Assembly (NCBI GenBank): GCA_944391755.1
Contig: CALXUT010000049.1
Span: forward strand, 1 to 55,162
Direction of reading: 5' to 3'
Length of the DNA: 55,162 nucleotides
DNA from: an uncultured Clostridia bacterium
GTDB taxonomy: Bacteria > Bacillota > Clostridia > TANB77 > CAG-508
Shown: in pieces, positions 1-55,162 of the stretch
Layout of the letters: the number at the start of each line of letters is the position of its first letter
Position numbering within the stretch: position 1 is the first letter of the stretch
The notes under the pieces: generated by a model
Database searches by the model: none
What the model was told of the DNA's origin: nothing
Seen by the model: the letters and a program-made list of their open reading frames with translations, nothing else
Program-made: the position numbers and the translations under genes

Positions 1-118
1 TTAATATTTTAAGCCGTCAAACTTTTAATATTATATCATGTTTGGAGTGGGTATTTTTGTTTCTTTGCTCAAAACTATAAGTTTTCCGTTACCACGGGCA
101 TAGCCCGTGGTTTACCCT
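1..118 (-). mobile_element. Probable left end of an IS200/IS605-family element (transposase would lie off the left edge)
   Basis: GC-rich perfect hairpin ACCACGGGC-ATA-GCCCGTGGT at 91-111. Minus strand reads GGGTAAACCACGGGCTATGCCCGTGGT, resembling from memory the subterminal hairpins of clostridial IS200-type elements. TGaTATAAT on minus at 30-38. No tnpA visible in the window. Confidence 0.55.
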
Positions 119-128
119 TAAAGTTAAT

Positions 129-164
129 AATAGCCTAAATTTTATTTTTATAATTTAGGCTATT
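129..164. terminator. Inverted repeat, probable terminator of the 182..913 gene
   Basis: AATAGCCTAAATT...AATTTAGGCTATT. Confidence 0.55.
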
Positions 165-181
165 CCATATAGGTAATTATA

Positions 182-913
182 CTAAATTCCTATCAAACCA
201 AATATTAAACTAAGCGTTCCTCCTACGATAACTGTCCAAAAAATATTTGATTTAATATGTTTTATTCTATCATATTTTTCTTTTGAATATCCCATATAAT
301 ATATAACTGGATTTGTATATTTAGTTGTTATAATTCTATCTAATTTTCTGGTTATTAATACACTCCACATTCCAACAACTATCCCTAAAGACCAAAATAT
401 AAGGTTTCCCATTGTAAGCGCATTGTTTACATATAATTCTTTGTTCTTGGACAATATGATTAATGTAATTATTAAAACAACCATAAATAAAATTAAAAAC
501 CAAAAAGTAATACCAAGTTTAGTCCACTGCCATCCAAATTCTGTAGTATTTTGCAAAAGTGTCATTATCTTATTTTGTAATATAGCATCTTTATTTTCAT
601 CTTCTACATAATATAAAATTTGTATAACATCTTTATAAGTTGTTATAACAGTATTACAATTCGTAAATAAATTTACTTCTAAATATTCTGTAAGATTTGC
701 ATCTTCTTTACTTTTTATATTTAAGTTTAAAATTTGTTTATCAAAATTGCTTTGAAGTAATTCTTCTAAATTTTTATATTCTTTTTGAGTATTATCTATA
801 TATGTTGCAACATATATTGGATTAATGTTTAGTTCTTTAAAAATTTTTTCTAATTCTTCAAAAAATTTTTCAGTGATTTTTAATGATTTTTTCCATATTA
901 TTTTTCGTATCAT
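182..913 (-). CDS. Hypothetical membrane protein (about 3 C-terminal TM segments)
   Basis: 243-aa ORF, hydrophobic stretches in C-terminal half, no recognised motif. Confidence 0.7.
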   Translation of the reverse strand: MIRKIIWKKSLKITEKFFEELEKIFKELNINPIYVATYIDNTQKEYKNLEELLQSNFDKQILNLNIKSKEDANLTEYLEVNLFTNCNTVITTYKDVIQILYYVEDENKDAILQNKIMTLLQNTTEFGWQWTKLGITFWFLILFMVVLIITLIILSKNKELYVNNALTMGNLIFWSLGIVVGMWSVLITRKLDRIITTKYTNPVIYYMGYSKEKYDRIKHIKSNIFWTVIVGGTLSLIFGLIGI

Positions 914-938
914 TTGCCTTTAAAAATTTCCCCTTATA

Positions 939-2963
939 CTAAAATAAAGATTTTATTTTACTGATTAAGTAATGGCTTCCACCAATATCTCTACCATCTT
1001 CTACCATACTAATTACTAATAATTGATTATTATTTGAATCAGCTGTAAAACAATTAAACCAGCCTAATATTTCTGCATCCTCATCCTTTGATGTTTTTAA
1101 TTCTGCTGTTCCTGTTTTTCCAGCAATTGTTCTTCCTGCAACTTTCATATCCTTTGCTGTTCCTTCTGGATTTTCTACAACCTGGATCAAATCTTCTTTA
1201 ATAGTATTTGCCGCTTCTTTTGTAAAAGCTCCTTCCACTAAATATTCTACTTGTTTATTTTCTTCCTCTTCAATATATGGTTTTACCATATTTCCATCAT
1301 TTGCAAAAGCAGAATAAATAGAAGCCATATGTATTGGATTTACCAATATTTGTCCTTGACCATATCCGCTATCTGCAAGTTGTGTTTCTGAAGTGATATC
1401 CTCATCATTTGAATATTGTGATTTTGAAATAGATAGTGGGAAATCAATACTTTCATTAAATTTTATTTTTTTCAAACCATTGATAAAATTATCTTTTCCA
1501 ATTTGCAATGTTGCTTGTGCAAAATAGATATTGTCTGAATGGATGATTGCATTTCGTAAGTTTTTTGCACCACTATATCCTGTTAAAGTAGTAATATTAT
1601 AAGATCCCCAACTATCATCTTTTTGCCAACTTAGTCCATTATAGGTAAATGTATCTTCTGCACTTAATGAACCTGATGTTAATCCAATTGCCCCTGTTAC
1701 TGGTTTAAATGTTGAACCTGGACACCAAGTTTGTAAATATCTTACTAACATTGGATTGTTTGGATTGTCTTTGATGGTATTCCATTCCTTTGTTGTCATT
1801 CCTAGAACAAATTTATTGGGATCATATGATGGTGTACTAACTAATGCTAACATTGCTCCTGTGTTTGGTTCCATGACAACAAAAAATCCTTTATTATCTT
1901 TTATTTCATTATATAATTGTGTTTGAATATTTGCGTCTATTGTTAATTTTATGGTTTCTCCATTCTGTACATCAATTTTGGCAATTTCTGTTTTTTTATT
2001 TCCTTCAGAATCTTCTATATAGATTTCTACTCCATCTTTTCCTTTTAGTCTATCTTCATATGCTTTTTCTAAACCTGCTTTTCCTATTACACTGTTACTA
2101 TCATAGCCTTTATCAGCGTTTTCTTCCAACTCTTCTGCAGTTATATTTTGTACATATCCAACTAATTGTGCTGCCGCTTCTCCTAATGGATATACTCTTG
2201 AAGATGCTGAAGTAATTTTTATTCCTGGAACTTGTAATAATTGTTCTTTTAATGCAGTTTCTGTTGTAGATACTTTTTTTATTGGTACAAATGTATCATC
2301 TTTTACCCAAGAAGATGATAAGGTTTTATTGATAGAATCTGTACTAATTCCTAATAAATTCGCTATCTGTTCGATAGATTGATCTCTGTTTTCTCCTAAT
2401 TTTCCTGGCACAATTCCTACTGATGATACGGTTCCTTCTCCTGCAAGAACATTTCCATTTTTATCTATAATTTCTCCTCTTTCCGCTTCTATTGTTGAGA
2501 TTCTTACTTTATCTTCATTTCCTAATTGAGGAAAAATTAAACTTGAACTCCAATTGACAAGGTATCCTTTTTCTTTGTCTTCAGTTAATCTTACTGTATT
2601 ATCAAATTCTACTTTTCCGGCTTCTGTATCCATTGTAGAATAATAGGATATTTCACTTATATTATTATTTCCTTCTATCTCAGCAACTCGTAGATTAGAG
2701 ATTTGCATATTTTCCATATTGATTCCTTCATAGATGTTTTTATTTCTTGCAATAAAATCTTCTTGTGATATTGTATTTTTAGAACTCTCTGTAAGCATAT
2801 TATACATTTCTTCATAGTTTTTATTATTGATACATGCTATATATTTTTGCCATGTTTCAGCTGGATCATTTTTAGGTTGATTTAAAATAAATACTGCTGT
2901 AACTGTTCCTGCAATGACAATGATGATTGCTATTGCAATTCCAATAATCATTTTTTTATTCAT
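939..2963 (-). CDS. Class B penicillin-binding protein with MecA_N/NTF2-like N-terminal domain
   Basis: N-terminal TM, RGEIIDKNG dimerisation motif, transpeptidase motifs STFK, SDN, KTGT. Confidence 0.9.
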   Translation of the reverse strand: MNKKMIIGIAIAIIIVIAGTVTAVFILNQPKNDPAETWQKYIACINNKNYEEMYNMLTESSKNTISQEDFIARNKNIYEGINMENMQISNLRVAEIEGNNNISEISYYSTMDTEAGKVEFDNTVRLTEDKEKGYLVNWSSSLIFPQLGNEDKVRISTIEAERGEIIDKNGNVLAGEGTVSSVGIVPGKLGENRDQSIEQIANLLGISTDSINKTLSSSWVKDDTFVPIKKVSTTETALKEQLLQVPGIKITSASSRVYPLGEAAAQLVGYVQNITAEELEENADKGYDSNSVIGKAGLEKAYEDRLKGKDGVEIYIEDSEGNKKTEIAKIDVQNGETIKLTIDANIQTQLYNEIKDNKGFFVVMEPNTGAMLALVSTPSYDPNKFVLGMTTKEWNTIKDNPNNPMLVRYLQTWCPGSTFKPVTGAIGLTSGSLSAEDTFTYNGLSWQKDDSWGSYNITTLTGYSGAKNLRNAIIHSDNIYFAQATLQIGKDNFINGLKKIKFNESIDFPLSISKSQYSNDEDITSETQLADSGYGQGQILVNPIHMASIYSAFANDGNMVKPYIEEEENKQVEYLVEGAFTKEAANTIKEDLIQVVENPEGTAKDMKVAGRTIAGKTGTAELKTSKDEDAEILGWFNCFTADSNNNQLLVISMVEDGRDIGGSHYLISKIKSLF

Positions 2964-3001
2964 AATAAGTACCTCCTTATTTCGTATATTAAATCATATT
3001 T

Positions 3002-4270
3002 TTATGGCGATTTCAACTTATTTATCATCCATTTTATTCTTTCTTCATGTAATCTATTTCCGAATTCTATTCCTGGTTTTATAGAATATTTATTTTCTAT
3101 ATATGTTCCGTTTATTGTATTTAAACATTCTTTTCCTATCTTCTCAAAATTGATATCTTCTATATTGTTTTCTCTTCCTCCACTTGTTTTATCACTAATA
3201 ACAATAATTTGTAATCCATTTAGTCCTAATAATGATTTGTCTACTCTTTCTATAAAATCTACCTTTTTAGATGGTTTCATTTTATAAAATATTCCACCTC
3301 TCATATGTTCTCTACAAGCTGTTTTACCACATTTCATCCAAGATTTTGGTACTTTTAGGCGCTTTCCAAGTTTATTTACTAGTTCCCCTCCTGTATTTTC
3401 ATGTCCATAATGATGTGGATATTTTTCTTTTGGTGTTAGACCTTTTCCTAAATCATGTACTAGTGCCGAAAATCTGATTTCTAGTTTTCTATCTTCTTTT
3501 AGATTCTCTGTTAATTCTGCGGACTTATCTAGTACTAACATGGTATGATTATACGCATCTCCTTCTGGATGATATTGTATTGGTTGTTCTACTCCAATTA
3601 AATCTTTGATTTCTTTAAAATGGACATCTAATACATCTGCCTGTCTTAAGATTTGAAAAAATATGGATGGCTTCTCTGTATTTAGTGCTTTACGAAATTC
3701 TGCAAATACTCTTTCACTTGATAGACTGTTTAATTCACTCTTTAGTTGCTTCATCATTGCAATTGTATTTTTTTCTACTTCAAATTCTAATTGTGCTGCA
3801 AATCTTGCTACTCTATATACTCTTAAAGGATCTTCTTTAAAATGTTCTGTTGTTGCTCTTATGATTTTTTCTCTTAAATCTTGCTTTCCATTATATGGAT
3901 CTATGATTTGCTGTGTTAATACATCTTTTGCTATTGCATTTATGGTTATATCTCTACGAGCTAAGTCTTGTTCTATGGTTATATTGGTATCTGTATAAAT
4001 TTCAAATTCTTTATGTCCCATTCCTAATTTCGTTTCTGTTCTTGCCATTGCAAATTCTTTACCATCTATGTCAAATACAGCAAATGATTTTCCTCTTAAA
4101 TGGGCTTTTGGAAACATCTCTTGAAATTGTTCTACGGTTAATCCTGTTACACAATAATCTTGATCATGAGTTACCTTTCCTAGCAATTCATCTCTTACAG
4201 CACCACCAACTAAATATAATCTTCCGCCATGTTCTTTTATTTGATTTGCAATCTCTTTTATATCTTGCAT
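3002..4270 (-). CDS. cca: CCA tRNA nucleotidyltransferase with HD domain
   Basis: VGGAVRD..DQD, DLARRDITINA, EDPLRVYRVARF, plus HPEGD..HT..LVHDLGK HD module. Confidence 0.9.
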   Translation of the reverse strand: MQDIKEIANQIKEHGGRLYLVGGAVRDELLGKVTHDQDYCVTGLTVEQFQEMFPKAHLRGKSFAVFDIDGKEFAMARTETKLGMGHKEFEIYTDTNITIEQDLARRDITINAIAKDVLTQQIIDPYNGKQDLREKIIRATTEHFKEDPLRVYRVARFAAQLEFEVEKNTIAMMKQLKSELNSLSSERVFAEFRKALNTEKPSIFFQILRQADVLDVHFKEIKDLIGVEQPIQYHPEGDAYNHTMLVLDKSAELTENLKEDRKLEIRFSALVHDLGKGLTPKEKYPHHYGHENTGGELVNKLGKRLKVPKSWMKCGKTACREHMRGGIFYKMKPSKKVDFIERVDKSLLGLNGLQIIVISDKTSGGRENNIEDINFEKIGKECLNTINGTYIENKYSIKPGIEFGNRLHEERIKWMINKLKSP

Positions 4271-4279
4271 ATATTCTCC

Positions 4280-5491
4280 TTATACATCTTTTAATTTAAT
4301 TTTATTGTCTAAGTTTAATTTGCCTGCTCTTGTTATACTATTATACCCATATTTTTGTTTTAAGTCATCTACTACTTTGTCTATTTTTTCTTGTTTTTCG
4401 CTATCTTCATGACTAAATAAAGATAATTGTAATTCATTTTTTTCAACTAAATTATCTACTCTCATTCCGATTAATCTTATTGGAGTTCCATTTTTATACA
4501 TCTCATGTAGCAATTCTTTTGCCTCTGCATAAATATCTTTGGTATTTGAGGTAGCTTCTGGTAATTTTCTTTGATGGGATTTGTCTTCAAAATCTTTTGT
4601 TCTTAATTGAACATTGACAACATTTGCAAGTAGATTATACCTTCTTAATCGATAAGTTACTTGTTCTGTTAACAATAATAGTATCTCTTCTAATTTGGTT
4701 ATTTCATTAACATCCACTGGCAATGTTGTTGAATTTCCAATCCCTTTTGGTTTCTCAAATTTGTACTGTACTTCTGAATTGTCTATTCCATTTGCATATT
4801 CCCACATCATCGCACCATGTTTTCCAAATTTTTTGATTAATAATTGTTTGTCCGTTTTTGCTAGTTCTCCTATTGTTTTTATTCTCATATTATATAATTT
4901 AGGAATTGTCTTTCTTCCAAGCATAAATAATTCTGATACATGTAATGGCCACATTTTAGTCTCTATTTCATTTTCAAATAATGTATGTACTCTATCTGGT
5001 TTTGTAAAATCTGATGCCATTTTGGCAAGTAGTTTGTTATGTGCTACACCTACATTTACTGTAAATTTTAATTCATTTTTTACTCTTTGATTGATTTCAT
5101 ATGCCTTGTTTAATAGTGCATCTCCCATTAGACAATCTGTCATATCTAAAAAACATTCATCTATACTAAATCTTTCTATTTTGTCTGTATATTGAAATAG
5201 CAATTGATATAATTTATTTGAGGATTCTTTATATAATTTATAATTCATTGGATATACTTTTAAGCTTGGACATTTCATTCTTGCCTGATATAATGTTTCT
5301 CCTGTTGTGATGCCAAATATTTTAGCTTTTGGACTTTTGGCTAATACGATACCTGATCTTCTACTTTCATCTCCACCAATTACAGAAGGGATTTCTCGTA
5401 TATCAATATCACTTCCTTGGTTTAACATTTCTATTGCTGTCCAGCTTAAAAATGCATTATTCACATCTACATGTAATATTTGTCTTTCCAT
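4280..5491 (-). CDS. dinB: DNA polymerase IV (Y family); start reassigned to ATG at 5491
   Basis: ILHVDVNNAF, SIDECFLD, NKLLAKMASDFTKPD motifs. Confidence 0.92.
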   Translation of the reverse strand: MERQILHVDVNNAFLSWTAIEMLNQGSDIDIREIPSVIGGDESRRSGIVLAKSPKAKIFGITTGETLYQARMKCPSLKVYPMNYKLYKESSNKLYQLLFQYTDKIERFSIDECFLDMTDCLMGDALLNKAYEINQRVKNELKFTVNVGVAHNKLLAKMASDFTKPDRVHTLFENEIETKMWPLHVSELFMLGRKTIPKLYNMRIKTIGELAKTDKQLLIKKFGKHGAMMWEYANGIDNSEVQYKFEKPKGIGNSTTLPVDVNEITKLEEILLLLTEQVTYRLRRYNLLANVVNVQLRTKDFEDKSHQRKLPEATSNTKDIYAEAKELLHEMYKNGTPIRLIGMRVDNLVEKNELQLSLFSHEDSEKQEKIDKVVDDLKQKYGYNSITRAGKLNLDNKIKLKDV

Positions 5492-5506
5492 AATATCACC
5501 GCCTCC

Positions 5507-5535
5507 ATTATAAAACATTCGTTTGTTTTTGTCAA
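5507..5535 (-). promoter_or_regulatory. Consensus sigma-A promoter of dinB with an SOS-box-like palindrome in the spacer
   Basis: TTGACA (5535-5530) N17 TATAAT (5512-5507). AAAC-N4-GTTT at 5513-5524 resembles the Firmicute LexA box GAAC-N4-GTTC. Confidence 0.7.
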
Positions 5536-5556
5536 TATAAAAATGTTATATTATGA

Positions 5557-5588
5557 AAAAAACAGGTAACTTTTTACTGTTACCTGTT
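5557..5588 (-). terminator. Intrinsic terminator of rny
   Basis: AACAGGTAAC/GTTACCTGTT stem followed by U-tract on minus strand. Confidence 0.7.
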
Positions 5589-5600
5589 ACCTGTTTACTT

Positions 5601-7151
5601 TTATTTTGCATAATCTACAACTCTTGTTTCTCTAATGATATTTACTTTTATTTGTCCTGGATAATCCATTTCTTCTTCTATTTTTTTAGAAACATCTCTT
5701 GCTAATAGTGTCATTTGGTCATCTGAAATTTTTTCTGGTTTTACGATGATTCTTATTTCTCTACCAGCTTGTATTGCAAATGATTTTTCTACTCCATCAA
5801 ATGAATCTGCTATGGATTCTAAGTTTTCTAATCTCTTTATGTAAGCTTCTAATGTTTCTCTTCTTGCTCCAGGTCTTGATGCAGATATTGCATCAGCAGC
5901 TTGTACTAATACAGCTTCTAGAGTTTGTGGCTCTACATCTCCATGATGTGCTTCTACAGCATTGATAACAAGTGGATTTTCTTTAAATTTCTTTAATATG
6001 TCTACTCCTATTTGGACATGTGTTCCCTCCATATCATGATCTAAGGCCTTTCCTATATCATGTAATAATCCTGCTCTTCTTGCAAGTTTTGGATCTAGTC
6101 CAAGTTCTTCTGCCATAATTCTAGCTAGATTTGAAACTTCTATTGAGTGATTTAGTACATTTTGTCCATAACTTGTTCTGTATTTTAATTTTCCTATTAA
6201 TTTTACAAGTTCTGGATTTAAGCCTATTACTCCTGATTCTAGTACAGCTCTTTCTCCTTCTTCTTTAATCGTTTCTGATAGTTCTTCTTTTGCTTTTTCT
6301 ACCATTTCTTCTATTTTTGCAGGATGAATTCTACCATCTTCGATTAATTTTTCTAGAGCAATTCTTGCTACTTCTCTTCTTAATGGATCAAAACCTGATA
6401 AGATGACTGCTTCAGGTGTATCGTCTATTATTAAATCTATTCCTGTTGCTGTTTCTAGTGCTTTTATGTTTCTGCCTTCTCTTCCAATGATTCTTCCTTT
6501 AATATCGTCTGATGGAAGTGCTACAATGGATACGGTTGTTTCTGCAGAATGATCAGCTGCACATTTTTGTATTGCATAACTAATAACTTCTCTTGCATTT
6601 TTTCCAGCTTCTTCTTTTGATTTTTGTTCTAATTCTCTAATTAATGTTGCTTTTTCAGTTGTTATTTCTTGCTCTACTGCTTTTAACAACTGCACTTTTG
6701 CTTCCTCTTGGGTTAATTTTGCAACTTGTTGAAGAACTTCCATTTGTTTTTCATGTAATTCTTCTAATTCTTTTTCTTTTTCTTTTAAAGCTACTTCTTC
6801 TTGGTCTAATTCTCTTTCTTTCTTTTCGAAATTATCTGCACGCTTTTCTAAGTTTTCTTCTTTTTGGATAATTCTACTTTCTTGTTTTTGTATTTCGCCT
6901 CTTCTTTCTTTAATCTCTTGATCTAGTTCTGTTCTAGCATTCATAATTTCTTCTTTAGCTTTGAAAATTTCTTCTTTCTTTAAATTCTCTGCTTCTATTT
7001 TTGCTAGTTCTACTAATCTTTTGGCTTCTTTTTCTGCACCTTCTATTTTAGATTCGGCAATTTTTTTTCTGATTGCCATTCCAACAAAGATTCCAATTAC
7101 TAATGAGATTAAGACAGCGGCTACTATGATTAAAATATTATCCATAATCAT
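5601..7151 (-). CDS. rny: Ribonuclease Y
   Basis: N-terminal TM, coiled coil, KH ([12 protein letters not shown]), HD (LLHDIGK). Confidence 0.96.
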
Positions 7152-7394
7152 ACACCTCTTTCTTATTTAATTTTCAATGTTCGAATAAATATATAATACT
7201 TTCTTTGTTTTTAATATATTTTTTCAACCTCTTATATTGTATAATTATTATTGTAAACTGTCAAGGGGTTTGGAAGGAATTTTTGTAAGAGGTGTGTTTT
7301 TTGATACAATTCACTGCTTGTTACAAATGAATTTTAAAATGTATATATACAATAAAAAGCACTTATTTCAACAAGCAGTTAATTGTAATTTTCA

Positions 7395-8348
7395 TTATAA
7401 GTCTACTAACATATTCATTAATAAATCTATTACAACTTCTTTTTCTTTTGAATTTGATTGTGCTACAAATAGTGTAATGGCGACTAAAGTTTTTGGGTCA
7501 ATTGTATTTTTACCATCTTTTCTTAGTAATCCATAAAAGTTTAAAAAGTATAAAAATAATGTTGCACCTATTCTTTTATTTCCATCCACAAATATATGGT
7601 CTTTTACAATTAAATATAGAAAGTTACAGGCTTTTTCTTCTATACTTGGATATACATCTTACATAGCAAATTGTTGGTATACATTATTTATGATTGATTC
7701 TAACCATTGATCTCGTTCTACACCAAATATTTTGCTTGTCTGTTTAAATGGCATTTGATTGATAATTTCTATACAGTCTTTATATTCAATTTTTTTGTTA
7801 GAATCTCTATTTCCTTTTGGCTTTTCTATTTCTTTGTGGTCATATTTGTCTATTGTTTCTAATGCTTTTGTATATTCTGATATTACTTTTAGCATATTAT
7901 AACTTTCATCACTTCTTAAGTCTTCATCTAATCTTGTTGCTATATCTATTAATTTTATTGTTTTTTCTAAATATTCTAATCTTTTTTGATTTACTGCATA
8001 TCCTTTTAACATGTAGTCTTTTAAAATTTTGTTTGCACATATCCTGAATTTGGTTCCTTCTTTTGATTTTACTCTGTATCCTACGGATATGATTACGTCT
8101 AAATTATAATAATCTACATTATATGTTTTTCCATCTGAAGCAGTTGTTGCAAAATTTGCAACAACTCTATTCTTAATTAATTCTTCTTCTTTAAAAATAT
8201 TTTTAATATGTTGCGAAATAACAGATTTATCTCTTCCAAATAATTCTGACATTTGGTCAAGAGTTAGCCATACTGTTTCATCTTGTACATTTACTTCTAA
8301 TTTTACCTTTTCATTTTCAAATAATATGATTTCATTTTTTTCTTTCAT
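7395..8348 (-). pseudogene. RhuM-family/Fic fusion protein interrupted by an in-frame TAA at 7659-7661
   Basis: RhuM motifs (WLTLDQMSELF, YNLDVIISVGYRVKS). The same frame continues past the stop: ...YQQFAM*DVYPSIEEKACNFLYLIVKDHIFVDGNKRIG (Fic motif). Confidence 0.85.
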
Positions 8349-8379
8349 AATTTCTACATCCTTTCCTATTTTATTTTTT

Positions 8380-8575
8380 GCATGCTAAAGAAACCTGATT
8401 ATCTTACAATCATAAACATCACATCCTATTCTATTTTTTTAATTCTGGGTATCAGAATAAAATTTTGAATAAATATTTTTGAATAAACTATTTTTTGCCT
8501 GCCTAAGTTGTTTGAATTCATACTCACAAATTGAGTATGTTAATAATATACTATATAATTTAAAATATATCAATA
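8380..8575 (-). promoter_or_regulatory. Promoter/leader module, copy 1 (homologous to 31130-31340)
   Basis: Five colinear conserved blocks shared with the region upstream of the Rpn gene. Confidence 0.6.
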
Positions 8576-8746
8576 CAGTTTTATGAATTCATATAATTTT
8601 TTATCGACTTTATTCGACATTATAAAAAGGTAACAAACTGATTTCTCAATTTGCTACCTTTACTTTAAGTTTACTATAAGCCTTTATTTTGCTTAAGTAG
8701 ATAAGTAATATCTTTATTTTCCATTTACGGTTGTTTGTTCTGCTTA

Positions 8747-9002
8747 TTATTCATTATCACCTTGCAATTCTATTTCTAGCTGTTGCCTTTCCATTTCTTC
8801 TTGCTGCCTTTCCATTTTTTCTTGCTGCCTTTTCATTTCTTCTGTTTCTTTTCTATTAATTTCTTCCCTTAATTCTTTTATTGAGTATTCTTCTAACTCT
8901 TTTGCTCCACTATATTGTTTATATTGATTTATTATGATAATCGTTTCAATTAATACCAAAATAATTAACAATATAATTATAATTGTACTCTTTTTTTTTC
9001 AC
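8747..9002 (-). pseudogene. Small membrane-anchored coiled-coil protein, +1 frameshift in A9 run just after the GTG start
   Basis: SD AGGAG/AGGTGG then GTG at 9002. Removing one A from the run at 8991-8999 gives MKKKSTIIIILLIILV in frame with ORF 8747..8971. Confidence 0.6.
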
Positions 9003-9021
9003 TATTTTACCACCTACTCCT

Positions 9022-10222
9022 TTATATTCCATAATTTTTAGGGCTACATGCACCTCCTGTTATATTTACAGTTCCTAGCCTGTTGTAAATTGCATATCCT
9101 CCTCCTGTATTAGTAACAGTTCCTCCTGTAATTTCTACTGTTCCTGAATTATCTATCGCTGTTTTTTCAGCTATAATATCACTTGTTTCACTTATATTTA
9201 ATGTTGCTCCTTCTATATTAGATATTGCATCACTGTTTTCTCCAGTTATTGTTCCTCCTGTAATTTCTGCAGTACCCGAATTATGTATTGTTGGATAACT
9301 TGCATTGGATGATATATTGCTTGTTCCGCTTACAGTTAATGTTGCTCCTTCTTCATTGTAAATAGCATTTCCACCATCTTCAAGATTTATATTTGTATTT
9401 TCAATTTCTAATGTTCCATAATTACTCAATATTGCAGAAGAATTATCACTAGTTATTGTTCCATTTCCATATATATTTACTGAAATATTATCATTGATTG
9501 TTATTGCTTTATCTTTTGTTACTGTTTTTCCATTCTCAAATGTTTGCCATTCTGTTGGTGTTTTTTTATTATCTTGACTCCAAGCATATTGTAATGTGTC
9601 AAGCTCACTTCCTCCTAAATCATTTACACTAATTGTTGAACTTATATCCGTACTTCCACTTTCTAATATTATTGTTTCTCCATCAGGCTCAAAAGTAACT
9701 TGCGGTGCAATTTTATCTATATTTTTTATTTCTATTTTTTCAGTTTTTATTTCACCATTTTCATCTCGTATATGAAAATAATATGTTTTATTTTCAGTTA
9801 CTTCATAAGTTTCCGTTATACTATTTGCACTTCCTCCAGTAGGTGTTTTCCATTCGCTTTCGTTTATATCTTCTGAATTTTCTTTTTCTGTAAATATATA
9901 TCTTATAATCTTTGTCTGCTGACTAGATGCTTCTCCAATTAGTGTAACTTTTTGTGCCCATTTTTCAGCTGATGGTTCTTGACTCAACTTAATTACTATT
10001 GTATCTGCTAATTCTTCATATATTTCATCAACTCTATCTAAATCTCTTGCATAATTATCATGAATTTGCTGAACCTCCTGTTCTTGAAGTTGTAATCTAT
10101 TCATAGTTGATAAATATACTCCTGTTAATATAAATACAAAAAATAGGCAAGCTAATAACACAAATAGTGTAATTGCTCCCTTTTCTTTTTTCTCGTTTTT
10201 ATATAATTGTAACCCCCTTCAT
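9022..10222 (-). pseudogene. Prepilin-like surface protein with Ig-like and beta-helix repeats, +1 frameshift in G5 run after the start
   Basis: GGAGG-N6-ATG at 10222 is out of frame by one base. Deleting one G (10213-10217) gives MKGLQLYKNEKKEKG|AITLFVLLACLFF, a class III signal-like N-terminus. IDKIAP and NSGT.EITGGT repeats. Confidence 0.6.
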
Positions 10223-10502
10223 ATTCTTCCTCCGTTCTCTGTATGAGTAATTAAAATATGCTCATAATTTTATTATAATATATTTCATTTTAACTTTCAA
10301 TTTAGTTATCTTTAATTATATAAATTAAAGAAAGTTTATATACAAAATATATCAAAAATAGACAATAAATGCAAGTAGTCTGATAAATATAAATGCTAAT
10401 ATTTAACTTTAGCCAATCGCTTTAATCTAAAATTTTAAGTAAATGTATTATTGAAAAATAACAATTTTTTCTAACATTAATTTATATAATTAACGATAAA
10501 AA

Positions 10503-10578
10503 TAGGCTAATATAAAATAATATCTCTCATTATCAAACTTTTTTGTTTAATAATTTAGATTTATTTCATATTAGCCTA
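10503..10578. terminator. Long imperfect inverted repeat downstream of the alarmone synthetase gene
   Basis: TAGGCTAATATAAAATAA...TTATTTCATATTAGCCTA with nested inner stems. Confidence 0.45.
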
Positions 10579-10592
10579 CTTTTGAGATTTTA

Positions 10593-11246
10593 TTATGTAT
10601 TTTTGATAGAAACCATTTTCGTATCAAATTTATTAATCATTTTTGCACAAGTAACAAGTTCTTTAGAAGCTTTTTTACTTACTTCTTGTTCTGTTTTATA
10701 TTTTACTTTATGTTCGAAACTTGCCCAGAAATCCATAGCTAAAGTTCTTATTTGTATTTCACATTTTACATAAATTGTTCTTTGTGTTAATCTTACAGGA
10801 ACTTCAACAATCATATGATAGCTTGTATATCCACTTTTCTTTGGATTTGTTACATAATCTTTTTCTTTTATAACATGTATATCTGACATCTCTCTTATTA
10901 AATCTCTTATAAAAAATATGTCATCTTTTAAGGTACATACTATCCTTATACCTGCAACATCATTTATCTTATCAATTAAATTTAAGTATGTTTTTTTGCA
11001 TTTTTTCTTTTCCATTTTTTTAATGATACTTTTTGGCTCTTTAATCCTTGTATCAATTCTATCAATTAAGTCATAATTATACATGATTTTAAATTCATCT
11101 TTTACAATATTGATTTGTGTTTCTAATTCTTTAAGCGCGGATTTGTAAAAAAACATTAACTTTTCGAACGGTTCATCTTTTATATCAAGTGCTTCCTCCT
11201 TATTTTCTAAAAAATTTTCAATTATCATTAAATCATTTTCTCTCAT
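10593..11246 (-). CDS. Small alarmone synthetase (RelP/RelQ-like GTP pyrophosphokinase)
   Basis: RIK, DVAGIR, GYTSYH, EIQIRT, WASFEH motifs in 217 aa. Confidence 0.9.
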   Translation of the reverse strand: MRENDLMIIENFLENKEEALDIKDEPFEKLMFFYKSALKELETQINIVKDEFKIMYNYDLIDRIDTRIKEPKSIIKKMEKKKCKKTYLNLIDKINDVAGIRIVCTLKDDIFFIRDLIREMSDIHVIKEKDYVTNPKKSGYTSYHMIVEVPVRLTQRTIYVKCEIQIRTLAMDFWASFEHKVKYKTEQEVSKKASKELVTCAKMINKFDTKMVSIKNT

Positions 11247-11404
11247 ATTTCATTTTTCCTTTCCAAATTATGGTTTTATTTTATCTGTAGATTGTTATCA
11301 TTATATCTGTTTTTTGTGTCCTTTTTGTAAATTATTTCTTAATATTGTTTTTTGAATCGTTTATTGATATAATTCCTATAATAATAATTAAAGGAGGTAA
11401 TTTT

Positions 11405-12127
11405 ATGTCTACACCACATAATGAAGCAAATTTAGGAGATATTGCAAAAACAGTGATTACACCAGGAGATCCACTTCGTGCAAAATATATTGCAGAAAAT
11501 TTTTTAGAGGACTATAAATTGGTAAATTCTGTTAGAGGAATGTATGCTTATACTGGTAAATATCAAGAAAAAGAAGTTACAGTTATGGCATCTGGTATGG
11601 GAATGCCAAGTATGGGAATTTATTGTTATGAACTATATAAATTTTATGATGTTGAAAATATTATTAGAATCGGTTCTTGTGGTTCTTACAAGCCTGAATT
11701 AAAATTATTTGATATTATCCTTGCCGAAAATACTTTTTCTGAAAGTAATTTTGCATTGACTTTAAATAACGAGGATTGTCATATTGTAAGTAGTAGTTCT
11801 GAATTAAATAAGATTATTGAAGAAACCGCACATGAAACAAATAAAAATATTTGTATTGGTAATACAGTTTGTACAGATTGTTTTGATGTGTATATGACAG
11901 ATGTGAATCAATTTTTAGCTAGGGTTCCAGAAAATTTCAACCCTGTTAGTGCTGAAATGGAAGCTTTTGCACTTTTCTATGTTGCAAAAATGCTAAATAA
12001 AAAGGCTGCTTGCCTAATGAGTGTAGTGGATTCTAAGTATATTAAAGATGTTGCTACTTCTGAAGAGAGACAAACTGGTCTTAATAATATGATTAAATTA
12101 GCTTTAGATGCTAGTTTAAAATTATAA
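11405..12127 (+). CDS. deoD: Purine-nucleoside phosphorylase (DeoD type)
   Basis: MSTPHN, PGDPLRAKYIAE, GMGMPS, RIGSCG, EME; SD AAGGAGG. Confidence 0.93.
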   Translation: MSTPHNEANLGDIAKTVITPGDPLRAKYIAENFLEDYKLVNSVRGMYAYTGKYQEKEVTVMASGMGMPSMGIYCYELYKFYDVENIIRIGSCGSYKPELKLFDIILAENTFSESNFALTLNNEDCHIVSSSSELNKIIEETAHETNKNICIGNTVCTDCFDVYMTDVNQFLARVPENFNPVSAEMEAFALFYVAKMLNKKAACLMSVVDSKYIKDVATSEERQTGLNNMIKLALDASLKL

Positions 12128-12145
12128 TTTTATTTCAAATTAAAC

Positions 12146-12189
12146 AAAAAGCTCAAATATTAAATGTTCATCTAATATTTGGGCTTTTT
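12146..12189. terminator. Bidirectional terminator between convergent deoD and argS
   Basis: AAAAAGCTCAAATATTA...TAATATTTGGGCTTTTT. Confidence 0.7.
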
Positions 12190-12203
12190 CGTCTAAAACT
12201 TTT

Positions 12204-13910
12204 TTACATCTTTTCTGGCATTTCTATTCCAAGTAACTGAGCACCTATTTTTAATACTGTTCCTACAGCATAGGTTAAATATACTCTTGCATTTTGTAAA
12301 TTTTTATCTTCACTAATAATTTTATTTTCATTGTAAAAATTACTATATGCTTTGGCTAAATCAATTAAATATCTTGATAATATAGATGGTTCATTTTTTT
12401 CGGTCACTTGAATTAATGTTTCTTCAAAATCATAGATTAGTTTGATAATTCTACTAGAAAAATCATCTAATAAATAGTTTACATCTACCTCTTTTATATC
12501 TGGCACTCCACCAGCTTTTTCTATAACACTTCTTGTTCGTACATAAGTATATTGTATATATGGTCCTGTTTCTCCTTGGAAGTTCAATATGGTATCCCAG
12601 TCAAATATCTCATCTTTCACTCTACTATTTGCTAAGTCATTAAAAATTACTGCACCTACTCCTACTTTTTTAGCTGTTTCTTCTTTATTTTCTAATTCTG
12701 GATTTTTTTCTTCTATTATTTTTTTTGCTCTTTGGATTGCTTCATTTAATAATTCTTCTAGTTTAATGACTTTTCCTTCTCTTGTTGACATTTTTCCGTC
12801 TTTTGTAAGAACCATTCCAAATGGAACATGCTCTAATCCATTTGTATATTTTTCTGGTAGTCCTAATAATTTTGCTACTTCAAATACTTGTTTAAAATGT
12901 AGAATTTGTTCATAAGAAGTTACATATAATGCTTTATCAAAATCATAGGTACGAGCTCTATACATAATAGCTGCTAAATCTCTTGTTGCATATGTTGTTG
13001 AACCATTTGATTTTTCTATAATACATGGTGCCATATTTTTGTCTTCTAAATCGATGATTTTAGCGCCTTCTGATTCTACCAATTGGCCACTTTTTTCTAA
13101 TATTTGTATGATTTCTGGCATTTTATCTGAATAAAATGCTTCTCCATTCCATGAATCAAAATGACTTCCTAAAATATCATAAACTTTTTTAAATTCTTTT
13201 AAACTTAAATCTTTAAACTTTTCCCAAAGTTCTTTACAATATGGATCACCATCTTCTAATTTTTTAAAATTGTTTCTGCATTCTTCTAAGATTTTTTCAT
13301 CTTCTTTACATGCTTGATTGATTCTTATATAAATCTTTGTTAATTCATCAATAGGATTTTCATCGATATTGTATTCATTCCCCCACCTTTTATATCCTTC
13401 AATTAGTTTTCCAAATTGTGTTCCATAATCTCCTAAATGGTTAATTCCTGTTACATGATATCCTAAATATTTATAAATGTTATATAATGCTCCTCCTATA
13501 ACGGTTGAACGCAAATGTCCTATATGAAATGGTTTTGCAATATTGGGTGCAGAATAATCGATAACTATATTTTTATCTTTTCCTATTTCAGATTTACCAT
13601 ATTCTTTTGTTTCAGAAATATTTTGCAATACTTCTGATGCTAAATTTTCTTTATTAACAAAAAAGTTTATATATCCTCCTACTACTTCTATATTTTCTAT
13701 TAGTTTCTTGTCTAATTCTATTTTTGTTTTTATATCCTCTGCAATCATAGGTGGTGCTTTTCTTAATTCTTTTGCAAGTCTAAAGCATGGAAATGCATAA
13801 TCTCCATTAGCAACTCCTTTTGGTTTTTCTATGGATTTTTCTATTTCTGTTACATCTATTTTTAGAACTTTTGCTATTTCATTTGCAATAACATTTTTAT
13901 AATTTATCAT
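12204..13910 (-). CDS. argS: Arginine--tRNA ligase
   Basis: PNIAKPFHIGHLRS, KMSTREG, GPYIQYTYVR. Confidence 0.96.
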   Translation of the reverse strand: MINYKNVIANEIAKVLKIDVTEIEKSIEKPKGVANGDYAFPCFRLAKELRKAPPMIAEDIKTKIELDKKLIENIEVVGGYINFFVNKENLASEVLQNISETKEYGKSEIGKDKNIVIDYSAPNIAKPFHIGHLRSTVIGGALYNIYKYLGYHVTGINHLGDYGTQFGKLIEGYKRWGNEYNIDENPIDELTKIYIRINQACKEDEKILEECRNNFKKLEDGDPYCKELWEKFKDLSLKEFKKVYDILGSHFDSWNGEAFYSDKMPEIIQILEKSGQLVESEGAKIIDLEDKNMAPCIIEKSNGSTTYATRDLAAIMYRARTYDFDKALYVTSYEQILHFKQVFEVAKLLGLPEKYTNGLEHVPFGMVLTKDGKMSTREGKVIKLEELLNEAIQRAKKIIEEKNPELENKEETAKKVGVGAVIFNDLANSRVKDEIFDWDTILNFQGETGPYIQYTYVRTRSVIEKAGGVPDIKEVDVNYLLDDFSSRIIKLIYDFEETLIQVTEKNEPSILSRYLIDLAKAYSNFYNENKIISEDKNLQNARVYLTYAVGTVLKIGAQLLGIEMPEKM

Positions 13911-13930
13911 TTTATTTTCTTCCTTTTCAT

Positions 13931-14344
13931 CTATTTTTTTAAATTAATCATATCTCTTATAAATTCTTTTAAATCATCTAAATGATTTTCTATGACATCT
14001 TTTAAAATTTCTTCATCTAGTTCCTTGTATTCATGTATAGCTATATTTCTAAACCCAATCATTCCTTTCATTTTTGAACACATATCATCTGATATGAATC
14101 CATTTTTATTCAATAATTCAAAGGCTTCTTTTTTTGTTTGTGGAATTCCTAATTTTCTTGTAGATACAATATACATAGCAACATCTGTTGTCATCTCACA
14201 AGCTCTTTGTAAATTTAAAACAATTGCATCCATTTTTCTATAATCTAACAGATTTTCAGGATTGTTTTCATATTCTTCATTGATTCTGTTTATGCACCTT
14301 TCTACACTTTCATATTTATTAATGATGACTGCTTCATTTTCCAT
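13931..14344 (-). CDS. hepT: HepT-like HEPN (DUF86) ribonuclease toxin
   Basis: RNIAIHEY = RX4HXY motif; overlaps the upstream MNT gene. Confidence 0.88.
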   Translation of the reverse strand: MENEAVIINKYESVERCINRINEEYENNPENLLDYRKMDAIVLNLQRACEMTTDVAMYIVSTRKLGIPQTKKEAFELLNKNGFISDDMCSKMKGMIGFRNIAIHEYKELDEEILKDVIENHLDDLKEFIRDMINLKK

Positions 14345-14747
14345 AAACATCTCCTCCATTTTTTATATTATCTATTATCATTTTCCTGCTTTCATTTAAT
14401 TCTAAAAATTCCCTATACATGTCTAATTTATATAATTCAAACTTAAATTCATCTTCACAATATAATGTTTTTCCATTCATCAATATTTCATATCGAAAGG
14501 TATCTCCAATTTCATCTAGATTTATTAAATCCACTTCTTTTTTTAGTTTATCTTCTAGTAAATTAGAGATTTCATACAATCTTTTTTTATTTATTTTATT
14601 ATTTTTAGTTTTTATTGCTATGTCTATATCACTTTCTGCATTTTGTGTGCCTCTTGCATAACTACCAAATAATATGATTGCTTCACATTCTAAACATTCT
14701 AATAAAATTTTTTTTATTTCTTCTATCATTTTTTTATTCCTCTCCAT
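14334..14747 (-). CDS. mntA: MntA-like minimal nucleotidyltransferase antitoxin
   Basis: LFGSYARG....SDIDIA = GSX10DXD; VDL third acidic residue. Confidence 0.88.
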   Translation of the reverse strand: MERNKKMIEEIKKILLECLECEAIILFGSYARGTQNAESDIDIAIKTKNNKINKKRLYEISNLLEDKLKKEVDLINLDEIGDTFRYEILMNGKTLYCEDEFKFELYKLDMYREFLELNESRKMIIDNIKNGGDVYGK

Positions 14748-14773
14748 AAGGATTTTTCAAAAAATATCATATT

Positions 14774-16156
14774 TTATATTTCTGTAATTTCTACTCCCTC
14801 TTTTGTATCTTTTACAGAATACCCTTTTTCTTTAATCAAATCTCTTAATCTATCTGATTCTGTCCAATTTTTATTGGCTCTTGCTTGTTTTCTTTGTTCT
14901 ACTAATTCTAATACAACTCGTGGTATTTCTTTTTGTTCTCTTTTCTCTGTTATTTTGATTCCTAATACCGTATCAAATTTTTCTAATAATTTTGCTATCT
15001 TTTTTGATTTTTCAGGATGCTTAACTGCTTCCCATACAACACTCATGGCAAGTGGCATGTTTAAATCATCATTAATGGCTTGATGAAATCTATTTTCGAA
15101 ATCATTTATGATTTCATCTGATACATCCTCTGTCCCTGCTAAATGTTTTTGATAACCTTCTCTTAATCTATTTAAAGAAACAGATGCGGATTCTATTCCT
15201 TCCCAAGTAAAATTTAGTTTTCCTTTATAATGACATGAAAAATTGAATAATCTATATACGAGTGGATCATATCCTCTATTTACGATATCATCTACTAAAT
15301 ATACATTTCCTAAGCTTTTTGACATTTTTCCACCATTAATTAATAAATATTCTCCATGCATCCAATAATGTGCTGGAATTTTTCCACAAGCACCTTTGCT
15401 TTGCGCTATTTCATTTTCGTGGTGAGTAGGAATTAAATCAATTCCGCCTGTATGAATATCAAATACTTCTCCTAAATATTTTGTGCTCATTGCGGAACAT
15501 TCTATATGCCATCCAGGATAACTAGGTCCCCAAGGACTATCCCATTTCATTAAATGATTTTCTGGTGCTTTTATCCATAATGCAAAATCATATGGATTTC
15601 TTTTTTCTGGGTCTACATCTACTCTTGCTCCAGCTTTTTGTTCTCTAAGATTGATTCCTGATAAGATTCCATATTCATCTAATTTTGATACATCAAAATA
15701 AATAGCAGTAGAAGTTTCATAGGCATATCCTTTTTCCATTATTTTTTGTACCATTTCTAACATTTCTTTTATATGATCTGTTGCTTTACATATGATTTCT
15801 GGTGTTTCTATATTTAGTCTCTCTAAATCTCTGAAAAATAATTTTGTATAATGTTCTGCGATTTCTAATGGTGTCTTATGTTCTTCTCTAGCTGATTTTA
15901 ACATTTTGTCTTCACCTTCGTCTCCATCAGAAACAAGATGCCCTACATCTGTTATATTCATAACATGTTTTATTTCATACCCATTATATCTTAATACTCG
16001 TCTTAAGGTATCTTGAAACAGGTTTGTTCTCATATTCCCTATTGTTGCATCTTTGTATACAGTAGGTCCACAAGAATAAATTCTCACTTTTCCTGTTTCT
16101 ATTGGACTAAATAATTCTTTCTTTTTTGTTAATGTATTATAAAAATATATGTCCAT
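14774..16156 (-). CDS. cysS: Cysteine--tRNA ligase
   Basis: CGPTVY, PGWHIECSAM, DIHTGG, KMSKSLGN. Confidence 0.96.
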   Translation of the reverse strand: MDIYFYNTLTKKKELFSPIETGKVRIYSCGPTVYKDATIGNMRTNLFQDTLRRVLRYNGYEIKHVMNITDVGHLVSDGDEGEDKMLKSAREEHKTPLEIAEHYTKLFFRDLERLNIETPEIICKATDHIKEMLEMVQKIMEKGYAYETSTAIYFDVSKLDEYGILSGINLREQKAGARVDVDPEKRNPYDFALWIKAPENHLMKWDSPWGPSYPGWHIECSAMSTKYLGEVFDIHTGGIDLIPTHHENEIAQSKGACGKIPAHYWMHGEYLLINGGKMSKSLGNVYLVDDIVNRGYDPLVYRLFNFSCHYKGKLNFTWEGIESASVSLNRLREGYQKHLAGTEDVSDEIINDFENRFHQAINDDLNMPLAMSVVWEAVKHPEKSKKIAKLLEKFDTVLGIKITEKREQKEIPRVVLELVEQRKQARANKNWTESDRLRDLIKEKGYSVKDTKEGVEITEI

Positions 16157-16206
16157 TATTTCCTCCTTTTAAGGTTTTACCCCACAAAGATTGTGGGGTT
16201 AATTCA

Positions 16207-18837
16207 TTATCTATCATTACTTCTTCTATTCGTATTGGTATTTGTATTGTCTCCTGAACCACCGGTTGAACCTCCATCTCCTGGATCTGTTGTGTTTCCA
16301 TTGTCTGAACCACCACCAGTTGAGCCTCCATCTCCTGGATCTGTTGTGTTTTCATTGTCTGAACCACCACCAGTTGAACCTCCGTCTCCTGGATCTGTTG
16401 TGTTTCCATTGTCTGGATTATCATCAGGTTCTTCTGTTGGTTCTTCTGGTTCTTCTGGTATAACTTCTTCTGGTTTTGTATGAACTGTACAATATTCTGT
16501 TGGTGCTGTTTCTACAGTTGTATTAATTCCTGGTGTATTCCATAGTCCTAGTCTCTCTTTTTCAACTACATAATTTGCACTTCTTGTTTGTCTTGTTGAA
16601 TCTGGGCAATATTCATTTGCTAATAATCCAGATGTTGTACAGATTGTATATTGGCTTTGATGTGCATCACATGTTTCTGGTAATTTTCCTTCTATAAATA
16701 TTTCTGTATATTTATTAGTACATTTATCTGATGCTAATCTACCACTTGTTCTACATACTGTTGCATGAACAATACCGTCTGGTTCTTTAAATGTTGAAGA
16801 TTCTTTTCCTTTATGAATTGCTGTCATGATATTAGAGAATAACTGTCCTGCTGGATTTCTTCCACTATAATTTACCGTTTCTGGATCATCATATCCATAC
16901 CAAGCTGCACAAGCATAATAGTTTGTAAATCCACATAACCATCTATCTTTTTTCTCATTGGTTGTTCCTGTTTTTGCTGCTACATCCATTCCTTTTATTG
17001 CACAATATGTTGCTGTTCCAGCATATCCATCAGCTCCTGATATGGTTGATTTTAATAAATCTTTCATCACATAAGCTGCTTGTGCTGAAAATGCTTTTTC
17101 TGTTTTTTGATTTGGTTCTAACACGATTTTTCCATCTGAATCTTCTACTTTTGAGAAAAATGTTGGTTCTATATAATTTCCATCATTTGCGATAGTAGCA
17201 TATGCTGCTGCCATTTCTAATGGGCTAATTCCATATGTTAATCCTCCAATTGCAAGCGCCAAATTGTTGTCTCTTTCATCATCTAATGAACTAATACCCA
17301 TCTTTTTCATATATTCCATTGATTTTTTAGGTGTTAGTTCTGCCATTACCTTTACAAAAGGAACATTTTGTGATGTTGCTAATGCATTTCTTACAGTTCT
17401 TAATGTTGTAAAGCTAACATCATTTTCTGGCTCATAATCTTTTCCGAAGGTTGTACGTAAGTCTGCATATATTGTTGCTGGCGTAATAATTCCTTCTTCT
17501 AATGCTGGTATAACATCTGCAATTGGTTTTATTGATGAACCTGTTTGTCTTTCTGAATTGATTCTGTTTAATCCTCTTGAAGTTGTTTTTTCTCCTAATT
17601 GTCCTATTGCACCCACTACATATCCTGTTGATGGTTCTATAACAACTGCTGCACCTTGTGCTGTTGCTCCTGTCTTTTTCGAAGTCAATTTGTATCTGTC
17701 TTGTTTAGCCTCTTCTTCCATGACTGTTTGGACAGATGTTACTTGTGTTGAATATATTCTTAATCCACTACTATAAAGATAAGTTGTTGCTGCATCTTCT
17801 GAAATATTCTTTTCTTCCATGATTTGATCTATTAATTGATCTATTAATGCATCTGTGTGTGATGAATATACATTTCCACTTACACCATTTTCAAATGTGA
17901 AACCTGCATCTACTTCTGCTACTGCTGTATTGTATTCTTCATCTGTTATATATCCTAATTCTTGCATTTTTCCTAATACTGTTTTTGTTCTTTTTGCTGT
18001 TTTTTCTGTTACATCTTTTCCTGAATATGGATTATAAGAATTTGGTGAATGGTTTATTCCTGCTAAAAATGCACATTGTGCAATACTTAAATCTTTTGCA
18101 GATTTATTAAAGTAGTATTCTGATGCAATTTCAACTCCACGATTATCAGCATTTCCTCCAACAAATATTAAGTTTAAGTATAATTCTAATATCTGATCTT
18201 TTGAAAGTTCTTTTTCTATTTGATAAGCTTTTACCCATTCTTTTACTTTTCTGATAACACCTTTGATACCACTGGAATCTTTATCCTGTGTGATATTTTT
18301 TACTAATTGTTGTGTGATTGTACTTCCTCCACCAGCAGTTGATTCTCCACCATGTGTAACAAACGAAAGTATAGCTGCACCTGTTCTTTTTATATCTACT
18401 CCATGGTGTTTTTCGAATCTTTCATCTTCTATTGCTACATAAGCTTTTGGTAAATATACTGACATTTCTTCTAATGTAATAATTTTTCGATTCTCATCTC
18501 CAGTTAATTCTGCTATAATATTTCCATCCGTGTCTACGATTACAGAATTTTCTTGAAGTATTAAATCTGATATATCAATTCTTAAGTCATCTCCCCATAA
18601 GCCATAGATTAGTCCTATAACTACTCCAGCCCCTACTACACATAATATTAAAAATACTATCAGCATTATTTTTAGTGCAATTGCTAATTTAGGGTGTTTA
18701 TGTTTAAATTTTAATTTTGTATCTTTACTTTTGGCTTTTATATCCTTATTTTCATTTTTTATTTTTTTACTTTTTAATTTATTATTTCCCGCAGTTTTTG
18801 CTTTCTTTGTATTGATTTTTTTCTTTTTTTCTTCCAT
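16207..18837 (-). CDS. Class A PBP (PBP1A, transglycosylase-transpeptidase) with low-complexity tail
   Basis: EDERF..H.G, GGSTITQQL, SSIK, SQN, KTGT. Confidence 0.93.
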   Translation of the reverse strand: MEEKKKKINTKKAKTAGNNKLKSKKIKNENKDIKAKSKDTKLKFKHKHPKLAIALKIMLIVFLILCVVGAGVVIGLIYGLWGDDLRIDISDLILQENSVIVDTDGNIIAELTGDENRKIITLEEMSVYLPKAYVAIEDERFEKHHGVDIKRTGAAILSFVTHGGESTAGGGSTITQQLVKNITQDKDSSGIKGVIRKVKEWVKAYQIEKELSKDQILELYLNLIFVGGNADNRGVEIASEYYFNKSAKDLSIAQCAFLAGINHSPNSYNPYSGKDVTEKTAKRTKTVLGKMQELGYITDEEYNTAVAEVDAGFTFENGVSGNVYSSHTDALIDQLIDQIMEEKNISEDAATTYLYSSGLRIYSTQVTSVQTVMEEEAKQDRYKLTSKKTGATAQGAAVVIEPSTGYVVGAIGQLGEKTTSRGLNRINSERQTGSSIKPIADVIPALEEGIITPATIYADLRTTFGKDYEPENDVSFTTLRTVRNALATSQNVPFVKVMAELTPKKSMEYMKKMGISSLDDERDNNLALAIGGLTYGISPLEMAAAYATIANDGNYIEPTFFSKVEDSDGKIVLEPNQKTEKAFSAQAAYVMKDLLKSTISGADGYAGTATYCAIKGMDVAAKTGTTNEKKDRWLCGFTNYYACAAWYGYDDPETVNYSGRNPAGQLFSNIMTAIHKGKESSTFKEPDGIVHATVCRTSGRLASDKCTNKYTEIFIEGKLPETCDAHQSQYTICTTSGLLANEYCPDSTRQTRSANYVVEKERLGLWNTPGINTTVETAPTEYCTVHTKPEEVIPEEPEEPTEEPDDNPDNGNTTDPGDGGSTGGGSDNENTTDPGDGGSTGGGSDNGNTTDPGDGGSTGGSGDNTNTNTNRRSNDR
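16254..16414. repeat. 54-bp tandem repeat x3 encoding DNGNTTDPGDGGSTGGGS
   Basis: Near-identical units visible in DNA and protein. Confidence 0.9.
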
Positions 18838-18906
18838 TTTTCTTCCCTACTTTCTACAACATTATATTATATTTTTATAAAAAAGAAAAGCATTTTAAGA
18901 AAATCT

Positions 18907-19740
18907 TTAGATTTTTCCATTAATACCATAAAGATCTTTTATACTTATTTTATATTTTCCTATTTTGTTACAAATATTGCTATAATTATCTCTCATGTAT
19001 AAGACTGCCTCTAATAAATCTTTGGTTCTAAATTTTTGGAAATTTTCTCTCCAAATAATTTCTTCTCTACCAACTTCTATTTCATAATCATTAATATTAA
19101 TACCATTAAACCTTCTATTTTCAATTTTTATATCTCCTTCTAAATTTAAAATAATTGCATTTTCATTTATATGATACTTGTTTAATAATTCCTTATTAAA
19201 ATCTATATTTAAAATTACATTTGCTTTTGCTAAGCTCTTTTTTTTATTATTTGAAACTACTATTAGTATACCTTCTTGTGAATATATCTCTTTTTCAATT
19301 TTTCTTAATTTTTCTATATGATTTGTTACAATTGTTGTTCTTTTATACTGTTTTGCTAATTTTTTTATCATTTCTATTGCAGAATCTGATATTTCATTTG
19401 TTGTTATAGCAATTTCTTTTTCTTCTAATTTTATATTTTCTTTTTTTGTTATATAATCCAGTATTTGAATTGCTAAATATTGAATCAACCATCTCCCATC
19501 AAAAATATGTATATTATTTGCATATAAAGTATTTACAAGTTCTCTGTTCTCTATTAATTCTTTTGATAAAACAACATTTGAAGTCTCTTTAGCATTCAAT
19601 ATTTTTGTTAACTTTTTTATGTTTCTTTGTTTTTGTAAATCTAAATATACTTTGCAACTATCTTCATGAAATCTGATTTTTCCTATTATAGGTATAGGCT
19701 TATCCATTTTTTCTATATAATATGTTTTCATCGTTGTCAC
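18907..19740 (-). CDS. Hypothetical protein, possibly a degenerate Rossmann-like fold
   Basis: 277-aa ORF with SD GAGGTG; no firm motif. Confidence 0.7.
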   Translation of the reverse strand: MTTMKTYYIEKMDKPIPIIGKIRFHEDSCKVYLDLQKQRNIKKLTKILNAKETSNVVLSKELIENRELVNTLYANNIHIFDGRWLIQYLAIQILDYITKKENIKLEEKEIAITTNEISDSAIEMIKKLAKQYKRTTIVTNHIEKLRKIEKEIYSQEGILIVVSNNKKKSLAKANVILNIDFNKELLNKYHINENAIILNLEGDIKIENRRFNGININDYEIEVGREEIIWRENFQKFRTKDLLEAVLYMRDNYSNICNKIGKYKISIKDLYGINGKI

Positions 19741-19782
19741 CTCAATAATACCTATGCAAGATAATAGAAAAAAAGAACAAAA

Positions 19783-21489
19783 TTAATTTGTTCCTTTTTC
19801 TAATTCTGTTTTTATGATTGTCCAGATGTTTGATGTTTCACGATCTTTTTCCCAACAAGAAGCTCCTCCTAAATTATATTTGGTTACTAACGATACTTTC
19901 GCTTCTATAGATGCTCCATCTTCTATCCACATCATTTTTGTTGAACTTCCTGATTTAAATTCTACATAATATTGTTTTAAATCATCATTCCATTGTTTTT
20001 CTACATCATTTGGAATATTTTTATTAATATCTATCATGTTTACAACATTTCTACCTGTGATTTCTCCACTTGCTGATATCGTCCAAATTCTTGTATATAA
20101 TGGCATTGCTAATATAATTTTTTCAGGATCTACAACATCATATTCAATGATTTTCTTTAAATTTGTTTCTACCCAGTTATATCCTGCTGTTGTCCCTGGT
20201 TCTGTACTTGATGTACCATGTTGATCATATGCCATAAATACTAAATAGTCTGCAACATCTCCTATTACATTTCTATCAAAACATAATGACCAGTTTGGAT
20301 CTCCATCTGGTGCTGTTACATCTACTGATGTTACAATTCCTACCTCTTGCATTCGTGGTACAAGTTCTATAATAAATCTTGAATATTTATCTTTATCTTC
20401 TTGATACATATTTTCAAAATCCATATTAATTCCATCAAGTCCATATTCTACACATTTTTCAACTATGTCTTCTATTAATTCTTGTCTTCTTGTATAACTA
20501 TTTAAAATAGATGATACCACTTTTCTACCTTCTTCTCCTGAAAGCATTTCTGTGCTTGACACCATTGGCCATACTTTGTACCCATTTGAATGTGCCCATT
20601 CTATATATGCTATTCCTGAACTTCCAACATGTTCTTGTAATTGCCCTTCTTCATCTATATAGAAAAATGATGGTGATACTACATTGATACCTTCTATTGT
20701 TTGTCCAGTTCTATCTGGTGCTTGTGCATATCTAGAAAAATAATCCCAGAACATGTTTACTTTTCCTGTTATTTGCTTGTCTTCAGTCCAATTTTCTCTA
20801 ATTGTTGTAAAATTCGTTAATTTATTCGTTTTTATATATCCAATTTCTCCACTTTCTGTTCTAACTTTTGTCCATCCATCATCCTCTTGAGAAATGGCAA
20901 TTACGATATCTCCTTTTCCTATTTTATCAACAGTTTTTGAAAATATATCCTTTTTCCATTTTACGGATACCTTTGATTTTGTATATGCATTTATTTTCTC
21001 TCTATTGAATGAATCTATTGTTACAATACCTTTTTCAGCTATATAAGCTATTTCCATATTATAAACATCTGTCATTTCTGAAATTGGTAAATATACTTCT
21101 TCATTTTCCCTTATAGCACTTGCATTTGTTTTCTTTATCGCTCCATTAATTGTAATTTTGTTTACATCAAATCCTATACTTGCTATTTTTTTATCATAAG
21201 TTGTAACAACTTCATTTATTTCTTCTTCAATATATATATATTTATCAAAAAAATTTTCAATATCATCCATTGATAAATATATAATTCCATCCATAATCTT
21301 CACATCATGTTTTAACCTAGATGTAACATTATTATTATTGATTATTAAATTTATTTCGTTCTCATTCGATTCTCTTAAATAATTTTGTGCTTTTATTAAT
21401 ATAAATACGGTTACTGCTAAAAGTATTAGTATTATAATGATTCTTTTCAATATATTATCTTTTTTTACTTTTTCTCTCTTTCCCTTCAT
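19783..21489 (-). CDS. Glycoside hydrolase family 18 with SH3-like domain (spore/cell-wall hydrolase type)
   Basis: LDGINMDFE catalytic motif, FMAYD, GWTKVRTESGEIGYI SH3b. Confidence 0.88.
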   Translation of the reverse strand: MKGKREKVKKDNILKRIIIILILLAVTVFILIKAQNYLRESNENEINLIINNNNVTSRLKHDVKIMDGIIYLSMDDIENFFDKYIYIEEEINEVVTTYDKKIASIGFDVNKITINGAIKKTNASAIRENEEVYLPISEMTDVYNMEIAYIAEKGIVTIDSFNREKINAYTKSKVSVKWKKDIFSKTVDKIGKGDIVIAISQEDDGWTKVRTESGEIGYIKTNKLTNFTTIRENWTEDKQITGKVNMFWDYFSRYAQAPDRTGQTIEGINVVSPSFFYIDEEGQLQEHVGSSGIAYIEWAHSNGYKVWPMVSSTEMLSGEEGRKVVSSILNSYTRRQELIEDIVEKCVEYGLDGINMDFENMYQEDKDKYSRFIIELVPRMQEVGIVTSVDVTAPDGDPNWSLCFDRNVIGDVADYLVFMAYDQHGTSSTEPGTTAGYNWVETNLKKIIEYDVVDPEKIILAMPLYTRIWTISASGEITGRNVVNMIDINKNIPNDVEKQWNDDLKQYYVEFKSGSSTKMMWIEDGASIEAKVSLVTKYNLGGASCWEKDRETSNIWTIIKTELEKGTN

Positions 21490-21571
21490 TTGTTGCTCTC
21501 CTTATTTTTTACTTTATACATTTTTTATTATATTATACTGTTAAAAAAATAGCAAGATTTTTCTTGCTATT

Positions 21572-21578
21572 TTCGACA
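21572..21578 (-). promoter_or_regulatory. Possible Spo0A box upstream of the GH18 gene
   Basis: TGTCGAA on minus strand; another at 8613-8619. Short motif, could be chance. Confidence 0.35.
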
Positions 21579-21613
21579 AATTCATAAACAATTTTTTTAA
21601 TATCACTTTATAT

Positions 21614-22261
21614 TTACATTTTTCTAAATACCCCAGCAACTTTTCCAAGAATTTGACAGTCTGGTACAATGATTGGATCCATTGTATGGTTTTCTGGTTG
21701 TAATCGGATATGGTCTTTTTCTTTATAAAATGTTTTTACAGTTGCTTCATCTCCTATTAATGCTACGACTATTTCACCATTTCTAGCATCATTTTGTCTT
21801 TTTACAAGGATATAATCACCATCTAATATTCCTGCTTCTATCATACTTTCTCCTCTTACAGTAAGCATGAAACTTTCACTATTTCCAACAAAATATACTG
21901 GTATTGGAAATGTATCTGTTACATTTTCAACTGCTAATATTGGTTGACCAGCTGTTATTTTTCCTATGATTGGAACATCTACTAATTCTTTTTGTGTATA
22001 AAATTCTTTGCTTGCTTTTTCAAAAGGTTTATTATCCGTGCCTTTTATTACTTTTAAAGTTCTTCCTTTTTTGTCCTCTTTTTTGATAAATCCTTGTTTT
22101 TCTAGTTTTTCTAAATATGCATGCACTGTTGCAGTTGAACTTAATCCTACTGCTTTTCCTATTTCTCTTACTGATGGTGGATATCCATTTGCTATTACTT
22201 GATTCTCTATGAATTTTAATATTGCCTTTTCTTTTCTTGTTGTTTCAGCTCTAGTTCCCAT
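21614..22261 (-). CDS. lexA: LexA repressor
   Basis: [10 protein letters not shown] wHTH, TAG cleavage site, GESM and TVK catalytic dyad. Confidence 0.96.
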
Positions 22262-22346
22262 TTATATCACTCCTCATTTTTACTTTAATCAAATAATATC
22301 ATAAATAAAAAAAAATGTCAAACAAATTTTTGACATTTTTAAATTT

Positions 22347-22823
22347 TTATTTTTTTATTGATTTTATTGTATATTTAATGATTCCTGCTGGAGCTTCTAC
22401 TTCTATTGTTGCACCTTTTTTTGCTCCTAGTAAAGCTTTCCCTATTGGAGATTCATTAGATATTCTGTTTTGTGTTAAGTCAACTTCTGTTGATCCTACT
22501 ATTGTATATTCTACATCTTCATCAAATTCTATATCATGCAATGTTACTGTATTTCCTATCTGTACAGTCTTTGTATCAATATCTTTTTCATCTATTATTT
22601 TCGCATATCTTACTTTATTTTCTAATTCTGCAATTTTTGCTTCATTTTCTGCCTGTGCATTTTTTGCTTCATCATATTCAGAATTTTCTGATAAATCTCC
22701 AAATCCAAGTGCTATTTTTATTCTTTCAGCTATCTCAGCTCTTTTTTCAGTTCTCAAAAATTCTAATTCTTTTTCGATTCTGTCATAACCTTCTTGGGTT
22801 AAAATTACTTCTTTTTCATCCAT
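22347..22823 (-). CDS. greA: Transcription elongation factor GreA (start reassigned to 22823)
   Basis: [22 protein letters not shown]; SD GGAGG. Confidence 0.95.
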
Positions 22824-22987
22824 AATCATTGCCTCCTTTAATGTTGTTGACATTACTTTTAAATGTCTCCATAATAGCATAAAGAGCGACTTTAAGTCGC
22901 TTTCTTTATGAAATTTTATTAGTGATTAATGCATTTAATATATTACGCTACTTTTTATATTTTGTCAAGTAGTTTTACTAAGTTTTT

Positions 22988-23587
22988 TTAATCTTTTAAT
23001 AATTCTTTTCCATTTTTCAAATAATCAATTCCTGAGAATATGGTTGCTACTACAGAAATTAGTAGTAAAATTGTAGCAATTACATTTAATACAAATTCTA
23101 CTCCTGTTAATGTTCCTTTAAAACATTCTGCAAATGGATTTGAATCAAATATAACCAATATGATTGCTAGCATTTGCGTTGCTGTTTTCAATTTTCCCCA
23201 TATTGATGCTGCAATTACTTTTCCTCCTTTTTCTACAGCAATTAATCTATATCCAGATACAATAAATTCTCTTGCTAATACAATAACTGGTATCCAGGCT
23301 GGAATTTTTCCTAATTCTACTAATAATATCATAGCAGCCAATACTAAAATTTTATCTGCCAATGGATCTAAGAATTTTCCAAAAGTTGTTACTTGATTTC
23401 TTGAACGAGCAATATATCCATCTAATTTATCCGTTATGGAAGCTACAATAAAGATTAATTCCATCCAAAAATAAGTATATGGTAAACTGAAAAAGTCTCC
23501 TTGCAAATTTAAATATGGTATTATAACCATTAGTGGTACTAATATGATTCTAAATATTGTTAATTTATTTGCCAAATTTAATTTCAT
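22988..23587 (-). CDS. pgsA: CDP-diacylglycerol--glycerol-3-phosphate 3-phosphatidyltransferase
   Basis: DKLDGYIAR...GKFLDPLADK. Confidence 0.94.
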   Translation of the reverse strand: MKLNLANKLTIFRIILVPLMVIIPYLNLQGDFFSLPYTYFWMELIFIVASITDKLDGYIARSRNQVTTFGKFLDPLADKILVLAAMILLVELGKIPAWIPVIVLAREFIVSGYRLIAVEKGGKVIAASIWGKLKTATQMLAIILVIFDSNPFAECFKGTLTGVEFVLNVIATILLLISVVATIFSGIDYLKNGKELLKD

Positions 23588-23602
23588 AATTGTTTTACCT
23601 TT

Positions 23603-24826
23603 CTATTTTAATAATTCCATTGCTTTTTGAAGTTGTGTATCTTCTTCTCTACTTACTGACAAAGGATTTGTAACTGTTTCCGGTAATTCTACTTTTTCAT
23701 CAGGTTCAATACCTACTCCGTCAATTTTATTTCTATTTGGTGTATAATATTCTTCTACTGTTATTTTTAAGCCACTTCCATTGCTAAGTGATAATACCTG
23801 TTGGATAACACCTTTTCCATATGTAGTTGTTCCTACTAATGTTGCTTCGTCTAAATCTTTTAATGCTCCTGCTAAAATTTCTGAAGCACTTGCTGAATTT
23901 TCATTTACAAGTACCACTATTGGCATATCAATTAATACATCTTCTTCAGCTTTTTCAATTACTTCATTATTATTTTTATCTACTGTAATCAATAATTCTT
24001 TTCCTTTTGGAACTATATAGTCAGCTATTTGTAACGCTTCATCTACTAGTCCTCCTCCATTATTTCTTAAATCAATAATTAATGAAGTGATTCCTTGTTC
24101 TTTTAGCGTTTCATATTTTGTTTTAAATTCCTCTGCAGTTCCTTCATCAAAACTTGATATTTCTAAATACCCTATATCGTTTTCTAATGTTTCTGCAATT
24201 ACTGGATTTGTATTTATTTTACTCCTTGTTATTTCAAGGTCTAATGTTTCTGTTCCTCGTAAAATAGTTAATTTTACTTTTGTTCCTTCTTCTCCTTTAA
24301 TATTGTTAGATGCAGTTGTCATTTCTTCTCCAGAATATTCTATTCCATCTACTGCTACTATAATATCTCCTGGGAGAATTCCAGCAGCTTCTGCTGGACT
24401 TTCTTTAATTGGTGTTAAAACTTCTATAACATTTTTTTCTACATTTTGAACCATGTATATTCCAATTCCTACATAGTTTCCCATTATATCTTGTGTATAT
24501 TCTTCCATTTCTGATGCGGGTATGTATTCTGTATATGGATCGCCTAATGCTGATACATAACCATCAATTGCACCATCTATTACAGCCTGTTCGTCTATTT
24601 CCTTCAAATAGTATTTTTCAATTAAACTTTCTATTCCTTTCACTGAAGCAATTAAATTATCTGTTCCTCCTGAATTGCCTCCTATTAATGAAGATAACGA
24701 ATTCTTTCCTAAATTATATTTATTTACTATAAAAGCTGTTGTTAATATGCATGTTATAAATGCTGTTAATGCAACTAACATGATTGATTTATAAATTCTT
24801 TGTCTTTTTAAATACTTTTCTTCCAT
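23603..24826 (-). CDS. S41 carboxyl-terminal processing protease with PDZ domain
   Basis: GIGI PDZ, DLRNNGGG, SASASE, TYGKG. Confidence 0.92.
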   Translation of the reverse strand: MEEKYLKRQRIYKSIMLVALTAFITCILTTAFIVNKYNLGKNSLSSLIGGNSGGTDNLIASVKGIESLIEKYYLKEIDEQAVIDGAIDGYVSALGDPYTEYIPASEMEEYTQDIMGNYVGIGIYMVQNVEKNVIEVLTPIKESPAEAAGILPGDIIVAVDGIEYSGEEMTTASNNIKGEEGTKVKLTILRGTETLDLEITRSKINTNPVIAETLENDIGYLEISSFDEGTAEEFKTKYETLKEQGITSLIIDLRNNGGGLVDEALQIADYIVPKGKELLITVDKNNNEVIEKAEEDVLIDMPIVVLVNENSASASEILAGALKDLDEATLVGTTTYGKGVIQQVLSLSNGSGLKITVEEYYTPNRNKIDGVGIEPDEKVELPETVTNPLSVSREEDTQLQKAMELLK

Positions 24827-24872
24827 TTGTCTTGCCTTTCACTTATATATTTATGTTATATTTATAATTTTA

Positions 24873-26075
24873 TTATAAATAATTTTCTGGATTCACTCTT
24901 GAATCATCTCCATAAGCTTTAGCTTTATAACTATAACTATATGGTGACTTTCTTACTTCGAAATGTAAATGTGGTCCTTCTGAATTACCTGTATTACCAC
25001 TTAACATTATCTTTTCACCCTGCGATACTTTTTGACCTGGTTTTACTGTAATTGAACCATATGTTCCGTGGCAATAATATGTTTGTAGTCCGTTTGCATG
25101 TCTTATTACTACATATGTACCATAACTGGTTGATAAATTAGCCGTTGACATAACAACTCCATCTGCAGCAGCTACAACTGTTGTTCCTGTAGATACTGCA
25201 TAGTCGATTGCTCCATGGAATTTTCCACTTGAATAATATGCTCTTGCTGATATATATCCTCCTGATACTGGTCTAATAAAATAACCTGAACCAGCACTCG
25301 TATCTCCATTTTCTTCTAAGTCCTTTATTTGGTCAGCATATTTTCTTTCAGCTTCTTCTATTGCATTTTGAATTCTTTTATTATCTGCTTCTAACTCTTC
25401 AATTTCTTTTTGCAATTCTTTTTCTTCTGCTGTCAACTGTGTTACATAGTTTTCTTTTTCTCTTTTTAAACTAGTTAATGTTAGACTCTTTTGTTCTGAT
25501 TGTGCTAATGCCGTATCCAAATCTTTCTTATTATTTTCTAACTCCACTTTTTCATTTTCTATCTGTTGTTTTTGTTCTTGTGTTACTTTTATTAATTCTT
25601 TATCATATTCTATTAATTCAGAAGCAGAGTAATATTTTGACAAAAAGTCTGTAAAACTTGAAGATGTCAATAATATATCTAAATAAGACATATCCCCACT
25701 TTTATATATGGCAACAAGTCTTGCTTCTAATAATTTTTGTTGTTCATTATATTCTATTTGCTTTTGTTCTATGTCTCTTTCTTTGGTTTTTATTTGTGCT
25801 TGTAAATCTGTAATTTTTGTTTGCAATAATTCAATTTCTGATTCAGCCTCAGATATTTGCGTTATCAAACTTTCTACGGCTTTCATTGTTTCAGATTTTT
25901 CAGCTTCTAATTGTTCTTGTTTCTTTTTTGCTTCTTCAATTTCTTCATTGTTTTTTGATTTTTCGTTTTCTAATTCTCGTGTTTCTTCAATCGCAAAAAC
26001 AGTATAGCTTAAACTATGTGTAATTAAGACTAATGATATTACAATTCCTAATATTTTAGCTAAAGTTTTTTTCAT
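24873..26075 (-). CDS. Coiled-coil M23 peptidase (EnvC-like murein hydrolase)
   Basis: Signal peptide, long coiled coil, HGAID and GPHLHFE. Confidence 0.9.
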   Translation of the reverse strand: MKKTLAKILGIVISLVLITHSLSYTVFAIEETRELENEKSKNNEEIEEAKKKQEQLEAEKSETMKAVESLITQISEAESEIELLQTKITDLQAQIKTKERDIEQKQIEYNEQQKLLEARLVAIYKSGDMSYLDILLTSSSFTDFLSKYYSASELIEYDKELIKVTQEQKQQIENEKVELENNKKDLDTALAQSEQKSLTLTSLKREKENYVTQLTAEEKELQKEIEELEADNKRIQNAIEEAERKYADQIKDLEENGDTSAGSGYFIRPVSGGYISARAYYSSGKFHGAIDYAVSTGTTVVAAADGVVMSTANLSTSYGTYVVIRHANGLQTYYCHGTYGSITVKPGQKVSQGEKIMLSGNTGNSEGPHLHFEVRKSPYSYSYKAKAYGDDSRVNPENYL

Positions 26076-26107
26076 ATTTTTTCTTCCTTTCAAAAATATA
26101 TTTCCCC

Positions 26108-27310
26108 TTACTCATTTGTGTTAGTGTTTGTTTCTGTTTCATTGCTATTTTCTTCTTGAATATCTTCATCATCTAAATTTAGTAAAAAATTTAATGGATT
26201 TACCGTTTGACCATTTATCCTAATTTCAAAGTGTGCATGTGGTCCTGTTGAATAACCTGTTGAACCAACTTTCAATACTTCTGTCCCTGCTTCTACAGTT
26301 TGACCTAGTTGTACTAAAATTTGATCTCCATGTGCATATAGCGTTTGTACGCCACCTCCATGGTCAATGATAACCATATTTCCATATGCCGCATTATAAG
26401 TTGCTTTTGATACAATTCCATTTGCTGCAGCAATAAAGCTTGTTCCTAATGGTGCACTTATGTCGATTCCTGTATGTAGTTTATATGCTCCTGTTATAGG
26501 ATGTACTCTCATTCCATATGTTGATGTTAATCTTGTATATCCTGGAACAGGCCATAGCATAGCTCCTCCAATATAATCAGAGCTTATACTATTTAAAGCC
26601 AACATTTTTATTTCTGCTTCTATTTCTGCCACTTCTGCATTATACTGGTCTATTTTTGTTTGTAGTTCTTGTTCTTCTACTGTTAATTGACTTAAATAAT
26701 ATTCTCTCATAGTCTTTGTATTTGATAATACTTGCGTCTTCTTTTGTTGTGTCTGCCTACTTGCTATAACCTGTTGTTTTTTTTCTTGTAATATTTTTTT
26801 AGTTGTTTCTATTTCATTTTTTTGATTCTTAACTGTATTTAATAATTCCCTATCATAGTTTATTAAGTCTTTCATTGCATAGTAATTTGAAAGAAATTCT
26901 GTGATACTCTTTGAAGTTAATAACACATCTAAAGTCTGTAATTTAGGTGCTTTATACATTTCTATTAATCTTGTTTCTAACAAATCTTGTAAACTATCAT
27001 ATTCTTTTTGTACATTTTCCAATTTTGTTTCATTTTCTTCTATTTGTGATATTAAATCATCTATTTCTATATTTATGTTATCTAATTCTGTTTGTGATTC
27101 TGCAATCTGCGTATCTAGTTCCTCCAGTTGTTTCATACTATCAGAAATTTGGTCCTGAACTGCTTTCAATCTATTATTTGATTCATTTAATTCCTCGGTT
27201 AGTTCATTTGATTGATTTTGTAAATCTGTAATGTCTTCAGCATATACGCAAATACATAGACCTGTTAACATTACAATTATTAAAGACAGCGTAACTACCC
27301 ATTTGCGCAT
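26108..27310 (-). CDS. Coiled-coil M23 peptidase (paralog)
   Basis: HTGID, GPHAHFE; follows ftsEX. Confidence 0.9.
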   Translation of the reverse strand: MRKWVVTLSLIIVMLTGLCICVYAEDITDLQNQSNELTEELNESNNRLKAVQDQISDSMKQLEELDTQIAESQTELDNINIEIDDLISQIEENETKLENVQKEYDSLQDLLETRLIEMYKAPKLQTLDVLLTSKSITEFLSNYYAMKDLINYDRELLNTVKNQKNEIETTKKILQEKKQQVIASRQTQQKKTQVLSNTKTMREYYLSQLTVEEQELQTKIDQYNAEVAEIEAEIKMLALNSISSDYIGGAMLWPVPGYTRLTSTYGMRVHPITGAYKLHTGIDISAPLGTSFIAAANGIVSKATYNAAYGNMVIIDHGGGVQTLYAHGDQILVQLGQTVEAGTEVLKVGSTGYSTGPHAHFEIRINGQTVNPLNFLLNLDDEDIQEENSNETETNTNTNE

Positions 27311-27338
27311 ACTTGTATACCTAGCCTTTCTTTTTTCG

Positions 27339-28244
27339 TTATACTTCTAAGTACTTCTTCATTGAAATACTACTTCCAACTATTCCTATACCAATTCCTA
27401 ATCCCAAATAAACTGTTAATATTAAATTGAACATACTCTTAAATTCTAGTAAATTCCAACTTATCATCTCCATAAAGTCTGAGCCAGACATCTTATTTGC
27501 TATATAGGTATATGCTAATCCTATTATAGCTACTGATATTAATCCTGAAATAATTCCTATTATGATACCTTCTACTAAGAATGGCCATCTTATAAAACTA
27601 TTTGTAGCTCCTACATATTTCATGATAGATATTTCTTTTCTTCTTGCATGTACTGTTAATTTTATTGTATTCGATATAATTGCTATTGATATTACAACTA
27701 ATAAAACAAGTATTGCTGCTGTTACAATCCTTACACCTTTTGCTAACCTAATGACTTGTGCAATTGTTTGGTTACTTGATCTTATATCTTCTACATTTTC
27801 AATTTGCCATATTTGTTCTTGAACTTCTTCGTTTAATTCCAAGTCTGTTAATGTTACATTATAAGATGCAGGAAATATATTATTTTCTTCATAGCCAGCT
27901 ACTGCCTCTTCTCCCAACCATTCTCTCATTGAATCATAAGCATCATCTTTTGATACATATTCTACATTTCTTACTCCATTTATGCTTAATATTTCATTTC
28001 CAACTTGTTCTACTTGTTCATCAGTTGCTGTATTTACTATAAAAACTCTTATCTCTTGTGCATCTGCTACATTGTCTACAAAAGCGTTTACATTTTCTCC
28101 AATGACAAAAAATAACCCAAAAACTAACATTGTAGCACACATTATCATTAATGATGATATTGTTGATTTTTTGTTTTTGAAGATATTGCTTAATCCTTCT
28201 CCAATTAAATAACTTATTACATTAAATCTCACAATCATACCCAC
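27339..28244 (-). CDS. ftsX: Cell division permease FtsX
   Basis: ISNTIKLTVHARRKEISIMKYVGAT, PFLVEG; exact start uncertain by a few codons. Confidence 0.93.
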   Translation of the reverse strand: MGMIVRFNVISYLIGEGLSNIFKNKKSTISSLMIMCATMLVFGLFFVIGENVNAFVDNVADAQEIRVFIVNTATDEQVEQVGNEILSINGVRNVEYVSKDDAYDSMREWLGEEAVAGYEENNIFPASYNVTLTDLELNEEVQEQIWQIENVEDIRSSNQTIAQVIRLAKGVRIVTAAILVLLVVISIAIISNTIKLTVHARRKEISIMKYVGATNSFIRWPFLVEGIIIGIISGLISVAIIGLAYTYIANKMSGSDFMEMISWNLLEFKSMFNLILTVYLGLGIGIGIVGSSISMKKYLEV

Positions 28245-28908
28245 CTTTTTTATCGTCTTTTACAATTACGCCTTTATCAATGTGTATTACTCTTTTTTTC
28301 ATTTGATCTACAATTTCTTTGGCGTGCGTAGCCACTACTACTGTTGTTCCTCTCATGTTTATCTCATTTAACAAGCTCATTATGTCCCAAGCAGTTTCTG
28401 GATCCAAGTTTCCAGTAGGCTCGTCTGCAATTATCATTGCTGGATTATTCACTAATGCTCTTGCTAATGCTACTCTTTGTTGTTCTCCTCCTGATAATTC
28501 ATTTGGATACATCTTAGCTTTTCCGCTTAATCCTACAAGTGATAATACCATTGGAACTTGTCTTCTTATATGTCTCGGAGTTGCTTTTACTATATACATT
28601 GCAAATGCAACATTTTCATATACAGTTTTATCTGGCAATAATCTAAAGTCTTGGAATACAATTCCCATGCTCCTACGCAAAAAAGGAACTCTGTTTTGTT
28701 TTAAAAATGTAGTGTCTTTTCCGTTTATTATGATATTTCCTGAAGTTGGCTCTTCTTCTTTTAATATTAGTTTTATTAATGTTGATTTTCCACTTCCTGA
28801 AGTTCCAACTAAAAAAGCAAATTCACCTTTTTCTATTCTAAAACTAGCATTTTTCACAGCCATCGTACCTGTATCATACCTTTTACTTACATTCTTAAAT
28901 TCTATCAT
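28222..28908 (-). CDS. ftsE: Cell division ATP-binding protein FtsE
   Basis: GTSGSGKST, VFQDFRLL, LSGGEQQ, DEPTGNLD. Confidence 0.95.
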   Translation of the reverse strand: MIEFKNVSKRYDTGTMAVKNASFRIEKGEFAFLVGTSGSGKSTLIKLILKEEEPTSGNIIINGKDTTFLKQNRVPFLRRSMGIVFQDFRLLPDKTVYENVAFAMYIVKATPRHIRRQVPMVLSLVGLSGKAKMYPNELSGGEQQRVALARALVNNPAMIIADEPTGNLDPETAWDIMSLLNEINMRGTTVVVATHAKEIVDQMKKRVIHIDKGVIVKDDKKGGYDCEI

Positions 28909-29133
28909 TTTTGTTTTTCCTCTCTTAAGTTTTTATCTTTTTATGTATAAATTTATTCATTAAATCATTCTCTTTTATCATATCAATAATGTTGTTTTTT
29001 TGCAATACTTATAGAAGAATTTTTTTATAGAAAAATGTCATTTATTTTCGTTTTATATCGATTATCTTTATTTTTCTTTGTTTTTCTTTTTTTAAATTTC
29101 AAATTCAACTTTTTTATAATAACTTTTAAAGTC

Positions 29134-29164
29134 AAAAAAAGTTACTATTTCTAGTAACTTTTTT
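29134..29164. terminator. Intrinsic terminator
   Basis: AAAAAGTTACTA-TTTC-TAGTAACTTTTT. Confidence 0.65.
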
Positions 29165-29642
29165 AATGACTATTAATAAAGTCTTCTACAATTTTTATAA
29201 TATTTCCCGTATTTTGTACATATTCTTTAGGTTTAAAATTCTTTACTTTTTTCAATGCCTCTCCTAGTTCTTCTACACTATGTATTCCAAGAATATATCC
29301 TAATTCATTAAATGAATTTATTATATCTAATTGATGATCATTAACATGTTCTTTGTACTTTTTTAGTCTAGGAACTGCTATAACTTTTTTTCTTTTTGTT
29401 ATTGATGTAATGATTGACCCAACACCACCATGTGTAATAACAACATCTGCTTTATCAATTAATTTTTTTATCTCATCTGTTGGTATTTTATCATATAATG
29501 TCATGTCCTTTGATTCAAATTTCGTATAACCCTTTTGTGCTACAACTTCTTCTTGTATAGTTCCATTATCAATATTTTTTTGTACTTCTTCTAATAGTCT
29601 ATGAAAACTATTGTTTTGTGTTCCTAATAATACTAATATCAT
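29163..29642 (-). CDS. PssE/Cps14G-like glycosyltransferase (GT28 C-terminal, Alg13-like)
   Basis: MILVLLGTQ, ITHGGVGS, VPR..EHVNDHQ; TAATG coupling to upstream gene. Confidence 0.88.
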   Translation of the reverse strand: MILVLLGTQNNSFHRLLEEVQKNIDNGTIQEEVVAQKGYTKFESKDMTLYDKIPTDEIKKLIDKADVVITHGGVGSIITSITKRKKVIAVPRLKKYKEHVNDHQLDIINSFNELGYILGIHSVEELGEALKKVKNFKPKEYVQNTGNIIKIVEDFINSH

Positions 29643-30118
29643 TAATAAATTGCACCTCCATAAACTGCTTTTGGATATAGCTTTAGCATCTCTTCCCATT
29701 GCACAATAAATAAATCAGCAATTGGATATATTAGTTTTCCAGTTACAGATTTTCTTGTTCTGTTTGCAAATGTTTCTATATAAATAATTTTACTTCCAAA
29801 CATTTTTCCTAAATAGCACATAGGTCCTGCAGTATGTGTTCCAGTTGTAACAATGTATCTTGGTCTAATTTTAAAATATAAATATATTGTTTTGAAACAT
29901 AAATATGTATATATAAATATATATCGTAATAGTTGTTGTCTTGTTCCATATGGTAAATAGGATATTTTATCTCCATATTTTTCTCTTAATTTTTTGGTTG
30001 AATCGTCTTTTTCTGTTATAATATGGTAATCATATTTATCAAATAAAGGACTTAATTGCTGCAATTCATTTAAATGCCCTCCTGTGCTTGATATAAACAG
30101 TACTTTTTTCTTTTTCAT
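29642..30118 (-). CDS. PssD/Cps14F-like (Alg14-like) glycosyltransferase subunit
   Basis: SSTGGHL, YIETFA, FIVQW. Confidence 0.88.
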   Translation of the reverse strand: MKKKKVLFISSTGGHLNELQQLSPLFDKYDYHIITEKDDSTKKLREKYGDKISYLPYGTRQQLLRYIFIYTYLCFKTIYLYFKIRPRYIVTTGTHTAGPMCYLGKMFGSKIIYIETFANRTRKSVTGKLIYPIADLFIVQWEEMLKLYPKAVYGGAIY

Positions 30119-30134
30119 TTTCAGTATTTCCTTT

Positions 30135-31062
30135 CTATTTTATCTTTTCAATATCCTCTTTTTTTAATCCTGTTATGTATTCTATTTGCTCAATAGGAAA
30201 CTTTAAATTAAGTAATTTTTTTGCAACTTTTCTTTTTTCTTGTTTTAGTCCTTCTTCTGTTCCTTGCTTTAACCCTTCTTCTTTCCCTTGTTTCAATCCT
30301 TCTTCTTTTCCTTGTTTTAATCCCTCTTCTGTCCCTTTTTTTCTTGCAGTTGAAAGAGCAGCTTGTTCTTCTAATTTTGACATTAATCTTATCTCAGCAA
30401 TTCTTTTAATTTCATTATCTCCAGTTAAGACTTCGTATTCTCCATAAGCTTCTTTTATTAATTTACTATTTTCCTTTGCCATTTCTAACAAATCCTCTCT
30501 TTCCATATCAATAAAAGCCAACCATTGATTAATTGATTCTTTCATGTCTGGATTGTGGTCTCTAAATTTCTTTAATTCAATATAAAAATATGTCACTATA
30601 TTATTTAATTCACATTCTCGATATTTCGTATCAACTCTTATTGTTTTTGTTAAATATTCTGGTAATTCTGTTAAATTGTAATCTAAAATTGCAATAATGA
30701 TTACTTTCTTTATATTTTCATACTTTTCATTTGGTCCTAACTGTTCCGAAATTTTCTTACTTGCATAAAATGTTGTTCTTTCTTCTATATTGTTATAATT
30801 TCTTAATTGCATCTCTATATTGATGATTTCTCCACTCTCTAATTCTACATCTAAATCTAATATTCCATATTTAGATTCTTTTGCTAATTGTTCTAATTGT
30901 GAATCATGAATCACCTTTTTTTATTTTTGTTTCTTTTCCTAATATTGCACTTAGGAAGTCCTTTAAAAATTTTTCACTGCCTTTTTTACTGAAGAATGCC
31001 TTAAACATAATGTCATCCTTCATTACTAATCTTTCTTGATTTACTAATTGTCTTGTTATCAT
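30135..31062 (-). pseudogene. Rpn-family PD-(D/E)XK nuclease, +1 frameshift in A7 run (30916-30922)
   Basis: AAGGAGG-ATG at 31062 gives MITRQ..DDIMFKAFF..FLKDFLSAIL. Removing one A joins it to ORF 30135..30914 (LDL..INIEMQ, IELKK, W..F, GxEEGLKQ repeats). Confidence 0.85.
30240..30335. repeat. 24-bp imperfect tandem repeat x4 (G[TK]EEGLKQ)
   Basis: Visible in the Rpn C-terminus. Confidence 0.85.
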
Positions 31063-31129
31063 ATTTCCTCCTTATTATAATTGATTTATTAATTTTTAGC
31101 AATAGTTTTTATATTGTTTCTTCTTTTGA

Positions 31130-31340
31130 GCATGTTAAAAAAACATGATTCATTTCTGATTAATAATAATACATTCTTTGACATCACTTCCTAACTATTA
31201 TTTTTTGTTTCTTGCATATTAGAAAAAATCTTTGAATCTAATATTTTGAATAAAAATTTTTGCGTCTATTCTAAGTTGTTTTGAAAATAATACTAAAAAA
31301 GTATGTAATTACTATATCACAATATTTTATAATTTGCAAG
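31130..31340 (-). promoter_or_regulatory. Promoter/leader module, copy 2 (homologous to 8380-8575)
   Basis: Conserved colinear blocks, ending in a TG-TATAGT -10-like element. Confidence 0.6.
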
Positions 31341-31451
31341 TAAAATTTAAGAAACTAAAACTTGACAAGTTTCCTATAAATTAAAAAATGAGATTAAAAA
31401 CATAAAAAGTTTTCAACCTCAACTCTGGTTTTTTTATATTTCCTTTTTATT

Positions 31452-32345
31452 TTATGCTCTTGGATGAGCTTTTTTATAAATATTTTTTAATGTTTCATCT
31501 TGAAATTGCATATAAATTTGTGTAGACAAAATATCTGAATGTCCTAACATTGTTTGGATTGACTTTAAATCTGCACCATTTTGTAATAAATGTGTTGCAA
31601 ATGAATGTCTTAGAACATGTGGTGTAATGTCTTTTTCAATATGTGCTTGTTCTTTATAATATTTTATAATTTTCCAAAACCCTTGTCTTGTTAACCTTTG
31701 ACCATTAACATTGACAAATAATGCTTTTTCATTTTCATCTTTTATCATTATATTTCTAGCATTTTCAATATAATCTTTTAATGCTTTTAGTGACATATTT
31801 CCTATTGGAACTGTTCTTTCTTTTTTTCCATTCTTACATGTTGCATATCCTTGTTCTAAATTAATGTCATCTAAATTTAAAGAAATAATTTCTGTTACTC
31901 TCATTCCTGTTGCATAAGCAAATTCTAGCATTGCTTTATCTCTTGTACCTTTTAAATCAACATTTTTAGGTTGTTCTAATAATAATGCAACTTCTTTTGA
32001 TGTTAATACATTGGGTACTCTTTTTTCAATTTTAGGTGATTGGATTCCTTCTGTAGGATCTTCTTCAACTTTTTTGTTTTTTGTTTCATATTGATAAAAT
32101 GATCTTATTGAAGCTATCCCCCTAGATATTGTTGATGGTTTTTTACCTATTTCTTGCATGTATTTTATGTATGTTTTTATATCTTCATGTGTAATTTTAC
32201 TATAGTCTTCTTTATGTTCTTCTATATATTTTTCAAATTGCTTTAAGTCTCTTTTATATGATTGAAGCGTATTGTTTGATACCTTCTTGTCATTCTCTAA
32301 AAATCCAAAAAATAAGTTTAATTGTTCTTCCATTTTTTCCCCCAC
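31452..32345 (-). CDS. xerD: Tyrosine recombinase XerD
   Basis: TGMRVTE, TPHVLRHSFATH, LGHSD..TQIY; conserved position after spoIIM. Confidence 0.88.
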   Translation of the reverse strand: MGEKMEEQLNLFFGFLENDKKVSNNTLQSYKRDLKQFEKYIEEHKEDYSKITHEDIKTYIKYMQEIGKKPSTISRGIASIRSFYQYETKNKKVEEDPTEGIQSPKIEKRVPNVLTSKEVALLLEQPKNVDLKGTRDKAMLEFAYATGMRVTEIISLNLDDINLEQGYATCKNGKKERTVPIGNMSLKALKDYIENARNIMIKDENEKALFVNVNGQRLTRQGFWKIIKYYKEQAHIEKDITPHVLRHSFATHLLQNGADLKSIQTMLGHSDILSTQIYMQFQDETLKNIYKKAHPRA

Positions 32346-32449
32346 CTATGATAAATTTAAATTGTCTTTGTATATGCTATTTACATAACTTATACACTTC
32401 TATGTTATATCAAACTTTCTACAAAAAGTAAATAGATTTTACATATTTT

Positions 32450-33079
32450 TTAAAAATATTTTATGAGTTGTACAATCATTCTATAAGAAATTTCTATCTT
32501 TACAATTGATGCTACTATTAGAATAGTTAATACTATCAATGATATGATACTATGTTTAAAAATAGATAATTTTATATTCTCTTTTCTTCTATCTTTTATG
32601 ATGGAATTATATAGTTTGATACAACTTACTCCTAATATGATAATAGCTGGAATAAATATGATGTTTTGTAATAATACGGTAATTGCTAGAAATATTAGTC
32701 CTTTTATTTTTCCTAAAACATATACACAAGAAGCAATTGTACATCCTAAACAAAAGCCCCTAAACAATATTATTCCAAATACAATTGGTATACCTATGAT
32801 TGTCGTTCCTGCAAACCACAGAAAAAACACTAAAATAATATTATTTTTTATATCTTCTCGTAATTCCCCTAAATAATCTCCATTTTGGAGTTTTTTTGTT
32901 TCATCAATATAGGAATTGATATATTTTTCTATTTCTTCTTTTGAATCCGTTTGATTTACTAGTAAAACTCCCAAAAATATGCCAATTACAAATATCACAA
33001 CAATGATTAAGTATGATTTCACATTATTTTGAACATCTTCCTTAATAATTGAAAAAACTCCATTTCTTTTCTTTCGCAT
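32450..33079 (-). CDS. spoIIM: Stage II sporulation protein M
   Basis: Multi-TM, G.TIIGIP..RGF..G, QNIIFIPA; EndoQ-spoIIM-xerD synteny. Confidence 0.85.
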   Translation of the reverse strand: MRKKRNGVFSIIKEDVQNNVKSYLIIVVIFVIGIFLGVLLVNQTDSKEEIEKYINSYIDETKKLQNGDYLGELREDIKNNIILVFFLWFAGTTIIGIPIVFGIILFRGFCLGCTIASCVYVLGKIKGLIFLAITVLLQNIIFIPAIIILGVSCIKLYNSIIKDRRKENIKLSIFKHSIISLIVLTILIVASIVKIEISYRMIVQLIKYF

Positions 33080-33142
33080 CTTGATTCTCCTTATTCAATA
33101 GACTTTATACATAATGTCTATTCAATAAAGATTTTTTTAGAA

Positions 33143-34336
33143 CTAGGATGCAGTTACTTTTCCGTAATTTCCTCCTCCGCCAGATTCTACTTTTATTTTT
33201 CCCTCTCTGGCATTTACTATATTTTTGGCAACTTTTTCGCCAACTACTGCTTCTATATCATCTTCTGATAATTTGTGTAAAATATTCATTTCTGTTTCAA
33301 ATGTATTTAATAATTTTTCTATTGTTTTTCCTCCAACACCTGGTATAAATGTTAATGGTATTTGATAGATATATGGTGGTCTGTTAGCTGGACTTTGTGT
33401 AGTTTCTTTGTCTTTTATCAGTTCTATTCGGTCAAAAACGCCAAATGTCACTTTATCACTTCCACATTTAGGGCATATTTCAACAGGTTCTTTTGTCTCA
33501 ATTGTGCTATCACAATTATCACAATGTGTTCTATGGTATTTTCCAAGTTTTGGATCTAATCCATAATTTGCTAATATTTTTCTACCATCTTCATTTTTTA
33601 AAGCTTTAACGACTTCTTTAAAACTGATATCTTCTACTTGTAATTTATTATATTCTCTTGCTATTTTAGGTAAAGAATGTGCATCTGAATTTGTTACAAA
33701 CGTTTTATTTTCTAATTCGGATATCATATCTGCTAAAAAAGTATCTGAACTTAAACCTAATTCAACAGCAAAAATTTTATCATACTTTTCTTTGAAAACA
33801 TCTTTTAATCTATCTACACAATTTCCATAATAGCTCTTAAACGGTGTAAAAATATGAGCGGGAATTAAAATTCCATTATACTTTTCTACAATATCTATTA
33901 AATTATATCCTGAAATATCTGATCTTTGTGTGCTTAGCGTTATATTATGAATATGTGTGCTCATTTCTTCTGAAAATGCTTTTATATCTTTTAAATGCGG
34001 AAAAAAACACACATTGTGTGCTGCTCCACTTTTTCCATTTCTTCCTACTTCTGAAGTTTCTACTTCACTTCCTAAAAGAATACATACTTTATCCTTATAT
34101 ATGATTCCACCATCTTTTAATTCGTAGGCATCTCCTGTACTTAAAAACTTTTCTATATCTTCTATTACATATGGTGAAGCGCAATCAATGATACCTACGA
34201 TATTGATTCCTTTTCTTTCAGCACACTCTTTTGCTATATTTGCAAAATTTAAGCTTTTAGCTGCAGTAATCTTAATAGGTTTTCCTGATTCACTTCTTCC
34301 AATATGAACATGTAAATCTGCAAATACTTCGTACAT
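33143..34336 (-). CDS. Endonuclease Q family (TIGR00375; PHP domain plus Zn finger)
   Basis: DLHVH, PAHIFTP, ELGLSSD, NSDAHS, GKYHRTHC..C..CPKCG. Confidence 0.9.
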   Translation of the reverse strand: MYEVFADLHVHIGRSESGKPIKITAAKSLNFANIAKECAERKGINIVGIIDCASPYVIEDIEKFLSTGDAYELKDGGIIYKDKVCILLGSEVETSEVGRNGKSGAAHNVCFFPHLKDIKAFSEEMSTHIHNITLSTQRSDISGYNLIDIVEKYNGILIPAHIFTPFKSYYGNCVDRLKDVFKEKYDKIFAVELGLSSDTFLADMISELENKTFVTNSDAHSLPKIAREYNKLQVEDISFKEVVKALKNEDGRKILANYGLDPKLGKYHRTHCDNCDSTIETKEPVEICPKCGSDKVTFGVFDRIELIKDKETTQSPANRPPYIYQIPLTFIPGVGGKTIEKLLNTFETEMNILHKLSEDDIEAVVGEKVAKNIVNAREGKIKVESGGGGNYGKVTAS

Positions 34337-34348
34337 CTTTTTCTCCTT

Positions 34349-35110
34349 CTATTTTCTTACATTAACTTGATTTAAAATTTTTTCTTCTATTTCACTACTA
34401 AACATAGCTCGATTATCAGATTTTTTGGCATTTAAATCTTCTAATTTATCTATTTTGTTATCAACATTATCAGAATATTCGTTTGCTATTTTCCTTACGA
34501 ATTCTGGTATATTCTTAGATTCCCTAATCAATTTTTGTAATCGTGCAAATACTGTTGTATTGACAGCTCCTTGAATTTGAATTTTTTCCATTGCTTCTAC
34601 AAAATTTCTAAATATTTCTAAGAATCTATTATATTCTGATTTTAAATTTCTATGTTCCAATAATACTAATGCTTCATCTGGCGCAAATCCAACCCTTTCT
34701 GGCCTATCCAATAACATACCTCCAAATTGGTCAACTAATTCAAGTATATCACTTTCTGGCTCTCTTTGGGTTATTTGACTATATCGATTTACACCTTCAC
34801 AAATTTTGCAAAATCTTTCGTCAAAACCTAGTTTCTTTAAGTGTTCAGCCCCTTCAATCGCATAAGTTTTTAATTTTCCTATTTTTTGTGCATCATCTAC
34901 TTTTTTACAATTGCACAAAAGACATGCGGTTAAAACTAAATTATTATCCACTTTTGCATTTGTATATTTTAAAAACATTCTTGCTATTTCTGTTTTAAAT
35001 ATGATCGATTTATCAAAATTGATTCCTAATTTTGGAGCTAAAAAATAAATTATTTCTATTTTTGATATCAAATCTTTCTCATTTAAAATGTATTCAGCAA
35101 AGTCTTCCAT
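34349..35110 (-). CDS. Conserved hypothetical protein, degenerate HD/HD-GYP-like domain
   Basis: ACLLCNCKK at the HD position; ILELVDQFGGMLLDRPERVGFAPDEAL resembles the HD-GYP C-terminus. Confidence 0.65.
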   Translation of the reverse strand: MEDFAEYILNEKDLISKIEIIYFLAPKLGINFDKSIIFKTEIARMFLKYTNAKVDNNLVLTACLLCNCKKVDDAQKIGKLKTYAIEGAEHLKKLGFDERFCKICEGVNRYSQITQREPESDILELVDQFGGMLLDRPERVGFAPDEALVLLEHRNLKSEYNRFLEIFRNFVEAMEKIQIQGAVNTTVFARLQKLIRESKNIPEFVRKIANEYSDNVDNKIDKLEDLNAKKSDNRAMFSSEIEEKILNQVNVRK

Positions 35111-35136
35111 TTTTATCCCCCGTTCTTTTTTACATC

Positions 35137-35182
35137 AAGGACGTTCCTTTTCGTTCAAATTGAACTTTAAGGACTGTCCCTT
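35137..35182. repeat. REP-like nested palindrome
   Basis: AAGGACGTTCCTT...GTTCAA-A-TTGAAC...AAGGACTGTCCCTT. Confidence 0.45.
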
Positions 35183-37020
35183 TAGTTGAAGAATTTATTA
35201 AATTCTTCTTCATTAATTTTTTCTTTTGCCATTAATTCTGAAGCAATTGCATGTAATATATCAATATTCTGTTTTAATATTTCTTGAGCGTTTTGGTAGG
35301 CAATATCTATCAATTTTTTAACTTCCTTACCTATTGCATCTTGCATATCATCTCCAAACATTTGATATTCCAATTGTCCATCATTATCTTTTAATGAGAT
35401 AGGTCCTATTACATCACTCATTCCATAAACTGTAATCATATCTTTCGCTATTTTCGTAGCTACCTCAATATCATTGCTTGCACCAGTTGAAATATCATTT
35501 AAAATTAATTTTTCTGCTGCTCTTCCGCCAAGTAGTGCAATCAATTTTTCTTCCATTTCTGTTTTAGATATATAATATTTGTCTTCATCAGATTTATACA
35601 TTGTATATCCACCGGCCATACCTCTTGGAATAATAGACACTTCTTTTACAGCTGTTTGTGTTGGTAAAAATTGACTAACAATTGCATGTCCAGCTTCATG
35701 ATATGCTGTTAATTTTTTATCTTTTTCAGATATTTTTCTGCTTGTTTTTTCTAGTCCTACTGTAACTTTTTTTACTGCTTCATCTAAATCTTTATTAGTA
35801 ATTGCTTCATGTTCTTTTCTTGTAGCAATGATTGCTGCTTCATTTAGTATATTGGCTAATTCTGCTCCAGTAAATCCTGCTGTATCTTCTGCAATATTTT
35901 TTAAAAATACATCATCTGCTAATTTTTTATCTTTTGAATGAATTTCTAAGATGGCTTCTCTTCCATTTAAATCAGGTACTGGAATTGTAATTTGTCTATC
36001 AAATCTTCCTGGTCTTAATAGTGCTTTATCTAGCATTTCTGGTCTATTTGTTGCAGCCAGTACAATGATAGTTTCTTCTGATGAGAATCCATCCATCTCC
36101 ACTAGCAATTGATTTAAAGTTTGATTATTTTCTGTCTCTGCACCGCTATTGCTTGTTCTTCTTGAACCTATAGCATCTATTTCATCTATAAACACGATAC
36201 ATGGAGATAATTTTCTTGCTTTTTCAAATAATTTTCGTACTCTTGAGGCTCCAAGTCCTGCAAACATTTCTATAAATTCAGATCCACTCATTGATATAAA
36301 AGGTACATTGGCTTCTCCTGCTATTGCTTTTGCTATTAAAGTTTTTCCTGTTCCTGGTTTTCCATATAATAGAACACCTTTTGGTATTTTGGCCCCCATT
36401 TCTGTAAATCTTTTTGGCTTTTTTAAAAAGTCTACAATTTCTTTTAATTCCTCTTTTTCCTCATCTAATCCTGCTATATCATCAAAAGATACTTTTACTT
36501 TTCTCTCTGTATCATCATAAACTTCTCCTTTTTCTCCAATCCCTTGCATTTTAAAAATCATAATAAATAATGCTAGCATAATTGCTGTTGGTAAAAGTGA
36601 TACAATATATGATGGTACTTGTGATAATATACTTCTTGATTTTTGTTCAAGATTTATAGGACTACCTTCTAATGTTTTTTGTTGTACTAATTCCATAAAT
36701 ACCTGTGTACTTGGTATAATAGCAGTTTTTTCTTCTTCTACATCTTTTAATTTTACTTTTAATGTTGTGCTACCTACTGTCATTTCTATTTTTTCTACAT
36801 TTCCCGCATCAACTTCTTTTACTAAATCTGTATATGATAAAATATTTTCTTCTGAATGATTCTTTTTTTGCGTTGTATAGATATATACTCCTATACCTAT
36901 AATTATTGCAATCATTAAAGTCCATAATAAAATATCTATTAAAAATCTTAATTTTTTGTTAGGATTTTTTCCATTCTCCCTTTTCTCATTGTCCTTTTCC
37001 ATCTTCTTCATTCCTTTCAT
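35182..37020 (-). CDS. ftsH: ATP-dependent zinc metalloprotease FtsH
   Basis: 2 [26 protein letters not shown]. Confidence 0.96.
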
Positions 37021-38093
37021 TATGCCTCAGAACCATTAGGCTCTTCTCTATTGTTATTTTCTCTATCATTTTTATCTTTTGTTTCTTTTTTCTTTTTAGT
37101 TTTCTCTTCTCCTTTATTTTCTTTTTCTTTATTTTTTTCTTCCTCACGCTGTCTAATTTCTTCTCTAACTTTTATTTGTTCTTGTTTAATTTTTTCTACT
37201 TCTTCTTGTTTTTTCATATAATCATCTTTAATGATAAATATTGCAGCTGCTAAATATATAAATGCTATTGTTATATACGCTACAGAGAAGTAACTTATTG
37301 TAAAATTCGTAAAATAATTGATAACTACATAAATAATATTTAATATCATTGGTAGAGTTAATGCATATATTGCCATATTATAAATTGCCAATAAATTCAT
37401 TTTTACCCTTGCTGTAATAGAAGTTATCCATCCTAATACTGCTAGTTCCAATGAATCTAATAAAGCAACTATTAGATTCATAACTACTAGATATACAAAA
37501 AGTGACATTCCATATCTCATATAATAGTTATTCATACTTTCACTTCTCATATATTCTATTAGCTCTTGTTTATTAAATGCATTCATATCTTCTTGAGTAT
37601 AGCTTGTAATAAAATCTCTATATGTATATGGCTGTCTAGTCATATTATTATTCTCATCTTTACTCATTAGTATTATCTGATCTTTGAAGAAAAATACGGT
37701 AACACCAACTATACTATTTTCTCCTTCTATTTTTTCTTTTTCTTCATCATTCTCTATATTAGGATTTATATATACCCTATCTATTCCACTGTATTCTTCA
37801 TCATTAACTTCTATTATCATAGGTTCATTTAATTCCATTGATAATTTTCCATCAGAATATGAAAATTCAGGAATATTACTTTCTATATAATTAGATAATT
37901 TTCCAACTAAATCGTGCATTTCTATTAATGAGCCTATTACTATAAATACAGTTACTATGGCTACAGCTATTAATAAATATTTAATCGCATTTTTTATTCC
38001 TTCTGAAGCCATATCTGGATATTTTTCAAATTTTGTTATTGAATACCATACCTTTTTAAAAAAACTTATTTTTTGAGTTTTGTTCTCTTCCAT
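37020..38093 (-). CDS. DUF1189-like membrane protein
   Basis: TM, IPEFSYSDGKL extracellular domain, 3 further TM, charged tail. Confidence 0.7.
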   Translation of the reverse strand: MEENKTQKISFFKKVWYSITKFEKYPDMASEGIKNAIKYLLIAVAIVTVFIVIGSLIEMHDLVGKLSNYIESNIPEFSYSDGKLSMELNEPMIIEVNDEEYSGIDRVYINPNIENDEEKEKIEGENSIVGVTVFFFKDQIILMSKDENNNMTRQPYTYRDFITSYTQEDMNAFNKQELIEYMRSESMNNYYMRYGMSLFVYLVVMNLIVALLDSLELAVLGWITSITARVKMNLLAIYNMAIYALTLPMILNIIYVVINYFTNFTISYFSVAYITIAFIYLAAAIFIIKDDYMKKQEEVEKIKQEQIKVREEIRQREEEKNKEKENKGEEKTKKKKETKDKNDRENNNREEPNGSEA

Positions 38094-38134
38094 TTCTTTA
38101 CATTCCTTTCAATGATGTGTATAATGAATCAATA

Positions 38135-39256
38135 TTAAATATAATCTCTAATGATACTACTGTCTACTAGCATAGGGCTAACTTCAAATACCACTTCATC
38201 ATTTATTTTAATATTTTTGTCAGTTATATCTACTGTTACATGGTACATTCCCAATCTTCCAAGTACTTTGCATCTCTCACCATTTATTTTCACATATAAT
38301 TGTTTGTTTTTAAAGAAGTCTTTGCAATCTCTTATGATGTATCTTAGTTTATCTATTGTTCTAAACATATCTCGATCCACTTTTACATTAAATCCATCAG
38401 CATAGCCACATGGTATGATTGCCACCTTTGTTTCTTTTTTCGTCACATAAGAATTTGAATATCCTATATTATAACCTTTAGGCAATATTTTTATTTCAGA
38501 TACATTTGATTTTAAATAACCGACCTTTTTAAATCCCCATACATTAGGAATTGCTAGTCTGCCTAAAAAAGCAGAACCTATTCTCACAGCATTTAAATGC
38601 ATATCTCTAAATCTTAAAAATGCAGATGAATTACAAATGTGTAACATTCCTGTTGGTATATCATTCATTTTTAAAACCTCTATACATTCCATAAATCTAT
38701 TAAATTGTTCTCTTGCTTCTGTCCCTTTGCCATAAAAAGCAAGTGAAAAATGTGAAAAGGTTCCTTCTATTTTAATATTCGTCCAACCTTTTATTTGTTC
38801 TACCATTTCTTCTCTTCTATTATATATAAATCCATATCTTCCAAAACCTGTATCAATTTTAATGTGTACTCGTGCCATTTTTTCCATTCTTTTTGAAACT
38901 TCTTCAACTACATCTCCTGCTTCTTTTGAGCCTATTGTTAATATTATATCCTTCTCTAATAATATTTCTACATCTCTTTTAACAGCAGTTGAAGACATCA
39001 TTAAAATATCTGCCTTTATACCATTATCTCTAAGTTTCACAGCCTCTTCTACTGTTGCAACTGCTAAAAATTCTATCCCATTGTCTATTAGGAATTGTGC
39101 ATATTTTACTAAACCTAAACCATAGCCATTCCCTTTTACTACTGCAATAATTTTTACACGATTACCATTATCATCTTTATCATTTTCATTTATAATTTCT
39201 CTTATTTTTTTTATATTATTTTTTAAGTTTTTTCTTTCAACAACTAGTGCTTTCAT
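38135..39256 (-). CDS. alr: Alanine racemase family protein
   Basis: AVVKGNGYG (PLP lysine), HIKIDTG.GR, SHF, NS, VRIG, IGYS, GYADG. Confidence 0.85.
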
Positions 39257-39288
39257 ACTACTCCTTTTTTATTACTTTCTTTATTCTC

Positions 39289-39377
39289 ATTCATTATATA
39301 TGACTATTTCGTAGTCGAAACATAGCTAGGGTCTTCCTATAGGTCTCGACATTACTCAATAGTAATATATAATGAAT
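39289..39377 (-). repeat. Long structured hairpin element, copy 1
   Basis: Imperfect palindrome with core AGACCTATAGGAAGACCCTAGCTATGTTT (minus strand). Confidence 0.75.
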
Positions 39378-39408
39378 TGTCTTTCTGAAAGTTAAAAAAA
39401 TTACTAAA

Positions 39409-40461
39409 TTACTTGAATTTCGTTTTTAGTGCTCTTAGATTTCTAAAAGTTTTTTCTGTGAATTTATATATAGAATATGTTAATGGTTTAAAAGGTAAAT
39501 AAACTTCTCCCACAAATTCTGTAAATGTTGCTCCAAATCCTTTTTTGAATCTATATAATCCATATTGTGGATGGTTTTCATCAACAACTCCAGATACGCC
39601 TCTGAAATCATATATATCGTCTTTTCTTGATAAAGCTATTTTTATCATTTCCCATTGCAAAAGATAATTTGGCATTAAATTTCTGTGCTCATTACTACTT
39701 GCTCCATATAAATACCAAGTTTTATTCCCATACATAATTGGTATTACTCCTGATATTGGCTTGTCCTCATAATATGCCATTAATAATTTCATATGATTTG
39801 GTGCTAATGCATCATACATTTTTTCAAAATAAGATAATGGTCTAATGATAAAACCATCTCTTGCTCCGGTTTCTATCATGATTTTATGAAAATCTTTTAG
39901 ATTTTCCCTTGTACCTTCTTTTACAACTACTCCTTTTTTGGTTGCTAATCTTACATTATATCTTGTTTTTGAATGAAATCCTGAAAATATTTCTTCTTCT
40001 GTTTTATTTTTTATATCTAATCTGAAAACATATCTTGGTTGAATTTCCTCTCTGAAATTTTTGGCATCATCTTTTATTTTATATCCAAGATTGATAGCTA
40101 TTTTTCTAAATTCTTCATCACTACTTAATATGTCTGGTTCAGCTTTATATACAAATGCATGATATTTTTTTGCTAATTCCTTTATTCCATCTGTTAATTG
40201 TTTCATTGCATCAATATCATGAATATCACAAGTTGGTCCTCTTGAAGAATACATAATATTTCCGAAAATAGGTATTTTTCTTATTAATATACTTACAGCT
40301 CCAATTATCGTTCCATTTTCATCTTCTGCTAATACAACCTCATTTATCCAATTTGATTTTACTTTTGCCCATTCTGGAGATTGTTGAAAATTGCATCTCT
40401 CATGATTTTCTAAAAATTCTTTATATGCTTGCATGTCTTTCTCATCTGTTACAAATCTCAT
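39409..40461 (-). CDS. FemABX/MurM family peptidoglycan bridge aminoacyltransferase
   Basis: FQQSPEWAKVK, RGP, KTRYNVR, YLYGAS, YDFRG, GLYRFKKGF. Confidence 0.9.
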   Translation of the reverse strand: MRFVTDEKDMQAYKEFLENHERCNFQQSPEWAKVKSNWINEVVLAEDENGTIIGAVSILIRKIPIFGNIMYSSRGPTCDIHDIDAMKQLTDGIKELAKKYHAFVYKAEPDILSSDEEFRKIAINLGYKIKDDAKNFREEIQPRYVFRLDIKNKTEEEIFSGFHSKTRYNVRLATKKGVVVKEGTRENLKDFHKIMIETGARDGFIIRPLSYFEKMYDALAPNHMKLLMAYYEDKPISGVIPIMYGNKTWYLYGASSNEHRNLMPNYLLQWEMIKIALSRKDDIYDFRGVSGVVDENHPQYGLYRFKKGFGATFTEFVGEVYLPFKPLTYSIYKFTEKTFRNLRALKTKFK

Positions 40462-40618
40462 TTATATTATGCCTCCTATTTTATTATTTACTAGTTGTCA
40501 TTATTTTACACTAAATATATTTTTTTTACAAGTAGTTTTTACTTTAATTTCATGATTATTTGTTATATATAAGAAAAAAAGTGAATCTTGTGATTCACTT
40601 TTAAATTCAATTTCATAT

Positions 40619-41911
40619 TTATCTATATTTAATTGTTAGTTCAGGCATACTTGTTCCATCAAAAGCATGGAATTCCACAAAATCTTCTGTATAATAAGCT
40701 GTTCCATCATCCATTATGATTGCAATATAATTTTCTTCAAAATCATTACTAATTGTATAAATATTTTGGATATGTTTATCCTTTAATTCTCCTATTGTTT
40801 CATTTAAACATGTTATTTCATCTGTTTCTATGTTTGCAAAATATGCTTTTCCTTCTTCCGTTATAAAGACATTATATCTTTCATAATCATATCTATCATA
40901 ATTCACTTGAATAGCAGTTGTCATTTTTATATTTTGATTCTCAAAATATCCATTATACAAACTTTCACTTAAGTTTTCTCCTAAATTATTTCCATCGCTA
41001 AAATTATATATTTTTCCATTCTCATCAATGACTGTAAATATGCCACTATTATTAACATATAATGCTGATAGATTTTTAAATTTCATATTTTGAAGCTCTG
41101 AAGGCAATGGAAATACTTCTAACGAATCTTCATTAGTCACATAAAAATTCCCATCATCCAATAATAGCACTTCCATCATTGTCCTTATGTTTTTATCTTT
41201 ATAGTTTCCTTGGGCAAATGTTTCTATGTCAAATTCTTTTTGTAATGTATAATTTTCTAAATTAAATGCATCTAATCTTCCGTTTATTCCTAAATTCCAA
41301 ACTCTTTTATTACTAATAAAAGAAAATCCTATACTATCACCAGAAGTATAACCTCCATAATATCTTAAATTTGTTTCTTCAGACAATTCTCCAAATCTAT
41401 CATTTATACATATTTTATTATTCTCATTAAATAAATATATTTTCGAATCAGTAGTTACATATAAACAGACTTTTTCATCATTACATACAAACCATCTTAA
41501 ATAAGAAATATCTCCTGTTTCTAAATCTATTTCTGCCTGTTCTACATTTCCATCTTTATCTACATAATAACTTCTATTACTATCTATATAAGTAATTTTA
41601 AATTTATTTTTTCCTACCTCTAAATTATACTTTCCTTCTCCAATATTATTATCAAGTTGTTCTCGTAAATTTTCTTCTACTATACTTCCATAGGTATCTT
41701 CTCCTGCCGCTTGCACTGCTGATAATTCTACAGTTTCTTTCTCTTCTGCTATTTCTGTGTCTTCTTTTGATTTTTTGGCTTGATTAAGAAGTCCATTATC
41801 ACCTGTTAATATGCTTATACTAATAGCTGCTAAAATTAATAATACAACAATTGTTACTACTAAAGCTATTAATGTAATTCCTTGTTTTTTTCTTAAGTTC
41901 ATTTTTTCCAT
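40619..41911 (-). CDS. Type IV pilin-like protein with large C-terminal beta-rich domain (start reassigned to 41911)
   Basis: KKQG|ITLIALVVTIVVLLILAAISI..LTGDNGLL prepilin-type N-terminus; SD AAGGAG. Confidence 0.8.
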   Translation of the reverse strand: MEKMNLRKKQGITLIALVVTIVVLLILAAISISILTGDNGLLNQAKKSKEDTEIAEEKETVELSAVQAAGEDTYGSIVEENLREQLDNNIGEGKYNLEVGKNKFKITYIDSNRSYYVDKDGNVEQAEIDLETGDISYLRWFVCNDEKVCLYVTTDSKIYLFNENNKICINDRFGELSEETNLRYYGGYTSGDSIGFSFISNKRVWNLGINGRLDAFNLENYTLQKEFDIETFAQGNYKDKNIRTMMEVLLLDDGNFYVTNEDSLEVFPLPSELQNMKFKNLSALYVNNSGIFTVIDENGKIYNFSDGNNLGENLSESLYNGYFENQNIKMTTAIQVNYDRYDYERYNVFITEEGKAYFANIETDEITCLNETIGELKDKHIQNIYTISNDFEENYIAIIMDDGTAYYTEDFVEFHAFDGTSMPELTIKYR

Positions 41912-42192
41912 ATTTTCTTCTCCTTCTTTACACATGCACACACATAAAATATAGATTTTAGACAGTGCAATATAATTTTTAATCATTAAGTAGATTACTT
42001 TACGAAAAAATATTTTGAATTTCCTCACTATACTCATATATGCTAACATTTCCGAAAAATAAAAAATAATACATTTTATTTAATAAATAAATAAAAATGT
42101 CTTGAAATCTAATTTTTTTATTGATATACTAAATTCATTAAGTAATCTAATTGACGATAATTCTTGTGCAAACGAAAAGGTTTGTCCTCAAA

Positions 42193-42477
42193 TTATCTAT
42201 TTAGTCCTTCAACAATCTCCACAATATCATAAATATATTTTCCTATAATCGGTAAATTTAATCTCACCAATTTTTGTAAAAAATAAATAATAAGGGCTGT
42301 TATGATTGTAACACCAATTCCTATCCCTATACCTCTAAAAATTCCTGCTATTAGATTTCTTTTTGCAATTTCCTTTTTATCTCCCAATATATATGTTATT
42401 TCTTCAATATTTGATTTTTCTAAAATATTTAGCACCTTTTCTAAATTATTATTCAAAACTTTCTTCATCTTAAACAT
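42193..42477 (-). CDS. DUF5665-like small membrane protein
   Basis: NLIAGIFRGIGIGIG..LPIIG.YI.DIVEIV. Confidence 0.75.
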   Translation of the reverse strand: MFKMKKVLNNNLEKVLNILEKSNIEEITYILGDKKEIAKRNLIAGIFRGIGIGIGVTIITALIIYFLQKLVRLNLPIIGKYIYDIVEIVEGLNR

Positions 42478-42522
42478 AAAAAAACCATCCTAACTATTTC
42501 TATTAGAATGGTCAATTTTCGT

Positions 42523-45339
42523 TTAATTTATTACATTTTGTATGAAAGAATCTATTATTCCATTTTGTTCACTATTACTTGTAGTTTTATCCGTGTTCGT
42601 TTCTGTAGATGTAATATTCTCATTTTCTTTCATCATTTTTTCTAGAGAATCAATTAATTCTTGAAGATTTTTAATGTCTGAACCTATCATTTCCCAGTCA
42701 TTACTATCACTAGATTGTTTTAAATTGTTATTAGCATCTATTATTGCTTTTATCAGACCTTCAACATCTTCTGTTGTATTAATATCAATATTAACTGCTG
42801 ATTGTGATGAAAGATTTGATATTGCCTCATCTAATGTATCTCCTATTGCAACTTTTGTTCCAGAAGCAACAATTACCTTTTCTAATGTTGTTGGTGTGTT
42901 TAATTCATTTGACATTGTTTGATAGATTGTTTCTACATATAATACTGTATTATTGACTGGTATAATTTTCATTTCTTTGGTTAATCTGCTTCCTGTTACA
43001 TTTATTAATTCTAGTTCACTAGAAATCGTTTCATCTTGCTCTATCTGATTATCTAATTGTATAGGTCCTAAAATGTTGCTATCTGATGGATATTTATAAA
43101 TCTTCAATTTATTTTCTGTTCCATCACAACTTCCTATCAAATAAGATATAATATTTGATTTTCCATTTTGCGTATACATCTGAACTAGTCCAAATTCTGT
43201 ATTTTCACTATTTGGCTCTCTTATGATAGCATAATATGGCTGTAATGTTGATGTTTTTGAAGAAGATGTTCCATATGCTGGAAATGCCCAAATATCGTTA
43301 TTTCTATATAAAACATCTGCTTTCACATTATGATACACTGTTAGCATTTCTGCTTGTATATTATATAAAAATTCCGGATATTTTAATTGTTGTTTTATAT
43401 CTTCTGGTATTTCTTCACCTGTATAATCAGAAAATATCGTTGGATAAAGTTTTAAATATGCCATTATAATAGGATCTGTTCTATCTGTAATATAGAATGT
43501 AATATCTCCATTATAAGCATTTACAAGCACTTTCACAGAATTTCTTATATAGTTTATTTCTTGTTTTTGTTCTTCATATACAATTTCACTATATGTTGAA
43601 TATGGATATTTGTCTGAAACTGTATATCCATCAATTACCCAATAAATTTGGCCATCACTAATTACTGTATATGGATTTTCGTCATATAATAAATATGGTA
43701 AAACCGTTTTAGCCCTTTCTATAACATTTCTATTTGTCAATATTTTACTTTCATTTGATACTGTTGTTGAAAAAGCTAATTTAATATCTTTTTGATGTAT
43801 TGCTAAAATTAACCTATCCAAAAATCCTACTTGGATTCCAGAATCACCATTATAATTGTAAACATGTTCTATTCCATCATTATCTGTATAATCATATTCT
43901 GTCTTATTTTTTGTATTTGTAACAACTGTACTATTTGTTTCTACTCCATAATATATTCTTGGTTCTGTTATTTCATAAACATTATCTGAACCTTCAATAT
44001 CATTTTGAATATATTGTACATTACCATCTTCTGTCACATCTGTTGCTGATGCCACTATTTGTCCAATTCCATGTGTATATTCATATGTTTTATTATTATA
44101 GGAAATACTTTGATTCTCAATTTCCCTTGGAGCAACATATACTAATTGTGGCTTTCCATTGATATCATATTTTGCAATTGTAGCATTTCTAAAAGTATAA
44201 TATCCAGAATCTGTTTGTGTATCTTGCAAACTTTTTAATACTAAATTTTGATTTACTAAAGTAATATTATCAATTACTTCTTGATTATCTTTTATTTCTT
44301 GTTCTGTTATTGTTCCTGAATACTGTATATTTGTTTCTTCAGCATCTATTCCATATGCATTTTTGGTAAACTCAATATTTGCTTCAATAAATCTTCTTTC
44401 CTTATCATATTCATTCCTATTAACAAATATTAAATCAGTAGATACCATCACAATAAACAATACTACCAAATATGTTGGTATAGATAATAATGAAATCATT
44501 ATTTTTTTATTTTCACTCTTTTTAAAATATTTTATTGCTAATCCAACTGCAATTATGATAACGAATGCAAATATTACATATCCCCATAATTGTACTGTTG
44601 ATTCTATAAATCCCGCTCCAGTCAATTCCGTTTCATTACTTAAAGTTAAAAATTTTCCTAATACAATATCTTGAACTTTTATTACCATCAAAATAGCAAA
44701 TGCGATTGCGAGAATAAATGCATTTCTTAACAAATTTTTTATTAATTTACTATTTTTTAATAAAGTTCTGTCTATAGCATCAAAGCAGAAATTAAATACT
44801 AATATATAATATCCAGCCATATAGATACTAATTCCTATAATGATTTGTATGATAAAGTTTAAAATTGTTTCGATTAATGGTTTTATAAACATATAATAGG
44901 ATATATCCAAATTAAATATGATATCTGTTTTCTCAAAAGATACATTACTTGCAAATAGTAATACCTTTTCTAACAATACATTCGACAATATGACACTTGC
45001 AATTGCTGCAATAATTAAAGCTAGAGATTTATTAGGTAATTTAGGCATCTCTTTTTTTTCTTGCTCGAAAAAAGGTTTTAATCCTTTTTTGATTCCCAAA
45101 TTTGTCAAAAGGATAAGTATGAAAAGAAGTACAAAACTTATACCCATTATAGAATATTTATATTTTATATTTGTATAAAACACTTCTACATATTGTTCTC
45201 CTAATTCTGCATACTCTAAATATTGCCCTCTTAATGATATATAAGTAATAACTAAATATATTACAATAAATGCTATTACAAGTATAGATTTTACTTTATT
45301 ACTCAATTTGAATTTTTTCTTCTCCATAATCGCCTCCAT
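42523..45339 (-). CDS. UPF0182 family membrane protein
   Basis: Multi-TM N-terminus, YTHG, EPRIYYG, NYIRNSVK..VNAYNG. Confidence 0.88.
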   Translation of the reverse strand: MEAIMEKKKFKLSNKVKSILVIAFIVIYLVITYISLRGQYLEYAELGEQYVEVFYTNIKYKYSIMGISFVLLFILILLTNLGIKKGLKPFFEQEKKEMPKLPNKSLALIIAAIASVILSNVLLEKVLLFASNVSFEKTDIIFNLDISYYMFIKPLIETILNFIIQIIIGISIYMAGYYILVFNFCFDAIDRTLLKNSKLIKNLLRNAFILAIAFAILMVIKVQDIVLGKFLTLSNETELTGAGFIESTVQLWGYVIFAFVIIIAVGLAIKYFKKSENKKIMISLLSIPTYLVVLFIVMVSTDLIFVNRNEYDKERRFIEANIEFTKNAYGIDAEETNIQYSGTITEQEIKDNQEVIDNITLVNQNLVLKSLQDTQTDSGYYTFRNATIAKYDINGKPQLVYVAPREIENQSISYNNKTYEYTHGIGQIVASATDVTEDGNVQYIQNDIEGSDNVYEITEPRIYYGVETNSTVVTNTKNKTEYDYTDNDGIEHVYNYNGDSGIQVGFLDRLILAIHQKDIKLAFSTTVSNESKILTNRNVIERAKTVLPYLLYDENPYTVISDGQIYWVIDGYTVSDKYPYSTYSEIVYEEQKQEINYIRNSVKVLVNAYNGDITFYITDRTDPIIMAYLKLYPTIFSDYTGEEIPEDIKQQLKYPEFLYNIQAEMLTVYHNVKADVLYRNNDIWAFPAYGTSSSKTSTLQPYYAIIREPNSENTEFGLVQMYTQNGKSNIISYLIGSCDGTENKLKIYKYPSDSNILGPIQLDNQIEQDETISSELELINVTGSRLTKEMKIIPVNNTVLYVETIYQTMSNELNTPTTLEKVIVASGTKVAIGDTLDEAISNLSSQSAVNIDINTTEDVEGLIKAIIDANNNLKQSSDSNDWEMIGSDIKNLQELIDSLEKMMKENENITSTETNTDKTTSNSEQNGIIDSFIQNVIN

Positions 45340-45395
45340 TTATACAATCCCCAATTATTATATAACTTTTTAGCAATATTGTCAATTTATGTAAC

Positions 45396-46301
45396 CTATA
45401 TGATAGCTTTAGCAAAATCTTTTGAATCAAATATCTCCATGTCATCAATTTGTTCTCCCACTCCGATAAATTTGACTGGAATTCTATTTTCTTCAACAAT
45501 TCCTATAACAGCTCCACCTTTTGCAGTTCCATCTAATTTCGTAAGTATAATTCCTGTGATATCTGCTTGTTCTTTAAATGCTTTTACTTGAGATATTGCG
45601 TTTTGTCCAGTTCCTGCGTCAATTACTAATAATACTTCTTTAGAGGCTTCTGGCATATCTTTATTGATTACTTTTTGAATTTTGTTTAATTCATCCATCA
45701 AATATTTTTTGTTATGTAATCTTCCCGCTGTATCACATATTAACACATCTGCTCCTAATTCTCTCGTTTTTTCTATTGCATCATACACTACTGAAGCAGG
45801 ATCAATTCCTTCTTCTCTTTTTACAATTTCTGCACCTGCTCTTTTAGCCCATATTTCTAATTGTTCTACTGCTGCTGCTCTAAACGTATCTGCTGCTGCG
45901 ACAACTACTTTCTTTCCATCCCTAGCCAATCTTGCTGCCATTTTTCCTATAGATGTTGTTTTTCCAACTCCATTCACACCGATAACCAATATGACTGATG
46001 GCTTTGTTTCTAGTTTCAAAGAATTATCAGATATTTCTAATATTTTTTGAATTTCTTCTCTTAATGCTTCTTTTACTTGTTCTTCATCTTCAATTTTTTC
46101 TTTTTTTATTCTTTCTCTCAAATTTGATATTATCTTTGTAGATGTGTCTATTCCTATATCTGACATGATAAGAACTTCTTCTAATTCTTCTAGAAACTCT
46201 TCATCTACTTTTCTAAAATTGCTAAATACATCATTTATCTTTTCATTTATTGACTCTTTTGTTTTGGTTAATCCTTGTTTTAATTTATCAAAAAATCCCA
46301 C
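45396..46301 (-). CDS. ftsY: Signal recognition particle receptor FtsY (start reassigned to GTG at 46301)
   Basis: GVNGVGKTT, DTFRAAA, DTAGR, TKLDGTAKGG. Confidence 0.96.
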   Translation of the reverse strand: MGFFDKLKQGLTKTKESINEKINDVFSNFRKVDEEFLEELEEVLIMSDIGIDTSTKIISNLRERIKKEKIEDEEQVKEALREEIQKILEISDNSLKLETKPSVILVIGVNGVGKTTSIGKMAARLARDGKKVVVAAADTFRAAAVEQLEIWAKRAGAEIVKREEGIDPASVVYDAIEKTRELGADVLICDTAGRLHNKKYLMDELNKIQKVINKDMPEASKEVLLVIDAGTGQNAISQVKAFKEQADITGIILTKLDGTAKGGAVIGIVEENRIPVKFIGVGEQIDDMEIFDSKDFAKAII

Positions 46302-46376
46302 TTTAAACTCCCTCTTCTCTTTTATAATTTCATATATGCTTATTTTAACATCTTTTCGTTTAAAAATCAATTAAAA

Positions 46377-46474
46377 TATTTCAAGTAAATATATGAATAT
46401 TTCGAGGGCAAAGACCCATAGGAAGACCCCAGCTATGTTTTTGCCAAGAAATATTCATATATCTACTTGAAATA
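46377..46474 (+). repeat. Long structured hairpin element, copy 2
   Basis: Imperfect palindrome with core AGACCCATAGGAAGACCCCAGCTATGTTT (46412-46440). Confidence 0.75.
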
Positions 46475-46556
46475 AAATAATATTAAATTCAAAAGCCTAT
46501 AATTTTTTCATTGTAACAAAATAAAAGAGTCTTATAATAAGACCCTTTATCGTTTA

Positions 46557-46895
46557 TTAAACTTCTTTCCAGAACCATTCTAAACTGTCATCAATACTCT
46601 TTTTATTTGTTCTTTTAGCTTCAATATCATCAATCCATAGATATGACAAGAATGAAATAAATATAAAAGCAAAATCTAAAACAATACACCATGTTAATTT
46701 TGAAGACATATCACTGTATTCTGCTGATAATGTCATTAATTGCACTACATGAGATACTAATAAAGCTAAAAATGCAAATAGAGGTATTGCTGTTATATAA
46801 CTTTTCTTTAATTCATGACCTAGAAATATTAATAATACTGTAACTATTAATAATAATAACAATGTAACAACATTTGTTATATCTAAGATAAACAT
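46557..46895 (-). CDS. Hypothetical 3-TM membrane protein (start reassigned to 46895)
   Basis: SD AAGGAGG, hydrophobic segments. Confidence 0.75.
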   Translation of the reverse strand: MFILDITNVVTLLLLLIVTVLLIFLGHELKKSYITAIPLFAFLALLVSHVVQLMTLSAEYSDMSSKLTWCIVLDFAFIFISFLSYLWIDDIEAKRTNKKSIDDSLEWFWKEV

Positions 46896-46979
46896 GTTTA
46901 TTCCTCCTTTGTTTTTCCATAAAGTTCTTCTCTTTGTGTATAATATTATCTTAACACTAAATTTTATTATAATCAAGTA

Positions 46980-48344
46980 TTATTTACAATTTTTTTCGAT
47001 TAAATTTGCGATTTTTCTTGCTTTTTCTTCTATAACTTTTTTATCTTGCCCCTCTATCATAACTCTAACAAGTGGTTCCGTACCTGATGGTCTTATTAAG
47101 ACTCTACCATTTCCAGAAAATTCTTCTTCTAATTTTTCAATTGCTTCTTTTATTTCAGGATTCTTTTCATAATCGTATTTTTTATCTGATGATACTTTTG
47201 CATTGATTAATACTTGAGGATATTTTTGCACGAAATTTCCTAATTCAGAAGCTGTTTTATTACTTTCTAGCATAGATTGTATTAACATTAATGAAGTTAA
47301 AATTCCATCACCTGTAGGATTATAATCTAATAATATGACATGACCAGATTGTTCTCCTCCCAAATTATAACCATTTTTTAACATTTCTTCTAATACATAT
47401 CTATCTCCAACTTTTGTTTGCATTAACTTCATATGATTTTTCTCTACATATTTATTTAATCCTAAATTACTCATGACTGTTGCGACTATTGTATCTTTAG
47501 ATAATTGACCTTTATTTTTTAAATATTCTGCAATAATTGCTAGTAGTTTATCTCCATCTAATTCTTCACCATTTTCATCTACAGCTAGACATCTATCTCC
47601 ATCACCATCATAAGCTATTCCTAAACTCATCTTGTTTTTCACTACATATTCTTTTAACATTTGTAAATGAGTTGAACCACAATTTTCGTTAATATTTATA
47701 CCATCTGGTGTATTATTTAAAATTACATGTTCAATTCCTAATGCTGTAAATACTTTATCTGCAACCTCGTATGTTGCTCCGTTTGCAGTATCTATAGCAA
47801 CTTTAAAATTTTCTTTATCATATTTTTCTATATTATCTTCAAAGTTTTTTCTAAAGAAATAAATATATTCATTTAATAAATCTGTTCTAATTTCTGACAC
47901 TCCTATTTTATCTTTTACTGCTGATAACTCATCTAATTTTCCAGAATCCATCACTTCTTCTATTTCTTCTTCTATTTCATCAGGTATCTTCATTCCTTTA
48001 TTGCTAAAATATTTTATTCCATTGAATTCAAATGTATTATGTGATGCAGAAATAACAACACTTGCATCTGCTTGTAACTTTCTTGTTAGATATGCTACAG
48101 CTGGTGTTGGCATAACTCCTAATAATTTTACATTTGCTCCATAACTTAAAAATCCTGCAACCATTGCACTTTCAATTAATGTACCTGAAAGTCTTGTATC
48201 TCTTCCTATTAATATTGTTGGTGATTTATCTGTATGCTTTGATAACACATATGCACCTGCTTTTGCAACTCTATACACTAATTCTGGAGATAATTCTGTA
48301 TTTGCTATTCTTCTTATCCCATCTGTTCCAAAATATTTTCTCAT
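46980..48344 (-). CDS. glmM: Phosphoglucosamine mutase
   Basis: YFGTDGIR, ISASHN, DGDGDR, GGEQSGH, RPSGTEP. Confidence 0.95.
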   Translation of the reverse strand: MRKYFGTDGIRRIANTELSPELVYRVAKAGAYVLSKHTDKSPTILIGRDTRLSGTLIESAMVAGFLSYGANVKLLGVMPTPAVAYLTRKLQADASVVISASHNTFEFNGIKYFSNKGMKIPDEIEEEIEEVMDSGKLDELSAVKDKIGVSEIRTDLLNEYIYFFRKNFEDNIEKYDKENFKVAIDTANGATYEVADKVFTALGIEHVILNNTPDGININENCGSTHLQMLKEYVVKNKMSLGIAYDGDGDRCLAVDENGEELDGDKLLAIIAEYLKNKGQLSKDTIVATVMSNLGLNKYVEKNHMKLMQTKVGDRYVLEEMLKNGYNLGGEQSGHVILLDYNPTGDGILTSLMLIQSMLESNKTASELGNFVQKYPQVLINAKVSSDKKYDYEKNPEIKEAIEKLEEEFSGNGRVLIRPSGTEPLVRVMIEGQDKKVIEEKARKIANLIEKNCK

Positions 48345-48372
48345 TTAATTGTACCTTCCTTCCATTTACTTG

Positions 48373-49077
48373 TTAATCTTGTAAATTATTTAGTAAATTA
48401 TAGTATTCTGTCATTTTATTTATATTACTAAATTGAATTTTATCATTTTTTATTGACCAATATCTTTGATTTTCTTCTAAAAATTCTTTTATATCTTCCA
48501 ATTTGTCAAGTTTATAATTCAATTCATATTTCTTAGATTGAATTTCATTTTTGATTGCTTGGTATTTTTCTTTCATTCCATCACTAAGCATAATTGTATT
48601 ATATAAATTTATATAATACTCTGTCCTCTGTTTTATATTTTTTTCTTTAATATTATCCAATATATTTTCTTCATTTATTAATTCTTGATATTCCCCATCA
48701 AAACTTTCGCCTTTTTCTCTATAATCCGCTATTATCGTATCTATTGTTTCAAATGATCCATCTACAATATTTTGTGCTGAAAAAATGTCATTAGGATTTA
48801 TTTGTTGATTCATTTCTTCCATATTAGAATATATATTCTCAAATTTTACTAAATATTCTTTTATCGCTTTTTCAACTACTGCGTAATTTCTTTGTGTTTT
48901 TATTTCTGAATTTAGTCCATCTGTTAATATATCTGTTTCTAAAATGGCATTCGCTTCTTCTGTTAGCAAATTTAATTGTGTTTGATTAAAATCATTAAAT
49001 AAATAAGATGTGACGGCTAATGCAACTATTAAAATTACTACAATTATGATTCCTATTATTGTTTTTTTATTTTCCAT
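48373..49077 (-). CDS. Hypothetical membrane-anchored helical protein
   Basis: N-terminal TM, 234 aa. Confidence 0.7.
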   Translation of the reverse strand: MENKKTIIGIIIVVILIVALAVTSYLFNDFNQTQLNLLTEEANAILETDILTDGLNSEIKTQRNYAVVEKAIKEYLVKFENIYSNMEEMNQQINPNDIFSAQNIVDGSFETIDTIIADYREKGESFDGEYQELINEENILDNIKEKNIKQRTEYYINLYNTIMLSDGMKEKYQAIKNEIQSKKYELNYKLDKLEDIKEFLEENQRYWSIKNDKIQFSNINKMTEYYNLLNNLQD

Positions 49078-49100
49078 TTTGTTTTTTCCTCTCTTTTTCT

Positions 49101-50483
49101 TTAGAATTCTATTTTATTTGATATCCAATCTTCTAATTCATCTATTTTTACTCTTATTTGCTCCATTGTATCTCTGTCTCTGATGGTTACGGTTTCATCA
49201 TTTAATGTATCAAAATCTATTGTTACACAATATGGTGTTCCTATCTCATCTTCTCTTCTATAACGCTTTCCTATAGAACCTGTTTCATCATATTCACACA
49301 TAAATTTCTTTGATAATTTATGATATACATCTTCTGCTTTTTCTGATAATTTTTTTGATAAAGGTAATACTGCTACTTTATAAGGAGCTAATGCTGGATG
49401 TAAGTGTAAAACTACTCTTGTATCTCCTTCTCCAATTTCTTCTTCCTCATAACTATTGCATAAAAATGCTAAAGCAACCCTATCTGCACCTAATGATGGT
49501 TCTATACAATATGGTACATATTTTTCGTTTGTTTCCGTGTCTGTATAAGTAAAATCTTCTTTTGATACTTTCATATGACTCTTTAAATCAAAATCTGTTC
49601 TATCGGCAATTCCCCATAGTTCTCCCCATCCAAATGGAAAGGCAAATTCTATATCTGTTGTTGCATTACTATAGTGTGATAATTCTTCTTTAGAATGATC
49701 TCTTAATCTAATATTTTCTTCTTTCATTCCTAATCCTAAAAGCCATTCTTTACAGAATTGTTTCCAGTATTCATGCCATTCTAAATCTGTTCCTGGTTTG
49801 CAGAAAAATTCTAATTCCATTTGTTCAAACTCTCTTGTTCTAAATGTAAAATTTCCAGGTGTTATTTCATTTCTAAATGCTTTTCCGATTTGTGCAATTC
49901 CCATAGGTAATTTTCTTCTTGTTGTTCTCATTACATTTTTAAAATTTACAAATATTCCTTGTGCTGTTTCTGGTCTTAAATAGATTTCTGCTTTTGCATC
50001 TTCTGTTACACCTTGAAATGTTTTAAACATTAAATTGAATTGGCGTATTCCTGTAAAATTGTGTTTACCACAATTTGGGCAACATATATGGTTATCATCC
50101 ATGAATTTTATCATTTGCTCATCTGTCATACCGTCTGCTACCATATCTTTTCCATTTTCATGAGCCCATTCTTCTATTAGTTTATCTGCTCTATGTCTTG
50201 TTTTACATTCCTTACAGTCTATTAATGGATCTGAGAATCCACCTACATGTCCTGATGCAACCCATGTTGTAGGATTCATTAATATTGCTGCATCTAAGCC
50301 TACATTGTATTTACTTTCTTGTATAAATTTTTTTCTCCATAATGCTTTTATGTTATTTTTTAGTTCTACTCCAAGAGGTCCATAATCCCATGTATTTGCT
50401 AAACCTCCATAAATTTCTGAACCTGGATAGATATATCCTCTTGCTTTGCACAAATTTACAATTGTGTCCATTGATTTTACCAT
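49101..50483 (-). CDS. glyQS: Glycine--tRNA ligase (alpha2 type)
   Basis: [32 protein letters not shown]. Confidence 0.95.
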
Positions 50484-50547
50484 TTAAATTACCTCCTTGT
50501 TACACTTACTTAATAATTTTTGTTGCTAAAGTATGCTTTTTAATATC

Positions 50548-50755
50548 AAAAAAACTTTCATACCTAGCATTTACTGCTAGGGACGAAAGTTTTTATTTCC
50601 GCGTTTCCACCCTAATTCTTAAAACATTCGTTTTAAGCACCTTCATTTTATTTTACTCCAAAGCTCCCCTTATGAATATTATTACTAGTATTCCACCATT
50701 TACCAGCTCTCTATCAATAATTGTTTCATAATTTTTCTTTTTCATCGTAAATATT
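50548..50755 (-). promoter_or_regulatory. T-box riboswitch leader of glyQS
   Basis: AATTAGGGTGGAAACGCGG T-box at 50617-50599, downstream terminator CTTTCGTCCCTAGCA..TGCTAGGTATGAAAG-U-tract, upstream stem I with AGAGA/GGTGGAA distal loops. Confidence 0.88.
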
Positions 50756-50884
50756 AAATTTTTTACATTATATTCTTTTTCTTTTTATTTGTCAACTGTT
50801 TTTATCTATAACATTACTTTTGCATTAATTTTATATATACAAGAGACTTAAAAAACACATTTTAAGCCTCTTGCATCAGAGAAT

Positions 50885-51199
50885 TTACTTCATAGCATCA
50901 TAGCAATAATGATTCAAAAATCCCCAGATAATACTATGATATCTAAGAATTTTAAGCATATTTTGCCCACTTAATGTTTCATACCAAATACATGGCACAT
51001 CTTGGGTATCATTTACATCCTGATTAATTCTGATTAATAGTATTTCGGGAATTAGCGACAATAGTTTTGTTGCTATTTCATTGTTATCAGGAAAAGCATC
51101 TTTCAGATACTGCATGTTTTTCCTGAATTCTTCACGGTCAATCACTCCAATATATTTCTTTTTTGCCATTATGTACTCAAGCCGAATTTTATTCTCCAT
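50885..51199 (-). CDS. Hypothetical protein
   Basis: 104 aa, SD AGGAGG, own TGcTATAAT promoter near 51290-51299. Confidence 0.65.
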   Translation of the reverse strand: MENKIRLEYIMAKKKYIGVIDREEFRKNMQYLKDAFPDNNEIATKLLSLIPEILLIRINQDVNDTQDVPCIWYETLSGQNMLKILRYHSIIWGFLNHYCYDAMK

Positions 51200-51417
51200 A
51201 CTTTTGAGCCTCCTATTTAATTCTAAATCTGAAGGTTTAAAGTATTAACCTTCATACCCATCAAAGGTCTTCTACTCCTTTCTTCTGGTATTATAGCATA
51301 TATATTTTTAATTTTCCAGTTTTTTTACTCATTGATAAATATATAATTTTAAAAGTATTTTTTTAAATCACTTGTCAAAATTGAATTTATATGTTAATAT
51401 AATATAGTAATTAATTT

Positions 51418-51492
51418 AGGGGTATAGTGTCAATGGTAGCACATCGGTCTCCAAAACCGCCTGTGTGGGTTCGAATCCTACTACCCCTGCCA
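51418..51492 (+). tRNA. trnW: tRNA-Trp (CCA)
   Basis: Acceptor AGGGGTA/TACCCCT, G discriminator, encoded CCA, anticodon CCA at 51451-51453, GTTCGAATC T-loop. Confidence 0.97.
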
Positions 51493-51493
51493 T

Positions 51494-51528
51494 AAAAAAG
51501 AAGTTTAGATTTTCTAGACTTCTTTTTT
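51494..51528 (+). terminator. tRNA terminator
   Basis: AAAAAAGAAGTTTAGA-TTT-TCTAGACTTCTTTTTT. Confidence 0.75.
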
Positions 51529-51571
51529 GTTTGTTGCCAATCAGATTTTTTAATAACTCTTTTTCTTAATT

Positions 51572-52162
51572 TTGGGAGGTGATTTTATCAATAACAGCAT
51601 TTTTAAATTAATACTCTTTACCATTTTATTTTGTATCTTTTTTATTCCAACAATTACAGCAACCGACATAAGCGCTCAGAACAATTTTGGTGAACTTATT
51701 TTTTATGGAAATCAAAATTTTGCATGGCCCATCCCAGGTTATACTTCTATCTCCTCCTATTTTGGAAAAAGAAATGCTCCCACAAGTGGTGCATCAACAT
51801 ATCATAAAGGTGTTGACATCCCAGCTCCAGAAGGCACCGATTTAATAGCAACTTGTAATGGTATCATTACTTTTACTGGTTTTCTTGGTGGAGGAGGCTA
51901 TACGATTACTCTTTCTGTTGATGATACTTTAAAAATTACCTATTGCCATGTTTCACCAAATTATATTGTTTCAGAAGGAGATTCTATTACCCAAGGACAA
52001 ATTATTGGACAGGTTGGTCCAAAATATGTATATGGAGTTCCTGGAAATACTTATACCGATTCTCTCGGAAGACCCACAAATGGTGCCACAACAGGTTGTC
52101 ATCTACATTTAGGATTCAGAGCTAATGAAACTTATGTAAATCCTTTAGATTATTTACAATAG
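51572..52162 (+). CDS. Secreted M23 family metallopeptidase (start uncertain)
   Basis: WPIPG..ISS.FG.R, HKGVD, GCHLHLG, VNPLDYL. Confidence 0.88.
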   Translation: MGGDFINNSIFKLILFTILFCIFFIPTITATDISAQNNFGELIFYGNQNFAWPIPGYTSISSYFGKRNAPTSGASTYHKGVDIPAPEGTDLIATCNGIITFTGFLGGGGYTITLSVDDTLKITYCHVSPNYIVSEGDSITQGQIIGQVGPKYVYGVPGNTYTDSLGRPTNGATTGCHLHLGFRANETYVNPLDYLQ

Positions 52163-52205
52163 CTTAAATTTATGTTATTATATTACTACTTAAGGAGATG
52201 ATTTT

Positions 52206-53915
52206 ATGGCATTTGACGGAATCGTAACAAAATCAATTGTTACAGAACTAAAAGATATTATAGGAAGTAAAATAGATAAAATACATGAACCTGATAAAAA
52301 TACAATAATACTTGGTCTATATGCTCAAGGAAAACATTTTGCATTAACACTTTGTGTAGATTCTCATAATTGTAGAATGAATTTAACAACACATTCTAGA
52401 ATAAATCCACTTGTCGCCCCTAATTTTTGTATGCTTCTTAGAAAACATCTAATTGGCGGAAGAATTTCTAATATCACTATGTTAGGCTTAGAAAGGCTTG
52501 TCAATATAGAAATTGAAACATTAAACGAATTTAATGAAATCGAGAAAAAAACATTAATTGTTGAACTTATGGGAAAACATAGTAATATCATTTTAGCAGA
52601 TAAAAAAAATGTAATTATTGATGCATTAAGACATCTTGATTCTTCAAATCATTCATATAGAAATATATTACCATCTCAAAATTACACATTACCAACTTCG
52701 GATAAATTTGATTTTACAGCTTTAAAGAATTTTGAAGATTTTTATAACAAAATTTTAAACATGGATGGTGATTTATCTAAAATCATTTCTAACCAATTTA
52801 CTGGTTTCAGTAAATCTTTTGTAGAAATGTCTATAAAAAAATGTGAAATAAACGCTAACTGTAAAGAGGATCTACAAAAACTTTATAATTACTTTTTAGA
52901 CATCATAAATCATCCTGACAGATTGTATTTCGAAAACATATATAAAGATGATAAGGTTTCAGATTATGCTTTAGTTATAGGTAATTCAAATAGTGAAAAA
53001 TACTCTTTAAATTTTTTTATTGATGATTTTTATTTTGAAAGAGAGACTGTTGAAACTTTTACAAATTATAGAAACAGCATTTTAAAATTAATTTTAGATA
53101 TTTTGAAAAAGTATAATAATCGTTTGCTAAATATAAATGAAAAATTAAAAGAATGTGATAACATGGAAACATATCGATTATATGGAGAACTAATCACTTC
53201 TAATCTTTATCGTTTGAATGATAAACATATTGATAGTATACAATTAGAAAATTATTATGATAACAATTCTCTTATAACAATTCCATTAGATATGAAATAT
53301 TCTCCACAAATGAATGCTAAAAGATATTTTAAAAAATATGCTAAATTAAAAAATGCTTACCAGATTGTATCTAAACAAAAAATTGATACAGAATCTGAAC
53401 TAAATTATATTGAAAGTATTGTTTATGAATTAGAAAATTGTTCTAGTTTAGAAGATGTTCAATCTATTTTTGAAGAAATTAGTGAAAATGTTGTTTTTAA
53501 AGAAAGAGTTAAAAAGAAAGAAAAAAAGCAAAAAGTTTCTAAAAATAAAAAGAATCATTCTTTTTCACCAATAGAATATGAAATTGATGGATGTAAAATT
53601 TATGTTGGCCGAAATAATAGAGAAAATGATTGGCTTACTTTCACTTTTGCCAAAAAAGAGGATCTTTGGTTTCATACAAAAGATATTCATGGAAGTCATG
53701 TGATTTTAAAAGCTAATGATTCCATAACTGATGATATTTTAGTAAAATGTGCTCAAATTGCAGCAAAACATAGTAAAGCAAATGTTTCTTCAAATGTTCC
53801 AGTAGATTATTGTTTTGTTAAATTTGTGAAAAAACCTAATGGTGCAAAACCTGGTATGGTTATCTTTACAAATAACAAAACACTTAATGTGAATCCTCAA
53901 AATTTGAATTTATAA
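52206..53915 (+). CDS. rqcH: NFACT/FbpA/Rqc2 family ribosome quality-control protein
   Basis: MAFDG, FCMLLRKHL, ELMGKHSNIIL, VGRNNREND, WFHTKDIHGSHV, KPNGAKPG. Confidence 0.93.
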   Translation: MAFDGIVTKSIVTELKDIIGSKIDKIHEPDKNTIILGLYAQGKHFALTLCVDSHNCRMNLTTHSRINPLVAPNFCMLLRKHLIGGRISNITMLGLERLVNIEIETLNEFNEIEKKTLIVELMGKHSNIILADKKNVIIDALRHLDSSNHSYRNILPSQNYTLPTSDKFDFTALKNFEDFYNKILNMDGDLSKIISNQFTGFSKSFVEMSIKKCEINANCKEDLQKLYNYFLDIINHPDRLYFENIYKDDKVSDYALVIGNSNSEKYSLNFFIDDFYFERETVETFTNYRNSILKLILDILKKYNNRLLNINEKLKECDNMETYRLYGELITSNLYRLNDKHIDSIQLENYYDNNSLITIPLDMKYSPQMNAKRYFKKYAKLKNAYQIVSKQKIDTESELNYIESIVYELENCSSLEDVQSIFEEISENVVFKERVKKKEKKQKVSKNKKNHSFSPIEYEIDGCKIYVGRNNRENDWLTFTFAKKEDLWFHTKDIHGSHVILKANDSITDDILVKCAQIAAKHSKANVSSNVPVDYCFVKFVKKPNGAKPGMVIFTNNKTLNVNPQNLNL

Positions 53916-53920
53916 CAAAT

Positions 53921-53961
53921 AAACACACATTTCAAATGATAGTTATGAAATGTGTGTTTTT
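53921..53961. terminator. Bidirectional terminator
   Basis: AAACACACATTTCA...TGAAATGTGTGTTT. Confidence 0.7.
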
Positions 53962-53971
53962 ATCTATACTA

Positions 53972-54427
53972 TTATATAAATAAAAATTTTATGACAAGTA
54001 CCAACACTGTCATGGCTGTCATTGCCGTATCCATAAACCCTTCTGTGCTTTCTCCTGCTTCATCAACTACAGAAATTTCATAAGATTTTGTTTCAGATAT
54101 TTTAAAATAGGTTTCTATATTTTTTATTTCATTTTCAGCTAAATTTCCTATCTCTAAATACTGTGTTCCTAAATGATTATCTATATCTGAATATAAATCC
54201 ACTTTTATGAACTTACCACTTAAATTTTCACCTTCTGCAGTTAATTTTATTCTTCCATTCACCTTTGTTGATTGTACTTCTACTACCTGGATTCCTTCTG
54301 GAATATTCCCTTTTTGATTCATATCTTTATACATTGAATCTATTCCTACATTTATTAATATATCAGATATAATCCAAAATAATATTAACAATATTGCATA
54401 CTTTACAAATCTTTTTACAGTATCCAT
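53972..54427 (-). CDS. Hypothetical membrane protein, possible FxLYD-like Ig domain
   Basis: N- and C-terminal TM, VDLYS..LGTQ..NLA. Confidence 0.7.
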   Translation of the reverse strand: MDTVKRFVKYAILLILFWIISDILINVGIDSMYKDMNQKGNIPEGIQVVEVQSTKVNGRIKLTAEGENLSGKFIKVDLYSDIDNHLGTQYLEIGNLAENEIKNIETYFKISETKSYEISVVDEAGESTEGFMDTAMTAMTVLVLVIKFLFI

Positions 54428-54451
54428 ATTTTTCTCCTCGTATAATGAACA

Positions 54452-54660
54452 TATAGTCCATTATATATTTTTTTATTTTTTAAAATTTTATATAATATCT
54501 ATATAGACTCTGTGGATTGGTGTTTTTCTCTATCGCTTGACGATTTTCTTAAGGCTCCAACCACAGATGTTTGTTAAATTGTTAATTAGTTAGATAACGC
54601 ATGACGTTTTATTTAGAACGAGGCTACATTCAACAAACATTTTGTGGATCACATTGTCTA
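54452..54660 (+). ncRNA. Putative IS110 bridge RNA
   Basis: TATAAT at 54441-54446, 5' hairpin (54460-54496), two stem/internal-loop/stem domains at 54510-54566 and 54567-54640. Confidence 0.72.
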
Positions 54661-54686
54661 AATTTATTTTAAAAGGAGTAATCGTT

Positions 54687-55162
54687 ATGATTTATGTTGG
54701 TATCGATGTTGCAAAGGATAAACATGATTGCTTTGCAATGAACTCTGATGGAGAAATCTTAATTGAAAACTTTATTTTTCAGAATAATGTTAATGGATTT
54801 AATTTGTTCTTCAATTCTATTTCTCAATTTGATGAAAGTTTTGATAATATTAAAGTAGGACTTGAAGCTACTGGTCACTACAGCAATAATCTCCTTAACT
54901 TTCTGACATCTAAAGGATTTAATGTCTTCGTCATTAATCCACTACAAACTAATCTTTTCAGAAAAGGTCAAAGCCTTAGAAAGACTAAAACAGATAAGTT
55001 AGATTCTCGTTTTATTGCTACAATGCTTATCACAGATAACTTAAAGCCCTACTCTAATTTATCTTACCATATTTCTGAGTTAAAGTCACTAGTTAGACAT
55101 AGATTTCGTTTAATTGAGGAACGTTCTAAATTCAAAGTTTCTCTTTCTAGACTTGTTACAAT
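54687..55162 (+). CDS. IS110 family DEDD transposase/recombinase, N-terminal part (not in ORF track)
   Basis: Manual translation MIYVGIDVAKDKHD...VGLEATGHY...INP...KTKTDKLDS, open to the window end; SD AAGGAG. Confidence 0.93.
   Translation, partial: MIYVGIDVAKDKHDCFAMNSDGEILIENFIFQNNVNGFNLFFNSISQFDESFDNIKVGLEATGHYSNNLLNFLTSKGFNVFVINPLQTNLFRKGQSLRKTKTDKLDSRFIATMLITDNLKPYSNLSYHISELKSLVRHRFRLIEERSKFKVSLSRLVT

Follow-up and report, generated by a model that had tools for sequence, protein, structure and literature searches.

The window, by which we mean the whole stretch of 55,162 nucleotides that was analysed, is the complete contig C49, one of the 51 contigs that make up a 1.48-Mb assembly. 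Its last 724 bases (54439..55162, plus strand) are the left part of an IS110-family mobile element, as delimited by the ends of relatives, and the contig end cuts the element off. To the left lies a host gene on the minus strand (53972..54427 in the ORF list), which encodes a 151-aa product with an N-terminal hydrophobic stretch and whose start codon is 9 nt from the core dinucleotide of the insertion. No Pfam family matched this product, and DNA matches to the gene were found in 86 of the 201 genomes of the genus, G000 included. Within the element, the features of a bridge RNA (a 5' hairpin, a target-binding loop and a donor-binding loop) lie 5' of the transposase gene. Traces of the element in the window's own genome occur only at two contig ends, those of C49 and C33, amounting to one detectable insertion in an assembly that is 88% complete; no further copy was found there.

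Transposase, element ends and bridge-RNA structure

The transposase gene is preceded by the Shine-Dalgarno (SD) sequence AAGGAG (54673..54678, plus strand; string check), which is conserved in the alignment, and its first 158 codons (54687..55162, plus strand) run from the ATG at 54687 off the contig end. The encoded N-terminus is a DEDD/RuvC-like domain: PF01548 (DEDD_Tnp_IS110) matches residues 4-156 of the window protein (E 9.2e-41), and D7, E60, D103 and D106 sit in GID, LEATG and KTDKLD motifs, the counterpart residues described for IS621 being D11, E60, D102 and D105 (PMC11208158). The window protein stops at codon 158; in the full relative L002, PF02371 (Transposase_20) was also matched (E 1.5e-21). 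The 5' region of the window's transposase gene is at most 94.9% identical to that of any other copy. In the C33 half, a 76-nt frameshifting deletion removes approximately residues 311-336, including a QSG stretch whose serine would be a catalytic residue by analogy with S241 of IS621.

We fixed the ends of the element from 54 related copies in three collections by comparing their junctions. When 61 related genomes were searched with the DNA, two of them gave near-full copies with 78-79% identity, in which the similarity to the window sets in at 54437, and a degenerate pattern over the target-loop stem yielded 52 further copies, 35 on genome contigs and 17, of the window's subtype, on metagenome contigs. 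The 49 unique insertions comprise an SD group with the inner loop CTTGA (25 insertions, including the window) and a sister group A (24 insertions). Full relatives with both junctions extend from CT-CGTATAAT... to ...TTGAC(N)TCATATAGTTAGT-CT over 1543-1566 bp. A few group A copies measure ~1.9-2.05 kb, and one measures 1.1 kb.

In the window, the core dinucleotide CT occupies 54437..54438 (plus strand). The same CT precedes CGTATAAT at 25/25 left junctions of the SD group and at 23/24 of group A (unique insertions in each case), L031 having TT as the only exception among the 49, and it follows ...TAGTTAGT at all 31 right ends examined. Every one of the 31 two-ended copies has this short core common to both ends, with no target duplication; no inverted repeat was noted at the element ends. 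The order of left target, core and right donor that a preliminary description of this DNA had proposed for the left junction agrees with the junctions of the related copies, and the sequence strings on which it was built are all present where it placed them. An Rfam search over 54300-55162 returned five weak matches (E 3 to 9.4, far under gathering scores) and no bridge-RNA family.

The 5' stem-loop (54441..54465, plus strand) pairs TATAATGAAC with GTCCATTATA; this helix 1 is paired in 85.5% of cells, and one of its pairs is changed on both sides in 7 sequences. The target-binding loop domain (54510..54566, plus strand) has an outer stem formed by CTGTGG (54510-15) and CCACAG (54561-66) and an inner stem-loop (54532-54544) with the stem ATCG (54532-35) / CGAT (54541-44). 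The donor-binding loop domain (54567..54640, plus strand) is built likewise, its outer stem pairing ATGTTTGTT (54567-75) with AACAAACAT (54632-40) and its inner stem-loop (54596-54608) having the stem AACG (54596-99) / CGTT (54605-08). The motif AGGCT is present in both 3' loop strands. Across 37 distinct aligned copies the five helices are 95.5% paired, as opposed to 26-51% when the 3' partner was slid by 1-3 columns. Three double-sided pair changes were found in total, and two of these are in helix 4 of the donor-loop domain, which is 99.4% paired. Neither inner stem varies across the 37 copies, nor do five of the six outer target-loop pairs, and these positions are therefore uninformative for pairing either way. 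A single-sequence fold (z -2.7) was set aside as uninformative, its minimum-energy structure pairing both target guides together. The 5' hairpin and two large domains of the preliminary description hold in this alignment, and its identification of an IS110 bridge-RNA-like element upstream of a DEDD transposase is borne out by the Pfam match, the helices and the guide covariation given below.

Guides, core and joined ends

In the relatives, the 9 nt located 5' of the inner stem of the target loop equal the left flank plus the core, which identifies TTTTTCT-CT (54523..54531, plus strand) as the left target guide and core of the window copy. Over the 49 unique insertions, the left guide matches the flank at 298 of 343 positions, compared with 179 in shuffled pairings, and none of 20000 shuffles scored as high; within the SD group only, the corresponding figures are 140/175 and 123.9 (sd 3.2), again with 0/20000 as high. 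These counts omit the duplicate loci L043, L044 and L048 and three copies with flanks shorter than 20 nt (L055, L078 and L089). The segment at 54548..54554 (plus strand) contains the right target guide CTTA, the core complement AG (54552-53) and the handshake guide G (54554), as assigned from right-flank matches. This right guide matches the right flank at 84/124 positions in all 31 copies with right ends (51.1 when shuffled), and its first 3 nt match at 31/42 in the SD group (21.3 when shuffled; 10/20000 shuffles as high). At the level of sequence, this covariation of loop and DNA is the decisive evidence for the predicted bridge RNA. Mismatches are tolerated unevenly in the SD group, guide positions 1-6 being loose and position 7 and the core being strict. 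The bases 5' of the left guide (ATTGGTG) give no match to the CAT region, and reading by the left guide therefore does not extend to the start codon.

The left donor guide TAGTTAG (54587..54593, plus strand) is identical to the right end ...TAGTTAGT-CT with positions 7-8 unmatched, a 7-nt match that ends short of the core. The right donor guide and its handshake guide (54618..54623, plus strand) consist of ACGAG, which complements CT-CGT at 54437-41, and of G, which pairs with the target C at 54436. Compensatory changes accompany this pairing, L082 combining a right donor AGT with the guide ACTAG and L092 combining TGT with ACAAG. The preliminary description had read ACGAGG at 54618-54623 as the reverse complement of CCTCGT (54436-54441), which runs into TATAAT, and this complementarity is confirmed.

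The hexamer TATAAT (54441..54446, plus strand) is an orphan -10 element at the left end because its -35 counterpart, TTGACT, sits in the right end and comes to lie 17-18 nt upstream only in a circular or joined form: after joining through the core, the distance is 17 nt for the C33 copy and 18 nt for L002. No complete sigma-70-like promoter was found in 54437-54750 on either strand, although a second TATAAT is present at 54491-96. As far as the sequence goes, a promoter would be reconstituted across the joined ends, in keeping with the earlier suggestion that TATAAT lacks a -35 of its own and is completed on circularisation. The promoter of IS621 is described as divided in the same manner between the right end (-35) and the left end (-10) (PMC11208158).

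In both 3' loop strands, the AG of AGG is the core complement and the next G occupies the handshake-guide position. In IS621, strand exchange is reported to bring the handshake guide into pairing with position 7 of the non-cognate DNA (PMC11208158). The donor-loop side obeys this rule in both groups, its handshake base being G in the SD group, which has C at target position 7, and U in group A, which has A there. On the target-loop side, the handshake base of group A is an A that pairs with donor T7 and obeys the rule, whereas that of the SD group is a G, which forms a pair with C7 of its own target but no more than a wobble with donor T7. Because handshake pairing with the cognate DNA is reported to have locked the IS621 complex and blocked strand exchange (PMC11208158), we regard the self-pairing G of the SD group as a real departure.

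The extent of the core determines the register in which all of these guides are read. The preliminary description had taken the core as approximately CCT; CCT is ruled out since the donor reads T-CT, and both the relatives and this donor end give CT, the extra C being target position 7. The complete earlier register, in which a CCT core is combined with a left guide TTTTTCT(C) that reads 54429-54436 and with an empty site TTTTTCT-CCT-TAAG, appears very improbable to us. Its attraction lies in a literal identity of 8 nt, TTTTTCTC occurring at 54429-54436 and again at 54523-54530, in the 6-nt complementarity between 54618-23 and 54436-41, and in the presence of CCT or AGG in the left guide, right target guide and right donor guide throughout the subfamily. 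However, the T-CT donor end leaves only CT as shared between donor and target, the guide/flank alignment ends in CT for 24/24 other SD-group copies, and the right flank on C33 begins CT-TATT. The matching 8-mer is also a common one (16 occurrences in the window versus 13.3 expected) whose identity is off by one base from the homolog-defined junction, and target position 7 together with the handshake guides explains the third base.

Insertion at Shine-Dalgarno sites

The left guides of the SD group are TTTTTTC-CT (8 copies), TTTTCTC-CT (7), TTTCCTC-CT (4), TGTCCTC-CT (2) and four singletons. In all 25 unique insertions of this group, a start-codon complement (23 CAT, 1 CAC and 1 CAA) lies 8-10 nt left of the core, and the target is the reverse complement of SD and start codon in one and the same orientation. 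In 22 of the 25 (exceptions L058, L076 and L084), the reading frame that begins at this start codon is at least 55 codons long or stays open to the contig end, although two of these 22 frames comprise just 15 and 21 codons of sequence. The earlier proposal of guides programmed to SD sequences, together with the suggestion to collect copies and look for enrichment at ribosome-binding sites (RBSs), is upheld at the level of the subfamily: each of the 25 independent insertions is at an SD site, and none was found elsewhere. The RBS string CTTAAGGAGA at 52189-52198, ahead of the rqcH ATG at 52206, to which the same description had drawn attention, is present.

In further genera of the same order, more distant relatives (protein identity 52-75%) are at or beside the SD of a divergently read gene, L096 with a perfect 7/7 guide match to CTTATCC-CT and L006 sitting 4-5 nt from an ATG. 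Sister group A has the guides CAAATTA-CT and CAACTTA-CT and the right target ATT; its insertions frequently lie 2-4 nt upstream of an SD, and 9/24 have both an SD and a long ORF within 60 nt.

The genome of the window holds 155 exact sites for the 9-mer TTTTCTCCT, of which 39 are at gene starts, and 182 of 1842 sites with one mismatch are at gene starts; adding the right-target base(s) to the guide raises the gene-start fraction to 43% at most. Of the fixed insertions, 88-100% are at gene starts, and guide specificity is therefore necessary yet insufficient. Loss of or selection against intragenic insertions, or further determinants, must add to it. If selection were the main cause, the element would enter any T-rich ...TC-CT site and those insertions that precede genes would survive. 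This we think unlikely, though it would account for the finding that only 10-43% of guide-matching genome sites are at gene starts as against 22-25 of the 25 fixed insertions, and for the looseness of guide positions 1-6, in which many copies carry 1-4 mismatches. The guides themselves, however, are complementary to AGGAG or AGGA together with the spacer, and they covary with the SD variant, TTTCCTC, TTTTATC, TTTTTTC and CTTATCC each being perfectly matched in at least one copy. Selection and guide programming are moreover not exclusive of each other, and we continue to read the guides of this lineage as programmed to SDs.

At the window's own site, the left target (positions 1-7, TTTTCTC; 54430..54436, plus strand) together with the core is the reverse complement of the host gene's SD and spacer (AGGAGAAAA). 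The end of C33 overlaps the last 529 nt of the window at 93.8% identity and continues to the right end, where the core is found at C33 49609 and is followed by the flank TATTTTAC.... In three IS-free genomes (G174, G189 and G178), a homolog of the C33 flank comes within ~20-45 nt after the host-gene ortholog, and the ends of C49 and C33 therefore border a single insertion site. The C33 flank carries a conserved TTGCAA-17-TATAAT block pointing at the host gene, and since the IS-free relatives join the gene directly to this flank, the insertion is real and has separated the gene from its promoter. The reconstructed pre-insertion site reads TTTTCTC-CT-TATT on the plus strand and AATA-AG-GAGAAAA-ATATG on the gene strand, where a canonical SD precedes the ATG by 9 nt; in the G174 allele, the same place reads AAA-AG-GAGAATT-AAATATG.

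After insertion the host gene keeps ACGAGGAGAAAAATATG, in which AGGAG is retained, and its promoter is now 1.55 kb off and reads into the element antisense to the transposase. When scanned for promoters directed out of its left end at the host gene, the element gave none, and the search for terminator-like sites was negative on both of its strands; the host gene may receive read-through from the native TTGCAA-17-TATAAT promoter. We infer the effect on the host gene, and likewise transcription of the RNA, circle formation and activity of the element. The preliminary description had correctly placed the element in the SD of gene 53972..54427, with the RBS left to the gene and the native promoter cut off on the far side, and the IS-free alleles that it suggested looking for lack the sequence from 54439 onward, contrary to the possibility that 54436-54500 is native host DNA. 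Its empty site, TTTTTCT-CCT-TAAG, differs from the actual TTTTCTC-CT-TATT, and the right flank, expected to start CCT-TAAG, is CT-TATT, with two of the four right-target bases as predicted; its view that insertion at an SD is non-disruptive is not supported.

The guide of the window copy does not fit its own insertion site. Read in register, the left guide TTTTTCT-CT matches the flank TTTTCTC-CT at 4 of 7 positions, with the mismatches at positions 5-7 beside the core, and the right guide predicts TAAG where the flank has TATT (2/4). The mismatch at position 7 is peculiar to the window copy, the other 24/24 copies matching there, and the guide type TTTTCTC-CT of seven other copies would match the window's site 9/9. 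The earlier statement that the guide is identical to its flank thus rests on a real 8-mer that is out of register. The window's own guide 9-mer has 189 exact sites in the genome, of which 3 are at gene starts, and this copy is therefore no longer programmed to SDs, contrary to what the preliminary description had proposed; among the 25 left guides of the SD group, that of the window alone lacks a fit to an SD. Outside the guides, the bridge-RNA region differs from the metagenome copies L076 and L084 in 1 of 206 columns, as compared with 3 of 9 in the guide, and it is therefore the guide on which change is concentrated, unlike in general decay. Either the left guide would have changed at positions 5-7 after insertion, or the RNA of another copy would have guided the insertion.

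A related question is whether the window copy is a dead relic, with the guide change and the transposase deletion of C33 both representing decay and with neither movement nor a functional RNA. We give this somewhat less than even chances. The 76-nt frameshifting deletion at approximately residues 311-336, the misfit of the left guide to its own site and the single insertion detectable in an 88%-complete assembly all speak for it. The guide-focused pattern of change relative to L076 and L084 argues the other way, as do the 158 open transposase codons of the window with their DEDD residues; the C49 and C33 ends moreover differ by 6%, and the deletion may belong to another variant.

Interpretation and relation to known systems

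We interpret 54439-55162 as the left end of an IS621-like IS110 element from a lineage whose target loop spells the SD complement and which inserts at SDs, a reading to which we assign a probability of about 0.88. Its established part is the anatomy, the ends, the covariation of guide and flank, the SD location and the IS-free allele. A bridge RNA of ~190 nt, with two internal loops, would be encoded between the left end and the transposase gene. The target loop would read the insertion site through the 9 nt 5' of its inner stem, corresponding to the left target and the core CT, and through its 3' strand, which is complementary to the core and to 2-4 nt of the right target. The donor loop would read the element's joined ends (...TAGTTAG / CT-CGT...), and the joining of the ends would put the right-end -35 element 17-18 nt upstream of the -10 element at 54441-46. 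In this lineage the target loop would be the reverse complement of an SD site (a T-rich spacer, CTC, CT and then T or A), and the element therefore would land at the upstream SD edge of a gene on the opposite strand. AGGAG would be kept with the gene, and 1.55 kb would be placed between the gene and its promoter. The window copy would have inserted in this manner at TTTTCTC-CT-TATT before gene 53972..54427. Taken as a whole, the preliminary description was right about a bridge-RNA element and an SD-aimed lineage and wrong about the core, the register and the predicted right flank.

We further speculate, tentatively and with the odds against it, that a clade of IS110 elements in gut Clostridia has turned its target loop into an anti-SD mimic, with the SD as landing pad, a reprogrammable guide and a reversible promoter switch. 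Left guides in such a clade may end in ...CCUCCU, ...UCUCCU or ...UUUCCU. Were this the case, the universal RBS would provide a landing pad present in hundreds per host, and landing would always be antisense to the gene and would leave the SD intact. Insertion followed by precise excision could reversibly disconnect a gene from its promoter, and the self-pairing handshake base would break the IS621 rule in a way that is tolerated or even of functional use. The guide appears to evolve far faster than the scaffold (3/9 versus 1/206 between the window and its nearest copies), a pattern of sequence change that suggests natural reprogramming.

The mechanism is not new, and SD-type targets also have precedents in the IS110 family, namely IS900 and IS901. 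The present analysis would offer an RNA-level explanation, in the form of a 9-nt guide that is an SD complement, for the long-known preference of some IS110-family elements for translation initiation signals. The 25 independent insertions with eight guide variants moreover constitute a natural data set for bridge-RNA engineering, from which mismatch tolerance can be read, and the handshake-guide arrangement of the SD group is one that work on IS621 would predict to be inhibitory. For the annotation of gut Clostridia, these elements would represent a class of insertion that cuts genes from their promoters while coding sequence and RBS are untouched.

In the IS1111 group, the guide RNA is located 3' of the transposase gene, whereas the predicted RNA of the element analysed here lies 5' of it. 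The closest parallel for our element is IS621 of Escherichia coli, for which a bridge RNA and bridge recombinase have been described (Durrant 2024, PMC11208160; Hiraizumi 2024, PMC11208158). Going by those descriptions, and at the level of sequence, the two share a DEDD recombinase (with a Tnp domain in IS621 and in the full relative L002), a 5' noncoding RNA with a stem-loop, a target loop and a donor loop, a left guide of 9 nt with the CT core within it, a short right guide and a donor loop that reads the joined ends. They also share a donor-loop handshake base complementary to target position 7 and a -35 in the right end with a -10 in the left end. Unlike IS621, which is described as targeting REP elements, the present lineage targets the SD region of genes; its target-loop handshake base can pair with its own target, and its left donor guide stops short of the core.

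The seekRNA elements of the IS1111/ISEc11 type resemble it in their published outline, having a DEDD transposase guided by a short noncoding RNA that matches the target flanks (Siddiquee 2024, PMC11187229). Subterminal inverted repeats are described there for the IS1111 group and their absence for the IS110 type (PMC11187229). CazIS110-1 of Caloranaerobacter azorensis is, like our element, an IS110 element from a Clostridia host, and its bridge RNA is reported to be experimentally active (bioRxiv 10.1101/2025.10.25.684509).

The precedents for the target itself are IS900 and IS901 of Mycobacterium avium. IS900 carries a complementary-strand ORF, hed, according to the account in PMC8141618, whereas no minus-strand ORF of at least 40 aa was found in 54439-55162 (724 nt of the element). 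The literature searched gave no account of the IS900 preference in terms of bridge-RNA guides and, supplements aside, none that ties bridge-RNA guides to SD targeting, although a table of natural targets in the supplement of Durrant 2024 could list SD-type ones. The target motif given for IS900 is CATGNNNNNNTCTCCTT (PMC8141618), and the target motif of our element is, in the same way, the reverse complement of an SD and start codon. Insertion upstream of genes at translation initiation signals has been reported for IS900 and IS901 (PMC2942039, citing Doran 1997 and Inglis 2003), and is placed there between the SD and the start codon (PMC2942039). In contrast to that placement, the crossover of the present lineage is at the upstream edge of the SD, and AGGAG therefore stays with the host gene.

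The two contig ends and the copy on C33

The right end of the window and the end of C33, a second contig of the same genome (G000), represent the two flanks of one insertion site, the former carrying the left part of the element and the latter its right part. Their ends overlap over 529 nt (window 54634-55162 against C33 50359-50886), with an identity of only 93.8%. The 5' region of the window transposase is likewise at most 94.9% identical to every collected copy, whereas the bridge-RNA region of the window is near-identical to two metagenome copies, L076 and L084. This mismatch and mixed similarity could stem from mixed strains, a mosaic element, or a chimeric assembly.

The C33 copy (L024) has lost 76 nt relative to the collected element L035 at about 49650-49730, causing a frameshift in which the transposase loses about residues 311-336, including the QSG stretch. 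In the surrounding host DNA, about 970 nt of C33 (about 48590-49560; bases 1328-2300 of the reverse complement), lying between the promoter block of the host gene next to the insertion (53972..54427) and a peroxiredoxin-like gene, are absent from the syntenic place in genomes G174 and G189. This stretch contains a hydrophobic ORF on the minus strand.

Conserved elements of the left end

Inside the left end, some 14 nt before the target-loop stem, is a second TATAAT (54491-54496), which is invariant or nearly so among 37 copies. In the integrated state, this hexamer could act as an internal promoter element of the RNA. The segment TTTTGTGGATCACATTGTCT (54641-54660), which separates the donor loop from the transposase RBS, shows almost no variation in either the window's own subfamily, which targets Shine-Dalgarno (SD) sites, or its sister group A.

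Target sites of group A

Copies of group A (L002, L003, and L030-L062) carry the guides CAAATTA-CT or CAACTTA-CT, with ATT as the right target. A frequent position of these copies (e.g. the left junctions of L061 and L059) is 2-4 nt upstream of an SD, with the gene again reading away from the left end. With a minimum ORF length of 60 codons, lowered to 20 where the frame was still open at the contig end, 9 of 24 unique group A insertions had both an SD and an ORF within 60 nt.

Possible departures from the usual loop pattern

In a relative with 54% protein identity (genome G048, contig C3; L100, the L005 region, 330 nt 5' of the transposase start), the target loop lies just 35 nt from the transposase ATG, and its guide, AATCCTC-CT, matches the element's own SD-type flank. 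No recognisable donor loop was found anywhere in the 4.2-kb locus; L100 may represent a naturally occurring element whose sole loop is the target loop, or one whose RNA is split. The metagenome copy L083 retains CT at its junctions despite a target-loop 3' strand that reads AATT in place of the AAGG of the others, a position comprising the core complement and the following base, the handshake base as conceived for IS621. Its right guide may be mutated or tolerated.
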